NCBI GenBank assembly: GCA_963827475.1 | Contig: CAWHAZ010000003.1 | Span: 1 to 64,000 of the forward strand | From: an uncultured Chloroflexia bacterium | GTDB taxonomy: Bacteria > Chloroflexota > Limnocylindria > QHBO01 | Length of the DNA stretch: 64,000 nt | Direction of reading: 5' to 3' | Shown here: in pieces, positions 1-64,000 of the stretch | Numbering within the stretch: position 1 is the stretch's first letter | Layout: each line of letters opens with the position of its first letter | The notes under the pieces: model-generated | Seen by the model: only the letters and a program-made list of their open reading frames with translations | Database searches by the model: none | What the model was told of the DNA's origin: nothing | Made by a program: the position numbers and the translations under genes

Positions 1-413
1 ATCGCGACGACGGCCTCCAGCGGCTCGTCTGAGGCGCCGTTGACCGGGGTTTCGGTCTCGTCCTGCGCGGCCTGGGCCTCCTTGGCGTATTCCTTCTTGC
101 CGCGGCCGGAGAGCATCTCCAGCGAGCTGACCACGACCTCGGTCTTCCAGTGCCTCTTGCCAGCGTCGTCATCCCACTGGCGGGTCTGGAGCCGGCCCTC
201 GACATCGACGAGCTGGCCCTTGCCCAGGAACTGGCCGCAGATCTCGGCCAGGCGGTCCCACGCGACCAAGGCGTGGTACTCGGTCCGCTCCCCGGCGTTG
301 GCGCCGCGGTACTCATTCGTCGCGAGGGAGAAAGTCGTGACGTGCTTCCCGCTCGGCAGCGTGCGCAGCTCCGGGTCGCGGGTCAGCCGTCCCACCAGCA
401 TCACCTTGTTCAT
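1..413 (-). CDS. ssb: single-stranded DNA-binding protein (3' end runs off the window)
   Basis: Not in the ORF track. ATG at 413 after GGAGGAG; manual translation MNKVMLVGRLTRDPELRTLPSGKHVTTFSLATNEY...VAWDRLAEICGQFLGKGQLVDVEGRLQTRQW is a typical SSB OB-fold. Confidence 0.95.
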   Translation of the reverse strand, partial: MNKVMLVGRLTRDPELRTLPSGKHVTTFSLATNEYRGANAGERTEYHALVAWDRLAEICGQFLGKGQLVDVEGRLQTRQWDDDAGKRHWKTEVVVSSLEMLSGRGKKEYAKEAQAAQDETETPVNGASDEPLEAVVA

Positions 414-495
414 CTGAGGTCTCTCCTCCAGCCCGCGCGGGGCTCAACGGCGCACCCGGCGAGTGAGTGGCGCGGAGGAGGCTAGGGCTGACCGA

Positions 496-1360
496 TTACC
501 GGTCCCTGACAGAGCCCTTACCGCCCGACTGAACGGCACCGATAGGCCTCGCGGCGCGGGACTCCGGCAGCGCGGAGGAGGTCGGTGATGGTCCGATCGG
601 AAAGCCCGGCGCGGCCGGCCGGCGGCGACGAGCGGCGCCGGCGTCCGACGGTCGCGGAGGTCGCGGGCGCGACAGACCCGAGACGACCAGCGTGAACTCG
701 CCACGAGGCGTCGGCAGCGCGGCGGCCACCTCGGCGGGGGTGCCGACGACGACCTCCTCGTGGATCTTGGTCAGCTCACGGGCCGCGGCGACCCGCAGGT
801 CCGGGTGCACCGCGGTCAAACGGTCGAGCTCGCCGAGGAGGCGCGAGACCCGGTGCGGGGCCTCGAACAGGACAACGGGCAGGCCCAGGCCGCCGGCGGC
901 GGCCACCAGCCGCTCGAGCACCGCGAAGCGCGCGGTTGGCGGTCGAGCCGGCAGGAAGCCACCGAACAGGAAGCCACCGCCGGACGCGCCCGCGACGGCC
1001 AGGGCGGCGGTGACGGCCGACGGACCGGGCACGACCTCGACGACGTGGCCCGCGGAGCGGGCGGCGGCCACCAGCTCGCGCTCCGGGGTCGGAAACGGCG
1101 GGCATCCCGGCGTCCGTCGTGAGTGCCAGCGTGTCGCCCCTGCCGAGCCGCTCCAGCAGGTCCGGCAGGCGGGACGCCGAGTTGTGCTCGGTGAACGACA
1201 CGGTCGGACGCCGCGCCCCGATGAAACGGAGGAGCTTGGCGGCGACCCGGGTGTCCTCCGCGACGACGAGGTCGGCCTCGCGCAGCGCCTCGGCCGCCCG
1301 GGGCGACAGGTCGCCGAGGTTGCCGATCGGCGTGCCCACGACCACGAGCCGACCGGTCAT
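496..1360 (-). CDS. rsmI: 16S rRNA (cytidine1402-2'-O)-methyltransferase, one frameshift near 1075-1085
   Basis: N-part MTGRLVVVGTPIGNLGDLSPRA...AEDTR...DAGMPAVSDPG (ORF 776..1360) continues in another frame with VVPGPSAVTAAL...FEAPHR...ARELTKIHEE...PRGEF (ORF 496..1071). Confidence 0.9.
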
Positions 1361-1373
1361 CGGAATACGGCGC

Positions 1374-2291
1374 TCAGCCGGCAGTCGTGGCGCCGGCCCT
1401 GGGGCCCTTGGGCCGCCGCGAGCCGGGGCGACGACGCGGATAGAGGTGGTCGATTCCCGGCGTGCGGAGGCTCACCTTCGCCACCGGCGCCGTCTGGCGC
1501 TTGAACTCGTTGCGGGCCACGCGCTCGACGACCCACCGCACGAGCGACTCCGACAGCCCGGCCCGGACGCATCGGTCCACCGACCAGCGCCGGTCGACCA
1601 CGGCGTACAGGATCCGATCCAGGTCGTCGTAGGTGGCGCCCAGCTCGTCCTCATCGGTCTGTCCCGGCCACAGGTCGGCGGATGGTGGCTTGGCGACGAT
1701 CTCCGGTGGCACGCCCAGCTCGGTGGCCACCGCGCGCAGCTGGCTCTTGTACAGGTCACCGATCGGCTGCAGCGCCGCGGCCATGTCGCCGTGGAGCGTC
1801 CCGTAGCCGAGCAGCGCCTCGGTCTTGTTCGAGGTCCCGCAGACCAGGGCGTCGAAGGCCGCCGAGCGGTCGTACAGGACGATCATCCGCAGCCGGGCCA
1901 GGACGTTGCCGCGCCGGATGCGCAGCGCGGGCTCGTCGCCGTGGCCGACGACGGTCAGCATCGGCTCGGCCATGGCCGTGATGTCGATCCGCTGCGAGTC
2001 GCAGCCGAGGGCCTCGACCACCCGGAGGGCATCGGTCTCCGACGACGGATCCGATTGGCGGAACGGCATCCGCACCGCCAGCACGTTCTCCGCCCCCACC
2101 ACCCGAGCGGCCAGGAAGGCGACGGTCGCGCTGTCGACCCCGCCGGAGAGGCCCACCACCAGCCGGTCGAAGCCGGTCTGGTCCAGCTGGGCGCGGAGGA
2201 AGCCGGTGATGACCGCCACGACCTGGTCGGCCTGGACCTGCGGCAGCGGCGCAGCCTCGGTCGCGGCAGGACTCGTCGATCCGGCGCTCAT
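1374..2291 (-). CDS. nadE: NAD+ synthetase (synthetase domain only)
   Basis: GLSGGVDS, GNVLARLRM, GTSNKTE, GYGTLHGD, DLYKSQ, KPPSADLWPGQTDE motifs. ATG at 2291 overlaps the upstream stop (ATGA). Confidence 0.93.
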   Translation of the reverse strand: MSAGSTSPAATEAAPLPQVQADQVVAVITGFLRAQLDQTGFDRLVVGLSGGVDSATVAFLAARVVGAENVLAVRMPFRQSDPSSETDALRVVEALGCDSQRIDITAMAEPMLTVVGHGDEPALRIRRGNVLARLRMIVLYDRSAAFDALVCGTSNKTEALLGYGTLHGDMAAALQPIGDLYKSQLRAVATELGVPPEIVAKPPSADLWPGQTDEDELGATYDDLDRILYAVVDRRWSVDRCVRAGLSESLVRWVVERVARNEFKRQTAPVAKVSLRTPGIDHLYPRRRPGSRRPKGPRAGATTAG

Positions 2292-3190
2292 CGGTCCCCC
2301 GCCGCTTCCTCGGCCGGTTCGTCCGCCGCCTCCAGCCCCGCGCGCTCGGCGATGATCCGGTCCAGCTCGCGGCGGGTGAGGTCCAGCCGCTCGTCGGCCA
2401 GGATGGGGAGCTGGTAGCGCTGCATCCGCAGGTCGTCGGTGTCGAGACTGCCGACGACGAGCGCTTCTTCGTACAGCGGCGCCTCCGCCACGACCGCCCC
2501 GTTGGCGCCGATCAGCCGCGAGCCACCCCAGAAGGTGAGCCCCTCCTCGTTGCCGACCCGGTTGCAGAACGCGACCGCCACCGTCCCCAGCAGGGCGTAC
2601 GTCTCCTGCATCTTGTGCCACCCCTCGATCGCCGCCAGGCCGGCGTCGGAGCCGGGCGCTCGGGCTGGGCCGGCGGCGAGGTTGACGAGCAGCGAGGCCC
2701 CGTCATGGGCCTGGATCATCGGCACCGAGGGGTGCCAGAAGTCCTCGCAGATGCTCAGGCCGATCCGTCCCAGCGGCTCCCCCACCGCCGTCGTCCGGAT
2801 CCGGTCGCCTGCTCGGGTGAAGCGCCCCTCGTCGAACATGCCGTAGGTCGGCAGGTAGACCTTGCGGTGGTGGCCGAGGACCTCGCCGTCGCGGAGGAGG
2901 ACGGCGCTGTTGGTGTACCGATGGTCATCGGTCTCCTCGACGAACCCGATCGCGACCGCGGTCCCCGGCGCGGTGCGGGACAGATCCGCCAGCCGGGGAT
3001 CGGTCACCGGCATGGCGACCTCGGGCACGAGGTCGCTGAGCAGGTAGCCGCTCAGCGCCAGCTCGGGGAAGACGACGAGATGCGCGCCTTCGGCTGCCGC
3101 CGCGCCGATCCGGTCGGCGGCCAGCGCGAGGTTCGCCTCCACGTCCCCCAGGTGGGGCGCGACCTGGGCGAGTGCGACGCGGACCTCCAC
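2288..3190 (-). CDS. nitrilase-family carbon-nitrogen hydrolase, probable glutaminase subunit of NAD synthetase
   Basis: Glu-Lys-Cys triad in FPEL, HRKVYLPTYGMFDE and ICEDFW; translationally coupled to nadE. Confidence 0.88.
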   Translation of the reverse strand: MEVRVALAQVAPHLGDVEANLALAADRIGAAAAEGAHLVVFPELALSGYLLSDLVPEVAMPVTDPRLADLSRTAPGTAVAIGFVEETDDHRYTNSAVLLRDGEVLGHHRKVYLPTYGMFDEGRFTRAGDRIRTTAVGEPLGRIGLSICEDFWHPSVPMIQAHDGASLLVNLAAGPARAPGSDAGLAAIEGWHKMQETYALLGTVAVAFCNRVGNEEGLTFWGGSRLIGANGAVVAEAPLYEEALVVGSLDTDDLRMQRYQLPILADERLDLTRRELDRIIAERAGLEAADEPAEEAAGDR

Positions 3191-3200
3191 GCCGCGAAGC

Positions 3201-4340
3201 CTAGCCGACCGCTGCCTCGGTCGGGGTCGGGGGCGCGGGCGTCTCGGCCTCGTCGACTGCCTCGGCCGACTCCAGGCCCGAGCTCCCGGCGGCCGCGGCG
3301 GCGATCCGCCGCTGGCGTTTGGCCGGCTCGAGCAGGTCCTCCGCGAAATGGCACGCGACCTCGTGGCCCCCGCCGACGGTCCGCAGCTCCGGTCGCTCGG
3401 TCGCGCAGCGCTCGGGATTGCCGAGCTGGGTCCGCAGCCAGCAGCGGGTGTGGAACCGGCATCCCGATGGCGGGTTCACCGGGGAGGGGACGTCGCCGCG
3501 GAGGATGATCCGCCGCCGTTGCGCCCGCTCCGCGGGCTTGGCCACGGGGACCGCCGACAGGAGGGCGATGGTGTACGGGTGGACCGGGAGCCGGTAGATC
3601 TCCGCCGAGCCGGCAACCTCGACCAGGGCGCCGAGGTACATGACCGCCACCCGGTCGCTGATGTGCTCGACCACGCCCATGTTGTGGGCGATGAACAGGT
3701 AGGTCAGGCCCAGCCGGCGCTGGAGATCGCGGAGGAGGTTCAGGACCTGGGCCTGGATGCTGACGTCGAGGGCACTGACCGGCTCGTCGCACACGAGCAG
3801 GTCCGGCTCGAGGACGAGGGCGCGCGCGATCCCGATCCGCTGCCGCTGGCCGCCGGAGAACTCGTGCGGATAGCGCCGGGCGTGGTAGGGCGCGAGCCCG
3901 ACGAGGTCCATCATCTTGGCCACCCGGTCCGCGCGCTCCTGCGGCGTGCCGATGCCGTGGATGCGGAGCCCCTCCCCGATGGCCGCGGCGATCGGCGCCC
4001 GCGGGTCCAGGGACGCGTACGGGTCCTGGAAGACGATCTGCATCCGCCGCCGGTAGCGCTTCAGCTCCGCGCCCTTGACGTGGGTGATGTCCTCCCCGTC
4101 GAACACGATCCGGCCCCCGGTCGGATCGATCAGGCGGAGGAGGGTCCGTCCCACCGTCGTCTTGCCGCATCCCGACTCCCCGACGAGGCCCAGCGTCTCG
4201 CCCCGGCGGATCTCGAAGCTGACGTCGTCGACGGCCTTCACCTCGCCGATCTGGCGCTGGAGGAGGCCGGCCCGCAGTGGGAAGAACTCGGAGAGGTTCT
4301 CGACCTGGACCAGGGGCCCGTTCGAAATCGTCCCTGTCAC
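3201..4340 (-). CDS. peptide ABC transporter ATP-binding protein (OppF/DppF-like), operon 1
   Basis: [22 protein letters not shown]-terminal [10 protein letters not shown]...ACH. Confidence 0.95.
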
Positions 4341-5425
4341 TGCACCCGGGCTCCCGCAATCGGGGTCCCATCGGTCTCGTGGTAGATCCAGCAGCGGACG
4401 TCGTGGCCGATCGCCTGGCCAGCGGATTCGCCCACCGAGCGGAGCTCGGGATGATCGGTCGTGCAGTGCGGTACGTCCTGGGCCACCCGTGGCACGCAGC
4501 GCGGGGCGAAGCGACAGGCCGCTGGCAGGTCGATGAGGTTCGGCACGGAGCCGGGGATGGTCGTCAGCTCCGCCTGGACCTGGCCGAGGGTCGGGACCGA
4601 GCCGATCAGGCCCTGGGTGTACGGGTGCTTGGGATCGGCGAACAGGGTGGTCGTGTCCGACTGCTCGACGATCTCCCCGGCGTACATGACCGCCACCCGG
4701 TCACACATCTCGGCCACCACCCCGAGGTCGTGGGTGATGAGCACGATCGCCGTCCCGGTGTCCGCCTGGAGGGCGCGCATGAGATCGAGGATCTGGGCCT
4801 GGATGGTCACGTCCAGGGCGGTGGTCGGCTCGTCCGCGATGAGCAGCTCCGGCTCGCAGGCGAGGGCCATGGCGATCATCACCCGCTGGGCCATGCCGCC
4901 CGACAGGGAGTGGGGATACGCCTCCAGCCGCCGCTCGGGATCGGGGATGCCCACCATCCGCAGCAGCTCGGCCGCGCGGGCGCGCGCGGTCCGCTTCTTC
5001 ATCCCCTTGTGGATCTCGAGCACCTCGCTGATCTGCCGCCCGACGTCATAGACCGGGTTCAGGCTGCTCTGCGGCTGCTGGAAGATCATGCTGATCCGCT
5101 CCCCGCGCAGCTTCCGCAGGCGCTCCGAGCTGAGCGTCAGCAGGTCGACGTCATCGAACAGGATCTGCCCGCCCTCGACGCGACCTGGCGGCGCGACCAG
5201 GCCCAGGATGGACAGGGCGCTGACCGTCTTTCCACAGCCGGACTCCCCGACCAGTCCGAGGATCTCGCCCCGGTCGACGTGGAAGTCGATGCCGCTCACC
5301 GCGCGGACGACCCCGTCGCGGGTGTGGAACGAGGTCACCAGGCCGCGGACGTCGAGCAGCCGCTGCCCGCGCGAACCGACGCGGCGGGGGATCTCGGAGA
5401 TCTCGGCGATGCCGCCGCTGGTCAC
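4337..5425 (-). CDS. peptide ABC transporter ATP-binding protein (OppD/DppD-like), operon 1
   Basis: [41 protein letters not shown]. Confidence 0.95.
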
Positions 5426-6417
5426 CGGTTCAGCCGTGGGTCGAGCGCGTCACGGAGCCCATCTCCGAACAGGTTGAATCCCAGCACGCTGATCGTGAGC
5501 GCGATGCCGGGCGCGAGGATGAGCCACGGAGCGTTGAACAGCTGGTTGCGGTCGAGGGCGATCATCGATCCCCACTCCGCCAGCGGGGGCTGGGCGCCGA
5601 GCCCGAGGAACGACAGCGCGGCGACCTCCAGGATGGCGCCGGCCACGCCGAGCGTGCCGGCCACGATGATCGGGGTCAGCGAGTTGGGGACGACCCTTCG
5701 GAACAGCACGCCGCGTCCCGACTCCCCGAGGGCCCGCGAGGCGGTGACGAAGTCGCGCTCGCGGACGGACAGGACCGATGCGCGCATGACACGGGCATAG
5801 ACCGGGATGGCCACGATCCCGATCGCGAGCTGTGCGTTGAGCAACCCCGGCCCGAGCACGGTGACGATGGCGATGGCCAGGACCAGGGCCGGGAAGACGA
5901 GGAACACGTCCATGATCCGCATCAGGACGTTGTCCGCGCGGCCCCCGCCGAAGGCCGCCAGGGCGCCGATGGTCGAACCGATGGCGATGGCGAAGCCCAC
6001 GGTCAGGACGCCGACGAACAGGGAAACGCGGGCCCCGTACACCACCCGGCTGAACACGTCCCGGCCGTTCCGGTCGAGCCCGAAGTAGTGCTCGGGCCGG
6101 TCCTCCGGACATCCGAGGAGGTGGATGCACGGGGCATACTCGCCGTCGGCCTGGGACAGCCCCTCCTCGATCCCGACCGCCAGATCCGGATCGTGGGTCG
6201 CGATCAGCGGCGCGAACAGCGCCGTGGTGAACAGGAAAACCAGCAGCACGAGCCCAACCTGCGCCGACCGCTGGCGGAGGATGCTGCCGGCGGTGTCGCG
6301 CCACAGGTTGCCGGGCCGTGCGGCCAGACCCTCGACATCGACCGCCGTCATCCCCTCGCCCGCGGTCACGGTCCGTGCCGCGAGCTGGGCGTCGCCGCTG
6401 TCTGGCAGGAATGTCAT
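5422..6417 (-). CDS. peptide ABC transporter permease (OppC/DppC-like), operon 1
   Basis: GLDRNGRDVFSRVVYGARVSL, EAA-like DFVTASRALG, C-terminal FNLFGDGLRDALDP. Confidence 0.95.
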   Translation of the reverse strand: MTFLPDSGDAQLAARTVTAGEGMTAVDVEGLAARPGNLWRDTAGSILRQRSAQVGLVLLVFLFTTALFAPLIATHDPDLAVGIEEGLSQADGEYAPCIHLLGCPEDRPEHYFGLDRNGRDVFSRVVYGARVSLFVGVLTVGFAIAIGSTIGALAAFGGGRADNVLMRIMDVFLVFPALVLAIAIVTVLGPGLLNAQLAIGIVAIPVYARVMRASVLSVRERDFVTASRALGESGRGVLFRRVVPNSLTPIIVAGTLGVAGAILEVAALSFLGLGAQPPLAEWGSMIALDRNQLFNAPWLILAPGIALTISVLGFNLFGDGLRDALDPRLNR

Positions 6418-7490
6418 TTGAGCCGGATCCGCGGGTCGAGGAACGCGTACGACACGTCCACGACCAGGTTCACGGTGAGGTACACGATGGCCGTGATCAG
6501 GGTCACCGCCTGGATGACCGGGAAGTCGCGGCCGGTGATCGAGTCGGTGATCGTCTTCCCCAGCCCGGTCAGCCCGAAGATCGTCTCGGTCAGGACCGCC
6601 CCGCTGAGCAGGGCGCCCAGGGTCAGCCCGATGACGGTGACGACCGGCAGGATGGCGTTCCGCAGCCCATGGCTGAGGACCACCCGCCGCTCGATGACCC
6701 CTTTGGCCCGGGCCGTGCGGATGTAGTCCTGGCCGAGGACCTCGAGCAGGCTGGAGCGGGTCATCCGGCCGATGAGGGCCAGCGGGATGGTGGCCAGCGC
6801 GATCGCCGGCAGGATGAGGTGGACGACCGCATCACCGAAGACCGCCCACTGGCCGCTGATCAGGCTGCCGACGACGTACATGTTGCCGACGAAGTCGATC
6901 AGGACCCGCAACGGACCGTCGAGGTCCTGCACGCCCCATGCCTCGGCCAGCGGGATGATGATCACCCCCGGCGACAGGCGTCCATTGGGGGGCAGGGCGA
7001 ACGGCGTGTCCTTCAGGACGACGGCGAAGATGAAGATCAGGATCAGGCCGAGGACGAACACCGGGATCGACACGCCGAAGTTGGCGAACATCATCGTCCC
7101 GACGTCCACCTTCGAGTTGCGCCGCGCGGCCGACGCCACGCCCAGCGTGATGCCCAGGATGGTGGCGATGCCCAGGGCCAGGATCGTGAGCTCGATCGTC
7201 ACCGGCATCCGCTCGATGAGCATCTCCGAGATCGGGCGGCCGTAGGCGATCGAGGTCCCGAGGTCGCCGGACAGCAGGTCCTGGACGTAGATCACGAACT
7301 GGACCGGGATCGGCTCGTCCAGCCCGAACCGCTCGTTGAACGCCGCGCACGCCTCCTGCGTCGCTCGCGGGCCGAGGGCGAGGAAGCACGGGTCGCCGGG
7401 CAGGACGCGGGCGAGGGTGAAGACGACGACGATGACGCCGATGAGCACCGGGATGGAGAGCAGCACACGACGGGCGATGAACTGGAACAT
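6414..7490 (-). CDS. peptide ABC transporter permease (OppB/DppB-like), operon 1
   Basis: PGDP, GLDEPIPVQF, GDLGTS, DYIRTARAKG, NLVVDVSYAFLDPRIR. Confidence 0.95.
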   Translation of the reverse strand: MFQFIARRVLLSIPVLIGVIVVVFTLARVLPGDPCFLALGPRATQEACAAFNERFGLDEPIPVQFVIYVQDLLSGDLGTSIAYGRPISEMLIERMPVTIELTILALGIATILGITLGVASAARRNSKVDVGTMMFANFGVSIPVFVLGLILIFIFAVVLKDTPFALPPNGRLSPGVIIIPLAEAWGVQDLDGPLRVLIDFVGNMYVVGSLISGQWAVFGDAVVHLILPAIALATIPLALIGRMTRSSLLEVLGQDYIRTARAKGVIERRVVLSHGLRNAILPVVTVIGLTLGALLSGAVLTETIFGLTGLGKTITDSITGRDFPVIQAVTLITAIVYLTVNLVVDVSYAFLDPRIRLK

Positions 7491-7532
7491 TGGCCGCGAG
7501 TGTAGTGCGGAGGCGGGCTGACGGGAATATGA

Positions 7533-7560
7533 ACGGGCGCCACCCGAAGGTGGCGCCCGT
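7533..7560 (-). terminator. 12-bp GC stem closed by a C(UUCG)G tetraloop between the binding-protein gene and oppB; terminator or mRNA-stabilising hairpin
   Basis: Minus-strand ACGGGCGCCACC-TTCG-GGTGGCGCCCGT followed by TCATATT; a second hairpin lies at 7573-7592. Confidence 0.65.
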
Positions 7561-7606
7561 CGTGTGGTCCGCGGGCGGGCAGATGCCCGCCCATCGGTCT
7601 ATTCGG

Positions 7607-9295
7607 TTACTCCTCCGGCGGCGGAACGTTCAGGAAGGTTCCGAAGAACCCGCCGAAGTACTCGAACGAGCCGGTCCGCCCGATGTGCAGCGGATGTGCG
7701 ACATCCCACTGCAGCGCGAACGACAGGAGCACGTCACCGGCATCCAGTGTCGCGCCGTCGTGGAACGTCGCGTCACGCAGGGTGCAGGTGAACTCGGTCG
7801 CGTCCTCGTTGCCGACGCACTCCTCGGCGAGGGCCGGAATCGCAACCGTCCCTCCCGTCTCGTACGCGTACAGCGCCTCGGTGACCTGCTCGCAGACCCG
7901 GAGGGTCTCGCCATCGGTCTCGTCAGCGCAGTACAGCGCGATCGGCTCGGCGTTCTGCATCCAGACCATCTGGTTGTCGGCCGGCGTCACCGCGGCGAAC
8001 CACTCGTTGCCGAGCGGCGAGCTGTGGGCGCCTTCCACGTCGGCCAGCCACGCGGTGGCGGAAGCCCCGTGCGCGACCGGCACCATCGGGACGGTCTCCC
8101 GGATGGCGTTGTTGGCCTCTGCGTAGGCAGCGGCGCGGACCTCGTCGTCGAGGTTCGATCCGGCTTCCCCGATGGGATCGCGGACCGACGCATCGACGAC
8201 ACCGAACTGGTGGTTCGCGTCGTTGTCGAAGTGGTAGTTCAGGAAGTTGGACGTATCGGGGTAGTCAGCGCCCCAGCCGAGCAGGTACAGCCCGTTCAGC
8301 GAACCGGCGGTCGCGGCGTCGAGGAACGTCCCCGACTCCATCTCCTCGATCGTGACGTTGATGCCGAGGTTGTCCCGGAGCTGGGCCTGCAGGTCCTGGG
8401 CCACGACGGTCGGGTCGGGCAGGTAGCCACGAACCACGTTGCGGAAGTTCAGGACCGTGTCAAACCCGTTCGGCAGGCCGGCCTCGGCCAGCAGGGCCTG
8501 GGCGGCATCCGGGTCGAACTCGTACCACTCGTCGCCTTCGCAGCCGTGCGTGATTTCACACGGCGTGAAGTGGCTGGCGACGGACGAGTCGTCGGGGTAG
8601 AAGTTGTCGACGATGCGCTGCCGGTCGATGCCCATGGCCAGGGCCTGGCGGACGCGCACGTCATCGAACGGCTCGAAGGTGTTGTTGAACCCGACGTACA
8701 TCGTGTTCAGCGGATCCCGCGGCACGAGTGCCAGGTTCGGGTCGCCGGCGATGGTGGCCATGTCGTTGGGCGCGGGGTTGTCGATGGCGTCGATCTGGCC
8801 CGCCTGGAGCGCGACGAGTCGCGCCGCGGACTCGGTGGTCCACTGGAAGACGAGCTCATCCGCACCGACGTTCTCGCCCCAGTAGTCGGGGTTCTTCTCG
8901 AAGACGAGCTGCGTGCCCCGCTGCCAGTCGAGGAGCCGGTAGGGACCGGTCCCGATCGGGTCGGCGAGGATCCGGTGGTTCGCCATGTTGGCTTCGAGGT
9001 TGGCGGTGTCGTGGATCGCGAACGCAGTGAACGCGATCTTCGCCAGGAACGCCGGGTCCGGGAAGCACAGCGAGAAGACGACGGTATCCGCGGCTTCGGC
9101 GCGAATCTCCGAGAACTCGCCGCCGTAGGCACAGTCAACCGGGCCGTCCGCGGGATACGAGGACGGCGAGAACGGTGCTTCGCTGGCCGGCGCCTCAGAT
9201 GGCGCGGCGCTGCCCGAGGGCTCTTCCGAGCCCGAGGGCGTACACGCCGCCAGCACGAGGCCGACGACGACAAACAGGGGTAGGACTCTACGCAC
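7607..9295 (-). CDS. family-5 peptide ABC substrate-binding lipoprotein (DppA-like), circularly permuted
   Basis: Lipobox LAAC; PIGTGPY, NPDYWG, PFDDVRVRQAL, GWGADYPD. The segment that normally opens these proteins (PALAEE..EDATEFTCTLRD.TFHDG..LDAGDV..SF) is at the C-terminus. Confidence 0.9.
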   Translation of the reverse strand: MRRVLPLFVVVGLVLAACTPSGSEEPSGSAAPSEAPASEAPFSPSSYPADGPVDCAYGGEFSEIRAEAADTVVFSLCFPDPAFLAKIAFTAFAIHDTANLEANMANHRILADPIGTGPYRLLDWQRGTQLVFEKNPDYWGENVGADELVFQWTTESAARLVALQAGQIDAIDNPAPNDMATIAGDPNLALVPRDPLNTMYVGFNNTFEPFDDVRVRQALAMGIDRQRIVDNFYPDDSSVASHFTPCEITHGCEGDEWYEFDPDAAQALLAEAGLPNGFDTVLNFRNVVRGYLPDPTVVAQDLQAQLRDNLGINVTIEEMESGTFLDAATAGSLNGLYLLGWGADYPDTSNFLNYHFDNDANHQFGVVDASVRDPIGEAGSNLDDEVRAAAYAEANNAIRETVPMVPVAHGASATAWLADVEGAHSSPLGNEWFAAVTPADNQMVWMQNAEPIALYCADETDGETLRVCEQVTEALYAYETGGTVAIPALAEECVGNEDATEFTCTLRDATFHDGATLDAGDVLLSFALQWDVAHPLHIGRTGSFEYFGGFFGTFLNVPPPEE

Positions 9296-9422
9296 TTAGG
9301 TGACCCTCCGCTTCCTTCGATTCTTCCGACAGGAATGGGCGATACGATCCGGCCGGGGGCCGGTGAGGTCGCATCAGCATATCAGCGCCGCCAACGGGCG
9401 GCTATCGGGTGACTGCCCTCCT

Positions 9423-10562
9423 TCACGTGGTGGCGGCGGGCGCGGCTGCGGTTCCGCCGGTGGGTTCAGGGGCTTCGTCGAGGTGCGCGACACCGACATC
9501 GCTGCGCAGGGCGTCCTCGGCGAAGTGACAGGCGGCCTGGTGAGAGGGCTGGATGGTGCGGAGCGGGGGCTCCTCGGTGGTGCACACCTCCGGACGGCCC
9601 AGCCGCTCGTACAGCCAGCACCGGGTGTGGAAGCGGCAACCGGACGGCGGGTTGACCGGCGAGGGGACGTCGCCGGTGAGGATGACCCGCTTCCGCTTGC
9701 GCTCGGTCTTCGGGTCCGGGATGGGCACCGCCGACAGCAGGGCCCGGGTGTACGGGTGGCCCGGGCCCGCGTACAGCAGGTCCGGGGTCCCGACCTCGAC
9801 CAGCTTGCCGAGGTACATGACCCCGACCCGATCGCTGATGTGGCGGACGACCGACAGGTCGTGTGCGATGAACAGGTACGTGAGCCCGAACCGCTCGCGG
9901 AGCTCGACCAGGAGGTTCAGGACCTGGGCCTGGATCGACACGTCGAGGGCGCTGATCGGCTCGTCGCAGACGATGAACTCCGGCTCCACGGCGAGCGCGC
10001 GAGCCACGCCGATGCGCTGCCGCTGGCCGCCGGAGAACTCGTGCGGGTAGCGGTTGCGGTAGTTCGGGTTGAGCCCCACCAGCTGGAGCAGCTCCGCCAC
10101 CCGGTCCTGGCGGGCGGACTTGCTGCCGAGGTTATGGGTCTCCAGCGGCTCGGAGATGATCGAGTTGACCGTCATTCGCGGGTTCAGCGAGGAGTACGGA
10201 TCCTGGAAGATGATCTGCATCCGCCGCCTTGCCAGCCGGAGCTCCTCGCGCGAGAGGCTCATGAGGTCGAGGCCGTCGAACAGGACCTTCCCGCCTGAGA
10301 GCTTTCGGAGGCGGATGAGCGCGCGACCAGTGGTGCTCTTCCCACATCCGGACTCGCCGACCAGGCCGAGGGTCTCCCCGCGCTTGATCTCGAATGAGAT
10401 GTCGTCCACGGCGCGGACATCGCCAGTCCGTCGCTGGAGGAGGCCGGAGAAGATCGGGAAGTAGACCCGGATGTTGTCGGCCTCAACGAGCGGCCCGGTG
10501 CCGTTGCCCGAGGGCTCGACGGCCGTGGCGGTGGCGGGGACCGTCGTGGTCGACTCGGTCAT
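9423..10562 (-). CDS. peptide ABC transporter ATP-binding protein (OppF-like), operon 2
   Basis: [35 protein letters not shown]; ATG 10562 overlaps the upstream stop. Confidence 0.95.
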
Positions 10563-11674
10563 GGGATCCATCCACCCGGCTCGGTGCCGAAGCATCTCGC
10601 CTCGTGGCCCTCACCCGGCCGCGCTGTGAGCTCGGGCTCCTCGGTCCGGCAGCGGTCCTGTGCGTAGCGGCAGCGCGGAGAGAATCGGCACTCGACGGCG
10701 GGGTCGACGAGGTCCGGCGGCAGCCCCTCGATCGTGCGAAGCCGGCTGGCACGCACGTCGGTAATGCGAGGCAGCGAGTCGAGCAGGCCCCAGGCATACG
10801 GGTGGCGCGAGTTCTCGAAGACGTCATCGACGATCCCGGTCTCCACGATCCGGCCGGCGTACATGACGTTGACGCGGCGGCACATGCCGGCCGCGATGCC
10901 GAGGTCGTGGGTGATCAGGATGACCGCGGTCCCGAACTCCTCCGACAGGGAGCGGATGAGGTCGAGGATCTGGGCCTGGATGGTGACGTCGAGAGCGGTG
11001 GTCGGCTCGTCGGCCAGCAGCAGCATCGGGTCGCAGGCGAGCGCGATCGCGATCATCACCCGCTGGCGCATGCCACCGGAGAACTGGTGCGGGTAGTCCC
11101 CCATCCGGTCGCGTGCCCGGGGAATGCCGACCTTGGACAGCAGCTCCACCGCGCGATCCCCGGCCGCGTTGCGCGACAGGCCGAGGTGGGTGCGTGCGGA
11201 CTCGGAAATCTGGTAGCCAACCGGCAACGTCGGGTTCAGGCTGGTCATCGGGTCCTGGAAGATGAAGCCGATCTTCCGACCCCGCAGCCGGCGCATCTCG
11301 GACCGCGACAGCTTCAGGATGTCGATCCCGTCGAAGATGATCTGGCCTTCGGTGATCTGGCCCGGCGGATCGGGGACGAGGCGGACGAGCGACAACGCGG
11401 TGACGCTCTTGCCGCAGCCGGACTCGCCCACCAACCCGAGCGTCTCCCCGTAGTCGACGTCGAAGCTCACCTCGTCGACGGCGTGGACCACCCCGTCGCG
11501 GGTGAAGAACTGGGTCGAGAGGTTCCGGACCTCGAGCAGCTTGCGCGCATGGCGGCTGCGATCGGCCAGCTGCTCGGCGAGCCGACGTCCCTCCTCGGTC
11601 TCGATCTCGATCGAGTCGGGAAGGTCGCTGACCTCTGCGCCGGCGGGCGGGGTCTCGGGGTCGCTGACCGCCAA
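10559..11674 (-). CDS. peptide ABC transporter ATP-binding protein (OppD-like), operon 2
   Basis: [35 protein letters not shown]. Confidence 0.95.
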
Positions 11675-11675
11675 C

Positions 11676-12641
11676 CTACTGCTTCCCCTTCAACTTGGGG
11701 TCGAGCGCGTCGCGCAGGCCGTCGCCAAGGAAGGTGAAGCTGATGAGGGCCACCGCGATGGCGAGGGCCGGATAGAGGACCAGGTGCGGGAACGATCGAA
11801 TGTAGACCTGGCCGTCGGCCACCAGGCTGCCCCAGCTGGCGCGGGGGTCCTGGACGCCGATCCCGATGAAGGCGAGGGTCGCCTCCGCCAGGATGGCGGC
11901 CGGGATGCCGAGGGTGACGGCCACGATGATCGGCCCGGTCGCGTTCGGCAGCAGGTGCTTGTTCACGATCTTGCGGTCGGACACGCCGATGGCCTGCGCC
12001 GCCTCCACGAACTCCTGCTCCTTCAGGCTCAGCAGCTGGCCGCGGACGAGCCGGGCCATCGTCACCCACGAGGTCAGCCCGATCGCGACGAAGACGAGCA
12101 ACAGCCCATCCATGGCCTGGCCGAAGAACGTCTCGCGGAAGGCGACGCCCAGCAGGATGATGAACAGCAGGTCGGGGTAGGCGTAGACGATGTCCGTGAT
12201 CCGCATCAGGAAGTTGTCCAGCTTGCCGCCGAACCAGGCCGCCATGGCACCGACCGGGATCCCGATGATGATCACGACCGCCTGGGCGATGAGGGCGACC
12301 ATCATGCTAATCCGCGCCCCGTCCATGAGGCGGCTCAACAGGTCGCGACCCAGGTTGTCGGTGCCGAGGTAGTGGACGTGGTCGACGCCCTGGATCTGCT
12401 GCATCGGCACCAACGGGCGGTTGCCGTTGGCGATGATCTCCTGCAGGTGCTGCTCGTAGTACGGCCACGGCGCAAGCTGCGGCCCAAAGGCCGCGATGAA
12501 CAGCAGGAACAGGACGATGATCCCGCCCACGATGGCGAGCCGGTTGCGGAGGAGACGGCGGAAGGCGTCGGTCCACAGGCCGGTGCTCTTCCGGCGTTCG
12601 AGCGGGAGGCCGACCTCGATGGCGCCGGTCTGCTCGGTCAT
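11676..12641 (-). CDS. peptide ABC transporter permease (OppC-like), operon 2
   Basis: LGTDNLGRDLLSR, EFVEAAQAIG, FLGDGLRDALDP. Confidence 0.95.
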   Translation of the reverse strand: MTEQTGAIEVGLPLERRKSTGLWTDAFRRLLRNRLAIVGGIIVLFLLFIAAFGPQLAPWPYYEQHLQEIIANGNRPLVPMQQIQGVDHVHYLGTDNLGRDLLSRLMDGARISMMVALIAQAVVIIIGIPVGAMAAWFGGKLDNFLMRITDIVYAYPDLLFIILLGVAFRETFFGQAMDGLLLVFVAIGLTSWVTMARLVRGQLLSLKEQEFVEAAQAIGVSDRKIVNKHLLPNATGPIIVAVTLGIPAAILAEATLAFIGIGVQDPRASWGSLVADGQVYIRSFPHLVLYPALAIAVALISFTFLGDGLRDALDPKLKGKQ

Positions 12642-12648
12642 GGAGCTC

Positions 12649-13614
12649 CTAGCTGTAGCGGATGCGCGGGTCGATGTAGGCGTACAGGACGTCGACCACC
12701 AGGTTCAGCATGACGATGACCACGGCGTAGAACATGGTCATGGCCATGATCATGCTGTAGTCGCGGTAGCTGATGCTGGTGACGTACGAGCGACCGATAC
12801 CCGGGACGCTGAAGATGTACTCGATCACGAACGACCCGGTGATCAGGAAGGCCAGGATCGGTCCGAGGATGGTCACCACCGGGATCAGCGCGTTGCGGAT
12901 CATGTGCACGATGACCACGGTCCGCCGACCCAACCCCTTGCTGTGCGCGGTGCGCACGTAGTCGCGGCGGGTGACCTCCAGCATCGAGGCCCGCGTATAG
13001 CGCGCGATCTGGGCGATGGGGTACAGCGAGAGCGCGATGATGGGCAGGACCCAGGCGGTCGGATCCGACTCCCATTCCAGCGCGGTGATCGGGAACCAGC
13101 CCAGCATCACGCCGAACACGACGATGAGCAGGATCGACGACACGAACGTCGGCGTCGAGATGCCGAGAACCGAGACGAAGGTGGCCGAGTAGTCGGGCGC
13201 CTTGTTATGGCCCAGGGCGGCGACGATGCCGAGCGGGAGGCCAATGGCGACCGATAAGAGGAACGCCATCGCGCCAAGCTGGACGGTGATCAGGATCCCG
13301 TCCGCGATGATGTCGTTCACCGACCGGTCGGTGTACTTGTAGGACGGTCCCAGGTCGCCGGTCAGCATCCCTCCGCAACAGCTCACGGCGCCGTCGGAGA
13401 TGACCAGCGGGCCAACCCAGTTCAGGTACTGGACGACGATGGGCTCGTCGAGCCCGTACTTGTCGTTCAGCCGGTCGATGGTGGACTGCGGGAGCGGCCG
13501 CTCGCGCGACCACGGGCCACCGGGGACGGCGTGCATGAGGACGAAGGTGATGACCGACACGAAGAAGAGGACCGGGATGATCCACAGGACCCGCCGAACG
13601 ATATAGGTCAGCAC
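12649..13614 (-). CDS. peptide ABC transporter permease (OppB-like), operon 2
   Basis: PGGPW, YGLDEP, GDLGPSY, DYVRTAHSKG, VDVLYAYIDPRIRY. Confidence 0.95.
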   Translation of the reverse strand: MLTYIVRRVLWIIPVLFFVSVITFVLMHAVPGGPWSRERPLPQSTIDRLNDKYGLDEPIVVQYLNWVGPLVISDGAVSCCGGMLTGDLGPSYKYTDRSVNDIIADGILITVQLGAMAFLLSVAIGLPLGIVAALGHNKAPDYSATFVSVLGISTPTFVSSILLIVVFGVMLGWFPITALEWESDPTAWVLPIIALSLYPIAQIARYTRASMLEVTRRDYVRTAHSKGLGRRTVVIVHMIRNALIPVVTILGPILAFLITGSFVIEYIFSVPGIGRSYVTSISYRDYSMIMAMTMFYAVVIVMLNLVVDVLYAYIDPRIRYS

Positions 13615-13692
13615 GTCTGCCTCTCCATGTCATCTGCCGTCGTGGTGTCGACGGCCGTGGCGTCCGAAGAATAATCCTCGGCCGCCGTGGCC

Positions 13693-13722
13693 GTCGGGCG
13701 GGCCGTTCCCGGCCCGCCCGAC
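13693..13722. terminator. 13-bp perfect hairpin downstream of oppA (operon 2)
   Basis: GTCGGGCGGGCCG-TTCC-CGGCCCGCCCGAC; no adjacent U-tract, so possibly a stabilising stem rather than an intrinsic terminator. Confidence 0.55.
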
Positions 13723-13750
13723 AGTTGTTACGCCTTACTGGTGCGGAACC

Positions 13751-15439
13751 CTACTCCTCGTGGGCGGCGATCGTCACCCACGGATAGAAGTGTGCGCCCG
13801 CATCCGGGTCAAGCGGAGTCACGGTCAGGCCCACGACGTACGGCTTGACGAGCGTGAAGCGCCCGCCAAACCGGAACGGCATCAGCGGGTTGTCCGCCAT
13901 CTGCATTTCCTGGACCTGGTTGTACAGGGCGACCTGAGCGTCAGGATCCGCCTCGACCGCCGCTTCCGCCATCAGCTCGTCGGCCGCCTCGTTGCAGTAC
14001 CCAACGTTGTTGTTGGGGCTCGTGCAGCCGAGGAGGTCGAAGAGGAAGTTGTGCGGATGCGGGAAGTCCGCGATCCACCCGAGTCGGAAGATGTCGAACG
14101 GATCGCTCGACAGACGGTCGAGATACGTTCCGAACTCCATGCCCACCGGCTCCAGCGAGAACTCGTCGCCGAACGCCGTCCGCCACTGCTCCGTGAGGTA
14201 CGCAACGCGGTCCGCGTGGGTACCTTCGGTGTTGTAGCCGATCTGGAGATGAAGATCAGCGGCACTCGCCAGACCGAGCTCTTCCAGGGCGGCATTGAAG
14301 TCCGCCGTGGCCTGCTCGACGTCGTACGGAACGAAGACGGTGTCCTGATTCCCCGGCATGCCGGGCGGTACCAGGCTGTTGGCCACGCTGCCGACGCCGC
14401 CGTACGGGACGGCGATCATGGTCTCCTTGTCAACAGCCTCGTGGAACGCCTTCCGCAGGAGCGGAGAGCGCGCGAACGGCGAATTCGGATCGATCAGGTC
14501 GAAGCCGTAATACTCGACGTTCAGGGTGTTGCCACGGAGGATCTCCTGGCTCACCACCGGGTCTTCCTCGAGGCGCGGAATCTCAGCCGGCGGAGGCGTG
14601 GCGATATCCAGATCGCCGGCCTCGTAGGCCGCGAGCTCCACCGAGGAGTCGGCAATGACCGAGTACTCGATGCGCTCAAGGGTGACCGGCTCGCCGCCCC
14701 AGCCCGGGTTGGGCACAACGTGAACGGACGCGCCGTGGTTCCACTCTTCCAGCATCATCGGACCGGAGGCGATGTAGCCCTCGGCCTCGGTGAAGGTCGT
14801 TGGTTCGCCAAACGGCGCCATATCCTCGCGGATCGGGACGGTCAGCCACATGGTGGTCACGTAGGTGAACCAGGTGGCCGGCGCGCCCAGGGTGACCACG
14901 AAGGTCGAGTCATCCGGAGCGGCGACGCCGAACTCTTCGAGCATGGCGTCGATGTCATCTGTCTCCGGGTCGGCGCCGCGAATTTCGGCCCCGTTGGCGA
15001 CCGTGTCGAGCACGTAGGAGTACTCAGACGCGGTCCGCGGGTCGATCAGGCGCTTCCAGCCGTAGACGAAGTCGCCGGCCACGATGGGCTCGCCGTCCGA
15101 ATACGAAAAGCCTTCGCGCAAGGTATACGTCAGGGTCATGCCGTCGGCACTGATCTCGGGAAGCTCGGCAAGGCCGGGCGCGAGACCGAGGTCCGCATCG
15201 AAGTACAGAAGCGGATGGGTGATCTGACGAAGAACGTTGACCGACTCGCTGTCGGTTGCGATGTTCGGGTCGAGCGACGGAGGCTCCGTCCCGAGAACTA
15301 CTCGCAGAACCTGCTCAGCCGCCGGCGCCTCACTGGCGGGGGCCTCGCTTCCGCTCGGGGATTCCGACGCGGAGGGCTGGCACGCTGCCAGCAATAGCAT
15401 CAGCACCAGGCCGGTGCCGACTGCCCTTCTAGTCCACAT
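13751..15439 (-). CDS. oligopeptide ABC substrate-binding lipoprotein (OppA-like), canonical domain order
   Basis: Lipobox LAAC; EPPSLDP, PGLAE, SDGEPIVAGDFVYGWKRLIDP, LGWIADFP. Confidence 0.93.
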   Translation of the reverse strand: MWTRRAVGTGLVLMLLLAACQPSASESPSGSEAPASEAPAAEQVLRVVLGTEPPSLDPNIATDSESVNVLRQITHPLLYFDADLGLAPGLAELPEISADGMTLTYTLREGFSYSDGEPIVAGDFVYGWKRLIDPRTASEYSYVLDTVANGAEIRGADPETDDIDAMLEEFGVAAPDDSTFVVTLGAPATWFTYVTTMWLTVPIREDMAPFGEPTTFTEAEGYIASGPMMLEEWNHGASVHVVPNPGWGGEPVTLERIEYSVIADSSVELAAYEAGDLDIATPPPAEIPRLEEDPVVSQEILRGNTLNVEYYGFDLIDPNSPFARSPLLRKAFHEAVDKETMIAVPYGGVGSVANSLVPPGMPGNQDTVFVPYDVEQATADFNAALEELGLASAADLHLQIGYNTEGTHADRVAYLTEQWRTAFGDEFSLEPVGMEFGTYLDRLSSDPFDIFRLGWIADFPHPHNFLFDLLGCTSPNNNVGYCNEAADELMAEAAVEADPDAQVALYNQVQEMQMADNPLMPFRFGGRFTLVKPYVVGLTVTPLDPDAGAHFYPWVTIAAHEE

Positions 15440-15598
15440 ACACCTTTCCTTTCGCCTGTTTGGCGTGGGGGAATAGCCGCGAACAGCGGCGCTCGGTCCG
15501 AAACGTCGCTCGGCAGGCCCTCCTCTTCCTCCCTAACCCTCTTTTCGTACTCCGGGCGCTCGGCAGAAGCCGGGGGCGGCGCCGCGGCGGACCTCGGG

Positions 15599-15627
15599 AT
15601 GATGGCCCGCCCCTAGGTCGCTGTCAA
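15599..15627 (-). promoter_or_regulatory. sigma70-type promoter for Opp operon 2
   Basis: Minus-strand TTGACA (15627-15622), 17 bp, CATCAT (15604-15599); implies a ~150-nt leader. Confidence 0.5.
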
Positions 15628-15721
15628 GAAAAGGTCAGCGACGCACGCCCACCCGGTAGAACCGGGGTTCCACTATCAATACCCCCCTCTTCGGCTCGAG
15701 GTTCACGCCCGTTCGACAGCC

Positions 15722-16270
15722 CTACCGGCTGTGACCGCCGACGATTCCCGTCGACGGAGCCATCTCCCAGCGGTCGAACGTGGCCACCGCCCCGGTGTGC
15801 GGCGCGGGGACGGTGATGTAGCGGAGCCACCAGCGCGCCTGCTCCCCGTCGGCGACATCCATCGCCTCCACCTCCTCGAGGATGCGCCAGGTCGGCTCGC
15901 GGGCGGCCAGGTCGGGATGGACCGCGAACGGGTTCAGGTTCGGCGCGACGACCAGGGCGAGGACCACGATCGCGGTCGCGCCGACCGGGGCCAGGCGGAG
16001 GACGGGCAGCAGGCGGCCGAGCAGGGTCGGCGGCTCCGGCTCGAGGGCCCGGCGGCGGATCTCGATCCACGCCCCCGGGGACGCGGCGTGGCCATCGAGC
16101 CGTGCGGCGAGGGCCCGCTGCAGCTGGATGACCAGCGCCCGGTCGAGGCCCACCGCTTCCCGGCAGGCCACGCACACCGCGAGGTGCTCGAGGTGGGGCG
16201 CCGAGCGGGCATCGAGGTCGCCGAAGCGGAAGAACTCGATGACCTCCCGGGAAATCCGCTCGCAGCTCAC
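15722..16270 (-). CDS. zinc-binding (ZAS/zf-HC2) transmembrane anti-sigma factor
   Basis: N-terminal MSC...HLAVCVAC (HxxxCxxC), one TM segment, coupled to the sigma gene. Confidence 0.85.
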   Translation of the reverse strand: MSCERISREVIEFFRFGDLDARSAPHLEHLAVCVACREAVGLDRALVIQLQRALAARLDGHAASPGAWIEIRRRALEPEPPTLLGRLLPVLRLAPVGATAIVVLALVVAPNLNPFAVHPDLAAREPTWRILEEVEAMDVADGEQARWWLRYITVPAPHTGAVATFDRWEMAPSTGIVGGHSR

Positions 16271-16866
16271 GGTCCGGTCCTCCGCTCGCTGGCGAGGCGG
16301 CCATGCCCGCGGATCGGGGTGCGGCGGGCGACCGGGAGCAGGACCCGCAGCGCGCGGAGCGCGTAGTGGATTCGCGACTTCATCGTGCCGACCTGGCAGC
16401 CGGCGATCTCGGCGGCTTCCGCCAGGCTGTAGCCGTGGAGGTAGTACAGGATGATCGCGGTCTGCTGCTTCGGCGGGAGCTGGTCGATGCCCTTCTGGAG
16501 GACGTCGACGATCTCCCGTGACTCGACCACCTCGTCGGGTCGGGCCGACAGGTCAGGGGCGAGGTTGCCGATGAGATCGGTCAGCGGCTCGAGCGGCGCA
16601 CGGCGTCGCGAGAGACGGCTGTAGCACAGGTTGGTGCAGACCCGCTGCAGCCAGGGCAGCGGCGAGACATCGGTGCGCAGCCGGGCACGGACGCGGTAGG
16701 CCTTCACGAAGACGTCCTGCAGGATCTCCTCGGCCAGGAACGGGTCCCGGGTGATGGCGAGCGCGGTGAGGTACACGGGGCGCTGGTAGGTCACGAAGAA
16801 CTCCTCGAACGCCTGCAGGTCGCCCGACTGCATGCGCGCGACGAGGCCCGGGATCGCCTCTGTCAC
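16267..16866 (-). CDS. ECF RNA polymerase sigma factor
   Basis: Region 2 (AEEILQDVFVKAY...WLQRVCTNLC) and region 4 (LPPKQQTAIILYYLHGYSLAEAAEIAGCQVGTMKSRIHYA). Confidence 0.92.
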   Translation of the reverse strand: MTEAIPGLVARMQSGDLQAFEEFFVTYQRPVYLTALAITRDPFLAEEILQDVFVKAYRVRARLRTDVSPLPWLQRVCTNLCYSRLSRRRAPLEPLTDLIGNLAPDLSARPDEVVESREIVDVLQKGIDQLPPKQQTAIILYYLHGYSLAEAAEIAGCQVGTMKSRIHYALRALRVLLPVARRTPIRGHGRLASERRTGP

Positions 16867-16905
16867 GTTTGCCGTTTCGCCTTCTGCGCGGATGGGTGCT
16901 AGATA

Positions 16906-18553
16906 CTACGCGCCGTCCGCCGAATCGGTTCGATCGGCATCCGGGAAGGACCAGCGCAGGTCGGGCTGGCGGGCGGCGGTGGCCTCGTCGAGGCGGCCAA
17001 CCGGGGTCGTCCGAGGAGCGGCGCGGACGGCGTCCGGGTCACTCGCCGCGCGAACGGCGATGCCGCGCATGACCGCGATGAAGCGGTCCAGCGTCTCCCG
17101 CGTCTCGGTCTCGGTCGGCTCGATCATCAGCGCCTCGTCGACGATCAGCGGGAAGTAGATCGTCGGCGGGTGGATGCCCTCGTCGAGGATGGCCTTGGCG
17201 ATATCGAGCGCGGTCACGCCGGACTCCCGTTTCTGGCGGCGAGCGCTGAACACCACCTCGTGCTTGCACACGCGGTCGAAGGGAAGGTCATAGTCGTCGT
17301 CCAGGCTGACGCGGAGGTAGTTGGCGGCCAGCACCGCGTCATCGGTCACCTGGCGCAGCCCGGCGCCCCCATTGGCCCGGATGTAGGCGTAGGCCCGGAC
17401 GTGCATGCCGAAGTTTCCACCGAACGTGCGCATCTGACCGATGGCGGTCGGCCGGGAGCCGGGCGCCTCCAGCTCGAAGCGGGCTCCGGGCGTGGATCGT
17501 CCGTGCCAGGCATTGTCCAGGACGGTGGCCGGGTCCCCCTCCACCAGGCGGGGAAGCGGCGCGGGCAGGAACGGCGCCAGCCGCTCCCCCACCCCGACCG
17601 GGCCGGCGCCCGGCCCGCCGCCGCCGTGTGGCGTGCTGAAGGTCTTGTGCAGGTTGAAGTGCATGACGTCGAAGCCGGCCTCGCCGGCGCGGAACCGGCC
17701 GAGGATCGCGTTCAGGTTCGCGCCGTCCATGTAGGCGATGGCCCCGGCTTCGTGAACGGCCGCCAGGACGTCGTCGATCTGGTCCTCGAAGATCCCGAGC
17801 GTGCTCGGATTGGTGAGCATCAGCGCGGCGGTGTCCGGGCCCAGCGCGGCACGGAGGCGCGTCGAGGTCGATCCCGCCGTGAGTGTTGGACCGGACGGTG
17901 CGGGTCGTGTAGCCGACCATGGTGGCCGTGGCCGGGTTGGTGCCATGGGCGCTGTCGGGAACGATGACCACGCGCCGCTGCTCGCCCTCCCCGCGGGAGC
18001 GGTGATAGGCCCGGGTCATCAGCATCCCGGTCAGCTCGCCATGCGCCCCGGCCGCGGGCTGGAGACTGACCGCCGCGAACCCGCCGATTTCGCGCAGCAG
18101 CTCGGCGAGGAGCCATTGGAGCTCGAGGCTGCCCTGGCTGAGCGCGGCGGGATCGTGCGGATGGGAGCCGGCGAGGCCCGGCAGGCGGGCCGCCCATTCG
18201 TTCAGCTTGGGGTTGTACTTCATCGTGCACGAGCCGAGCGGGTAGAAGTCGATGTCGATCGCGTGGTTCAGCCGGCTCAGGCGGTTGAAGTGGCGGACGA
18301 GCTCGAGCTCGCTGACCTCCGGCAGGCGGGGCGCCTGGCTTCGGCGGGCCGCCTCGGGAATGGCCGGCTGGCTCGCCGCGGCCGCCTGGGCGGTGGCGGA
18401 TGGGGCCGGGAAGCGGACCGCCCGTCGCCCGGGGCGCGAACGCTCGAAGATGGTGGGCTCGACCACCTGCAGCGCCTCCCCCGCGGCCGGCGAGTGGAAC
18501 GCGGCGCCGCGTCCGGAGGCGTCGGGCGCGGTGACCGACTCGACGGCGCTCAC
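16906..18553 (-). CDS. gcvPB: glycine dehydrogenase (decarboxylating) subunit 2, frameshift near 17855
   Basis: [30 protein letters not shown] in one frame; [33 protein letters not shown] in the next. Confidence 0.93.
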
Positions 18554-19892
18554 GGCGTCGACTCCAGGGCGCCGACCAGGCGGGAAACGTCGTCGTCGGT
18601 GGTCAGCTCGGTGGCGGCGAGGAGCAGCGTGTCGGGCAGGCGGGGTACGCGGTCTCGAGGACGGCGCCGGCGACGATCCCCTGCTCCACGAGGGCGGCGT
18701 GCCGTCGGGCCGCGTCGGGCAGGTGGACGGCGACCTCGTTCAGGTAGGGCGCGGTGAAGCGACGCGTCGCCAGGCCGGCGCCCTCCAACGTGGCGACGAG
18801 GTGCCGGGCCTGCGTGGCGGAGCGCTCGGCCACCTCGCGCAGGCCGTCGGGCCCGACGGCGGCGAGGTAGGCGGTGGCGGCCAGGGCACACAGCGCCTGG
18901 TTGGTGCAGATGTTGCTGGCCGCCTTCTCGCGTCGGATGTGCTGCTCGCGGGCCTGGAGGGTGAGGACGTACCCGCGCCGGCCCTCGGCGTCGCGCGTCG
19001 CGCCGGCCAGCCGGCCCGGCATCTGGCGCACGGCATCCATCCGGGCGGCCATCAGCCCGAGATACGGCCCGCCGAACGACAGCGGGATGCCGAGCTGCTG
19101 CCCCTCGGCGGTGACGATGTCGGCTCCGTACCGGCCCGGCGCCTCGAGCAGGGCGAGGCTCACCGGGTCGACGAAGGTCACGAACAAGCCGCCCTCCGCG
19201 TGCGCGGCGTCGGCCAGCTCGGCCATCGGCTCGATCGCCCCGAAGAAATTCGGCTGCTGGACGACGAGGCACGCCACGTCACCGTCGGCGGCCTGCCGCG
19301 CGGCGTCGATATCGGTCAGTCCGGTGCCGTCCTCGGCGAGGTCGGCCGGGACCTCGACGACCTCCACCCCGGGGCCGGAGCAGTAGGTGGCGAGCACCCG
19401 CCGCACCTGGGGGTCGACAGCCTGCGACACCGCCACTCGATGGCGGCCCGTGAGCCGGCAGGCCATGAGCGCGGCTTCGGCCGTGGCCGTGGCCCCGTCG
19501 TAGTGGCTGGCGCTGGCGACCTCCATGGCGGTCAGCTCGCAGATGAGGGTCTGGAACTCGTAGATCGCCTGGAGCGTGCCCTGGCTGACCTCCGGCTGGT
19601 ACGGGGTGTAGGCGGTCGCGAACTCGGCGCGTCCGACGACCTCGTCGACCACGGCCGGGATGAGGCGCCGGTAGGCGCCGGCGCCGAGGAAGGACACATC
19701 CGCCAACCGATTCCGGCCGGCCAGTCGGCTCAGCTCGGCCCGCACCTCCTGCTCGGTCAGTGGGGGCGGGACGTCGAAGCGGGTGGCTCGGACCGCGGCG
19801 GGGATGTCCTCGAACAGGTCGTCGACCGACGAGACCCCGACGGCGGCCAGCATGGCCTCGCGATCGGCATCGGTATGCGGGGAATAGGTCAT
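18550..19892 (-). CDS. gcvPA: glycine dehydrogenase (decarboxylating) subunit 1, frameshift near 18640
   Basis: FLGAGAY, TAYTPYQPEVSQGTLQAIYEFQ, FGGPYLG, REQHIRREKAASNICTNQ; C-terminal LLAATE in a shifted frame ending at 18550. Confidence 0.93.
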
Positions 19893-20269
19893 TCGATCCC
19901 GATCAGAGCCTCGTAGCCCTTGGCGTCGAGCAGCGCGTCGAGCTCCTCGCCGGCAGCCAGGGTGATGCGACAGATCCAGCCGTCGCCGTGGGGATCCGCG
20001 TTCAGGAGCTCCGGCTGGGAGCGGAGCGCCTCATTCACGGCGACCACCGTCCCGCTGGCCGGGGCATACAGATCACTCACCGCCTTGACCGATTCGACCA
20101 CCCCGAAGCTGGCGAACTGGCTCAATGTGCTGCCCAATGCGGGCAGCTCGACGTAGACGATGTCTCCCAGCTCGGTGACCGCGAACTCGGTCAGGCCGAT
20201 CACGCCCTCGGCCGACTCGGGCCGAATCCACTCGTGCTCGCGCGAGTAGCGGCGATCGTCGGGCAGCAT
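19889..20269 (-). CDS. gcvH: glycine cleavage system H protein
   Basis: YSREHEW, LGDIVYVELP, VESVKAVSDLYAP (lipoyl-Lys), NADPHGDGW. Confidence 0.96.
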   Translation of the reverse strand: MLPDDRRYSREHEWIRPESAEGVIGLTEFAVTELGDIVYVELPALGSTLSQFASFGVVESVKAVSDLYAPASGTVVAVNEALRSQPELLNADPHGDGWICRITLAAGEELDALLDAKGYEALIGIE

Positions 20270-21405
20270 CAGGTCGTCGGTTCCTCGGCTGGGCGGGGAC
20301 GGCGGTAGAACGGCAACTTTACCCGCTCCGCCCGGGCCGATCGGTCCCGGATGACGACCGCCAGCGGCCGATCCCCCTCGGCCACGTCGGCGGCCACGAG
20401 GGCCATCCCGATGCGCTGGCCGAGGGTCGGCGACACGCTCCCACTGGTCACGACTCCCACCTCCTCGCCGGTGTCCCCGTCCGTGACCGGGTAGCCGTGG
20501 CGCGCAATCCCCTCGTCCTCCATGACGAGGCCGATCAGTCGACGGCGCGGGCCGTCCTGCTGGACGGCCGCCAGGGCCTCCCGTCCCACGAAGTACTCCT
20601 TGTCGAGCTTCACGACCCGGCCGAGGTTGGCCTCGTACGGGTTCACGTCGCGGCCGAGCTCGTTCCCGTACAGCGGCATGCCGGCCTCCAGTCGCAGGGT
20701 GTCGCGGCTGGCGAGCCCGCAGGGCAGGAGTCCGAACGGCTGCCCCGCGCCGTGGACGGCCTCCCACAGCCGCTCGGCGTCGGGCGCCGCACAGAAGAGC
20801 TCGAATCCGTCTTCCCCGGTGTAGCCGGTGCGCGCCACCAGGCACGGCACGCCGGCCACCTCGCCGGTGACGGACCAGTAGTTCCGCAGCGCACCGAGGT
20901 CGACATCGGTCAGGTTGCCAACCAGTGCGGCGGCGTCCGGGCCCTGCGGCGCGATGAGCGCGGTGCCGTCGGACTCGTCCGCGATCTCGACCTCGTCGTT
21001 CCCCTCGGCGGCCTGGGCGGCGAGATGGTCGACCACCGCATCGCGATTGGCGGCGTTGACCACCAGCAGATACCGATCCGCGAGCCGGTAGACGATGAGG
21101 TCGTCGATCACGCCTCCGTCCGCGGCACACACCATCGAGTACTGGGCCTGCCCCGGTTCCAGCCGGCTCGGGTCGCTGACCAGGACCCGGCCGGCGAACG
21201 CCAGGGCGCCCGGCCCGCGGAGCGCGACCTCGCCCATGTGGGACAGGTCGAACAGCCCGACCGCGGTCCGCACCGCCCGGTGCTCCTCGAGCTCGGAGGT
21301 GTAGCGCACCGGCATCTCGTACCCGGCGAAGGGGATGAGCCGGGCCCCGAGCGCCCGGTGGACCGCGTCGAGCGGGCTCCGCCGCGGGGCGGCGGCGAGG
21401 GTCAT
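20269..21405 (-). CDS. gcvT: glycine cleavage system aminomethyltransferase T
   Basis: FAGYEMPVRY, GLFDLSHMGE, RTGYTGEDGFE, RDTLRLEAGMPLYGNEL. Confidence 0.96.
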   Translation of the reverse strand: MTLAAAPRRSPLDAVHRALGARLIPFAGYEMPVRYTSELEEHRAVRTAVGLFDLSHMGEVALRGPGALAFAGRVLVSDPSRLEPGQAQYSMVCAADGGVIDDLIVYRLADRYLLVVNAANRDAVVDHLAAQAAEGNDEVEIADESDGTALIAPQGPDAAALVGNLTDVDLGALRNYWSVTGEVAGVPCLVARTGYTGEDGFELFCAAPDAERLWEAVHGAGQPFGLLPCGLASRDTLRLEAGMPLYGNELGRDVNPYEANLGRVVKLDKEYFVGREALAAVQQDGPRRRLIGLVMEDEGIARHGYPVTDGDTGEEVGVVTSGSVSPTLGQRIGMALVAADVAEGDRPLAVVIRDRSARAERVKLPFYRRPRPAEEPTT

Positions 21406-21869
21406 CGGGACCGTTCGGCGGCTGCCGCGGCGGCGGCGGGCATGGCGGCGAGGAGCCGCTCCGCGTTCTCGACGACCTCCCGCTCGGTCGCGTAGTTCAT
21501 GAGCCGCGTCGCTTCGCCGATCGGCACCCACCGGACGTCGTCGAACTCGTGGTCATGATCCTCCATGGCCCCGCCAACCGGGCGCATGAGGAAGAAATGG
21601 ACCGTCTTGAAGTACCGGGTCGAGCCGCGAGTGAAGACGTAGCTGATCGGACCGATGGGACCCTCGATCTCGACGGCGAGGCCGGTCTCCTCGGCCGTCT
21701 CGCGGAGCGCGGTCTGCTCGATGGTCTCCCCGTTGGCCGGCGTGCCCTTGGGCAGGGCCCACAACGCCGGTGAACGGCGATGGGCGAGGACGATCTCCAG
21801 GCCGCTGGTGGTGTGGCGGTAGACGACCCCGCCGGCAGAAGTGGCGCGTGCGTTGCGCTTGACGGCCAC
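21402..21869 (-). CDS. NUDIX hydrolase (MutT1/Ap4A-hydrolase-like)
   Basis: SAGGVV, WALPKG and Nudix box GETIEQTALRETAEETG; GTG at 21869; stop overlaps the gcvT start. Confidence 0.88.
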   Translation of the reverse strand: MAVKRNARATSAGGVVYRHTTSGLEIVLAHRRSPALWALPKGTPANGETIEQTALRETAEETGLAVEIEGPIGPISYVFTRGSTRYFKTVHFFLMRPVGGAMEDHDHEFDDVRWVPIGEATRLMNYATEREVVENAERLLAAMPAAAAAAAERSR

Positions 21870-21877
21870 GCGCTCGG

Positions 21878-22126
21878 CTAGCGGTCGGCGCGGGGAAGCC
21901 CGAGCGGCAGCGAGGACCGGCGAGCCCGGTGGGAGGCCAGACGGCCGAGGTCCGGGAACCGGTACCGGCTGGTCTGGCACCGCAACGCGTGGACCGTAGC
22001 GGTCGTCCGCCGGTCGCGCAGCGGATGATGGTAGATGGTGGTGGGCCGAGGCAGCCCGTAGCGGTCGCGCCGCGCCGCCGACCGGGAGGAGAACAGGAAG
22101 TCCGTGGCGGTCGGGCGAGGGCGCAT
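21878..22126 (-). CDS. possible small Arg-rich protein (82 aa), or a non-coding leader
   Basis: Fills the gap between the GT4 and nudix genes, mostly G/C-ending codons, TACAAT 9 nt upstream; no recognisable motif. Confidence 0.35.
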   Translation of the reverse strand: MRPRPTATDFLFSSRSAARRDRYGLPRPTTIYHHPLRDRRTTATVHALRCQTSRYRFPDLGRLASHRARRSSLPLGLPRADR

Positions 22127-22128
22127 CG

Positions 22129-23388
22129 TCAGGGCATTGTAGTCGGCGCTTCGTTCGCCGCAACCTTCGCGGCGCGGGCAGTCAACACCTCTGCATACAG
22201 CTCGGCAACCTCGGCCACGCGCCGGAGGGCATCGAACCGGGTCGCTCCCTCGCGGGCCTGGGCCGCCATCCGGTTGCGCCGCCGCTGGTCGCCGATGATC
22301 TCGCCGGCGGCGCCCGCCAGTCGTTCCGCCCGGGTCGCGGCGGGCTCGGCCGGCACGACGAGGGCATCCACCCCCGGACGGAGCGTCTCGGTCACCCCGG
22401 GCCCGTCGACCGCGGCCACCGGAACACCGGCGGCCAGGGCCTCGGCCAGGACCAGGCCCTGTGTCTCCGTCTGCGAGGCGAAGATGAACAGGTCACAGGC
22501 CTTGACCAGGGCCAGGGCCTCGACCCGCGGGAGGCGGCCCGTGACGTGGACCCGCTCGGCCAGCCCGGCGGCGGCCGCCCGGCGCGCGACGTCTTCTTCC
22601 GCCGGGCCGCCGCCCACGAGCAGCAGCCGCAGCCGCGGCCGGCGACGCGCGGCCAGGACGAAAGCGTCGACCAGGACGTCGACCGACTTCTCCGGCGCCA
22701 CGCGGCCGAGACTGACAAGGACCAGGTCGACGCCCGGCTCCCAGCCGGCCAACCGACGCGGATGCCCCTCCTCGAGGGCCGCGATGGCGGCCACGTCGAT
22801 CCCGGTCGGGATGACCCGCACGATCGGGGTACGGCGGGCGCCGAGCGCGCCGCGAATCTCCCCGGCCAGGGACTCCGAGGGGGCCACGATCGCCGCACAG
22901 CCGGCCCACCAAGCGGCCAGCCATGCATCGGCCGCCCGCCCGGAGACGGTGGCCAGCGGCCCGAGGTAGTGGCCGTAGTCCGCGAACCGGGTGTGGTGGG
23001 TGAAGACCAGGGGCACGTCCCGGCGGCGGGCGACCGCCCGCGCCATCAGGCCGGAGGTGAAGGGCGAGTTGGCGTGGACGATGTCCGGGGCGAAGGCCGT
23101 CACCCGGCGGAGCGCGGCGGACACGACCGGCACCGGCATCCGGTATCCCGGCGGCGCCGGCGGCACGTGGTACGAGGGCAGCCATGCCATCTCGGGGTCC
23201 GGGCCCGTCGCGCCGGCCGTCCCCGGTTCGGCGCCCCGTGCGGGGCGGGGCACCGCGAGCAGGACCTCGTGACCCAGCGCGCCCAGGCCGCGGGCCAGGG
23301 TCTCGGTCGAGACCGTGACCCCGGACAGGTACGGCAGGTAGGACTCGCCGAAGATCGCGACGCGCAGGGGGACGAAGGGACCAGTCAC
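22129..23388 (-). CDS. GT4-family glycosyltransferase (glycolipid synthase-like)
   Basis: ESYLPYLSGVTVS, FTHHTRF, GRVAPEKS, FASQTETQGLVLAEALAAGVPV (Ex7E). Start approximate. Confidence 0.88.
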   Translation of the reverse strand: MTGPFVPLRVAIFGESYLPYLSGVTVSTETLARGLGALGHEVLLAVPRPARGAEPGTAGATGPDPEMAWLPSYHVPPAPPGYRMPVPVVSAALRRVTAFAPDIVHANSPFTSGLMARAVARRRDVPLVFTHHTRFADYGHYLGPLATVSGRAADAWLAAWWAGCAAIVAPSESLAGEIRGALGARRTPIVRVIPTGIDVAAIAALEEGHPRRLAGWEPGVDLVLVSLGRVAPEKSVDVLVDAFVLAARRRPRLRLLLVGGGPAEEDVARRAAAAGLAERVHVTGRLPRVEALALVKACDLFIFASQTETQGLVLAEALAAGVPVAAVDGPGVTETLRPGVDALVVPAEPAATRAERLAGAAGEIIGDQRRRNRMAAQAREGATRFDALRRVAEVAELYAEVLTARAAKVAANEAPTTMP

Positions 23389-23474
23389 CGGCGCGCATTG
23401 TGTGCCCTGCCGGCTCTGGCCTCCCGGACACGCGACCGATACACTCCACGAACAGCACCGAGGTGACATTGCCC

Positions 23475-24416
23475 ATGCCCCGCCAGCCCACTCCCGCCCG
23501 GCTGACCGATGAGCAGCTGAAGGATCTCCTCCGCCTGACCAAGGGCTCCGACAGCGTCGAGCTCAAGCTGACCGTCCCGGGCGAGGGCCATCGGTCCGCG
23601 ATCCGCTCACTGGGCATCGACGCCCTCGACGCCCAGATCCGCCAGGTCTTCTTCTTCGATACCCCGGACCTGACGCTCTACGGGTCAGGCCTCAACCTCC
23701 GCGCTCGTCGGATCCAGGGCAAGGGCGAGGACTCGGTCGTGAAGCTCCGCCCGGTGGATCCGGACCAGCTCGAGGCGGAGTGGCGCGTGTCGCCGAACAT
23801 GAAGGTCGAGGTCGACGCGATGCCCGGCGGCTACGTCTGCTCGGCGTCATTGAAGGGCCGCCCGGCGACCGGCGACACGCGGAAGGTCGCCCTGGGCGGG
23901 CTGCCGGTCCGGAAGCTCTTCTCCAAGGAGCAGCGGGCGTTCTACGATCTCCACGCCCCGGCAGGGATCGCGATCGACGACCTGTCGGTGCTCGGCCCGA
24001 TCTTCGTCCTGAAGATCACCTTCACCCCGGAGGACTTCGATCGGCGAATGGTGGCCGAGATGTGGTTCTACCCGGACGGACGCCGGCTGCTGGAGCTCTC
24101 GACCAAGAGCACCCCCCAGGAGATGATGCAGGTCGTGACCGAGACCCGCCTGTTCCTCTCCGACCACGGCATCGACCTGACCTCGGCGCAGGAGACGAAG
24201 ACGAAGAACGCGCTCCAGTTCTACGCCAAGGAGCTGCAGGCCGTGCCGGCAACGGCCGCGACCAATGGAACCGATGGGGCGGCAGCTGGCGACGAGTTGG
24301 TCACGGCCGCAGAAGCCGAGGGTCTGCCGCTCGAGGTGGCCGAGGCGACGACGGACGGTGCGCCGGAAGCATCAGTCGCCGGGCCGGACGCCGGGACCGA
24401 GGGCGATCCGGACTGA
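23475..24416 (+). CDS. CYTH/triphosphate-tunnel-like protein
   Basis: SVELKLTV (ExExK-like), FFFDTPDLTLY...LRARR, LELSTK; GAGGTG RBS before ATG 23475; acidic low-complexity tail. Confidence 0.7.
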   Translation: MPRQPTPARLTDEQLKDLLRLTKGSDSVELKLTVPGEGHRSAIRSLGIDALDAQIRQVFFFDTPDLTLYGSGLNLRARRIQGKGEDSVVKLRPVDPDQLEAEWRVSPNMKVEVDAMPGGYVCSASLKGRPATGDTRKVALGGLPVRKLFSKEQRAFYDLHAPAGIAIDDLSVLGPIFVLKITFTPEDFDRRMVAEMWFYPDGRRLLELSTKSTPQEMMQVVTETRLFLSDHGIDLTSAQETKTKNALQFYAKELQAVPATAATNGTDGAAAGDELVTAAEAEGLPLEVAEATTDGAPEASVAGPDAGTEGDPD

Positions 24417-24426
24417 GCGCGCGCGG

Positions 24427-24503
24427 TGGTGGGCGATACTGGACTCGAACCAGTGACCTCACGGATGTGAACCGTGCACTCTAACCAGCTGAGCTAATCG
24501 CCC
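24427..24503 (-). tRNA. tRNA-Val (anticodon CAC), CCA encoded
   Basis: GGGCGATTAGCTCAGCTGGTTAGAGTG-CACGG-TT-CAC-AT-CCGTG-AGGTCACTGGTTCGAGTCCAGTATCGCCCACCA; TATACT -10 at 24523-24518. Confidence 0.97.
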
Positions 24504-24549
24504 TTCGCGGAGCAGCCAGTATAGCCACGGCTCCCGGCGGCTCTCGAGC

Positions 24550-25851
24550 TCAGCCAGGCCCGGCCGATTGATCCGGCTCCGCTTCCAGGGCCCGGTACTC
24601 CGGATCGCGGACACCGGGGAAGAACAGCAGCGAGATCATCGCCAGCGAACCGAGCACGCCGCCGACCACCAGCGTGGTCTCCGGACCGATGATTCCCGCG
24701 ATCGGTCCGGTCAGGGCGAACGACAGCGGCACCAGGCCGATGCTGACCAGCCAGTCCAGGCTCGAGACCCGCCCGAGGAGGTCGCGGGGGACGAGCTGCT
24801 GGAGCAGCGTGTACCAGATGACGGCCCCGAACTCGAACAGCGCCGCGCTCAGGGCGGAGAGCACGAGCGCGTGCCACAGCTCGGTCATCAGCCCGAACCC
24901 GGCGATCATCAGCACACCGACCGTCCAGGACGCGAACATCGCCGTGATCGTCCGTCGCGGCAGGCCGGTCTGCCCGACCACCACCGCCATGACGATCGCC
25001 CCCACGCCGCCGACGGCAAAGATCAGGCCCAGCGCGTCGGCTCCCAGCTCGAGACGGTTCCTGACCAGGAACGGGAGCAGCACCTCCTCGGGGCCGACGA
25101 AGACCAGGAGGCTCAGCATGGACGAGACGAGGGTGGCCCAGATCCACGGCTTCGACCGGACGTAGGCCAGGCCCTCCCCGATCTCGCTCAATGCCTGCCG
25201 GACGCCGTGCTCCACGGCGTGGGCTCGTGGCCGGTATCGGATGGCGGCAACGAAGACCGCCGAGACCAGGAAGCTGGCGGCGTCCACCAGGAACGCCGCG
25301 CCCGAGCCGACGAGCGCGACGGTGAACCCGCCGATGGCCGGGCCAACCAGGCGCCCGGTCAGCGGTCGCACGAGGCTGCCGAGCGCATTGGCCTGTGGCA
25401 GCAGCGTCTCGGCCACCAGGTCCGGCACGATCGCGGTTGACGCGGGGTTGAAGAACGCGTCCCCGATCCCGACCACCGCGATGAGCAGCAGGATGTGCCA
25501 GATCTCGAGCACTCCGGCCATCGACAGGATACCCATGACCCCGATCGCGGCGGCCCGGATGAGGTCCGCCCCGACCATCAGCCAGCGGCGGTCGTACCGG
25601 TCGCTGAAGACGCCGCCGACCAGGACGAACAGGACGAGGGGCAGGGTCCAGGCCAGTCCCACGACCGACATCGCGGTCGGGACGTTGCTGATGTCGTAGA
25701 CCTGCCAGGCGAGGGCCACGAAGAAGAAGCCGTCGCCGAGCTGGGAGACGAACGATCCGGCGGTGAGGAAGGCGAAGTCGCGCTCCGCCAGCGGCTGCAG
25801 GACGCCGATTCGACCCAGCCCAGCCTGGAGAGCTCTGAGCGGACCCCTCAC
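24550..25851 (-). CDS. MFS transporter (DHA3/MefA-like)
   Basis: VSQLGD, GGVFSDRYDRRWLM (motif A), FFNPASTAIVP, LQQLVPRDLLGRVSS; about 12 hydrophobic segments. GTG start approximate. Confidence 0.88.
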   Translation of the reverse strand: MRGPLRALQAGLGRIGVLQPLAERDFAFLTAGSFVSQLGDGFFFVALAWQVYDISNVPTAMSVVGLAWTLPLVLFVLVGGVFSDRYDRRWLMVGADLIRAAAIGVMGILSMAGVLEIWHILLLIAVVGIGDAFFNPASTAIVPDLVAETLLPQANALGSLVRPLTGRLVGPAIGGFTVALVGSGAAFLVDAASFLVSAVFVAAIRYRPRAHAVEHGVRQALSEIGEGLAYVRSKPWIWATLVSSMLSLLVFVGPEEVLLPFLVRNRLELGADALGLIFAVGGVGAIVMAVVVGQTGLPRRTITAMFASWTVGVLMIAGFGLMTELWHALVLSALSAALFEFGAVIWYTLLQQLVPRDLLGRVSSLDWLVSIGLVPLSFALTGPIAGIIGPETTLVVGGVLGSLAMISLLFFPGVRDPEYRALEAEPDQSAGPG

Positions 25852-25861
25852 CAGAGATGGT

Positions 25862-26113
25862 TCAGAGGGCGTACGTCGCGCGGGTGATCGCGCCCAGGAT
25901 GAGCATGGCGATGAGCGGCGACCAGTCGATGCCGGACGTCGGCGGGATGACCCGACGAATGGGAGCCAGGATCGGCTCGGTGACCTGGTAGACAAACGCC
26001 ACGAGGCCGCCACCGCCCCGCGGATTGGTCCAGCTGATGATCACCCGGACCAGGATGAGGATCCACAGGAGCGTGCTCAACATCTGGAGGAAGGTGACGA
26101 GCACTGCCGGCAC
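25862..26113 (-). CDS. yggT: YggT/YlmG family membrane protein
   Basis: VRVIISW...VYQVTEPILAPIRRVIP...GIDWSPLIA. Confidence 0.92.
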   Translation of the reverse strand: MPAVLVTFLQMLSTLLWILILVRVIISWTNPRGGGGLVAFVYQVTEPILAPIRRVIPPTSGIDWSPLIAMLILGAITRATYAL

Positions 26114-26157
26114 CGCGGCAGCATAGCAGCGCCCGAATGCGCCTCCGCGGAGGGCGC

Positions 26158-26892
26158 TCAGCCGGGCTCGGGGCGCTCCCCGAAGAGGGCGGTCCCGACC
26201 CTGACCAGGGTGGCGCCCTCCAGGACCGCCGGCTCCAGGTCGGCGCTCATCCCCATCGACAGCTCGGGCAGGGGCGTCCCGCTCGCTTCCTGCAGCCGGT
26301 CGCGCAGCCGGCGCAGGGTGGCGAAGGCGGAGCGGGAGATCGCCGGGTCGTCGGTGAACGGACCGATGCCCATCAGGCCCACCACGTCCACCGAGGCGAC
26401 GGTCGTCATGCCGGCGACCAGGCCACCGATCGCGGCGGCATCGGCCAACGCACCCGGACTGAGGCCGTGCTGGCTGCCGGCCTCGCTCACGTTCACCTGG
26501 AGCAGGACCTGCGGTCGGGCGCCGTGCTCATGTGCCGCCTCGTCCACCCGACGAAGGAGCTTCACCGAGTCCACGCCATGCAGCCAGCGAAAGGCGGCCA
26601 CCGCTCGACGGGCCTTGTTCGACTGGAGATGGCCGACGAGGTGCCACTCGGCATCGGGGGCAGCCGGCAGCTTGGCCTCCCCCTCCTGGACCCGGTTCTC
26701 GCCGAAGCGGCTCAGGCCGGCCGCGATCGCGGCGCGGACCACCTCCGGGCCGAATCCCTTGGTCACCGCCACCACCCGCACCTCGGCCGGGTCACGGCCG
26801 GCCTCCTCGGCCGCCGCCTCGATCCGGCGGCGGACCGCGACCCAGCGAGCGGCGATGGCCGCCGTCAGGATCGGCTGGTCGGTGTCAGTCGT
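26158..26892 (-). CDS. yggS: PLP homeostasis protein YggS; start codon uncertain
   Basis: [41 protein letters not shown]. The frame is open and YggS-like up to 26892 (ACG), with no canonical start before 26781. Confidence 0.92.
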
Positions 26893-28144
26893 GCTCGCGG
26901 TTCGGCTGCCGAAGGAAGCTCGGGATGTCGAGGTCCGTGTCGCCGTAGGCCGGACGGTCGAGCGAGGTCGGTCGGACGGTGACCGGCTCCCGCTCGACGC
27001 TCGGAGTCGACTCGGGGTCCTCGGGCGTGCTGTCGGGCGACTCGGGGGCCGGGGTGACGGTGAACGCCGTCCGCTCGACCCGCTCGCGCTCGATCTCGGC
27101 CAGCAGCTCGCGGCTCTTCTCGTCCAGCGACGACTCGATCCCGACGGCGGACCCGGCGTCGGCCGGGCGAACGGCCGGCTTCGGCCGGCTCCGCACCGCG
27201 TCGAACCCGGTGGCGATGACGGTGACCTTCACCTCGTCGCGCATCCGGTCGTCGATGACCGTGCCGAAGATGATGTTGGCCTCCGGATCGGCGGCCTCCT
27301 TGATCACCTCGGCGGCCTCGTTGACCTCGAACAGGCCGAGGTCGCTGCCGCCGGTCACGTTGAACAGGATGCCGCGGGCGCCCTGGATGTTGATCTCCAG
27401 CAGCGGGCTCATGACCGCGGCGCGGGCCGCTTCCACGGCTCGGTTCTCCCCGCTCCCGATCCCGATCCCCATCATGCTGCTCCCGGCCTCGCGCATGATC
27501 GTCTTCACGTCGGCGAAGTCGAGGTTGATCAGGCCCGGGACGGTGATCAGGTCGCTGATCCCCTGCACGCCCTGGCGGAGGACGTCGTCCACCACCCGGA
27601 AGGCGTCGAGGATCGTCGTCTTCTTGTCGACCACCTCGCGCAGGCGATCGTTGGGGATGGTGATCAGGGTGTCGACCTTGTCCTTCAGGGTCTCGGTGTA
27701 CTGCTCGGCGACGAGCTTGCGCCGAGCGCCCTCGAAGCTGAACGGCTTGGTCACGACCGCCACGGTCAGGGCGCCGAGGTCCTTGGCGATCTCGGCCACC
27801 ACGTGGGCGGCGCCGGAGCCGGTGCCACCACCCATCCCGGCGGTGATGAAGATCATGTCGGCGTCCTTGAGCGCCTCGTAGATCTTCTCGGAGTCCTCCT
27901 CGGCGGCGCGCTGCCCGATCGACGGGTCGGCGCCGGCCCCGAGGCCACGGGTGATCTTGTCGCCGATGCGGATCTTGTGTGGCGCGTCACTCTGGAGCAG
28001 CGCCTGGGCGTCGGTGTTCACGGCGATGAACTCGACACCCATCATCTCGGCCCGGATCATGCGGTTGACGGCGTTGCTGCCGCCACCACCGATACCGATG
28101 ACCTTGATCAGGGCGAAGTTCTCTGCGTCGGACCGGAGCGGCAT
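26885..28144 (-). CDS. ftsZ: cell division protein FtsZ
   Basis: [35 protein letters not shown]-terminal DIPSFLR; AGGAG RBS. Confidence 0.98.
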
Positions 28145-28222
28145 GGGACATCTCCTGGGTGCGTGTCGGTATTGGCCGGGCACGGGAAGGGTCCGAACCC
28201 AGAGTGAATGGGCCTGTCCGCT

Positions 28223-28293
28223 AGTCTACCGATCGGTCCTTCCGACCGAAAACCGATCTGTCCACAACCTCACCCGGAGTTGTCCACAACCTC
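28223..28293 (-). promoter_or_regulatory. putative ftsZ promoter with two DnaA-box-like direct repeats
   Basis: TAGACT -10 (minus, 28228-28223); TGTCCACAACCTC repeated at 28259-28271 and 28281-28293 (CTGTCCACA, TTGTCCACA). Confidence 0.6.
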
Positions 28294-28343
28294 GCTGCGG
28301 ACGGTGGACGAGGGCAGCGGCACTCCACACTGCTCGCCGCGTT

Positions 28344-29582
28344 TCAGCCGGGGAAGAGGCTCCGGATCCACGTCCGGGCCCGGCTCATGCCGTCGCTGAC
28401 CGGGGATCGGGTCACGAAGCCGATCGGCTCCGCCCCCACGTGGCGCGCGCCCCACAGCAGCAGCCCCAGCGACGTCGAGAAGGCGGGATTTGCGAGCTGG
28501 TCCATGAGGCCGCCCACGCCCTGCGGGGTTGCGACCCGGACCGGCATCTCGAGCACGTCCCGGGCCAGCTCGGCGACGCCGGCCAACCGCGCGCCTCCGC
28601 CGGTCAGGACGAGGCCCGCCGGCAGCGGGCTGCCGTGGCCCGAGCGCGCGACCTCCTCGCGAATCAGCTCGTACAGCTCGCGCATCCGGGCCTCGATGAT
28701 CTCGCTCAGCTTCCGGCGCTGGATCGTCTGGCCGCCGCCCTCGCCCATGACCGCCACGTTGATCAGCTCCTCCGGCTGGACCTCGACCACGTTCGAGGTG
28801 CCGTGCCGGATCTTCACGTCCTCGGCCAGGTTCAGGCTCGTCCGCAGTCCGATGGCCACGTCGTTCGTGACGTGGATGCCCCCGACCGGGATGACCGCCG
28901 AGTGATGGACCGCGCCGTCGACGAACACCGCCATGTCGGTCGTCCCGCCGCCGACGTCGGCGACGATCACCCCCAGCTCCTTCTCGGTATCGGTCAGGGT
29001 CGCCTCGGCCGCGGCCAGCGACGCGATGACCAGCTCGTCGATCTGGACCCCGGCCGAGCTCACGCACTTGGTCAGGTTCTGGAGCGAGGTGCTGGCCCCG
29101 GCCACGATGTGGGTCTCGACCTCCAGCCGGACCGCGCTCATCCCGAGCGGGTCCTTGATCCCCTCCTGGCCGTCGACGATGTACCCGCGCGGAATGACGT
29201 GGAGGATCTCCCGGTTCGACGGGACCTGCACCGCCCGGGCGGCCTCCGTCGCACGCGCGATGTCCTCCTTCGACACTTCGCGCCGGTGGCCGCTCACCGC
29301 CACCACGCCACGGCTGTTCTGGGACGAGATGTGGCCGCCACCGACCGCGACGAACGCGGACCCGATCTTGTAGCCGGACAGCCGCTCGGCCTTCTCGATG
29401 CTGGTCGCGATCGACTGCACCGTCTGCTCGATGTTGGCGACCATCCCCTTCTTGATCCCGATCGACGGGGCGATCCCGTAGCCGACCACGTTCACGTCAC
29501 CGGCGGGCGTGACCTCGCCGATGAGGGTGGTCACCTTGGTGCTGCCCGGGTCGATACCCACCAGGACCGTTTCTCTGTCCAA
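28344..29582 (-). CDS. ftsA: cell division protein FtsA
   Basis: GIDPGSTKV, GIKKG, ADVGGGTTD, PVGGIHVTNDVA, VLTGGGA; TTG start after GGAGG. Confidence 0.97.
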   Translation of the reverse strand: MDRETVLVGIDPGSTKVTTLIGEVTPAGDVNVVGYGIAPSIGIKKGMVANIEQTVQSIATSIEKAERLSGYKIGSAFVAVGGGHISSQNSRGVVAVSGHRREVSKEDIARATEAARAVQVPSNREILHVIPRGYIVDGQEGIKDPLGMSAVRLEVETHIVAGASTSLQNLTKCVSSAGVQIDELVIASLAAAEATLTDTEKELGVIVADVGGGTTDMAVFVDGAVHHSAVIPVGGIHVTNDVAIGLRTSLNLAEDVKIRHGTSNVVEVQPEELINVAVMGEGGGQTIQRRKLSEIIEARMRELYELIREEVARSGHGSPLPAGLVLTGGGARLAGVAELARDVLEMPVRVATPQGVGGLMDQLANPAFSTSLGLLLWGARHVGAEPIGFVTRSPVSDGMSRARTWIRSLFPG

Positions 29583-29610
29583 ACTCAGCCTCCGTGAAGC
29601 GCGGCCGACC

Positions 29611-29934
29611 TTACAGGAAGTGGCGCCGGATCAGGGCCACGTTCTGGAAGATGCGCAGGCCGAAGGCGATGAGCGCGACGAGATACAGGTCGATCCCGAG
29701 CCGATCCCCGACGAAGGTCAGCACCACCGCCACCGCGGTGTTGGCGACGAAGCCGCTGAGGAAGATCCGGTTGTCGTACTGCCCGTCGAGCTCGGCTCGG
29801 ACGGCGCCGAGGATCGAGTCGAGGCCGGCGAGGATGGCGACCGCGGTGTAGCGGGCGAGGTCGGGGGTCACGCTGACGTTGAGCAGCAGGCCCAGCAGGA
29901 TGCCGAGCCCGAGCCCAACAAGCGGGAGCCACAT
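29611..29934 (-). CDS. small basic protein family (Sbp/DUF1290)
   Basis: MWLPLVGL...YTAVAILAGLDSILGAVRA...FLSGFVAN...GDRLGIDLY...FGLRIFQNVALIRR. Confidence 0.88.
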   Translation of the reverse strand: MWLPLVGLGLGILLGLLLNVSVTPDLARYTAVAILAGLDSILGAVRAELDGQYDNRIFLSGFVANTAVAVVLTFVGDRLGIDLYLVALIAFGLRIFQNVALIRRHFL

Positions 29935-29995
29935 CCGGAGGTTCGACGACACGGCGCTCGGTCGGGATCCGGGTGCCGCCGTTCGGCGAGCGGTC

Positions 29996-30935
29996 TCAGC
30001 CCCGGGCACGGAAATATACCCTCCCCGGATTTCGGGCATCGATCCACGCCACTCCCGCCTCCGGGTGCTGGGCGAAGAGCGTTCGAATGCTGACCGCCTG
30101 GTCCAACACCCGGGACCGGATGGTGGCCGAGGTGTCGGCCGGGTCACTGCCGTAGTACCCCATCGCGGCCTGCCAGCCGGCCTGGGGCGAGGTGAGGATG
30201 AATCCGTAGGTGGGGTCGACCGAGATCCGAAGGATCGTCGAGGCCGACCCGAGCCGGCTGGCCGGCAGGTCGCCGAGGGCGAGCGCCGCGTCGACCTCGT
30301 CGATCGGCAGCTGGTCGCCGATCCACAGGTCGTGGGACGCCTCCCGCTGGTCGTCGACGAACGGCAGCTCCGCGTAAGCGTCGGGCACGATCGCGTCCCG
30401 GGACTGGGTGCCGACCACGGTCCCGTCCTCGGCGACCAGCAGCTGAGCGGCGCTGGTGCGCCAGACGGCGACGGCATCGCCCTCCACCAACGCCACCTGC
30501 ACCTGCCCGAACAGGCCGATGTCCACGGTCGCGCTCTCGACGCCGGGCAGCTCCCCGAGCTCGGTCGCGATCAGGCCCGCGTCCACCAGCAGCGCGCTGT
30601 CCCCCATCATCGGTCCGGTCACCGCGTCAAGCGCGGCCGGCTCGGTCCAGTCAGCCCCGCTGTAGGCCACGGCTCGGATCCGCAGCGCCGGCCCGCCGAC
30701 CAGCCACACGCCGACCGCCACCAGGGCTGCGCACAGTATCGCCGCCGTGATCCGGGTCCAGTTGATGCGCCGCCGACGGCGGCGCGGCTGGGACGGGGCC
30801 GCCGGCTTTCGCGCCGCGCGTCGGACGGCCGCGGCCCTTGACCCGGGTCGTCGACCGAGACTTGGGATCGGTGCTGGCCGCTCCCCGCCGACCGCGACGG
30901 GGCCGCGTGGGCTCGAACAGGCGCCCGTCGGTCAT
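29996..30935 (-). CDS. ftsQ: FtsQ/DivIB-like cell division protein, apparent frameshift in the basic N-terminal region (~30840-30900)
   Basis: ATG 30935 overlaps the ddl stop; basic tail, one TM segment, POTRA-like region (LPGVESATV), C-terminal WIDARNPGRVYF; position between ddl and ftsA. Confidence 0.8.
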
Positions 30936-32041
30936 GGCGGCCCCTCCTCCTCGGCCAGCTCGAGGAGCCGCGCGACGAGGTCGGCGAACGTGATGCCGGC
31001 CAGCTCGGCCTGCTTGGGAAACATCGAGGTCGCGGTGAAGCCGGGGATGGTGTTCATCTCGGAGATGAAGACCTCGTCGGGCGTGGCGAGGAAGTCGACC
31101 CGGGCCATGCCCCGCGCGTCGACCGCGCGGTAGGCGGCCAGCGACAGCTCCCGCAGCCGGGTGGCCAGCTCGGGGTCGACCTCGGCGCGTGGGACGACCT
31201 CGGCCAGGCCGGGAACGTACTTGGCCTCGTAGTCGTACAGCTCGTGGTGGCTGACGATCTCGCCCGGCTCGAAGACGACCGGGTCCTCGTTGCCGAGCAC
31301 CCCGCACTCGAACTCGCGCGCGTTCGGGACGTAGGCCTCGACAAGGACCTTCGTGTCCCAGCGGAACGCCTCCTCGACGGCCGCGGGCAGCTCCTCCGGA
31401 GCATGGGCGAGGGTCATGCCCACGCTGCTGCCCAGGCGGGCCGGCTTGACCACCGCCTGCTGGCCGATGCGGGTCGCGATGTCGTCGAGGACCCGCTGCG
31501 GGGACCGCCGCCAAGCGGCGCGCGAGAAGGACACGTAGGTCACCACCGGCAGGCCGTGGCCGCGCATGAGGTCCTTGAACACGACCTTGTCCATGGCCAC
31601 CGCGCTGGCGAGCACGCCGGCGCCGGTGTACGGGATCCCGGCCAGCTCGAGGAGGCCCTGCAGCGTCCCGTCCTCGCCGTAGGGCCCGTGAATGGCGATG
31701 AAGGCGACGTCGATCGCGTCGCCCAGGGCCCGGAGCGCGGCGCGCGCCTGGACAGCGGCCGGCGCGGTCGTGACCGGCAGGGTGACCTGTCCCGCGTCGA
31801 GCCGGGCGCTGTGCTCGCTGATCGACTCCACCCCGAGCTGGTCCGCGAGGCTATCCCCTGTTCCGAGCACCGCCGCCGGTCCTGCCGGCAGGTGCCAGCC
31901 GCCGGCAGGGTCGATGTAGATCAGGTACGGCTGGTACCGATCGCGATCGATCTCGCGCAGGATGGCCTCGGCCGACGCGATGCTGACCTCGTGCTCGGCC
32001 GAGCGGCCGCCGGCGAAGATGCCGATCCGGCGCCGGGTCAT
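30932..32041 (-). CDS. ddl: D-alanine--D-alanine ligase
   Basis: GGRSAEHEVS, HGPYGEDGTLQG, KPARLGSSVG, YDYEAKY, EMNTIPGFT. Confidence 0.96.
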   Translation of the reverse strand: MTRRRIGIFAGGRSAEHEVSIASAEAILREIDRDRYQPYLIYIDPAGGWHLPAGPAAVLGTGDSLADQLGVESISEHSARLDAGQVTLPVTTAPAAVQARAALRALGDAIDVAFIAIHGPYGEDGTLQGLLELAGIPYTGAGVLASAVAMDKVVFKDLMRGHGLPVVTYVSFSRAAWRRSPQRVLDDIATRIGQQAVVKPARLGSSVGMTLAHAPEELPAAVEEAFRWDTKVLVEAYVPNAREFECGVLGNEDPVVFEPGEIVSHHELYDYEAKYVPGLAEVVPRAEVDPELATRLRELSLAAYRAVDARGMARVDFLATPDEVFISEMNTIPGFTATSMFPKQAELAGITFADLVARLLELAEEEGPP

Positions 32042-32991
32042 GACTCCGGCTCCCAGGCGCCGACGAACTCGATCTCGTACTCGAGCTGGATCCCGGCCGC
32101 CTCGTGCACGGTGCTCCGCACCCGGTCGGCCAGCCGTCGGACGTCGGCGGCGCGCCCGTCCCGGTCGGTGACGATGAAGTTCGCGTGCCGGGTGCTGACC
32201 GATGCCGTCCCGACCTGCAGGCCCTTCAACCCGGCCGCGTCGATCAGCCGACCGGCGTGGTCGCCCGGCGGATTCCGGAAGACGCTGCCCGCGTTCTGCT
32301 CCGCCAGCGGCTGGGTTGCCTGGCGTTGGGCCTGGAATGCGGTGACCCGGCCGGCGACCGCGGCCGTGTCGTCGGGCTCCAGCCGCAGGTCGGCGGAGAT
32401 GACGACCGTCGCCTCGTGCTTGAAACGAGACTCTCGATAGCCGAAGGCGCACTCTGCCGGTTGCAACCGGCGGAGGTCACCACTCCGCGGGTCCCAGGTC
32501 TCGACCGACGCGAGGCGATCCCCCATCTCGCCGCCGTGGGCTCCGGCGTTGGCCCAGACCGCGCCGCCCACCGTGCCGGGGACGGCAATCCCCCACTCCA
32601 GCCCGGTGAGGCCGGCGGCGGCGGCGCGCTTGACGAGGAGGGCCATCGGGGCCCCGGCATCGGCTGTCAGGAGGGCGCCGTCAATGGCGACCGCGCGGGC
32701 TCGGTTCCGGATGACGACGCCGCGCACGCCGGCGTCGGCGACGACGAGGTTGCTGCCGTTGCCGATGATGAACCACGGCACCTCCGCCTCACGCGCCGCG
32801 GCGAGGACCGCGAGCAGCTCGTCGCGGGATCGAGGCTCCACCAGTCGGTCCGCCGGCCCACCCACGCGGAGGGTGGTCATCGGGGCCAGCGGCGCGTCGG
32901 GGCGGACCTCGATCAGGCGATCGGCGGCTACCCGGTCGAAGCGGGCGAGCGCGGCGGCACGGGCGGGATCGATGGAAGCTGACACCGTCAT
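32038..32991 (-). CDS. murB: UDP-N-acetylenolpyruvoylglucosamine reductase
   Basis: [44 protein letters not shown]. Confidence 0.95.
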
Positions 32992-34088
32992 GCGGCCGCA
33001 TCCGCCAGGTCGAGAAGGGCGGAGGCCACGTCCCGCGCCGCGTCGGGGCGGCCGAGGCCGCTCGCCGCGGCCGCCATCCGGCCGCGCAGGGCGTCGTCGC
33101 GCAGGGCGGCGACCTCGTCCCGCAGCCGCTCGCCGGTGAGCTCCGCGTCCGCGACAGCCACCGCCGCGCCGTGGTCCGCGAGCCAGGCGGCGTTGGCCGC
33201 CTGGTGGCCATGGGCGTACGGATACGGCACGAGGATGGAGGCCACCCCGACCGCGGCCACCTCGGCGCAGGTGGACGAGCCGGCCCGCCCGAGGACGAGG
33301 TCGGCGGCGACGAGGGTGGCCGCCATCCGATCGGTCAGGAACGGCTCCGGCCGGTAGCGCTCCCGCAACGGTCCCTTGAGTTGATCGCGCGCAACCGTGG
33401 CGGCTTCCATCCCGGCCTCGCCCGCGACGTGGACCACGACCCAGTCCTCGACCAGGGCGGGGAGGGCCTCCTCCAGCGCGGCGGTGAGGCGGGCCACCGC
33501 CTGCGACCCGCCGAAGACGAGGAGCATCCGATCGTCGTCCTCCAGCCCCACAGCCGCGCGGGCGGCCGCGCGGTCCAGCCCGGCGAAGGAACGGATGGGG
33601 GTGCCCGTCACGAACGCCCGCGGGCCAAATGCCTCGGCCGTGGGCGGGAAGGCCACCGCCATCCGGGTGGCGAAGCGCCCGATGGCCCGCGTGGCGCGGC
33701 CCGGCACGACGTTGCCTTCCCACACGATGGTCGGGACCCCGCGCGCCCGCGCGCCCGCCACCAGCGGAACGGCGAGGTAGCCGCCGGTGGAAAAGACGGC
33801 CGCCGGCCGCAGGCGGCCGAGCAGGCGCCAGGCCTGGGGCGTGGCCGCGGCCAGCCTGAGCGGGTCGAGCACGGTGTGGTGGCTCCGGCCGGCGGAGCGC
33901 AGGGAACGGACCGTCAACTGGTGGTACGGCAGATCGCCGGCGTCCCCCACCAGCCGGCGCTCGAAGCCGCGCACACCGCCCACGTACGCGAGCTCAGCGC
34001 CGGGGCGCAGCTCGCGCAGGGCGCTGACGACGGCCAGTGCGGGGTAGATGTGCCCGCCGGTCCCGCCGCCTGAGATCACCAAGCGCAT
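32988..34088 (-). CDS. murG: lipid II GlcNAc transferase
   Basis: [33 protein letters not shown]. Confidence 0.96.
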
Positions 34089-35259
34089 CGAGCACCGATC
34101 CTGTCTGAGCCTCGCGACTGATCGAGAGCAGAATCCCGACCGCCACCAGGTTGATGATGAGCGCCGTTCCGCCGTAGCTGATGAACGGCAGGGGGATGCC
34201 CGTGATCGGCCACAGAGCCGTCACGACCATCATGTTGATGGCCGCCTGAGCCACGAGCCAGGTCGTGATCCCCGCCGCCAGCAACCCGGAGAAGGTGTCG
34301 GGCGCATGGATCGCGATCCGATAGCCCTGCCACGCGATGACCAGGAACAGGCACAGGACGATCATCGTCCCGATCAGGCCCCATTCCTCCCCGATGATCG
34401 CGTAGATGAAGTCGGTGGACGGGGCGGGCAGGTACAGATACTTCTGCCGGCTGGCGCCCAGCCCGACCCCGGCCAGGCCCCCCATGGCCAGCGCCATCAG
34501 CGCCTGCATCGTGTTATAGCCCGCCCCCAGCGGGTCCCGTTCGGGGTCGAGGAAGGTGGTGACCCGAGCCAGCTGGTACGGCGTCCGGCTGACGAAGAGG
34601 GCCGCGGCGGCGAGCACCGCTCCACCAACCACGAACAGCCCGGTCAGTCGGGCGCCTGACATGAAGAACACCGCGAACGCCGCCGCGATGTAGATCCCGG
34701 CCGTGCCGAGGTCCGGCTCGAAGAGGATGAGGAGGAAGCCCGGCGCGACGAGCAGCCCGAACGGGATGAGCCCGCCCCGGAATCCGTGCGCCTCCCGGCC
34801 CCGCCGGTCGAGCCAATGCGCGAGATACAGGACGATCGCCAGCTTGGCCACCTCCGCCGGCTGGAAGCGGCCGATGATCGGGATCTCCAGCCAGCGCCGC
34901 GAGCCGCCCGACTCGAACCCGAGGGACGGGACGAGGACCAGCGCCAGCATCGCGATCGCCGCGAAGTAGGCGGGCAACGCGAAGTACCGATAGAGGCGGA
35001 AGTCGATCCGACTGACGATGACCATCGCGGTCAGACCGATGGCCGCGAAGATCGCCTGTGCGATGCCGTACCGCGCCGGGTCATCGCTGGTCAGGAGGGC
35101 GTTGATGCTGGACGCGGAGTAGACCATCACCACGCCGATCGCGACCAGCGACATGACGGCGATGACGAGGGGGAGCGCCACCCGGCGACGCTCCCGCTGA
35201 ACGCCACGGGTCCGAGCCCCCCGGCGGGCGGCCGGGGCTACGCCAACGGCGGTCGTCAC
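33994..35259 (-). CDS. ftsW: peptidoglycan glycosyltransferase FtsW
   Basis: MVYSAS, FQPAEVAK, EPDLGT, TDFIYAIIGEEWG, PLPFISYGG; GTG 35259; C-terminus overlaps murG by 95 bp. Confidence 0.95.
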   Translation of the reverse strand: MTTAVGVAPAARRGARTRGVQRERRRVALPLVIAVMSLVAIGVVMVYSASSINALLTSDDPARYGIAQAIFAAIGLTAMVIVSRIDFRLYRYFALPAYFAAIAMLALVLVPSLGFESGGSRRWLEIPIIGRFQPAEVAKLAIVLYLAHWLDRRGREAHGFRGGLIPFGLLVAPGFLLILFEPDLGTAGIYIAAAFAVFFMSGARLTGLFVVGGAVLAAAALFVSRTPYQLARVTTFLDPERDPLGAGYNTMQALMALAMGGLAGVGLGASRQKYLYLPAPSTDFIYAIIGEEWGLIGTMIVLCLFLVIAWQGYRIAIHAPDTFSGLLAAGITTWLVAQAAINMMVVTALWPITGIPLPFISYGGTALIINLVAVGILLSISREAQTGSVLDALGDLRRRDRRAHLPRTGRRQRPARAAPRR

Positions 35260-36695
35260 GAACGCTCCTCCCCGCTCGGCAGGCTCGCGACCGCCGCCCG
35301 GAACGCATCGCCGCGAGCCGCGTAGTCCACGAACATGTCGAAGCTGGCCGCCGCCGGCGCGAGGAGGACCACGTCCCCGGCCCGCGCCGCCCCGGTCGCC
35401 GCGGTGACGGCATCGTCCATGGAGCCGGCCCGCAGGACCGGGACGCGGCCGTCGACCAGGCGCTCGAGCTCTTCGGCCGTCTCCCCGATGAGGACCGCTG
35501 CCCGACACCGCTCCGCGATCGCATCGGCGAAGGTGTCGTAGGCCAGACCCTTGCCCTGGCCGCCGGCGATGACCACCAGCCCACGGTCGCCGAACGCCTC
35601 CAGGGCCGCGATGGCCGCGATCGGGATGGTGGCCTGCGAGTCGTTCACGTACTCGATGCCGGCGCGCGTCCCGAGCGGCTCGAGGCGATGCGGCACACCG
35701 CCAAAGCTGCGGATGCCGGCGGCCACGGCCGTCGTGTTCGCCCCCGCCAGGCGGGACGCGACCGCAGCGGCGAGGACGTCGCGCAGGAGGTGCTCACCGC
35801 GCAGCGGCACCTGGTCGCGAGGGAGGACACGCTCCCCGCCGACCACGACCCAGCCATCCTCGACCCAGGCGTCGGCGCCGGGACGGGACTCGAGCCCGTA
35901 CCAGTGGACCCGGGCGTCGGGCAGCGAGCCGGCGATCGCCACGCAGCCGGGGTCGTCCCGGTTGAGGACCAGTGCCCCGTCGGCGGCCGAGAGCTCGGCC
36001 AGGCGCCGCTTCACGGCCCGGTAGGCGTCCACGCTGCCGTGGCGGTCGAGGTGGTCGGCAAGGACGTTGGTGTAGACCGCGATGTCGGCCCCCCGGCTCA
36101 GCGTCGGGAGCTGGAGCTCGGAGAGCTCGAGCACGGCCCAGGTCCGGCGACTCAGCCGGTCGGCCTCCTCGATGAGCGGGACGCCGATGTTGCCTCCCAG
36201 CCGATGCGGCACCCGCGCGGCGGCGAGCATCGAGGCGACCAGGGACGCCGTGGTCGTCTTCCCCTTGGTCCCGGTCACGGCGAGCACCTGGGCTCGGGTC
36301 AGGCGCAGGAACAGGTCAACCTCGCCGACGATCGGCGTGCCGGCTGCCTCGGCATCGGTCAGCGCTTCGCGAAGCCACGGATCGGTGGTCGGGAAGCGGG
36401 ATGACACCGACGGGCTGGTGACCACCAGGTCGGCCTCGGCCAGCAGGGCGCGCACGCGCTCCGGCTCGGCCGCGGCGACCACCGTCACCGGTCGATCCTC
36501 GAGGGCGGCGACCGCGTCGGCCAGATCGGATGCGGGCCGCCGGTCGTAGACCGTCACGACCGCCCCGGCGTCCGCCAGGAATCGGGCGGCGGCGATGCCG
36601 GACCGGGCGAAACCGAGGACCAGCGCCTGCCGGCCGGCCAGGTCCGCGCGACTGGAGGGGAGGGCGCGGCTGGTGGGTGGCGTTGACATCGGCAT
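35256..36695 (-). CDS. murD: UDP-MurNAc-L-Ala--D-Glu ligase
   Basis: LGFARSG, VTGTKGKTTT, GGNIG, DHLDRH, PHRLE, NDSQAT, APAAASFDMF. Confidence 0.96.
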   Translation of the reverse strand: MPMSTPPTSRALPSSRADLAGRQALVLGFARSGIAAARFLADAGAVVTVYDRRPASDLADAVAALEDRPVTVVAAAEPERVRALLAEADLVVTSPSVSSRFPTTDPWLREALTDAEAAGTPIVGEVDLFLRLTRAQVLAVTGTKGKTTTASLVASMLAAARVPHRLGGNIGVPLIEEADRLSRRTWAVLELSELQLPTLSRGADIAVYTNVLADHLDRHGSVDAYRAVKRRLAELSAADGALVLNRDDPGCVAIAGSLPDARVHWYGLESRPGADAWVEDGWVVVGGERVLPRDQVPLRGEHLLRDVLAAAVASRLAGANTTAVAAGIRSFGGVPHRLEPLGTRAGIEYVNDSQATIPIAAIAALEAFGDRGLVVIAGGQGKGLAYDTFADAIAERCRAAVLIGETAEELERLVDGRVPVLRAGSMDDAVTAATGAARAGDVVLLAPAAASFDMFVDYAARGDAFRAAVASLPSGEERS

Positions 36696-37675
36696 CACGA
36701 CAACCCGGTCGAGGCCAGGAACAGGCTGACGCCGAGCAGCGCAGCCAGGGCAGCGACGATCCAGAAGCGGAGGGTGATCTTCGTCTCCGCCCAACCGAGC
36801 AGCTCGAAATGGTGCTGGAGGGGGGCCATCCGGAAGATCCGCTTGCCGCGGGTCTTGTAGGACGCGACCTGGAGGATGACCGATACCGTCACGGCCACGA
36901 AGACGATGCCGATGATCACGAGCAGGAGCAGCTGGCCGGTGATCGTCGCCACCACCGCCAGCGTCGCGCCCAGCGAGAGCGCCCCCGCGTCGCCCATGAA
37001 GATCTGGGCCGGGTGGACGTTGAACCACAGGAACCCGAGCAAAGCGCCGATGAGCAGCGCGCAGAACACGGCGAGGTTCGGCTGGGACAGCTTCTGGCCC
37101 GGGACCTCGACCAGGGCGATCAGCAGGTAGGCGACGAAGCTGAAGACGAGGACGCCGGAGGCCAGGCCGTCGAGGCCGTCGGTCAGGTTGACCGCGTTGG
37201 ACATGGCCACGATGGCGAAGGCCACGAAGACGATGACCGCCACGGCCCCGACGGCCAGCTCGCCGAGGAGGGGGACGTTGATGGCGGTGATGTCGAAGTG
37301 GCGCTGGATGTAGACCGCGGCCAGGATGCCGACCACCGTCTGCCAGACGAGCTTGTAGCGGCCCCGCACGCCGAAGCCGGTGCGGACGTTCACGTAGTCG
37401 TCGATGGCACCGAGGATGCCAACCCCGACCAGGGTCAGCATGGGGGTCAGGGTGCTGACGTCCTCGAGGCGCATGGCCATGGCCAGGAACATCACGACCA
37501 GCACGATGAGCATCCCGCCGAGGGTCGGCGTCCCGGCCTTGATCGCGTGGCTCGCCGGCCCCTCCGCCCGGATGGACTTGCCGAAGCCGAGCCGCTGGAG
37601 GAGGCGGATGTAGATCGGGCCGAGCAACACCATGCCGCCGAAGGCGAGGAGGATGGCGAGGAGGAGCGAGACCAT
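36695..37675 (-). CDS. mraY: phospho-N-acetylmuramoyl-pentapeptide transferase
   Basis: KAGTPTLGG, DD, NAVNLTDGLDGL, IFMGDAG, MAPLQHHFE. Confidence 0.97.
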   Translation of the reverse strand: MVSLLLAILLAFGGMVLLGPIYIRLLQRLGFGKSIRAEGPASHAIKAGTPTLGGMLIVLVVMFLAMAMRLEDVSTLTPMLTLVGVGILGAIDDYVNVRTGFGVRGRYKLVWQTVVGILAAVYIQRHFDITAINVPLLGELAVGAVAVIVFVAFAIVAMSNAVNLTDGLDGLASGVLVFSFVAYLLIALVEVPGQKLSQPNLAVFCALLIGALLGFLWFNVHPAQIFMGDAGALSLGATLAVVATITGQLLLLVIIGIVFVAVTVSVILQVASYKTRGKRIFRMAPLQHHFELLGWAETKITLRFWIVAALAALLGVSLFLASTGLS

Positions 37676-37678
37676 TGG

Positions 37679-39124
37679 TCAGTGCTCCTCGTCGTCGCGG
37701 CCGGTGAGCGCCGCCACCAGCCGGTCGAGCGCGATGCCGCGCGAGCCCTTGACCAGCAGCACGTCGCCGGCGGTCGGGCTCAGGATCTGATCGACCACGG
37801 CCAGTGCGGCGTCGGCGTCCGGGGCAGTGGCCACCGGCGCCAGGCCCGCGGCCCTGGCGGCCTCCGCGATCCACGCTCCCCGCTCCCCGACCGCCACCAG
37901 TCCGTCGAGGACAGCGGCGGCTTCGACGCCGATCCGCTCATGCAGGGCGCGCTCGTCCGGGCCGAGCTCGAGCATGTCGCCGAGGACCGCGAGCCTTCGG
38001 CCGCTGCCGACCGGCGTCTCGGCGAGGAACGCGAGAGCGGCAGAGACCGACACCGGCGACGCGTTGTACGTGTCGTCGACGAGCGTGGCTCCCCCGGGGA
38101 GCTCCTCGATCGCCATCCGGTGCGGGGCGCGGCTGCCGGCCTCCAGCGCGGCCGCGACCTCGGCCAGCGGGACGGCGAAGTGCTCCGCCACCGCGGCCGC
38201 GGCCAGCGCGTGCGGCACGAGGTGTCGTCCGGGAGCAGCGCTCCGGACCCGTCGGCTGCCCCACGGGGCGACGAGGGTGAAGGTGACCCCGTCCACACCC
38301 TCCGAGACGAGGTCCGTGGCCCGCACGTCCGCCCCCTCGCCGAGGCCGAACGTCCGCACCGCAGCCGGCGTCCCGGCGGCCATGGCCGCCACTCGCGGGT
38401 CGTCCGCGTTCAGGACGGCGAGGCCGTCGCTCGGCAGTCCCCGCGGCAGCTCCGACTTGGCTTCGGCGATCCGCTCCAGGCTTCCGGCTCGCTCGAGGTG
38501 CGTGGGATGGACCGCCAAGACCACGCCGACCTCGGGCCGGCTGATCTCCACCAGGCGGCTGATCTCCCCGACCGTGTACATCCCCATCTCGAGGACGGCG
38601 ACCTGGTGCCCCGGCTCGAGATGGAGGAGGGTCATCGGCAGGCCGGTCTCCGAGTTCAGGTTGCCCTCGTTGCGCAGGACGGACAGGGTCCGGGCCAGCA
38701 CATCGGCGGTGACCTCCTTGGCCAGGGTCTTTCCGGTCGACCCGGTGATCCCCACCACCCGAACGGCGAAGCGGTCCCGCCACCAGGCCGCGAGGTCCTG
38801 GAAGGCCCGGAGGCTGTCGGCGACGCGGACGACGGCCGCATCGGTTCCCGCCGGGAGGCTGACCTCGCGTTCGACGAGCGCGGCCACGGCGCCGGCGGCC
38901 AGGGCGTCGGAAACGAAACGGTGGCCGTCGGTCCGCTCACCGGGGAGCGCCACGAACAGCGTCCCGGGCGTGACCTTCCGGGAATCGACGACGGCAAGGC
39001 GGAAGGACCGGACTGTGGTCGGGGCCTGCAGCCGGCCGCCGGTGGCGGCCAGCAGGTCGTCAATGCGGATCGGCGCGGGCACGCGGTTTCCTGCGGCGTT
39101 CGGCGGCGAGTCTATCAGCCTCAT
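37679..39124 (-). CDS. murF: UDP-MurNAc-tripeptide--D-Ala-D-Ala ligase
   Basis: DSRKV, GERTDGHRF, ITGSTGKT, LEMGM, DDTYNASP, LGDMLELG, VKGSRG. Confidence 0.95.
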   Translation of the reverse strand: MRLIDSPPNAAGNRVPAPIRIDDLLAATGGRLQAPTTVRSFRLAVVDSRKVTPGTLFVALPGERTDGHRFVSDALAAGAVAALVEREVSLPAGTDAAVVRVADSLRAFQDLAAWWRDRFAVRVVGITGSTGKTLAKEVTADVLARTLSVLRNEGNLNSETGLPMTLLHLEPGHQVAVLEMGMYTVGEISRLVEISRPEVGVVLAVHPTHLERAGSLERIAEAKSELPRGLPSDGLAVLNADDPRVAAMAAGTPAAVRTFGLGEGADVRATDLVSEGVDGVTFTLVAPWGSRRVRSAAPGRHLVPHALAAAAVAEHFAVPLAEVAAALEAGSRAPHRMAIEELPGGATLVDDTYNASPVSVSAALAFLAETPVGSGRRLAVLGDMLELGPDERALHERIGVEAAAVLDGLVAVGERGAWIAEAARAAGLAPVATAPDADAALAVVDQILSPTAGDVLLVKGSRGIALDRLVAALTGRDDEEH

Positions 39125-40935
39125 GGGTGCGCCACGCCCGGCGCGGCTCGGTCCGGCGGGATGCCGAAGTAGTCGAAGACCAGGGGCGCCAGCTGGGAGA
39201 AGGCGACGTCCGACCGCTCACCGATTCCGGATCGACTCACCGCCGGGCGGTGGATGAGGATCATCATCACGAACCGGGGGTTCGAGGCCGGCGCGATCCC
39301 GATGAAGCTCGAGTCGATCCAGCCCTCGATGTAGGCCTGCCGGGTGATCTCCTCGTAGACCGGCTGCCCGCTGGCATCGGTACCGGTCTGGACCGTGACG
39401 GTGACCGGGCCCGCGACCTGGGCCGTTCCGGTCTTGCCGGCAATCGAGTAGCCGGGCACCGCGGCCGCGCTGGCGATGCCGTTGTCGATGGCTCCGGTGA
39501 GCATCTCGAGCACGGTGGCGGCCGTCTCGGGCTCCATGACCTGCTCGGGCTCGGGGAGCGGGCGCGGGGTGAATGCCCCGTCGCCGTCGGTCCAGCCGGC
39601 CACGACGTGGGGGGTGACCAGCTCCCCGCCGTTGGCGATGGCGGCGTAGGCGGCCGCCATCTGGAGAACGGTGACCGAGAGGCCCTGCCCGAACGCGTTC
39701 TGGGCGGTCGTGACCTCCTTCGCCGCGCCCGGGTCGTCGGGGTGGTGCACGACCCCGGTCGCCTCGCCGGCAATGTCCACCCCGGTCGGCTGCCCGAACC
39801 CATAGCGCAGCAACGCGTCGTACAGGCGCTGCCCGCCGAGGGTCAGCCCGATGGTGGCCGCTCCCACGTTGTTCGACATGGCGAGGACCTGGGCCGGGGT
39901 GATCAGGCCGTGGCCGTTCGGGTACCACTCGCGGTCCGCGTTGCTGATCGTGACGTCGTAGACCTTGAGCTTGTTGTCGTCGAGGAACAGGTCGGTCGGG
40001 GTGATCGCCCCCGCGTCGAGCGCGGCCGCCACGGTCATCGCCTTGAGCACCGATCCGGGCTCGTACTGGCGGCTGACCGCCGGGCTCGAGAACAGCGCCG
40101 GGTCGGTCGTGGGGTAGGCGTTGGCGTCGAAGGTCGGGACCGAGGCGAGGGCGAGGATGGCCCCGCTGTGGACGTCCATGACCAGGCCGGTCACGCCCTT
40201 GGCCTTGTTCCGGGTGTAGTTGTCGAGCATCTGCTCCTCGAGCAGATGCTGGAGCCCGGCATCGATGGTGAGCGTGACGTCAGCGCCGTTCACCGCCGCC
40301 TCCAGCTCGTGGACCGATCCGGCGATGAGCCGGCCGGCGACGTCCTCCTGGGCCACGACGGAGCCGGGCGTGCCGGCCAGGACCGCGTCCTCCGCTCCCT
40401 CGACGCCGTACTGACCGACTCCGTCGACGTTCACGAAACCGAGGACCTGGGCGCCGAGCGTGGTCCCGGGCACCGCACCGTTCATGGTGTAGACCCGGCG
40501 CGGCTCGGTGACCAGTCCGATTCCCGGCAGGCTCAGGGCCCGCACCCGGGTGGCGGTTTCGGGGCTGACCCGGCGGCTGAGCCATGTCCACGCGGCATCG
40601 CTGGCGAGCGTGGCCTCCAGCTGGGCTGGGTCGGCCCCCAGGACCGCGCCGAGCATGCGCGCCGCGCGCGCGGGATCGGTGACGGTCGGCGGGGTCGCGA
40701 ACACCGACTCCGTGGTGAGCGATGTGGCCAGGATCAGGCCCTCGCGGTCATAGATGAGGCCGCGGGCCGCGGGGATCTGCTGCACGTGGGCCAGCTGCGC
40801 GAGGCCCATGTCCGCCAGCCGCTCCCGGTCGATGACCTGCCACCACACGAGCCGGTAGCCGATCAGGCCGGCGACGAGGGTCACGACGACCAACATCACC
40901 ACCGCCCGGACTCGACTGTCGGTTCTGGCAAGCAT
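39121..40935 (-). CDS. ftsI: class B penicillin-binding protein (divisome transpeptidase)
   Basis: RGLIYDR, YEPGSVLK (SxxK), SNN (SxN), AGKTGTAQ (KTG). Confidence 0.93.
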   Translation of the reverse strand: MLARTDSRVRAVVMLVVVTLVAGLIGYRLVWWQVIDRERLADMGLAQLAHVQQIPAARGLIYDREGLILATSLTTESVFATPPTVTDPARAARMLGAVLGADPAQLEATLASDAAWTWLSRRVSPETATRVRALSLPGIGLVTEPRRVYTMNGAVPGTTLGAQVLGFVNVDGVGQYGVEGAEDAVLAGTPGSVVAQEDVAGRLIAGSVHELEAAVNGADVTLTIDAGLQHLLEEQMLDNYTRNKAKGVTGLVMDVHSGAILALASVPTFDANAYPTTDPALFSSPAVSRQYEPGSVLKAMTVAAALDAGAITPTDLFLDDNKLKVYDVTISNADREWYPNGHGLITPAQVLAMSNNVGAATIGLTLGGQRLYDALLRYGFGQPTGVDIAGEATGVVHHPDDPGAAKEVTTAQNAFGQGLSVTVLQMAAAYAAIANGGELVTPHVVAGWTDGDGAFTPRPLPEPEQVMEPETAATVLEMLTGAIDNGIASAAAVPGYSIAGKTGTAQVAGPVTVTVQTGTDASGQPVYEEITRQAYIEGWIDSSFIGIAPASNPRFVMMILIHRPAVSRSGIGERSDVAFSQLAPLVFDYFGIPPDRAAPGVAHP

Positions 40936-40970
40936 TGGCAGCTCCGGGTCGCGCGCCGGGCGAGCGACGG

Positions 40971-41387
40971 TTACGGGTGGTGGTCAGACGATGGGCTGGC
41001 GAAGTGGACCGATTCGTCCGGAAGAGGCGTCAGGCCGAGCGCGGCGGCCCGCGCCTCGATGGTGGCCGGCGACTGCGCCTGGCCGATCTGGAGGAGGAGC
41101 GCCTGGCGCTCCGCCTCCAGCAGCTCGAGCTGGGCTTCGAGCCGCTGGATCTGGTAGCCGGTGCTGGCGATCCGGCTGGACTGGGTCAGGTACAGCCCGC
41201 CCAGCAGGGCGGACACGACGATCACGACCAGCGCCAGCGACAGGCCAGCGGCGCGGCGCCGGGAAGAGGCGCGACGGAGCCGGTAGCCACGGGCCGACCG
41301 CGCGCTGCGCGTGTTGCGCAGCGGGCGCCGGAATCCCCAGTCGATGTCCCCCAGGACACCGGCTGGGCGAGCGCCAATGGCGGCCAT
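40971..41387 (-). CDS. ftsL: FtsL-like bitopic cell division protein
   Basis: Basic N-terminus, one TM segment, leucine-heptad coiled coil, IEARAAALGL; directly upstream of ftsI. Confidence 0.75.
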   Translation of the reverse strand: MAAIGARPAGVLGDIDWGFRRPLRNTRSARSARGYRLRRASSRRRAAGLSLALVVIVVSALLGGLYLTQSSRIASTGYQIQRLEAQLELLEAERQALLLQIGQAQSPATIEARAAALGLTPLPDESVHFASPSSDHHP

Positions 41388-41399
41388 GGCAGCGGCGGC

Positions 41400-41594
41400 T
41401 CAGGCGGCCGCGGGACGGCCCTGCAGACGCAGGGTCCAGGATGGCGGCGGCTCTTCGGCAACCGGCTCTTCCTCGATCGCGGCCCAGTCGGCGGGCTCGC
41501 GTTCGACCCGGAGCCGGCGCTCGCGGATCTCCCGCTGGCGGGCGTTGTACGCCCGGCGGCGGCTGCCGTGGTGACGTGGACGACCTCGACTCAT
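41400..41594 (-). CDS. hypothetical 64-aa protein inside the dcw operon
   Basis: ATG overlaps the rsmH stop (ATGA) with GGAGG upstream; stops 12 bp before ftsL. Confidence 0.6.
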   Translation of the reverse strand: MSRGRPRHHGSRRRAYNARQREIRERRLRVEREPADWAAIEEEPVAEEPPPSWTLRLQGRPAAA

Positions 41595-42544
41595 GTGCTC
41601 AACCCTCCTGTCATCTCCGCGACCCGCAGCCGCGCGCTCCGCGCGCGGCGGTTTCGTGCCACCTCCGCCTCCGACGGGCGGATCGCCCGACGCGAGGCCA
41701 GCCGCACCCGGGCCGTGTGGCCACAGGTGCAGACCGGGGGCAGTGGGACCTCGAGACAGTCACGCGCCTCGCGAGCCAGGAAGCGCTTGACGATGCGGTC
41801 CTCCCCGGAGTGGTAGCTGATCACCGCCAGCCGGCCCCCGGGCCGGAGGACGGCGAGTGCCGCTTCCAGACCTTCCTCGAGGACCTCGAGCTCGCGGTTG
41901 ACCGCGATCCGGAGGGCCTGGAAGGTCCTGGTGGCCGGGTGGATCCGTCCTGCATCGGCCCCCCTGGCCGGGACGGTTTCGGCCACCACGGCCGCCAGGT
42001 CGGCCGCCGTCATGAGACGGCCCGACGTACGCGCCGCCACGATCGCCTTCGCGATGCGGCCTGCACGGCGTTCTTCACCAAGCGTCGAGAGGATTCGGGC
42101 GAGCTCTCGCTCCGAGGAGCGGTCGATGAGCTCGAGAGCCGAAACACCACTCGTTTCATCGAATCTCATGTCCGGCGGCGCGTCCGCCGTGAAGGCGAAG
42201 CCGCGCCGCGCGTCGGCGAGCTGGTAGCTCGACAGGCCAAGGTCGAACAGGACGCCGTCGAGGGGGACCATGCCCTCGGCGCGGGCCACGTCTTCGAGGC
42301 GGGTGAAGTTCGCGTGGCGGATGACCGCCCGCTCCCCGAACCGGGCCAGGACGCGGGACGCCTCTCGGACGGCCGCCGCATCGGCATCGAGGCCGAGGAG
42401 GCGGCCGTCCGGAGACACGGCCTCCAGGAGCCGCTCGGCGTGCCCACCGCCACCGACCGTGCAGTCTGCGATGGAGCTGCCGGCACGGAGGGCCAACGAG
42501 GCGAGAACCTCGTCGACGAGGACCGGCAGATGCCCTTCTCCCAT
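41591..42544 (-). CDS. rsmH: 16S rRNA (cytosine1402-N4)-methyltransferase
   Basis: HLPVL, DCTVGGGGH, DLGLSSYQL, HPATRTFQALRIAVNREL, SYHSGEDRIVK, RSARLR. Confidence 0.97.
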   Translation of the reverse strand: MGEGHLPVLVDEVLASLALRAGSSIADCTVGGGGHAERLLEAVSPDGRLLGLDADAAAVREASRVLARFGERAVIRHANFTRLEDVARAEGMVPLDGVLFDLGLSSYQLADARRGFAFTADAPPDMRFDETSGVSALELIDRSSERELARILSTLGEERRAGRIAKAIVAARTSGRLMTAADLAAVVAETVPARGADAGRIHPATRTFQALRIAVNRELEVLEEGLEAALAVLRPGGRLAVISYHSGEDRIVKRFLAREARDCLEVPLPPVCTCGHTARVRLASRRAIRPSEAEVARNRRARSARLRVAEMTGGLST

Positions 42545-42637
42545 TCGCGACTGTCCCTCATGGGTCCGGTGACGGGCCGAGCGGCCCGGAGACGCATGAA
42601 TGGCCGGGTCGTGACGTGCGTCATGGCGTCACGGGGC

Positions 42638-43087
42638 CTAGATCCCGAGGTCCTGCAGCTGCTCCGCCAGCGCCTCGGGCGCGCCCTCGATCCGGGAGCG
42701 GTACGGCTCCCAGGCCGAGGGTGTCCAGATCTCGAGCCGGTTCAGCGCGCCAACCACGACGACCTCCCCCGTCTCCAGGCCGGCGTAGGTCCGGAGGTAC
42801 TGCGGGACCAGGAGGCGACCCTGCTTGTCGAGCTCGGCGTCAACGGCCCCCGACGACATGAACCGGGCGAACTCGCGCGCCTGCGGATTGGTCAAGGGAA
42901 GGGCCCGCAGCTTCTCGGCCAGCTCCTCCCACGCGTCGCGGGGATAGACGGCGATGCAGCTATCGAGCCAGCGGGTGATGGTGGCTCCCGCCGACAGGCG
43001 GGGCCGGAAACGCGACGGGACCGCGACCCGGCCGCGGTCGTCGAGCGCGTGCCGGTACTCGCCGGTCAGGAACGGGGTCCTCTCCAC
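42638..43087 (-). CDS. mraZ: transcriptional regulator MraZ
   Basis: Two DxxGR motifs (LDDRGRVAVP, LDKQGRLLVP), EIW; first gene of the dcw cluster. Confidence 0.97.
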   Translation of the reverse strand: MERTPFLTGEYRHALDDRGRVAVPSRFRPRLSAGATITRWLDSCIAVYPRDAWEELAEKLRALPLTNPQAREFARFMSSGAVDAELDKQGRLLVPQYLRTYAGLETGEVVVVGALNRLEIWTPSAWEPYRSRIEGAPEALAEQLQDLGI

Positions 43088-43098
43088 TCGCTTCCCCT

Positions 43099-43134
43099 AC
43101 CACTGTTCCCCATTTGGCCCCACTTTGAGCCACA
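43099..43134 (-). promoter_or_regulatory. MraZ operator: four direct repeats with 10-bp period
   Basis: Minus-strand TGTGG-N5-AGTGG-N5-AATGG-N5-AGTGG between the promoter and mraZ, matching the known (G/A)TGG repeat array bound by MraZ. Confidence 0.8.
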
Positions 43135-43141
43135 GGGCGCC

Positions 43142-43169
43142 ATCTTACAGGGCATGAGCCTCCCGTCAA
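43142..43169 (-). promoter_or_regulatory. dcw (Pmra) promoter
   Basis: TTGACG (43169-43164), 16 bp, TAAGAT (43147-43142). Confidence 0.65.
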
Positions 43170-44129
43170 GGTGTTTTCCGCACGATTTGCGTGGGCTCGA
43201 CGCCGGCCGGCAACGCCGGCTCTGGGGAGAGGGATTGCCCCTCGGTCAGGTCTCGCTGGGTGGGAGGACCGCGTACCGCAGCGAGCCGTCCGAGCCCGCG
43301 GTACACCTCGCGGATGAGGAACGGGCCGGACTCCCCGCGAATGAACGACCAGTCGGCCAGGCCGCCCAGGGTCTCCTGCCAGTGCAGGAGCCCGTTCGGC
43401 CGCTTCGATGCGCTCGACCGGGCCCTGGCTGACCTGGAGAAGGTCGCGACCTCCTGGTCGAAGATCACCCCGGCGTCACTCACCCGGAACACGACGTAGT
43501 CGCCAGGCGTGACCGTCACCTCGTAGCCGATGAACTCGTCGCCGGGCTCGGGCGTCGGATCGGCGGAGGCGGTGGGAACGGCCGATCCGCCCGTCGTGGC
43601 CGAGGGCGCGACACTGGGCTCGACACTCGGCGTCGAGCGATGGCTCGGGCGTGGGGGTCGGGTTCTGGGCCACGCCGCCCGGGCCGGCGAGGAACCACCA
43701 GGCGCCCACGCCTCCCCCGACCAGGAGCAGGAGCGCCAGCAGGACGACGACGATCCGGCGCCGCCCGCCGTCCTCGGCTGCCGCGGCGGCCACCGGTGGG
43801 GGCGGGGGCGGGGGAACCCGCTGTTGCGGGCGTCGGAGGGCCTCCAGCTCGTCGGTCGGGATGACGAGGACGCCCCGCAGGTAGCGCGGGCAGTTCGCAT
43901 ACCCTCGCTGCAGGCAGACGTTGCGCTGCTGCTCCCCGGACACCGGCTCTGGCTCGCCGAAGGCGTAGCAGCGGTGGTCGTCGGTCGCCTGGGCCTCGTA
44001 CTCGGACCGATCGGCGGCCAGCCCGAGGAACGGACACACCGTCTCCGGCCGGAGGGCCAGCTTCTCGAACAGCGCCTGCCGCTCGGCATCGGCCGTCGAC
44101 GGCGCGGGCTTTTCGCCCCGCCTGAACAT
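43166..44129 (-). CDS. bitopic membrane protein with N-terminal 4-Cys domain; frameshift near 43630
   Basis: CPFLG..DHRCY..QQRNVCL..YANCPRY, Pro-rich linker, TM segment; the S/T/P linker and extracellular part continue in ORF 43166..44089. The true 3' end is uncertain. Confidence 0.65.
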
Positions 44130-44243
44130 GAGTCGAGGATAGCGCCCCGCGCGGTTCGGCTCGACGGGTCGGGCGACGTGACCCGCCATGGTACGAACGC
44201 GCCATTGAGGCTGACCCTATCGGCCGCGCAGGCTCAGAGCCTC

Positions 44244-44480
44244 ATGGCGGTCGAACGCAGCGACGCGCCACAGCGGACCTTGATTCCTCGCGCCGGACAG
44301 ATCCGTCGCTGCAGCGTGCGGCATGTGGCGATCATCCAGGTTCCCGGGGGGCGCGACGTGCAGGTCAGCTGCCTGCTGGGAGGCCCCGAGCATCCGCTGT
44401 CGCTCGGCACGTTCGTCGAGGCCCGCCCGATCTGCAACGCCTGCACGGCCAGGGGGATCTGGCGCGCCGACGAGGACTGA
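44244..44480 (+). CDS. small Cys-containing hypothetical protein (78 aa)
   Basis: MAVERSDAPQRTLIPRAGQIRRCSVRH...VSCLLG...PICNACTARGIWRADED; fills the gap before rnpB; C...C...CxxC pattern. Confidence 0.6.
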   Translation: MAVERSDAPQRTLIPRAGQIRRCSVRHVAIIQVPGGRDVQVSCLLGGPEHPLSLGTFVEARPICNACTARGIWRADED

Positions 44481-44488
44481 GGGGCGAA

Positions 44489-44803
44489 GTCCTGGAGGCG
44501 GCCTGTAAGCCGAGTTCTGTCCCGGACCGAGGTCCGGTGACGGCCATCCATCTGGGCGACCTACCCGAGGGCTGAGCGAGCCACCTGCCGCGACCCGAAG
44601 GTCGCCGCGCCCTCCTATTCGGTCTTGCTCCGGCTCGAGCTTGCCCGTTTCACTCCCGCTTGCGCGGGCATCGTCACTGTGGCGCTGGTCCTCGCCTCAC
44701 GGCGGACGGGTGTTACCCGCGAGCCTGCTCTATGGAGCTCGGACTTTCCTCGAACGCCGCCTTTCGGCGATTGCGTCCGCGGCCGTCCGGCCGCCTCCAG
44801 GAC
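44489..44803 (-). ncRNA. rnpB: RNase P RNA
   Basis: Universal GAGGAAAGTCC and ACAGAACTCGGCTTA motifs, 15-bp terminal P1 helix, AGCGCCACAG, GTGAAAC, GGAGCAAG; TAGACT -10 at 44813-44808. Confidence 0.97.
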
Positions 44804-44810
44804 CCTGAGT

Positions 44811-45227
44811 CTAGACCGATCCCCCCGGTCCGTCGATCGCCACGTTGCTGAGCCGATCCGCGTCCAGGTTCCGCTCGCGCGGCACGTGACCGACGGTGTA
44901 GGCCGACAGCTCGCGGAGCATGGCCATCACCCGGGCGTGGATCGGCTTGAGGTCGGGATGCTTGACCCTGTAGCGCCCGGCGATCTGGCGCGCCACCAGC
45001 TCGGAGTCCGTTCGGAGATCCACCGCGTCGGCGCCGAGCCGTCGCGCCTCCAGCAGGGCGAGCTCGACCGCGGTCCACTCGGCGTAGTTGTTGGTCCGGA
45101 CGCCGAGGAACTCGGCGATCTCGGCCACCGTCTCCCGCGTCTCGGCGTCCTGCAGCAGCGCGCCGGCGCCGGCCGGACCGGGGTTGCCGCGGGCGGCGCC
45201 GTCGGTGTGGATCAGCAGGCGGCTCAA
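44811..45227 (-). CDS. rnhA: ribonuclease HI (short type lacking the basic protrusion)
   Basis: TDGAARGNPGPAGAG, TNNYAE, TDSELV, HVPRERNLDADRLSN; TTG overlaps the sdhB stop. Confidence 0.92.
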   Translation of the reverse strand: MSRLLIHTDGAARGNPGPAGAGALLQDAETRETVAEIAEFLGVRTNNYAEWTAVELALLEARRLGADAVDLRTDSELVARQIAGRYRVKHPDLKPIHARVMAMLRELSAYTVGHVPRERNLDADRLSNVAIDGPGGSV

Positions 45228-45925
45228 GCCGGGCGGTCCTCGATGGCCTGGGTCACCTCGAGGATGGCGCGGGTGACGTTGATGCCCCTGGGGCAGGCCT
45301 CGACGCAGTTGAACACGGTCCGGCAGCGCCAGACCCCGTCGGCATCGGCCATGAGCTCCAGCCGCTCCGCGTGGGCGGTGTCCCGACTGTCGAAGATGAA
45401 CCGATGGGCGTTCACGATGGCGGCGGGGCCCACGTAGTCGGGGTTCGTCCAGAACACCGGGCAGGCGGTGGTGCAGGCGGCGCACAGGATGCAGCGGCTG
45501 GTGTCCTCGTACTTCGCGCGGTCGAACGGCGACTGGCGGCGCTCCAGGCCGTCGGCCGGGATCTCGTCGTTCACCAGGAACGGCATCGCGTCGCGGTACT
45601 TGGCCCAGAAGCCCTCCTGGTCCACGAGCAGGTCCTTGACCACCGGCAGCCCGCGCATCGGCTCGACCTCGATGCGTGCGCCGGCATCCCGGACGAGGAC
45701 CGCGCATGCAAGCCGGTTGCGGCCGTTGATGAGCATCGCGTCGGAGCCGCACACCCCGTGGGCGCAGGAGCGGCGGAAGGTCAGCGTCCCGTCCTGGTAC
45801 CACTTCACCTGGTGCAGCAGGTCGAGCACCCGGTCGCTGGGATCGGCCTCGAGGTCGTACGACTCCCAGTGGGGCTCGGCGTCGGCCTCCGGGTTGAAGC
45901 GGCGGATGCGGAGCGCGACCTGCAT
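45224..45925 (-). CDS. sdhB: succinate dehydrogenase iron-sulfur subunit
   Basis: RSCAHGVCGSDA, CILCAACTTACP, CRTVFNCVEACP. Confidence 0.96.
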   Translation of the reverse strand: MQVALRIRRFNPEADAEPHWESYDLEADPSDRVLDLLHQVKWYQDGTLTFRRSCAHGVCGSDAMLINGRNRLACAVLVRDAGARIEVEPMRGLPVVKDLLVDQEGFWAKYRDAMPFLVNDEIPADGLERRQSPFDRAKYEDTSRCILCAACTTACPVFWTNPDYVGPAAIVNAHRFIFDSRDTAHAERLELMADADGVWRCRTVFNCVEACPRGINVTRAILEVTQAIEDRPA

Positions 45926-45928
45926 CGG

Positions 45929-47719
45929 TCAGTACACCCGGGGCGCCGGCGCGAACTCGGTCACCGTCACTGCCTTGTAGGTGAGGGCGACCTTCCCGTT
46001 CGGCTGCCGCGTCGCCATCGTGTGCCGCATCCAGGCCTCGTCGTCGCGGTCGGGGAAGTCCTCGCGGGCGTGCGCCCCACGGCTCTCGGTCCGGGCCTCG
46101 GCCGAGACGACCATCGCCTCCGCGCAGTCGAGCAGGAACCCGAGCTCGAGGGCATCGGTGAGGTCGGTGTTGTACCGGCTGCCGTGGTCATCGAGGCGCA
46201 GGTTGCGGGCGCGCTCGCGGAGCCCGGCGACGCCGGAGCGAGCCGCCGCCAGGCCGGCGGCCGAGCGGTACACGCCGCAGTCGCGGAACATCAGCTCCCG
46301 GAGGTCCGTCCGCAGCGTCGCCGGCCGCTCGCCACGGTCGCCGGCCAGCAGGTCGGCGAGCCCCGCGGTCGCACGCGCCTCCGCCTCCAGGTCGCGGGCC
46401 GGCGGCGGGGCGTCGCGGAAAGCATCGGTCATCGCCATCCCGGCCCGCCGGCCGAAGACGAGGATGTCGAGCAGCGAGTTCGTGCCCAGCCGGTTCGCGC
46501 CGTGGACGCTGACGCAGGCGCACTCCCCCGCCGCGTAGAAGCCTTCCACCAGCGTGCCATCGGCATCGGCCAGGACCCGGCCGTCGACATCGGTCGGGAT
46601 GCCGCCCATGGCGTAGTGGGCGGTCGGCTGGATCGGCACCAGGTCGGTGAGCGGTTCGAGCCCGAAGTAGGTCCGGATGAAGCCAGCCATGTCCGGCAGC
46701 TTGCGATCGAGGATTTCGCGGCCGAGGTGGCGAACATCGAGGTGGACGAAGTCCTGGCCGTTCACTCCACGCCCGGCCGCCACCTCCTGGTAGATGCTCC
46801 GGCTCACCACGTCGCGGCTGGCGAGGTCCTTCATCGTCGGCGCGTAGCGTTCCATGAACCGGTCCCCCTCACCATTGAGCAGGATCCCGCCCTCGCCCCG
46901 CATCGCCTCCGACAGCAGGAACCCGAGGCGGTACATACCGGTCGGGTGGAACTGGTAGAACTCCATGTCCTCGACCGGGATCCCCCGCCGGTACGCGATC
47001 GCCACCCCGTCTCCGGTCAGGGTGTGGGCGTTGGACGTGACCTTGTAGACCATGCCGAAGCCACCGGTCGCGAACAGGACGGCGGGGGCGAGGAACGCGG
47101 TCAGCTCTCCGGTCGCCAGCTGGATGGCAAGCACGCCGCTGACCCGTCCCCCTGGACCGTCGGGCATGAGCAGGTCGAGGACCTGGTACTCGTCGAAGAA
47201 CGTCACCTCGTGGCGGATGCACTGCTGATAGAGGGTCTGGAGGATGGCGTGCCCGGTCCGGTCCGCGGAGTAGCAGGAACGGCGGACCGGCGCCTCCCCG
47301 TGGTTGCGGGAGTGGCCGCCAAACCGGCGCTGGTCGATCAGGCCCTCTGGCGTGCGGTCGAACGGCAGCCCGAGATGCTCGAGGTCGCGGATGGTCTGCA
47401 CCGCGTCGCGACACATCACCTCTGCCGCGTCCTGGTCAACGAGATAGTCCCCGCCCTTGACCGTGTCCCACCAATGCCACTCCCAGTGGTCTTCCTCGGT
47501 GTTGCCCAGGGCGGCGCACACGCCGCCCTGGGCGGCGCCGGTGTGGGAGCGGGTCGGGTACAGCTTCGAGACGACACCGATCCGGCCTGCCTCGCCCAGT
47601 CCCCGCTTCAGCTCCAGGGCGGCATACAGGCCGGCGCCGCCGGCCCCCACCACCACCGCGTCGAGGACGTGGATGCGAGGCGCGGCCGCCGGGCCGCGCC
47701 CGACCATCGGTACGCTCAT
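45929..47719 (-). CDS. sdhA: succinate dehydrogenase flavoprotein subunit
   Basis: GAGGAG, RSHTGAAQGG (FAD-His), QFHPTG, HYAMGG, HGANRLGTNSL, RTESRGAH. Confidence 0.96.
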   Translation of the reverse strand: MSVPMVGRGPAAAPRIHVLDAVVVGAGGAGLYAALELKRGLGEAGRIGVVSKLYPTRSHTGAAQGGVCAALGNTEEDHWEWHWWDTVKGGDYLVDQDAAEVMCRDAVQTIRDLEHLGLPFDRTPEGLIDQRRFGGHSRNHGEAPVRRSCYSADRTGHAILQTLYQQCIRHEVTFFDEYQVLDLLMPDGPGGRVSGVLAIQLATGELTAFLAPAVLFATGGFGMVYKVTSNAHTLTGDGVAIAYRRGIPVEDMEFYQFHPTGMYRLGFLLSEAMRGEGGILLNGEGDRFMERYAPTMKDLASRDVVSRSIYQEVAAGRGVNGQDFVHLDVRHLGREILDRKLPDMAGFIRTYFGLEPLTDLVPIQPTAHYAMGGIPTDVDGRVLADADGTLVEGFYAAGECACVSVHGANRLGTNSLLDILVFGRRAGMAMTDAFRDAPPPARDLEAEARATAGLADLLAGDRGERPATLRTDLRELMFRDCGVYRSAAGLAAARSGVAGLRERARNLRLDDHGSRYNTDLTDALELGFLLDCAEAMVVSAEARTESRGAHAREDFPDRDDEAWMRHTMATRQPNGKVALTYKAVTVTEFAPAPRVY

Positions 47720-47729
47720 GCCACTGCGC

Positions 47730-48170
47730 TCACGAGAACGGGCCGACGGCGGGCGCCCCTTCTGGGTTGAAGAACACGACCACCAGCAGGCCCAGGAGGA
47801 GCCAGGCCACGGCCAGCAGCCCGAGACCGGCGACGAGGAGGTTGCGGATGCCGCCACGCGGCACGAGGTCGGTGATGACCACCCGCGCGCCATTTACCCC
47901 ATGCACCAGTGCCAGGACGAGGAGCAGCGCGTCGTAGATCCGCCAGAACGGCGTTCCCCAGCGGCTGGTCACGAACGCGAAGTTCACCTCCTGCCCGGCG
48001 AGCTGCACGAGCACGTGCATGATCAGCATGTGGCCGAGGGCCAGGATCACGAGGGCCAGCCCGCTGAGCCGCATGAACCACCACCAGAATCGCTCGCGCC
48101 GCGTGCCGGTCGGCGGGCCCGATCGCGGCGCGGGCGGGTTGCCGAGCCAAACCGTGCGTCCGATGCTCAC
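47730..48170 (-). CDS. sdhD: succinate dehydrogenase membrane anchor
   Basis: WFMRLSG, LGHMLIMH, LVHGVNG; three TM segments; GTG overlaps the sdhC stop. Confidence 0.88.
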   Translation of the reverse strand: MSIGRTVWLGNPPAPRSGPPTGTRRERFWWWFMRLSGLALVILALGHMLIMHVLVQLAGQEVNFAFVTSRWGTPFWRIYDALLLVLALVHGVNGARVVITDLVPRGGIRNLLVAGLGLLAVAWLLLGLLVVVFFNPEGAPAVGPFS

Positions 48171-48574
48171 GGGCTGCCCCACGGGGCGAACGGCGCGAAC
48201 ATCACCATCGCCAGCGGCACCATTGCCACCACCGTGGCGATGACGACGCCATAGGTCAGCGGCCGATACCACGCGGTGGCGGCCGGCACGAAGTCGATGA
48301 GGATGATCTTCAGCCCGTTGAGGGAGTGGTACACGAGCGCCGCCATGAGGAGGATCTCGAGGGCGCGGATGACCGGGTTGCGGAAGAAGCCGAGGGTCGT
48401 GTCGTACGCCGCCGGGCCGACAAGCACCATCGAGGTCTCGACGATGTGCATGAACAGGTAGAGGAGGACGCCGATCCCCGACAGCCGATGCCCGAACCAC
48501 GCCAGCTGGGCCCAGCTGACCCGGTAGCGGACCACGCGCGACTGGGCCTGGGCCAGCCTCGACCCGACGGTCAT
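48167..48574 (-). CDS. sdhC: succinate dehydrogenase cytochrome b subunit
   Basis: HRLSG, FMHI, YHSLNGLKIILID. Confidence 0.9.
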   Translation of the reverse strand: MTVGSRLAQAQSRVVRYRVSWAQLAWFGHRLSGIGVLLYLFMHIVETSMVLVGPAAYDTTLGFFRNPVIRALEILLMAALVYHSLNGLKIILIDFVPAATAWYRPLTYGVVIATVVAMVPLAMVMFAPFAPWGSP

Positions 48575-49593
48575 GCGGCTGCCCGCAGCGCCTGGACCCG
48601 GTCGGCCACGGCCTGCCCGTACGCCCGCGTGCCGGCCGAGCCGCCGAGGTCGACGGTGATGACCTTCCCCTCGCCGATGACATCACGGACCGCCGCCTCG
48701 ACCGCAGCGCCGGCGTCGGTCTCGCCGATGTGACGCAGCAGCAGGGCACCCGACAGGATCAGCGCGGTGGGGTTGGCTCGATCCTGGCCGGCGTACTTCG
48801 GCGCGGAGCCGTGGACGGCTTCGAACACCGCCGCCACCTCACCGATGTTCGCGCCCGGCGCGACGCCCAGCCCGCCGACCAGGCCCGCCGCGAGGTCGCT
48901 GATGATGTCGCCGTACAGATTGGGGGCGACGAGCACGTCGTAGGCCTCCGGCTTCTGGACCAGCTGCATGCACATGTTGTCGACGATCCGGTCCTGGAAA
49001 GCGATCCGCCCCTCGTAGTCGGCCGCCACCCGACGGCAGCTCTCGAGGAAGAGCCCATCGGTCAGCTTCATGATGTTCGCCTTGTGGACCGCAGTCACCA
49101 CCGAGCGTCCGTTGGCCACGGCGTATTCGAATGCGTAGCGGGCAATTCGCTCTGACGCGCCGCGGGTGATGACCTTGATGCTCTCCGCCTCGTCGTCACT
49201 CACGGACCGCTCGATCCCGGCGTACAGGTCCTCGGTGTTCTCGCGGACGATGACCAGGTCGACGTCCGCATAGCGCGACTGGACCCCGACGATGCTCCGC
49301 GCCGGGCGGACGTTCGCGTACAGGGCCAGGGCCTGGCGGAGCGCGACGTTCACGCTGCGGAAGCCGGTGCCGACCGGGGTCGTGATCGGGCCCTTCAGGG
49401 CGACGCGCGTCCGCCGGATGCTCTCGACCACGCGGTCGGGCAGCGGGTTGCCCTCGCTGGTGAGCGTCGCCTCCCCGGCGACCTGCTCGTCCCAGCTGAA
49501 GGCGAGCCCGGTGGCTTCCAGCACCTCGCGCGCGGCGGCGGCGATCTCCGGACCGATCCCGTCACCCGGGATCAGCGTCACCTCGTAGGCCAT
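48571..49593 (-). CDS. icd: isocitrate/isopropylmalate dehydrogenase family, probably isocitrate dehydrogenase
   Basis: IPGDGIGPE, LKGPITTP, SVNVALR, RENTEDLY, HKANIMK, NLYGDIISD, EAVHGSAP; coupled to sdhC. Confidence 0.85.
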   Translation of the reverse strand: MAYEVTLIPGDGIGPEIAAAAREVLEATGLAFSWDEQVAGEATLTSEGNPLPDRVVESIRRTRVALKGPITTPVGTGFRSVNVALRQALALYANVRPARSIVGVQSRYADVDLVIVRENTEDLYAGIERSVSDDEAESIKVITRGASERIARYAFEYAVANGRSVVTAVHKANIMKLTDGLFLESCRRVAADYEGRIAFQDRIVDNMCMQLVQKPEAYDVLVAPNLYGDIISDLAAGLVGGLGVAPGANIGEVAAVFEAVHGSAPKYAGQDRANPTALILSGALLLRHIGETDAGAAVEAAVRDVIGEGKVITVDLGGSAGTRAYGQAVADRVQALRAAA

Positions 49594-49667
49594 CGGCCCA
49601 AGTGTAGGCAGGCGGGGCCGCGTCCGGTGGCGGTCGGCCACGGGACGCGTCGGGTACGCTCGGGGTC

Positions 49668-50807
49668 GTGAAGCTGCAGGAGTACCGGAGCAAGGAGATC
49701 CTTGCCCGGCACGGCATTCCGACCCTCCCCGGGGAGGTCGTCGCCACCCCGGCCGAGGCGCGCCTGGCGGCGGAGCGGCTCGCGGTCCCGGTCGTGGTCA
49801 AAGCTCAGGTCCTCGCCGGCGGGCGGGGCAAGGCCGGCGGGGTGAAGCTCGCGGCCGACCCGGGCGAAGCGGAGGCCCGGGCGGCGGAGATCCTCGGCCT
49901 GCTGATCGCCGGCGGTCCCGTCCGGCGAGTGCTCGTCACGCCGGCCGTGGACATCGCTGCCGAGTACTACCTCGCCCTCGTCCTCGATCGGGGCGCGAAG
50001 GCGGTGACGGTCATCGCCAGCGCCGAGGGCGGTATCGAGATCGAGGAGGTCGCCCACACCAACCCGGATGCGATCCTGCGCCACCTCCTCGACCCGCTGG
50101 CGGGGCTCCGACCCTCCGACGTCGCCGCGGTCGATGCGTTCCTCGCCCTGCCCGAGGTGCATCGGCCCGCCTTCGCCTCCCTCCTCGAGGGCCTCGCCGC
50201 GGCCTTCTTCGACACCGACGCCGAGCTGGCCGAGGTCAACCCGATGGCCATAACCGCCGACGGGCGTCTGCTCGCCCTCGACGCGAAGATGGTCGTCGAC
50301 GACTCCGCGCTCCCCCGTCACCCCGACGTGGAGGCCATGCGCGACCTGTCGGAGGAAGAGCCCGCCGAGATCGCCGCGCGCGAGGCCGGGATCAGCTACA
50401 TCAAGCTCGACGGCACGATTGGCTGCATGGTGAACGGCGCCGGCCTGGCGATGACCACCATGGACCTCGTCAAGCTGGCCGGCGGCGAGCCGGCAAACTT
50501 CCTCGACATCGGGGGCGGGGCCCGTCACGAGAAGGTCGCGGAGGCGTTCCGGATCATCCTCGCCGACACGAACGTGCGCGCGGTCCTGATCAACATCTTC
50601 GGCGGAATCACCCGTGGCGACGAGGTGGCCCACGGCATCGTCGAGGCCCGGGCCGGCCTGGAGCGCGAGGTACCGATGGTGGTGCGCATCGTCGGCACCA
50701 ACGCCGACGAGGCGGCACTCATCCTCGAACAGGCCAACCTGCAGACGGCCTACAGCCTGGATGAGGCCGCCGAGCTGGCGGTCGCCGCGGCGGGAGCCAC
50801 CGCGTGA
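49668..50807 (+). CDS. sucC: succinyl-CoA synthetase beta subunit
   Basis: [46 protein letters not shown]. Confidence 0.97.
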
Positions 50808-51679
50808 GCATCCTCGTCAACGCCGAGACGCGACTCCTCATCCAGGGCATCACCGGCCGCGAGGGCCAGTTCCACGGCCAGGCGATGCTCGACTACGGGA
50901 CGCCGGTCGTGTCCGGGGTCACGCCGGGCAAGGGCGGGCAGCGGACGTTCAACGACCGGGTTCCCGTCTTCGACACGGTGGCCGAGGCGATCGCCGAGAC
51001 GGGAGCCAACACCAGCGTGATCTACGTCCCGGCGGCGTTCGCGCCGGACGCGATGCTGGAGGCGGCCGCCGCCGGCATCGGTCTGATCTTCTGCATCACC
51101 GAGGGCATCCCCGCCCTGGACATGCTCCGCGTGTACCACACGGTCCGCCGCCAGGGCGTCCGGCTGGTCGGGCCGAACTGCCCCGGAGCCACGTCCGTCG
51201 GGCAGGCGAAGGTCGGGATCATCCCCGGCAACATCCATCGCCGGGGCCGGGTTGGGGTGGTCAGCCGCTCGGGCACCCTGACCTATGAGGTGGTGCAGGC
51301 CTTGACCGATGAAGGCATCGGTCAGTCCACCTGCGTCGGCATCGGTGGCGATCCGATCGTCGGCACCAACTTCATCGAGGTGCTCGACCTGTTCCAGGCC
51401 GACCCGGATACCGATGCGGTCGTCCTCATCGGCGAGATCGGCGGCGACGAGGAGGAGCGTGCGGCAGCCCACATCGCCCAGTCGATAACGAAGCCGGTGG
51501 CCGCGTTCATCGCCGGCCGGACCGCTCCGCCGGGCCGGCGGATGGGCCATGCCGGGGCGATCATCTCGGGTGGGGCGGGCACGGCTGACTCCAAGCGCGA
51601 GGCGCTCCGCGAGGCGGGCGTCCGCGTCGCGGACTCGCCGCTCCAGATTCCGGCGTTGCTGCGGGGGCCGGTGGGCTAG
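50804..51679 (+). CDS. sucD: succinyl-CoA synthetase alpha subunit
   Basis: [33 protein letters not shown]. Confidence 0.97.
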
Positions 51680-52131
51680 CGAGCCCGGCTGTCCTCGCTC
51701 GCGCCTTCGCGTTCCAGCAACTCCCACAGGACGCCGCTCAGCGTCCGCGGGTGCACGAAAGCCACCGATCCCTCGGCTCCTGGGCGCGGAACCTGGTCGA
51801 CCAGCTCGGCCCCCGCGTCCGCCAGCCGAGCCAGCTCCGCAGCGATGTCGGCGGTCCCGAAACACACGTGGTGCAGCCCCTCCCCGCGCGACGCCAGGAA
51901 GCGGGCGACGCCGCTTTCGGCATCGGTGGGCTGGATGAGCTCGATCCGCGCCGCTGGCGCGGGCCCGGTGGGCAGGAAGCAGAGACGCACGGCCTGGGCG
52001 GCGATCGTCTGGACCTCCGCGTCGGGAGCCAGGCCGAGCAGCTCGCGGTAGCGCGGCAGCGACGCGTCGATGTCGTGGACGACCACGGCCACGTGGTCGA
52101 TCGCTCCGAGGCGCGATTCCGGAGTGGTCAC
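51676..52131 (-). CDS. mce: methylmalonyl-CoA epimerase
   Basis: [38 protein letters not shown]; coupled to the mutase gene. Confidence 0.9.
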
Positions 52132-53768
52132 GGCCGGTGCTCGCCCCACGTCGCCCGCAGGGAATCGGCGATCTCACCCAGCGTAACGTCCGCCTCGACG
52201 CAGGCCCGGATGCGTGGCAGGAGGTTCTCCGTCCCGCGGGCCGCGATGCCGAGCGCCTCGAGTGCCGCGGCGGCCGCCGCCGGATCGCGCGCCGCGCGGA
52301 GCGCTGCCGTGCGCTCGGCCTGCTCCCGTTCGGCCGCCGGGTCGATGACCTGCGGCTGCGGCCGAGCGCCCTCGCCGTCCGTCCCATCGGCGGCATCGGT
52401 GAAGGCGTTGACCCCGACGACGATGGACTCACCTGCTTCGAGGGCCTGCTGGTCCGCGTACGCCGCGTCGGCGATGGCTCCCGCCTGGTAACCAGCCTCC
52501 AGGGCGGCGAGCGGGCCGCCCAGCTCGTCCAGCCGCGCCAGCTCGGCCGTGGCCCGCTCGTCGAGCGCATCGGTCAGTGACTCGACGTACCACGACCCAC
52601 CGAGCGGATCGATCGGCGCGGTCAGGCCAGACTCGTGGGCCAGGACCTGCTGCGTCCGGAGCGCCAGGCGCGCGGCCTCGGGGCTGGGCAGGCCCAGCGC
52701 CTCGTCGAGCGCATTGGTATGGAGCGACTGCGCGCCGCCGAGCACGGCGGACAGCGCCTGGACGGTGGTCCGGACGGTGTTCGTCTCCGGCTGCTGGGCG
52801 GTGAGGGTCGAGCCCGCGGTCTGGACGTGGAAGCGGAGGGTCATGCTCCGCGGATCGGTCGCGCCGTAGCGGTCACGGGCGATCCGCGCCCACAGCCGCC
52901 GGGCGGCGCGGAACTTCGCGACTTCCTCGAACAGGTCGTTGTGGGCGGCGAAGAAGAACGAGAGCCGGGGCGCGAAGTCGTCGAAGGCGAGGCCTGCCGC
53001 GATGGCCGCGTCCGCGTAGCTGATGGCATTGCCCATGGTGTAGGCCAGCTCCTGGGCCGCGGTCGCGCCGGCCTCGCGCATGTGGTAGCCGCTGATGCTG
53101 ATCGGGTTGAACCGGGGCAGGTCGGAGCGGCAATAGGCGATGAGGTCGGTCGCCAGCCGAAGGGAGGGCTGCGGCGGGAAGATATAGGTCCCGCGCGCGA
53201 CGTACTCCTTGAGGATGTCGTTCTGGACCGTGCCCCGCAGGCGGGCCGGCTCGACCCCCTGGCGGCGGCCCACCGCCTCGTACAGGGCGAGCAGGATGGC
53301 GGCGGTGGCGTTGATCGTCATCGAGGTGCTCACCTCTCCGAGGTCGATCCCGTCCAGCAGCCGCTCCATGTCGTGGACCGAGTCGATCGGGACACCGACC
53401 CGCCCGACCTCGCCCGCGACCTGGGGGTCGTCGCTGTCGTAGCCCATCTGGGTCGGCAGGTCGAACGCGACCGAGAGCCCGGTCTGGCCGCCGGCCAGCA
53501 GGTCGCGGTACCGCCGATTGGACTCCGTGGCCGAGGTGAAACCGGCGTACTGGCGCATCGTCCACGGCCGGCCGCGGTAGCCCGTGGCGTGGATGCCACG
53601 GGTGTATGGGTACGCGCCCGGCTCGCCCAGCCGATCGCCCAGCCCGACCGTCACATCGGTGGACCGATAGACGTCGCCGATCTCGATTCCCGAGCTGGTC
53701 CGCTCGTGTCGCGAGGGGCGTTCCGGGGCGTCGCCCGTGGCATCGTCCCGTTCCGGTCCCCTGGTCAC
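52128..53768 (-). CDS. methylmalonyl-CoA mutase, substrate-binding subunit (no B12-binding domain)
   Basis: [15 protein letters not shown] (Tyr), [23 protein letters not shown] (Arg), SISGYH, QSLHTN; Tyr and Arg indicate MCM rather than ICM specificity. Confidence 0.92.
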
Positions 53769-53778
53769 GCGGCCGATT

Positions 53779-54255
53779 CTACGGGTCCGGATCGGCGAGC
53801 CGAACGAGGAGGATGCCGGTGGTGATCGCCTGCCCGGGCGCGACCTCGATCGCGGTCACGCGCCCGTGGCGCGGGGCGCGGATCTCGTTCTGCATCTTCA
53901 TGGCCTCGATCGTCACCAGCGGATCACCGGCAGCCACCTCGTCGCCAACCGCCACGCCGACCCGGACCACGAGGCCGGGCAGGGTGGCGCGGACCTCCGC
54001 CGGCCCACCTCGACGGGCAGCCAGGCCGCCGGTCTCAGCCAGCAATCGGTCCCGGTGGCTGCGAACGGCGACGGCGATCCGCCGGCCCCGAACGGTGACC
54101 ACCCACTCCCCGCCGCCACCCTCGACCGCGACCAGCTCCCGCTCCGGACCGCGGCGAAGGAGCGCCACCCTCTCCGCGCGGTCGACCCAGACGAGCGACC
54201 AGTCATTGGCCGGGTCCACCGGCTCGCCGCCGACCAGGAGCTCGACCGTCGTCAG
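53779..54255 (-). CDS. biotin carboxyl carrier protein; start uncertain
   Basis: [21 protein letters not shown] biotinyl-Lys motif. The frame is open to CTG 54255; first canonical start is 54219. Confidence 0.88.
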
Positions 54256-55769
54256 TCATCGTCAACCGCCTCGCGGCGGGCCAGTCGGCTCCACGGCCGT
54301 TCACCGTTCAGGGCGGGGCCGGCCCGGAGGCCCTCGCCCGTCGGGCGCGGCTCGGCCAGGTCCCGTCGGGCGCCGGCGACCGCGGCCGCCGCCAGCGACC
54401 GATCGCGCTCGGTCATCGGCGGACCGTCGACCCAGGTGTCGGCCACCAGCCCGGTGTCGTACCGCCCGTCCACGAACGCCGGCTGGGCGACCAGCCAGTG
54501 ATGGAAGCCGAGCGTGGTCGGCATCCCGCCGACGACGGTCTCATCGAGCGCGCGCCGCAGCCGGGCGACGGCCGCATCGCGGTCGGGGGCGTGGACCATG
54601 AGCTTGGCCAGCAGCGGGTCGTACGCTGTCGGGAGCTCGTACCCGGCTTCGACGCCGGCGTCGACCCGGATCCCGGGCCCGGCCGCCATCTGCCATGCCT
54701 CGATCGACCCCGCGCTCGGCCGGAAGCCGTCCCACGGGTCCTCGGCGTACATCCGGACCTGGATGGCGTGTCCGCGCGGAGCCGCCTCGAGGACCTCGGC
54801 CGGAAGCCGCTCCCCGGCCGCCACCCGCAGCTGCCAGACCACGATGTCAACTCCGGTGACCAGCTCGGTGACGCCGTGCTCGACCTGGAGCCGGGTATTC
54901 ATCTCCAGGAACCAGCGGTTGCCCTCCGCGTCGACGAGGAACTCGACCGTGGCCGCGTTGTGAAACCGGACTGCCTCCGCAACGCGCCGCGCGTCGTCCG
55001 CCAGCCCGGCCCGGGTCGCGGTCGACAGGTGCGGCGCCGGCGCTTCCTCGACCAGCTTCTGGTGGCGCCGTTGGATCGAGCAGTCGCGCTCGCCAAGGAC
55101 CGCGAGGTTCCCCGCCCGGTCACCGAGCAGCTGGACCTCGACGTGTCGCGCCGGGGTGATGAGCTTCTCGACGTAGACCGTGCCGTCACCGAAGGCCGCG
55201 ACCGCCTCCGCGCGCGCGGCGTCCAACGCGGCATCCAGCTCGCTCGCCTCGTCGACGCGGCGCACGCCGCGACCTCCGCCACCGGCGGCGGCCTTGACCA
55301 GCAGCGGATACCCGATGTCCTCCACCTCCGCCGGTCGCGCGGCCTCGACAGCGACCAGCAGTCCGGGTGTCACCGCGACGCCAGCATCAGCCGCGGTCCG
55401 TCGCGCGGCCAGCTTGTTGCCGAGGCCCTCCATCGTTTCGGCCGGCGGCCCGACGAACACCAGGCCGGCGGACTCGACCGCGCGGGCGAATGCCGCGCTC
55501 TCGCTGAGGAAGCCGTAGCCGGGGTGGATGGCCTCTGCCTCGCTGCGACGCGCGGCGTCGAGGATGGCGTCGCTGGACAGGTACGACTCCGCCGCCGGCG
55601 TCGGGCCGATCCACTCCGCGCGATCCATGGCGCGGACGTGCGGCGCATCGCGGTCGGCGTCGGAGTAGACCGCGACCGACTCGACGCCCAGCTCGCGGCA
55701 GGCGCGGGCGACCCGGATCGCGATTTCCCCGCGGTTCGCGACGAGGACCCGGCGAAACGGCGGCGTCAC
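54252..55769 (-). CDS. acyl-CoA carboxylase, biotin carboxylase subunit
   Basis: VLVANRGEIA, HPGYGFLSE, GGGGRG, RDCSIQRRHQK, EMNTRLQVEH, YAEDP. Confidence 0.95.
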   Translation of the reverse strand: MTPPFRRVLVANRGEIAIRVARACRELGVESVAVYSDADRDAPHVRAMDRAEWIGPTPAAESYLSSDAILDAARRSEAEAIHPGYGFLSESAAFARAVESAGLVFVGPPAETMEGLGNKLAARRTAADAGVAVTPGLLVAVEAARPAEVEDIGYPLLVKAAAGGGGRGVRRVDEASELDAALDAARAEAVAAFGDGTVYVEKLITPARHVEVQLLGDRAGNLAVLGERDCSIQRRHQKLVEEAPAPHLSTATRAGLADDARRVAEAVRFHNAATVEFLVDAEGNRWFLEMNTRLQVEHGVTELVTGVDIVVWQLRVAAGERLPAEVLEAAPRGHAIQVRMYAEDPWDGFRPSAGSIEAWQMAAGPGIRVDAGVEAGYELPTAYDPLLAKLMVHAPDRDAAVARLRRALDETVVGGMPTTLGFHHWLVAQPAFVDGRYDTGLVADTWVDGPPMTERDRSLAAAAVAGARRDLAEPRPTGEGLRAGPALNGERPWSRLARREAVDDD

Positions 55770-55787
55770 TGTCTTTGCGGAAAGACG
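55770..55787. repeat. palindromic site A, TGTCTTTGCGGAAAGACG
   Basis: GTCTTT-N4-AAAGAC; 16/18 identical to the reverse complement of 57485-57502. Confidence 0.75.
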
Positions 55788-55800
55788 GCCCGGTCGCGGG

Positions 55801-57356
55801 TCAGAGTGGGATGTTGCCGTGTTTCCGTCGCGGACCCGCCTGCCGCTTCCCATCGAGTACGGACAGCGCGCCCGCCACGCGCATCCGCGTCTCGGACGGC
55901 CGGATCACCTCGTCGATGTATCCGCGGCTGGCAGCGACGTATGGGTTCGCGAATCGCTCCTCGTATTCCGCGACCAGCGCGGCGCGCTCCGCATCCGGAT
56001 CGGTGGCGCCCGCGATCCGATCCTTGAAGACAATGTTCACCGCGCCCTCGACCCCCATCACCGCGATCTCTGCTGTCGGCCACGCGTAGTTCAAGTCGCC
56101 CCGAATGTGTTTGCTGCTCATCACGTCGTAGGCGCCGCCGTACGCCTTGCGCGTAATGACCGTCACTTTCGGCACCGTGGCTTCCGCGTAGGCGTACAGC
56201 AACTTGGCGCCGTGCCGAATGATGCCGCGATGCTCCTGGTCCACCCCCGGCAGAAAACCGGGAACGTCAACCAGGGTCAGCAATGGAACGTTGAAACAGT
56301 CGCAGGTCCGAACGAATCGCGCGGCCTTGTCGGACGCGTCAATGTCGAGGACGCCGGCCAGCACATCGGGTTGCTGCCCGACGACGCCGACGACGCGCCC
56401 TTCGATCCTGCGCGAAACCACAGATGATGTTCCTCGCGAATCCGGCATGCACCTCGAGGAACGAATCGCCATCGACGATTCCGGCGATGACCTGGTGCAT
56501 GTCATAGGACTGCTGCGCCGAATCCGGTACGAGTGCATCGAGCCCGTCGCCGGAAACCGCCGGCGAGGACCACTCGCCCAGCGCGCGCGACAGGATCCAC
56601 GTTGTTCTGTGGCAGGTAGGCAAGCAGCCGTCGCGCCAGGAGCAGCGCATCGGACTCGGATGTCGCGAGAAAGTGCGCGACACCGCTGACCTCGTTGTGA
56701 ATCCGCGCCCCGCCTAAGCCCTCGAAGTCGATGTCCTCGTGGGTCACGGTTTTCACGACCGTCGGCCCGGTGACGAACATGTAGCTCGATCCGTCGACCA
56801 TGACCGTGAAGTCGGTGATGGCCGGCGAGTAGACCGCACCACCTGCGCATGGTCCGAGAACGACCGACAGCTGCGGCACGACACCGGACGCAAGGGTGTT
56901 GCGCAGGAAGATCTCCGCGTAGCCGCCCAGCGAGTCGACCCCCTCCTGGATGCGGGCTCCGCCGGAATCGGCCAGGCCGATGATCGGCGCCCCGCTGGCG
57001 ACCGCAAGATCCATCACCTTGCAGATCTTTTCCGCATGCGCTTCCGACAGGGAGCCGCCGAACACGGTGAAATCCTGCGAGTAGACGAAGACCGTGCGCC
57101 CATCGATCGTGCCCCAACCGGTGATTACCCCGTCACCGAGATACCGCTCCCCATCAAGGCCGAACTCGGTGGTGCGGTGGGTAACGAACGCGTCGAGCTC
57201 GACGAACGACGCTTCGTCCAACAGGATCTCGAGCCGTTCGCGAGCCGTCAGCTTGCCGCGCGCATGCTGCTGCGCCATCCGCTCCTCGCCGCCACCGAGC
57301 TGGGCGTCGCGTCTCAGTTGTTCGAGGTGCTCAAGCTTGTCGGCTGTCGACACCAA
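55801..57356 (-). CDS. pccB: propionyl-CoA carboxylase carboxyltransferase subunit, frameshifts near 56570 and 56410
   Basis: [39 protein letters not shown]; then [15 protein letters not shown]; then [24 protein letters not shown], in three successive frames. Confidence 0.92.
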
Positions 57357-57372
57357 TCCTCCAGAAAGGATG

Positions 57373-57445
57373 TGGGCCCAGCAGGGATCGAACCTGCGAC
57401 CAGCCGGTTATGAGCCGGATGCTCTGACCACTGAGCTATGGGCCC
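57373..57445 (-). tRNA. tRNA with CAT anticodon, probably tRNA-Ile2 (lysidine type); CCA not encoded
   Basis: GGGCCCATAGCTCAGTGGTCAGAGCA-TCCGG-CT-CAT-AA-CCGGC-TGGTCGCAGGTTCGATCCCTGCTGGGCCCA; paired 1:72 and no triple G-C anticodon stem, so not initiator; resembles ileX-type tRNAs. TATACT -10 at 57478-57473. Confidence 0.9.
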
Positions 57446-57484
57446 GATGGGGCTGGGCGGTGGACAACTCCGAGTATAGGGGCT

Positions 57485-57502
57485 CGTCTTTGCACAAAGA
57501 CA
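57485..57502. repeat. palindromic site B, CGTCTTTGCACAAAGACA
   Basis: GTCTTTG-CA-CAAAGAC, upstream of parA and over the -35 zone of the tRNA promoter. Confidence 0.75.
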
Positions 57503-57519
57503 TCGACAGTCGGGGACGT

Positions 57520-57528
57520 TGTGGATAA
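57520..57528 (-). promoter_or_regulatory. consensus DnaA box
   Basis: Plus-strand TGTGGATAA = TTATCCACA; a weaker same-orientation box GGTGGACAA lies at 57459-57467. Confidence 0.65.
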
Positions 57529-57615
57529 CCCCGGTGACCCGGGAGCCTCGCCCTGCCTATCATCGGTGACGGATCGCAACTCGCGATTTCGCAGCCCGAA
57601 ACGTATCCGCGGAAG

Positions 57616-58392
57616 GTGTTTGCCTTGACCAAAGTCATCTCCCTGGCGAATCAGAAAGGCGGCGTCGGGAAGACCACCTGCACGATCAACCTCGGTGGCG
57701 CCCTGGCCGAGCTCGGCTATCGCGTGCTCTGCATCGACATGGATCCGCAGGCCAACCTCACGGTCGGCCTCGGCATCTCGCTGCTCGACGTCCATCGGTC
57801 GATGGGAGACGTCCTGAACGAGGATCGCCTCGGTCTCGACGAGGTCATTCTCGAAACGCGGGTTGCCGGCATGTCCGTCGCGCCGGCCACCCTGGAGCTC
57901 GCCTCCACCGAGGTGGAGCTGTTCACGGCCATCGGTCGCGAGATGGTGCTCCGCGACGCGATCTCCGGATCGGCGGATCGGCGCTACGACGTGATCCTCA
58001 TCGACTGCCCGCCAACCCTGGGCCTGCTCACGATCAATGCGCTCGTCGCATCGTCCCGGGTGATCATCCCGGTCCAGACCCAGTTCTACGCGATCAAGGG
58101 CCTGACCGCCCTGATCAAGGTCATCAACACCATCCGCGTGAAGCTGAACCACGACCTCGAGATCCTCGGCCTGCTGCCGACGTTCTACGACGGTCGCACC
58201 ATCCTGGCCCGCGAAATGCTGGAGAACCTTCGCGAGCTCGGGGACCATCGAGTCTTCAACACCATGATCAAGAACACCGTGAAGCTCGGCGAGGCGCCCC
58301 TCACCGGCCGACCGGTGACCGAGTACGCGCCCAGCTCGGCAGCTGCCCATGCATTCCGCGATCTCGCCCGGGAGGTGATCGAGCTTGGCTAG
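57616..58392 (+). CDS. parA: ParA/Soj family ATPase
   Basis: NQKGGVGKTT, IDMDPQANL, IDCPPTLGLLTINAL, VKLGEAP. Confidence 0.95.
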   Translation: MFALTKVISLANQKGGVGKTTCTINLGGALAELGYRVLCIDMDPQANLTVGLGISLLDVHRSMGDVLNEDRLGLDEVILETRVAGMSVAPATLELASTEVELFTAIGREMVLRDAISGSADRRYDVILIDCPPTLGLLTINALVASSRVIIPVQTQFYAIKGLTALIKVINTIRVKLNHDLEILGLLPTFYDGRTILAREMLENLRELGDHRVFNTMIKNTVKLGEAPLTGRPVTEYAPSSAAAHAFRDLAREVIELG

Positions 58393-59353
58393 AACACCAG
58401 TCTTCAAAGACAACATCGCCCGCCTTTTCGACGAAGCGGCCGCCACCGAGCTGACGCCCGGCATCGTCTCGCTCATCGAGTCGAAGGCGACGCGGGCCCA
58501 GATCCGGGAGATCCCGGTTGGGAAGATCCTCCCCAACCCCGCGCAGCCACGGCTGTCGTACGACGAGGCCTCGCTCAGCGAGCTGGCGGAGTCGATTCGC
58601 GAGCACGGCGTGCTGCAGGCCATCCTCGTCCGGCCGGCCGGGGCCCAGTTCGAGCTCATCGCCGGAGAGCGCCGATGGCGCGCGTCGCGGCTGGCCGGGA
58701 TGGCCACCATTCCCGCGGTCGTCCTCGAATTCGACGAGGAGACCGCGCTCGAGGTCTCGATCATCGAGAACCTCCAGCGGGAGGACGTCTCGCCGCTCGA
58801 AGAGGCGGCGATGTATCGAAAGATGCTGGCCCTCGGCTACTCCGTTCGGCAGCTGGCGGGCAAGATCGGCAAGGACAAGGGCTACGTCGAGAACCGCCTG
58901 CGCCTGACCGATGCGCCGCCGGAGGTCCGCGAGCTGGTCGCCGGCCGGAAGGACACCATCAGCCACGCCTACGAGCTGATGAAGGTGACCGACGACAAGA
59001 CCCGTCGCAAGCTCGCGAAGCGCGTGGCGGCCGGCGAGCTAACCCTCGCCAAGCTCCGGCGGCTGACCGGCACCCGGGAGCCAAAGGAGAAGGACGCCGA
59101 GGCCCGCCCGAAGCGACGGTCCCGGACCGCGGCCGGGGTGGCCGTCGCGGCCCGGAACACCGATGACGCGCTGATGGACCTCAAGGGCCGGCTGGCCACG
59201 GTGGTCGACGAGCTGGCAGATCTGCTTCGCCAGCGGGAGGTCATCGAGCAGATCCCGAACACCAACCGGGACAACCTGGCCAAGTACCTGACCATCACCA
59301 AGCTCAAGCTCGAGAACGCCATCGCCATCGTCCGCGCCTCGCGCGACGAGTAG
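58385..59353 (+). CDS. parB: ParB/Spo0J family CTPase and DNA-binding protein
   Basis: PNPAQPR, LAESIREHGVLQ, IAGERRWRA, ENLQREDVSPLEEA, HTH; TTG overlaps the parA end. Confidence 0.93.
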   Translation: MARTPVFKDNIARLFDEAAATELTPGIVSLIESKATRAQIREIPVGKILPNPAQPRLSYDEASLSELAESIREHGVLQAILVRPAGAQFELIAGERRWRASRLAGMATIPAVVLEFDEETALEVSIIENLQREDVSPLEEAAMYRKMLALGYSVRQLAGKIGKDKGYVENRLRLTDAPPEVRELVAGRKDTISHAYELMKVTDDKTRRKLAKRVAAGELTLAKLRRLTGTREPKEKDAEARPKRRSRTAAGVAVAARNTDDALMDLKGRLATVVDELADLLRQREVIEQIPNTNRDNLAKYLTITKLKLENAIAIVRASRDE

Positions 59354-59383
59354 TCCCGGCCGGGCTGCCCACCCGGCCCGGGG

Positions 59384-59740
59384 CTAGGGGGTGTAGGACA
59401 TCACCTCGCGGTGGGCGACGAGGAAGTCGATCAGCTTGTTCCGCGCGTCCGGATCGGTCCGGCGCAGCCCGGCGACGGACTTCGGCAGCTCGAAGATCGG
59501 GGCGGCCAGCGCGCCGGCGGTGTCGATCCCGACCACGTGGTCGGGGCCTCCGCCCACCAGGAACACCCGCTGGAAGCCTCGGGCATCGAGCCCCGCGGCG
59601 TCGTTGAAGGCGGCGACCGCGGTCCCGACTCCGCGGCGCTTGGCGAAGTCGATGAACAGGTCCGCGGCCCACGTGTCGATCTGGTCATCGGCCTGGGCCG
59701 ACACCATCTCGCGGTAGGGCATCTCCTCGGTCAGGTCCAC
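59384..59740 (-). CDS. hypothetical protein (~118 aa)
   Basis: GTG 59740 after AGGAG, TAGAAT -10 at 59772-59767; globular composition, G/C-ending codons. Confidence 0.7.
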   Translation of the reverse strand: MDLTEEMPYREMVSAQADDQIDTWAADLFIDFAKRRGVGTAVAAFNDAAGLDARGFQRVFLVGGGPDHVVGIDTAGALAAPIFELPKSVAGLRRTDPDARNKLIDFLVAHREVMSYTP

Positions 59741-59799
59741 GCGATCTCCTCGGTCGGTGCGGGCGGATTCTAGCCGGACGCCGCTGCTATCCTCGGCCG

Positions 59800-60354
59800 G
59801 TGCTGTCCCGCCACAGCGATCCACGCACCGAGGACATCATCACCTTCGACCTGGTCCGCGCGGGGCCCGACGGGGAGGCGGTGATCGGGTCGGCCACCTT
59901 CCAGGCCGGCCGATCGCGGGTGGATGCCCCGGAGAACGTCACCGCGGCGCTCGAAGAGCTGCTGGCCCAGCCCTTCGTCGACCGGGTCCGAGCCGATGAG
60001 CGGCCGCGTGGCTACCGTCGATCCGGGCAGGGGCAGGTCGACCTCCTCGTGCCGGGCATGGCCGAGCACTTCGTGGCCCGGATGCGTGGCCTGTGGCTGG
60101 CCTTCCCCGACCAGACCGTGGTCACCGCCCGCGAGGGCCGCGTCCAGCAGTCCGCTCCCCCACCGTCGTCCCTGCCCGAGGCCGCCGAGGCAGGCCCGCC
60201 CGTCGTCGACCCCGCCGTCCGCCGCTCCACCCTGGAACGCGCCGACAACGCGGTCAGCGCCCGGGCTCTGGTCCGCGCCGCGGACCCCGACGCCGGGACG
60301 CGACCGACCGGCTCGGTGGCGGTTCGACGGACCGACTGCGGCTGGATCGTGTGA
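59800..60354 (+). CDS. hypothetical protein (184 aa)
   Basis: TGcTATCCT extended -10 six nt before the GTG; G/C-ending codons. Confidence 0.65.
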   Translation: MLSRHSDPRTEDIITFDLVRAGPDGEAVIGSATFQAGRSRVDAPENVTAALEELLAQPFVDRVRADERPRGYRRSGQGQVDLLVPGMAEHFVARMRGLWLAFPDQTVVTAREGRVQQSAPPPSSLPEAAEAGPPVVDPAVRRSTLERADNAVSARALVRAADPDAGTRPTGSVAVRRTDCGWIV

Positions 60355-60381
60355 GCGGCCCATCGGTATGATGGCGACGCG

Positions 60382-60597
60382 ATGAGGCTGGCCCGCTACC
60401 TGTTCTTCCCGGCGCTGGTGTTCATCACCGCGGCGGTGTACTACACGTTCAGCCAGCCGCAGGACCTGGCCGGCGCAACGATGCTCGTGTTCTTCGGTGG
60501 CGCCATGACCTTCTTCATGTGGGTCCTCGTTCCGACCTTCGACCACGAGGGCAACACCGCTCCGATCGACCCGGACTTCGAGCTGCCCGAGGATTGA
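60382..60597 (+). CDS. small two-TM protein resembling the N-terminal half of CtaF (cytochrome c oxidase subunit IV)
   Basis: LFFPALVFITAAVYY...DLAGATMLVFFGGAM recalls the CtaF EWAGTTAL...GG segment; acidic tail. Confidence 0.55.
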   Translation: MRLARYLFFPALVFITAAVYYTFSQPQDLAGATMLVFFGGAMTFFMWVLVPTFDHEGNTAPIDPDFELPED

Positions 60598-60614
60598 GCG
60601 GCGGCCAGCCGCCC

Positions 60615-61535
60615 TCACCAGGGCAGGAGCTGGCGCATGGCGAACCACAGGTTGGCCGGCCGCTCGGCGAGGCGCCGCACGTACCACGGGTACCAATAGT
60701 CGCCATACGCGATGAGCACCCGCACCCGGAAGCCCTCGGCGCGGAGCCGGCGCTGCTGGTCGACCCGGATGCCGTACAGCATCTGGACCTCGAAGGCGTC
60801 TCGACCGATACCGGCCGCCGCGGCGACGCCGGCGATCTCGTGGACGAGGCCGACGTCGTGGGTGCCGAGGCCGAGGCGCAGACGACCGGCGGCCACCTCC
60901 GGCAGCATGGACACCGCCAGGTCCCGATAGGCGGTGTCGACGTCCCGCTTGTCCCGGAAGGCGACGGCGGACGGTTCGTCGTAGGCGCCCTTCACCAGGC
61001 GGACCGATGCGCCGAGCGGGCGGAGCCGCTCGACGTCGGCGGGCGTTCGCCGCAGGTACGCCTGGAGGCAGAGGCCGACCCCGGGCTGAGCCTCGAGCAG
61101 CCGGACGTAGAGGTCCACGGTCCGATCGACGTAGGAGCTGTCCTCCATGTCGACCCACAGGTGGCTGCCGATCGCGTCCGCGTGCCGGGCGAGCGCCAGG
61201 CCGTGGTGGAACGTGACCTCCGGATCGAGGTCGAGACCGAGCTGGGTGAGCTTGGGCGAGACCTCCGGATGGAGCCCCCACCGCGCGAATCGGCCCATCA
61301 GCTCGTGGTAGTGCGCCGCCACCTCGTCGGCCTGGGCCAGCTCGGTCAGGTTCTCACCCAGACGGGTGAAGAGGGACGGGAGCCCGGCCGCCTGCAGGGT
61401 GCCGGCAGCCCGGAGCGCATCGTCCATCGTCTCGCCGGGCATGAACCGGCGAACGGCGCGTTGGGCTCCGGGCAGGCGCGGGACGTGGGTGCGGAGCCAC
61501 TGGTTGCGGGCACACCACAGCAGGAATTGGCGCAC
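60615..61535 (-). CDS. monofunctional proline dehydrogenase
   Basis: RRFMPGET, LGEN, KLTQLG, VDMEDS, QAYLRR, RLVKGAY, GTHD, QMLYGIR, YVRRLAERPAN. Confidence 0.94.
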   Translation of the reverse strand: MRQFLLWCARNQWLRTHVPRLPGAQRAVRRFMPGETMDDALRAAGTLQAAGLPSLFTRLGENLTELAQADEVAAHYHELMGRFARWGLHPEVSPKLTQLGLDLDPEVTFHHGLALARHADAIGSHLWVDMEDSSYVDRTVDLYVRLLEAQPGVGLCLQAYLRRTPADVERLRPLGASVRLVKGAYDEPSAVAFRDKRDVDTAYRDLAVSMLPEVAAGRLRLGLGTHDVGLVHEIAGVAAAAGIGRDAFEVQMLYGIRVDQQRRLRAEGFRVRVLIAYGDYWYPWYVRRLAERPANLWFAMRQLLPW

Positions 61536-61688
61536 GGCCCCGCGATGGTACCCGCCGACCCCGCCGGCCTCGATGCTCCTTCGCCCTACCGGCCGGCAGC
61601 GCACCGATTCTGCCGGATATCGAGATCGAATCTCATATCCTTGTCGCAGCACGCCCGAGCACTCCCTCCGCTCCTGCACAATGCGACC

Positions 61689-63366
61689 GTGTCTCCATCC
61701 CGGACGATGAGGCCCCGTTGGCTGGCCGCGGGGGGCGTGGCGGTCGCGCTGCTCATCGTCGTGGCGGTGGGTGCCGTCGCCCTTCGCGGACCCGTGGCAA
61801 CGGGGGACGCCCTGCCGGCACCTCACTTCGTCGATGAGGCGGCGGCTGCCGGCGTCATCCACCGGTACGACGGGGAGGCCGACTTCTTCGTGGGCGGCGG
61901 CGTGGCGGTGTTCGACTGCGATACCGATGGCCGGCCGGACCTCTACTTCGCGGGAGGCGAGCTCCCGGCGGCCCTGTACCGCAACGAGAGCTCCCCTGGC
62001 GGGACCCTTGCCTTCGTCGCCATCCCGCATGCCGAAACCGACGTGCCACCGGGTCACCGGCGCCTACCCGATCGACGTGGACAGCGACGGCACCGTGGAT
62101 CTTGCCGTCCTGCGCCACGGGGAAAACGTCCTGCTCCGCGGTCTTGGCGACTGCCGGTTCGAGCGCGCGAACGAGGCCTGGGGCTTCGACGGCGGAGATG
62201 TATGGACGACCGCATTCAGCGCGACCTGGGAGGGATCAGCCCCCTGGCCGACGCTGGCGTTCGGCAACTACGTCAGTGACGTGTTGCCCGACCCGGATCG
62301 CTTCTGCCACGACAACGAGCTCATCCGACCGGCCGCGACCGGGACCGGCTTCGGGCCGCCCGTCGCGCTCAGTCCCGGCTGGTGCGCGCTGTCCATGCTG
62401 TTCAGCGACTGGGATCGGTCAGGTCGACGCGACCTGCGGGTGTCGAACGACCGCCACTACTACGGCGACGCCAGCGACGGCGAGGAGCAGCTCTGGCGCG
62501 TCGATCCAGGCGAGCCGCCGCGTCTCTACACCCGCGAGGACGGCTGGCAGACGGTGCGGGTCTGGGGCATGGGCATCGCCAGCGCTGACCTGACCACGGA
62601 CGGCTACCCCGAGTACTACCTCACCAGCCAGGGAGACAACAAGCTCCAGGTCCTCGCCGACGGGCCGGCCGAGCCGATGTACGAGGACATGGCCCTCGAG
62701 TCCAACGCGACCGCGCATCGGCCGTATGCCGGTGACGTCGAGCACCTATCGACGGCGTGGCACGCGGAGTTCGACGACGTGAACAACGACGGCTGGCTGG
62801 ACCTGTTCGTCAGCAAGGGAAACGTCGAGGCCATGCCCGACTACGCGGCAGACGACCCGAGCAACCTGCTCCTCGGACAGCCGGACGGCACGTTCGTCGA
62901 GGGAGCGGAGGCTGCCGGCATCGTGAGCTATGCCCGCGCGCGGGGGGCGGCCGTCGCGGACCTCAACCTCGATGGGCTCCTCGACCTGGTCGTCGTCAAC
63001 CGTCGCGAGAACGTCCTGCTCTGGCGCAACCTGGGGAGTGGCAGCGGGACGACGGCCGAGCCGATGGGCCACTGGCTGGGCATTCGAGTCGAGCAGGACG
63101 GCGCCAACCCCGACGCCGTCGGGTCGTGGATCGAGCTCCGGTTCGGCGACCGCATCGCCAGCCGAGAGGTGACCGTCGGCGGCGGGCACGTCAGCGGACA
63201 GCTGGGTTGGGCCCATGTCGGACTTGGCGGCCACGAGCAGGCCGAGGTGCGGGTCATCTGGCCCGATGGAGAGATCGGTCCGTGGTTATCGGTCGACGCG
63301 GACCAGTTCGTCGTGATCGAGCGCGGCGCGGACGCCGCCCGCCCGTGGCAGCCAGGCGAGGACTGA
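61689..63366 (+). CDS. secreted or anchored CRTAC1-family (FG-GAP repeats + ASPIC/UnbV) protein, frameshift near 62045
   Basis: N-terminal hydrophobic segment; repeats DCDTDGRPDL, DVDSDGTVDL, DVNNDGWLDL, DLNLDGLLDL; C-terminal GGGHVSG..HVGLG..VIWPDG. Confidence 0.85.
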
Positions 63367-63394
63367 ACGGGGAGCCAGCGACCGCCGAGCTCGG

Positions 63395-64000
63395 CTAGAG
63401 CCAGCCCCTCCAGTGGGCAATCAGCAGGATGACGGCGGACACGGCGGCGATCCCCATGACCGCGACCAGGAACAGCCCGTTCCCCTCGAAGATGGGTGAC
63501 GAGAAGTTCATGCCGAAGATGCCGGCGATCACGCTGGCGGGCAGGAGGGTAACCGAGACGACGGTGAGCACCCGGACGACGTCGTTCGTCCGCTGCGCGG
63601 TGCGGGTCATGACCAGGTCGAACGAGCCCAGGAGGAGCTGGCGGGCGTTCTCCACCGCGTCGATCGCCCGCTCCAGGCGGTCCAGGAGGCCCGGCCATGG
63701 GTCGGGACCGCCCGGCGTGATCCCCAGCTCGGGCCGGGCGAGGGCCGCGACGACACCGCGGTGTGGCACGAGGGCGCGTCGCAACCGGGCGACGCGCCGT
63801 CGAAGAATCGTGAGCTCCCGCACGAAGGATTGGCCGGGGGTCGCCCGCAGGGCGCGGTCGTCGAGGTGGTCGATATCGCGCTCGATCGCCTCGGTGGCGG
63901 CGAAGTAGGCACCCAGCAAGCCGTCGATGAGGAGGGCAACGAACGTGGCCGCGTCGAGCGCGCCGAGCTCCGACCGACCCTCCACCAGGTCGACGAAGTC
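63395..64000 (-). CDS. CorA-family divalent cation transporter (5' end outside the window)
   Basis: NDVVRVLTVVSVTLLPASVIAGIFGMNF (GMN motif) and two C-terminal TM segments. Confidence 0.9.
   Translation of the reverse strand, partial: DFVDLVEGRSELGALDAATFVALLIDGLLGAYFAATEAIERDIDHLDDRALRATPGQSFVRELTILRRRVARLRRALVPHRGVVAALARPELGITPGGPDPWPGLLDRLERAIDAVENARQLLLGSFDLVMTRTAQRTNDVVRVLTVVSVTLLPASVIAGIFGMNFSSPIFEGNGLFLVAVMGIAAVSAVILLIAHWRGWL

Follow-up and report, generated by a model that had tools for sequence, protein, structure and literature searches.

A circularly permuted DppA-like substrate-binding lipoprotein in a Chloroflexota Dpp/Opp-type operon

In the 64,000-nucleotide window (the whole stretch of DNA that was analysed), we found a gene on the minus strand, at positions 7607..9295 with its stop codon included, that encodes a circularly permuted family-5 (DppA-like) substrate-binding lipoprotein of 562 amino acids. 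The block that opens the chain in DppA lies at the C-terminus of this protein, and the rotated chain order is real and conserved, being common to a large group of Chloroflexota proteins. We put at about 90% the probability that the protein is the substrate-binding component of a Dpp/Opp-type importer and a genuine circular permutant of the cluster-C (family 5) fold that functions like DppA.

According to this reading, the importer would be composed of the permuted lipoprotein as the binding protein, two permeases, and two ATPases. Residues 439-441 would mark the direct fusion of the two ancestral termini, C-terminus first, and the chain would now begin and end in a loop of domain II, the extra domain, near DppA residues 120-122. 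Fixed to the membrane by a lipid on Cys18 and a tether some 22 residues long, the binding protein would close around a short peptide (a dipeptide being the likeliest) and pass it to the permeases. We infer that it works like DppA because the predicted fold and the two residues that clamp the dipeptide are unchanged.

Swapped chain order and predicted fold

The open reading frame starts with GTG and is open throughout, and the two blocks that make up the fold each occur once in it, so there is no duplication; on both points the first-pass annotation of this DNA had it right. Block A (residues 57-439; 7979..9127, minus strand) was matched to DppA 120-507 by VIA-align on 1dpp_A, phmmer, and Pfam, and it contains the rest of domain II, most of domain I, and all of domain III, together with R289, Y291, and D344. 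Block B (residues 440-555; 7631..7978, minus strand), which was assigned to DppA 1-122 from a model of the block folded by itself, VIA-align, Pfam, and NCBIfam, contains the first strand of domain I and the first half of domain II and is now C-terminal. Between them is the junction at which the ancestral C-terminus runs into the ancestral N-terminus (residues 436-445; 7961..7990, minus strand), located by structure alignments and by a contig that crosses it. In VIA-align, DppA 507 pairs with model residue 439 and DppA 1 with protein residue 441.

The first-pass annotation had proposed that the first ~120 residues of DppA were moved to the C-terminus, and the swapped stretches were recovered by phmmer, by Pfam scans of the two halves, by NCBIfam, and in the AlphaFold model. 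In a phmmer search against PDB sequences, query residues 62-436 aligned with residues 125-504 of DppA (1dpe; stretch E 1.2e-39) and query residues 475-550 with residues 36-118 of the same chain (stretch E 8.9e-4). The entries 5f1q and 3m8u were matched in the identical swapped pair of stretches, with the stretch E-values of block B against single PDB chains being modest (8.9e-4 to 0.019). The whole protein scored 257.7 bits against PF00496 (SBP_bac_5; cutoff, 32.4; E 2.4e-76), the sole Pfam family matched at E up to 1. Scanned apart on PF00496, residues 1-439 covered profile positions 62-366 and residues 440-562 covered positions 3-49, i.e., two matches in swapped order, with block B alone reaching 32.6 bits, barely over the cutoff of 32.4 (E 6.3e-8). 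The NCBIfam DppA model was matched at positions 153-532 by residues 62-436 and at positions 32-146 by the C-terminal block. The protein therefore lacks the canonical chain order of family 5 (cluster C).

The neighboring binding protein at 13751-15439 belongs to the same family, has a lipoprotein-type N-terminus, is also 562 aa long, and lies in the same kind of operon, but it has the canonical order, as the first-pass annotation had said of this OppA. Its residues 86-475 matched positions 2-366 of the Pfam profile in one collinear stretch, and its residues 17-544 matched positions 15-531 of the NCBIfam OppA model; it shares only 27% identity with the permuted protein across residues 114-429.

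The full-length AlphaFold model had a pLDDT of 93.4 and a pTM of 0.89 and was confident across the junction. Model residues 57-439 superposed on 1dpp_A 120-507 in VIA-align (Z 30.5; rmsd 2.4; 381 aligned; about 29% identity), and block B, folded alone with a pLDDT of 91.5, superposed on 1dpe 1-122 (Z 9.3; rmsd 2.5; 114 aligned; 31% identity), so that both blocks were found on DppA at swapped positions. All 50 of the listed structure matches of block B were family-5 proteins; 42 of them fell within the first ~170 residues of the target, and the remaining 8, with higher rmsd, spanned most of the chain. Foldseek and VIA-align are sequential aligners, and the full-length model was covered only at 47-440 in every row; the permutation is seen in two separate superpositions (the full model and block B alone), not in one permutation-aware superposition. 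The sequence and predicted-structure tests agree with the proposal that the original termini were joined and new ones opened inside the N-terminal lobe. Judged on the predicted model, the protein would have the two-lobe cluster-C fold with its extra domain, i.e., three domains.

DppA of E. coli and Yersinia and its relatives HbpA and GbpA (1DPP, 1DPE, 5F1Q, 3M8U, and 3TPA; DppABCDF complex, 8Z1Z) resemble the permuted protein in PF00496, in the predicted three-domain fold, in sequence (about 29% identity), in the clamp Arg and Asp, and in the type of operon partners. The permuted protein differs from DppA in its rotated order, with 120-507 first and 1-122 last, in being a predicted lipoprotein with its tether at domain II, and in carrying an extra ordered N-terminal segment and the Cys55-Cys77 pair.

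Lipoprotein N-terminus and cysteine pairs

On inspection of the translation by eye, the N-terminus presented R2-R3, a hydrophobic run, and the lipobox L15-A16-A17-C18. Residues 1-18 (9242..9295, minus strand) thereby appear to form a signal peptide that ends, as expected of bacterial lipoproteins, in a lipobox (L-A-A-C) with the Cys that is invariant in such proteins, and Cys18, the predicted lipidation site, is retained in 54 of 60 aligned homologues. A Ser/Pro/Ala-rich stretch (residues 19-40; 9176..9241, minus strand) follows, which its composition and low pLDDT suggest to be a flexible tether; the 10-residue pLDDT blocks over residues 11-40 were 50-58. Next is an ordered N-terminal extension (residues 41-56; 9128..9175, minus strand), the new N-terminus of the fold, which has a pLDDT of about 95, a strand at 45-47, and Cys55 within the motif D-C-x-Y-G-G. 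The new C-terminus is a short tail (residues 556-562, plus the stop codon; 7607..7630, minus strand), where the final pLDDT block (residues 561-562) went down to 68. The lipobox and the Ser/Pro/Ala tether had been described in the first-pass annotation and stand, but the mature chain does not start at about residue 60 as described there, since order begins at ~41-45 by AlphaFold pLDDT.

Besides the lipobox Cys, the protein has eight Cys residues, at 55, 77, 246, 252, 456, 468, 493, and 504. Their co-variation was counted across 245 clade members, which are mutually related, so that the counts are not independent events. Cys55 and Cys77 were both present in 233 members, both absent in 7, and present singly in 5; the corresponding numbers were 155, 90, and 0 for Cys246/Cys252, 224, 19, and 2 for Cys456/Cys468, and 152, 93, and 0 for Cys493/Cys504. 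This pattern bears out the earlier suggestion of four pairs, which may well be disulfides. The further suggestion that they stabilize the new termini could apply to Cys55-Cys77 only, the one pair that sits at a new terminus, and it is near-universal in the clade. The 246/252, 456/468, and 493/504 pairs are absent from many members and therefore are not needed for the permutation. In the PDB sequence alignments, none of the three solved DppA-type chains compared has a Cys opposite Cys77, and Cys55-Cys77 is probably a clade-specific disulfide that pins the new N-terminal segment. The permutation would also shift the membrane-anchor point, because the rotated topology implies that the tether exits the fold at domain II, not at domain I.

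Transporter operon and candidate ligand

The gene heads an operon whose other members, all on the minus strand, encode a DppB/OppB-like permease (6414..7490; PF00528 and PF19300), a DppC/OppC-like permease (5422..6417; PF00528 and PF12911), a DppD-like ATPase (4337..5425; PF00005 and PF08352), and a DppF-like ATPase (3201..4340; PF00005 and PF08352). These genes are intact and have the expected Pfam domains, so that the set of Opp/Dpp-type permeases and two ATPases with the oligo_HPY C-terminal region that marks family-5 operons is present, in accordance with the intact transporter operon noted in the first-pass annotation. The arrangement is conserved as well: a DppB homologue begins at most 400 nt downstream in 70 of the 74 related loci whose downstream DNA was long enough, and 48 of 54 related loci had B, C, D, and F complete. 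RNA-library contigs cover the permuted gene, although such coverage is no proof of transcription.

We found no experimental structure or binding datum for any member of the clade. In DppA, R383 and D436 of the precursor (mature R355 and D408) form salt bridges with the carboxyl and amino ends of the dipeptide, and the double mutant loses binding (PMC12136057). R289 and D344 of the permuted protein align to mature R355 and D408 in the PDB sequence alignment. Together with Y291, they occur in every one of the 118 close homologues and in 212-221 of the 245 clade members; some members of the wider clade, a minority, have lost the aligned Arg and Asp. The NCBIfam DppA equivalog NF043070 gave 189.9 bits and its cutoff of 1005 was not reached, a test biased against the permuted protein because a collinear model cannot fully score a rotated chain. 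As the score is far under that cutoff, a dipeptide is only a candidate ligand, and the name DppA is not justified for this protein.

The topology could be as described and the ligand still be something other than a dipeptide, a prospect that we take seriously at somewhat less than even odds. Solved relatives bind glutathione, haem, opines, nickel complexes, and longer peptides, and the best solved matches include glutathione-binding GbpA (3m8u) and HbpA (3tpa), with scores equal to that of DppA. The missed equivalog cutoff points the same way, whereas the unbroken retention of the dipeptide-clamping Arg and Asp among the close homologues argues for a dipeptide. It is much less probable that the protein serves mainly as a ligand sensor or signaling receptor and not as a transport receptor, even though 16 of the 18 long or multi-stretch representatives scanned with Pfam bear another domain N-terminal of the permuted module. 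This domain was Pkinase in 5, Peripla_BP_6 in 4, and TIR in 2, with one case each of SBP_bac_3, a caspase with FHA, a zinc ribbon, Big_9, and DUF11. The window protein, however, is a stand-alone lipoprotein whose gene leads an operon with a full set of permeases and ATPases, an arrangement that, as shown above, nearly all related loci conserve.

A rotated clade in Chloroflexota and its origin

The block order A1-A2-B was present in all 120 listed homologues, at 58-100% identity. Among the best 150 cluster representatives (50% identity), 109 had block A before block B, 30 were fragments with block A only, and 11 had B before A; those sharing the A-before-B order reached down to 31% identity. 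A pattern scan of species-representative genomes, based on a 20-sequence alignment, gave 460 matched stretches, 446 of which were confirmed as relatives, and the best 80 of these 446 were almost all from Chloroflexota (Limnocylindria, Anaerolineae, Caldilineaceae, Promineifilum, and Amarolinea). At the read level, the comparison drew on Logan contigs, which for the most part measured 64-361 nt and were 90-99% alike. One of the 32 listed pieces, out of 157, bridged the junction with at least 31 letters on each side: a 178-nt contig from an independent soil run (X7), spanning 7849-8026 with 1 mismatch. Some Logan contigs also contained joints that skip 83-895 nt, at depths of 2-12 and with 22-42 letters on the shorter side, which look like relatives or repeats.

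Natural permutation of a binding lipoprotein has a published precedent in Treponema pallidum Tp0684 (TpMglB-2), an ABC-type protein termed 'Cluster Bc'. According to that paper (PMC4990184), its first N-lobe strands are shifted to the C-terminus while ligand binding and closure are kept, and the authors suggest that the topology may be an adaptation to tethering. It is the closest published precedent, in principle and not in family: TpMglB-2 is a sugar-binding cluster B protein of the type I fold, in which the permutation adds a fourth hinge crossing and the permuted part can hardly be aligned with its canonical counterpart (13% identity), whereas the join is seamless here and both blocks align clearly to DppA. 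Our literature search found no description of circular permutation in family-5, OppA, or DppA proteins; the only match that paired circular permutation with OppA was the MALISAM database of structural analogues, and a term search of the GisD paper (PMC10355420) found no mention of permutation. Permuted family-5 binding proteins are thus apparently unpublished, and the first-pass annotation had likewise known of no such clade.

How the swapped order came about can be considered at the level of both the assembly and the gene. The source genome consists of 7 contigs, is an estimated 90% complete, and is probably metagenome-assembled, and such assemblies can hold chimeras, so that a chimeric contig or fused gene fragments might give a false swapped order. 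The chance of this is negligible, and misassembly, which had already been thought unlikely, is excluded because more than 200 full-length homologues from independent assemblies share the order, with a divergence that rules out one shared assembly error; the uninterrupted frame, the soil-run contig over the junction, and the confident model across it all speak against an artefact too. For a real permutation, the most likely route would begin with a tandem duplication of the gene, after which the copies would have fused in frame and shed their outer portions. One relative (P0157) is a natural tandem fusion of order B-A-B-A, which means that the fused duplicates needed by this route do occur, and in a nested subclade with a second rotation, what used to be the termini survives as an internal linker, a trace that one would expect a duplicated and fused gene to leave. 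Alternatively, the gene may be a mosaic, in which an N-terminally truncated DppA-like gene gained a homologous 3' block that had belonged to a different family-5 gene. The TpMglB-2 study raises the same route for its own protein (PMC4990184), and the route is unreadable from one sequence. Nevertheless, we regard a mosaic as rather unlikely, given that the DppA/HbpA/GbpA group supplies the best solved relatives of either block, at comparable identity (29% for A and 30-31% for B), and that the old termini are joined seamlessly, in addition to the tandem fusion and the linker of the nested subclade. The tree topology agrees with a single origin of the rotated clade, but the node uniting all members of the rotated topology is poorly supported (0.174), and a single origin is not secure for this reason; the low value also counts in favor of a mosaic.

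Few bacterial receptors have been studied as much as the cluster-C binding proteins, and the canonical order is present in every solved structure that we found. Collinear profile models under-score the proteins of the rotated clade and annotate only part of the chain. The family supplies natural pairs of permuted and non-permuted proteins, some of them more than 80% identical, for the study of how permutations originate and what they cost in folding, and the clade is a natural test of whether the entry point of the tether matters when an anchored receptor docks on its permease. The position of the new termini identifies a point at which the DppA fold is tolerant of opening, which should interest builders of binding-protein biosensors. 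More speculatively, and with a chance that we would place well below even, the family-5 proteins of Chloroflexota may be unusually prone to serial permutation, brought about by duplication and fusion; the rotation described here would then be ancient and clade-wide and would have been followed by at least one further rotation within the last ~15-20% of divergence. Under that scenario the permutation would matter functionally: a tether at domain II may suit membrane-tethered receptors, and it may have let Ser/Thr kinases, TIR proteins, and caspase proteins recruit the module as their C-terminal sensor outside the cytoplasm.

Block order in the sequence and the predicted fold

The gene at 7607-9295 (-) is an open frame with a GTG start that encodes 562 residues. 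Read from the translation, the protein appears to begin with a signal and lipobox (R-R, a hydrophobic run, and L-A-A-C up to Cys18), followed by a Ser/Pro/Ala-rich stretch. Pfam PF00496 matched the whole protein in two stretches, and when the two parts were aligned separately, residues 1-439 matched profile positions 62-366, and residues 440-562 matched positions 3-49 (E 6.3e-8; 32.6 bits, for a cut-off of 32.4). In a comparison with solved-structure sequences, residues 62-436 matched residues 125-504 of mature Escherichia coli DppA (1dpe; stretch E 1.2e-39), and residues 475-550 matched its residues 36-118 (stretch E 8.9e-4). A likewise swapped pair of stretches was found with Yersinia DppA (5f1q) and GbpA (3m8u), and the NCBIfam DppA model aligned its positions 153-532 to residues 62-436 and its positions 32-146 to the C-terminal block. 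No solved structure matched by the sequence search aligned collinearly to the whole protein, and therefore none has its chain order. The same Pfam and NCBIfam models were collinear with the neighboring binding protein at 13751-15439, for which a normal order had been claimed. The swapped order reported in the first-pass annotation is thus confirmed: the stretch that comes first in DppA and PF00496 comes last here, blocks A (residues 57-439) and B (residues 440-555) each occur once, and the frame is uninterrupted, as had been stated.

An AlphaFold2 model of the full-length protein, built with 60 aligned homologues, had a mean pLDDT of 93.4 and a pTM of 0.89, being confident over approximately residues 41-555. 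With sequential aligners, model residues 57-439 superposed on DppA 120-507 (1dpp_A; Z 30.5, rmsd 2.4, 381 aligned), and residues 441-555 were covered by none of the 50 rows listed. Residues 440-562 were therefore folded separately with the same homologues (pLDDT 91.5), and this model superposed on DppA 1-122 (1dpe; Z 9.3, rmsd 2.5, 114 aligned, 31% identity). All 50 of its matches listed were family-5 proteins; 42 of them matched inside their N-terminal ~170 residues, and the remaining 8 had a higher rmsd and a range across most of the chain. By these superpositions, residue 439 corresponds to DppA 507 and residue 441 to DppA 1, and the new termini lie at approximately DppA 120-122, in a loop of the extra domain II. 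The rotation is derived from two separate sequential superpositions, of the full model and of the C-terminal block alone, which in combination describe a clean rotation of the DppA chain.

The permuted order is a feature of a clade

The window's order, A1-A2-B (A1 and A2 being parts of block A in a three-block map), was found in all 120 homologues among the matches listed (58-100% identity), and some source labels give them as Chloroflexota or Candidatus Limnocylindria. A full HMMER search covered the representatives of 1.84 billion clusters formed at 50% identity, and the best 150 were classified by block order. Block A preceded block B in 109 of these, down to 31% identity; 30 were block-A-only fragments, and 11 had B before A, 7 of them plainly canonical in the three-block map and starting to appear at approximately E 1e-66. 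In species-representative genomes, a pattern scan matched 460 stretches, of which 446 were confirmed to be relatives. The 80 best of these were nearly all from Chloroflexota (Limnocylindria, Anaerolineae, Caldilineaceae, Promineifilum, and Amarolinea), with 3 contigs labelled as other phyla. Loci L009, L024, and L029, filed as Pleomorphomonadaceae, Steroidobacteraceae, and Methylomirabilota MAGs, hold close homologues (57-74% identity) together with the same operon, and they are more likely to be mis-binned Chloroflexota contigs than cases of transfer.

The genome to which the window belongs (7 contigs, 1.92 Mb in total) has a single copy of the permuted gene. The junction near nt 7980 is bridged at 7849-8026 with one mismatch by a contig of 178 nt, which derives from an unrelated soil run and is the sole proper bridge among the 32 pieces listed. 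This bridge and the recurrence of the order among relatives bear out the earlier view that misassembly is unlikely; the order is a clade feature, and the artefact explanation is rejected. Over 7400-9500 of the window, rhizosphere metatranscriptome contigs from two studies cover the gene at 90-99% likeness (30/30 bins in run X1), which hints that the gene is expressed in soil or rhizosphere, with carry-over of DNA in the libraries being possible.

Cysteine pairs, origin of the permutation, and a second rotation

Beyond the lipobox Cys, the protein has eight cysteines (55, 77, 246, 252, 456, 468, 493, and 504) that are gained or lost as four pairs across 245 clade members, which are mutually related, so that the counts are not independent events. 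Both cysteines were present, both absent, or only one present in 233, 7, and 5 members for 55/77; 155, 90, and 0 for 246/252; 224, 19, and 2 for 456/468; and 152, 93, and 0 for 493/504. This pairwise pattern supports four putative disulfides. Near-universal presence and a place at a new terminus are combined in the 55/77 pair alone: Cys55 is part of the ordered N-terminal extension, and Cys77 of block A's second strand. The suggestion that the pairs stabilize the new termini is thus favored for 55/77 and unsupported for the other three, which are dispensable in many members.

The permutation probably arose by the classical route of duplication, then fusion, then truncation, a route that fits the way in which the old termini are joined without a seam. 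P0157, a relative of 1202 aa, is a natural fusion with the order B-A-B-A, and further family-5 tandem fusions were seen in P0253 (2754 aa, at least 4 repeats) and P0246 (3461 aa); such proteins are candidate intermediates on a duplication route to permutation.

Among the matches listed, 65 of 119 further proteins had another order, A2-B-A1, and form the P0126 subclade. Its members include P0126 and P0272-P0329, and their cut lies close to the position that corresponds to residue 272 of the window's protein. P0126 and P0330, the latter having the window's order, share 85% identity over 281 residues and 72% over 230. Between B and A1, P0126 holds the old C-terminal tail and the old N-terminal extension with D-C-x-Y-G-G, joined by a linker of ~17 residues; such retained internal termini are the footprint that would be expected of a second duplication-fusion event, and they say more about the route than the B-A-B-A fusion does. 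A FastTree phylogeny of the re-ordered blocks (116 sequences, 474 columns; all 89 eligible representatives, P0002, every 12th close homologue, and every 5th further protein by id) nested the P0126 subclade inside the window's clade, with a local group support of 0.992. P0256 has the order A2-B-A1, yet it groups with a canonical protein, suggesting that its rotation was an independent event. The node that unites all 97 window-order proteins and 12 nested ones, with no canonical member, had a support of only 0.174, and the tree, while compatible with a single origin of the window's order, does not establish it.

Operon, function, and precedent

The permuted gene is the first of an intact operon (-), being followed by genes for a DppB-like permease (6414-7490), a DppC-like permease (5422-6417), and two ATPases with an oligo_HPY region (4337-5425 and 3201-4340), all on the same strand. 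Of 80 related loci, 74 had at least 1300 nt downstream, and a DppB homologue started within 400 nt downstream on the same strand in 70 of them; 54 had at least 4600 nt, with a complete B-C-D-F set in 48. In L046, L055, L056, and L058 (4/74 loci), the distance from the permuted gene to the start of the DppB homologue downstream is 1.1-1.4 kb, compared with the usual ~100-150 nt, and the gap may hold an additional, inserted gene.

Two Opp/Dpp-type ABC importer operons, both complete, follow one another head to tail on the (-) strand of the window, at 3201-9295 (permuted binding protein) and 9423-15439 (canonical binding protein), with a gap of 127 nt. Adjacent ORFs at 16267-16866 and 15722-16270 (-) resemble, by their translations, an ECF-type sigma factor and then an anti-sigma factor that bears a Cys/His motif. 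Directly downstream of the transporter operon, the overlapping CN_hydrolase (2288-3190) and NAD synthase (1374-2621) ORFs (-) may together represent a single gene for a glutamine-dependent NAD synthetase that a frameshift, or the ORF calling, has divided in two.

By sequence alignment, R289 and D344 of the permuted protein correspond to mature DppA R355 and D408, i.e., R383 and D436 of the precursor. A published study describes these two residues as engaging both ends of the bound dipeptide through salt bridges, and binding as lost in the double mutant (PMC12136057). R289, Y291, and D344 are kept in 118/118 close homologues and in 212-221 of the 245 clade members. We conclude that the protein probably acts as a working receptor of a Dpp-type importer. 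The most likely ligand would be a dipeptide or another very short peptide, at roughly even odds against a glutathione-like or other compound. The protein scores 189.9 bits where NCBIfam sets the cut-off for a DppA equivalog at 1005, and by this measure it is not one.

In the window, the permuted module stands alone in a transporter operon. A Pfam scan of 18 long or multi-stretch representatives found an extra domain N-terminal of the module in 16, the other two being the tandem fusion P0157 and P0126. These domains were a Ser/Thr protein kinase (Pkinase) in five (P0135, P0144, P0152, P0153, and P0158), Peripla_BP_6 in four (P0123, P0140, P0161, and P0176), TIR in two (P0128 and P0136), and, in one each, SBP_bac_3 (P0131), caspase with FHA (P0151), a double zinc ribbon (P0155), Big_9, and DUF11. 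In some relatives, the module is also the second of two fused binding proteins. Most relatives of P0153 that a scan with this protein detected belong to Anaerolineae-type Chloroflexota. This architecture suggests that the module is also used as an extracytoplasmic sensor.

One binding lipoprotein with a naturally permuted chain has been published, the cluster-B glucose receptor TpMglB-2, whose authors proposed a class 'Cluster Bc' and asked if tethering favors permutation (PMC4990184). The window's protein is of cluster C, and its permutation is clade-wide. The full-text literature searched, with most subscription journals outside its coverage, contained no account of family-5, OppA, or DppA proteins that are permuted, in line with the first-pass annotation, which knew of no such clade. 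Relative to this literature, the circularly permuted binding protein is known as a kind, and its occurrence in cluster C and across a clade is new. Should the repeated rotations and the shifted tether turn out to have a function, the finding would be of greater interest.
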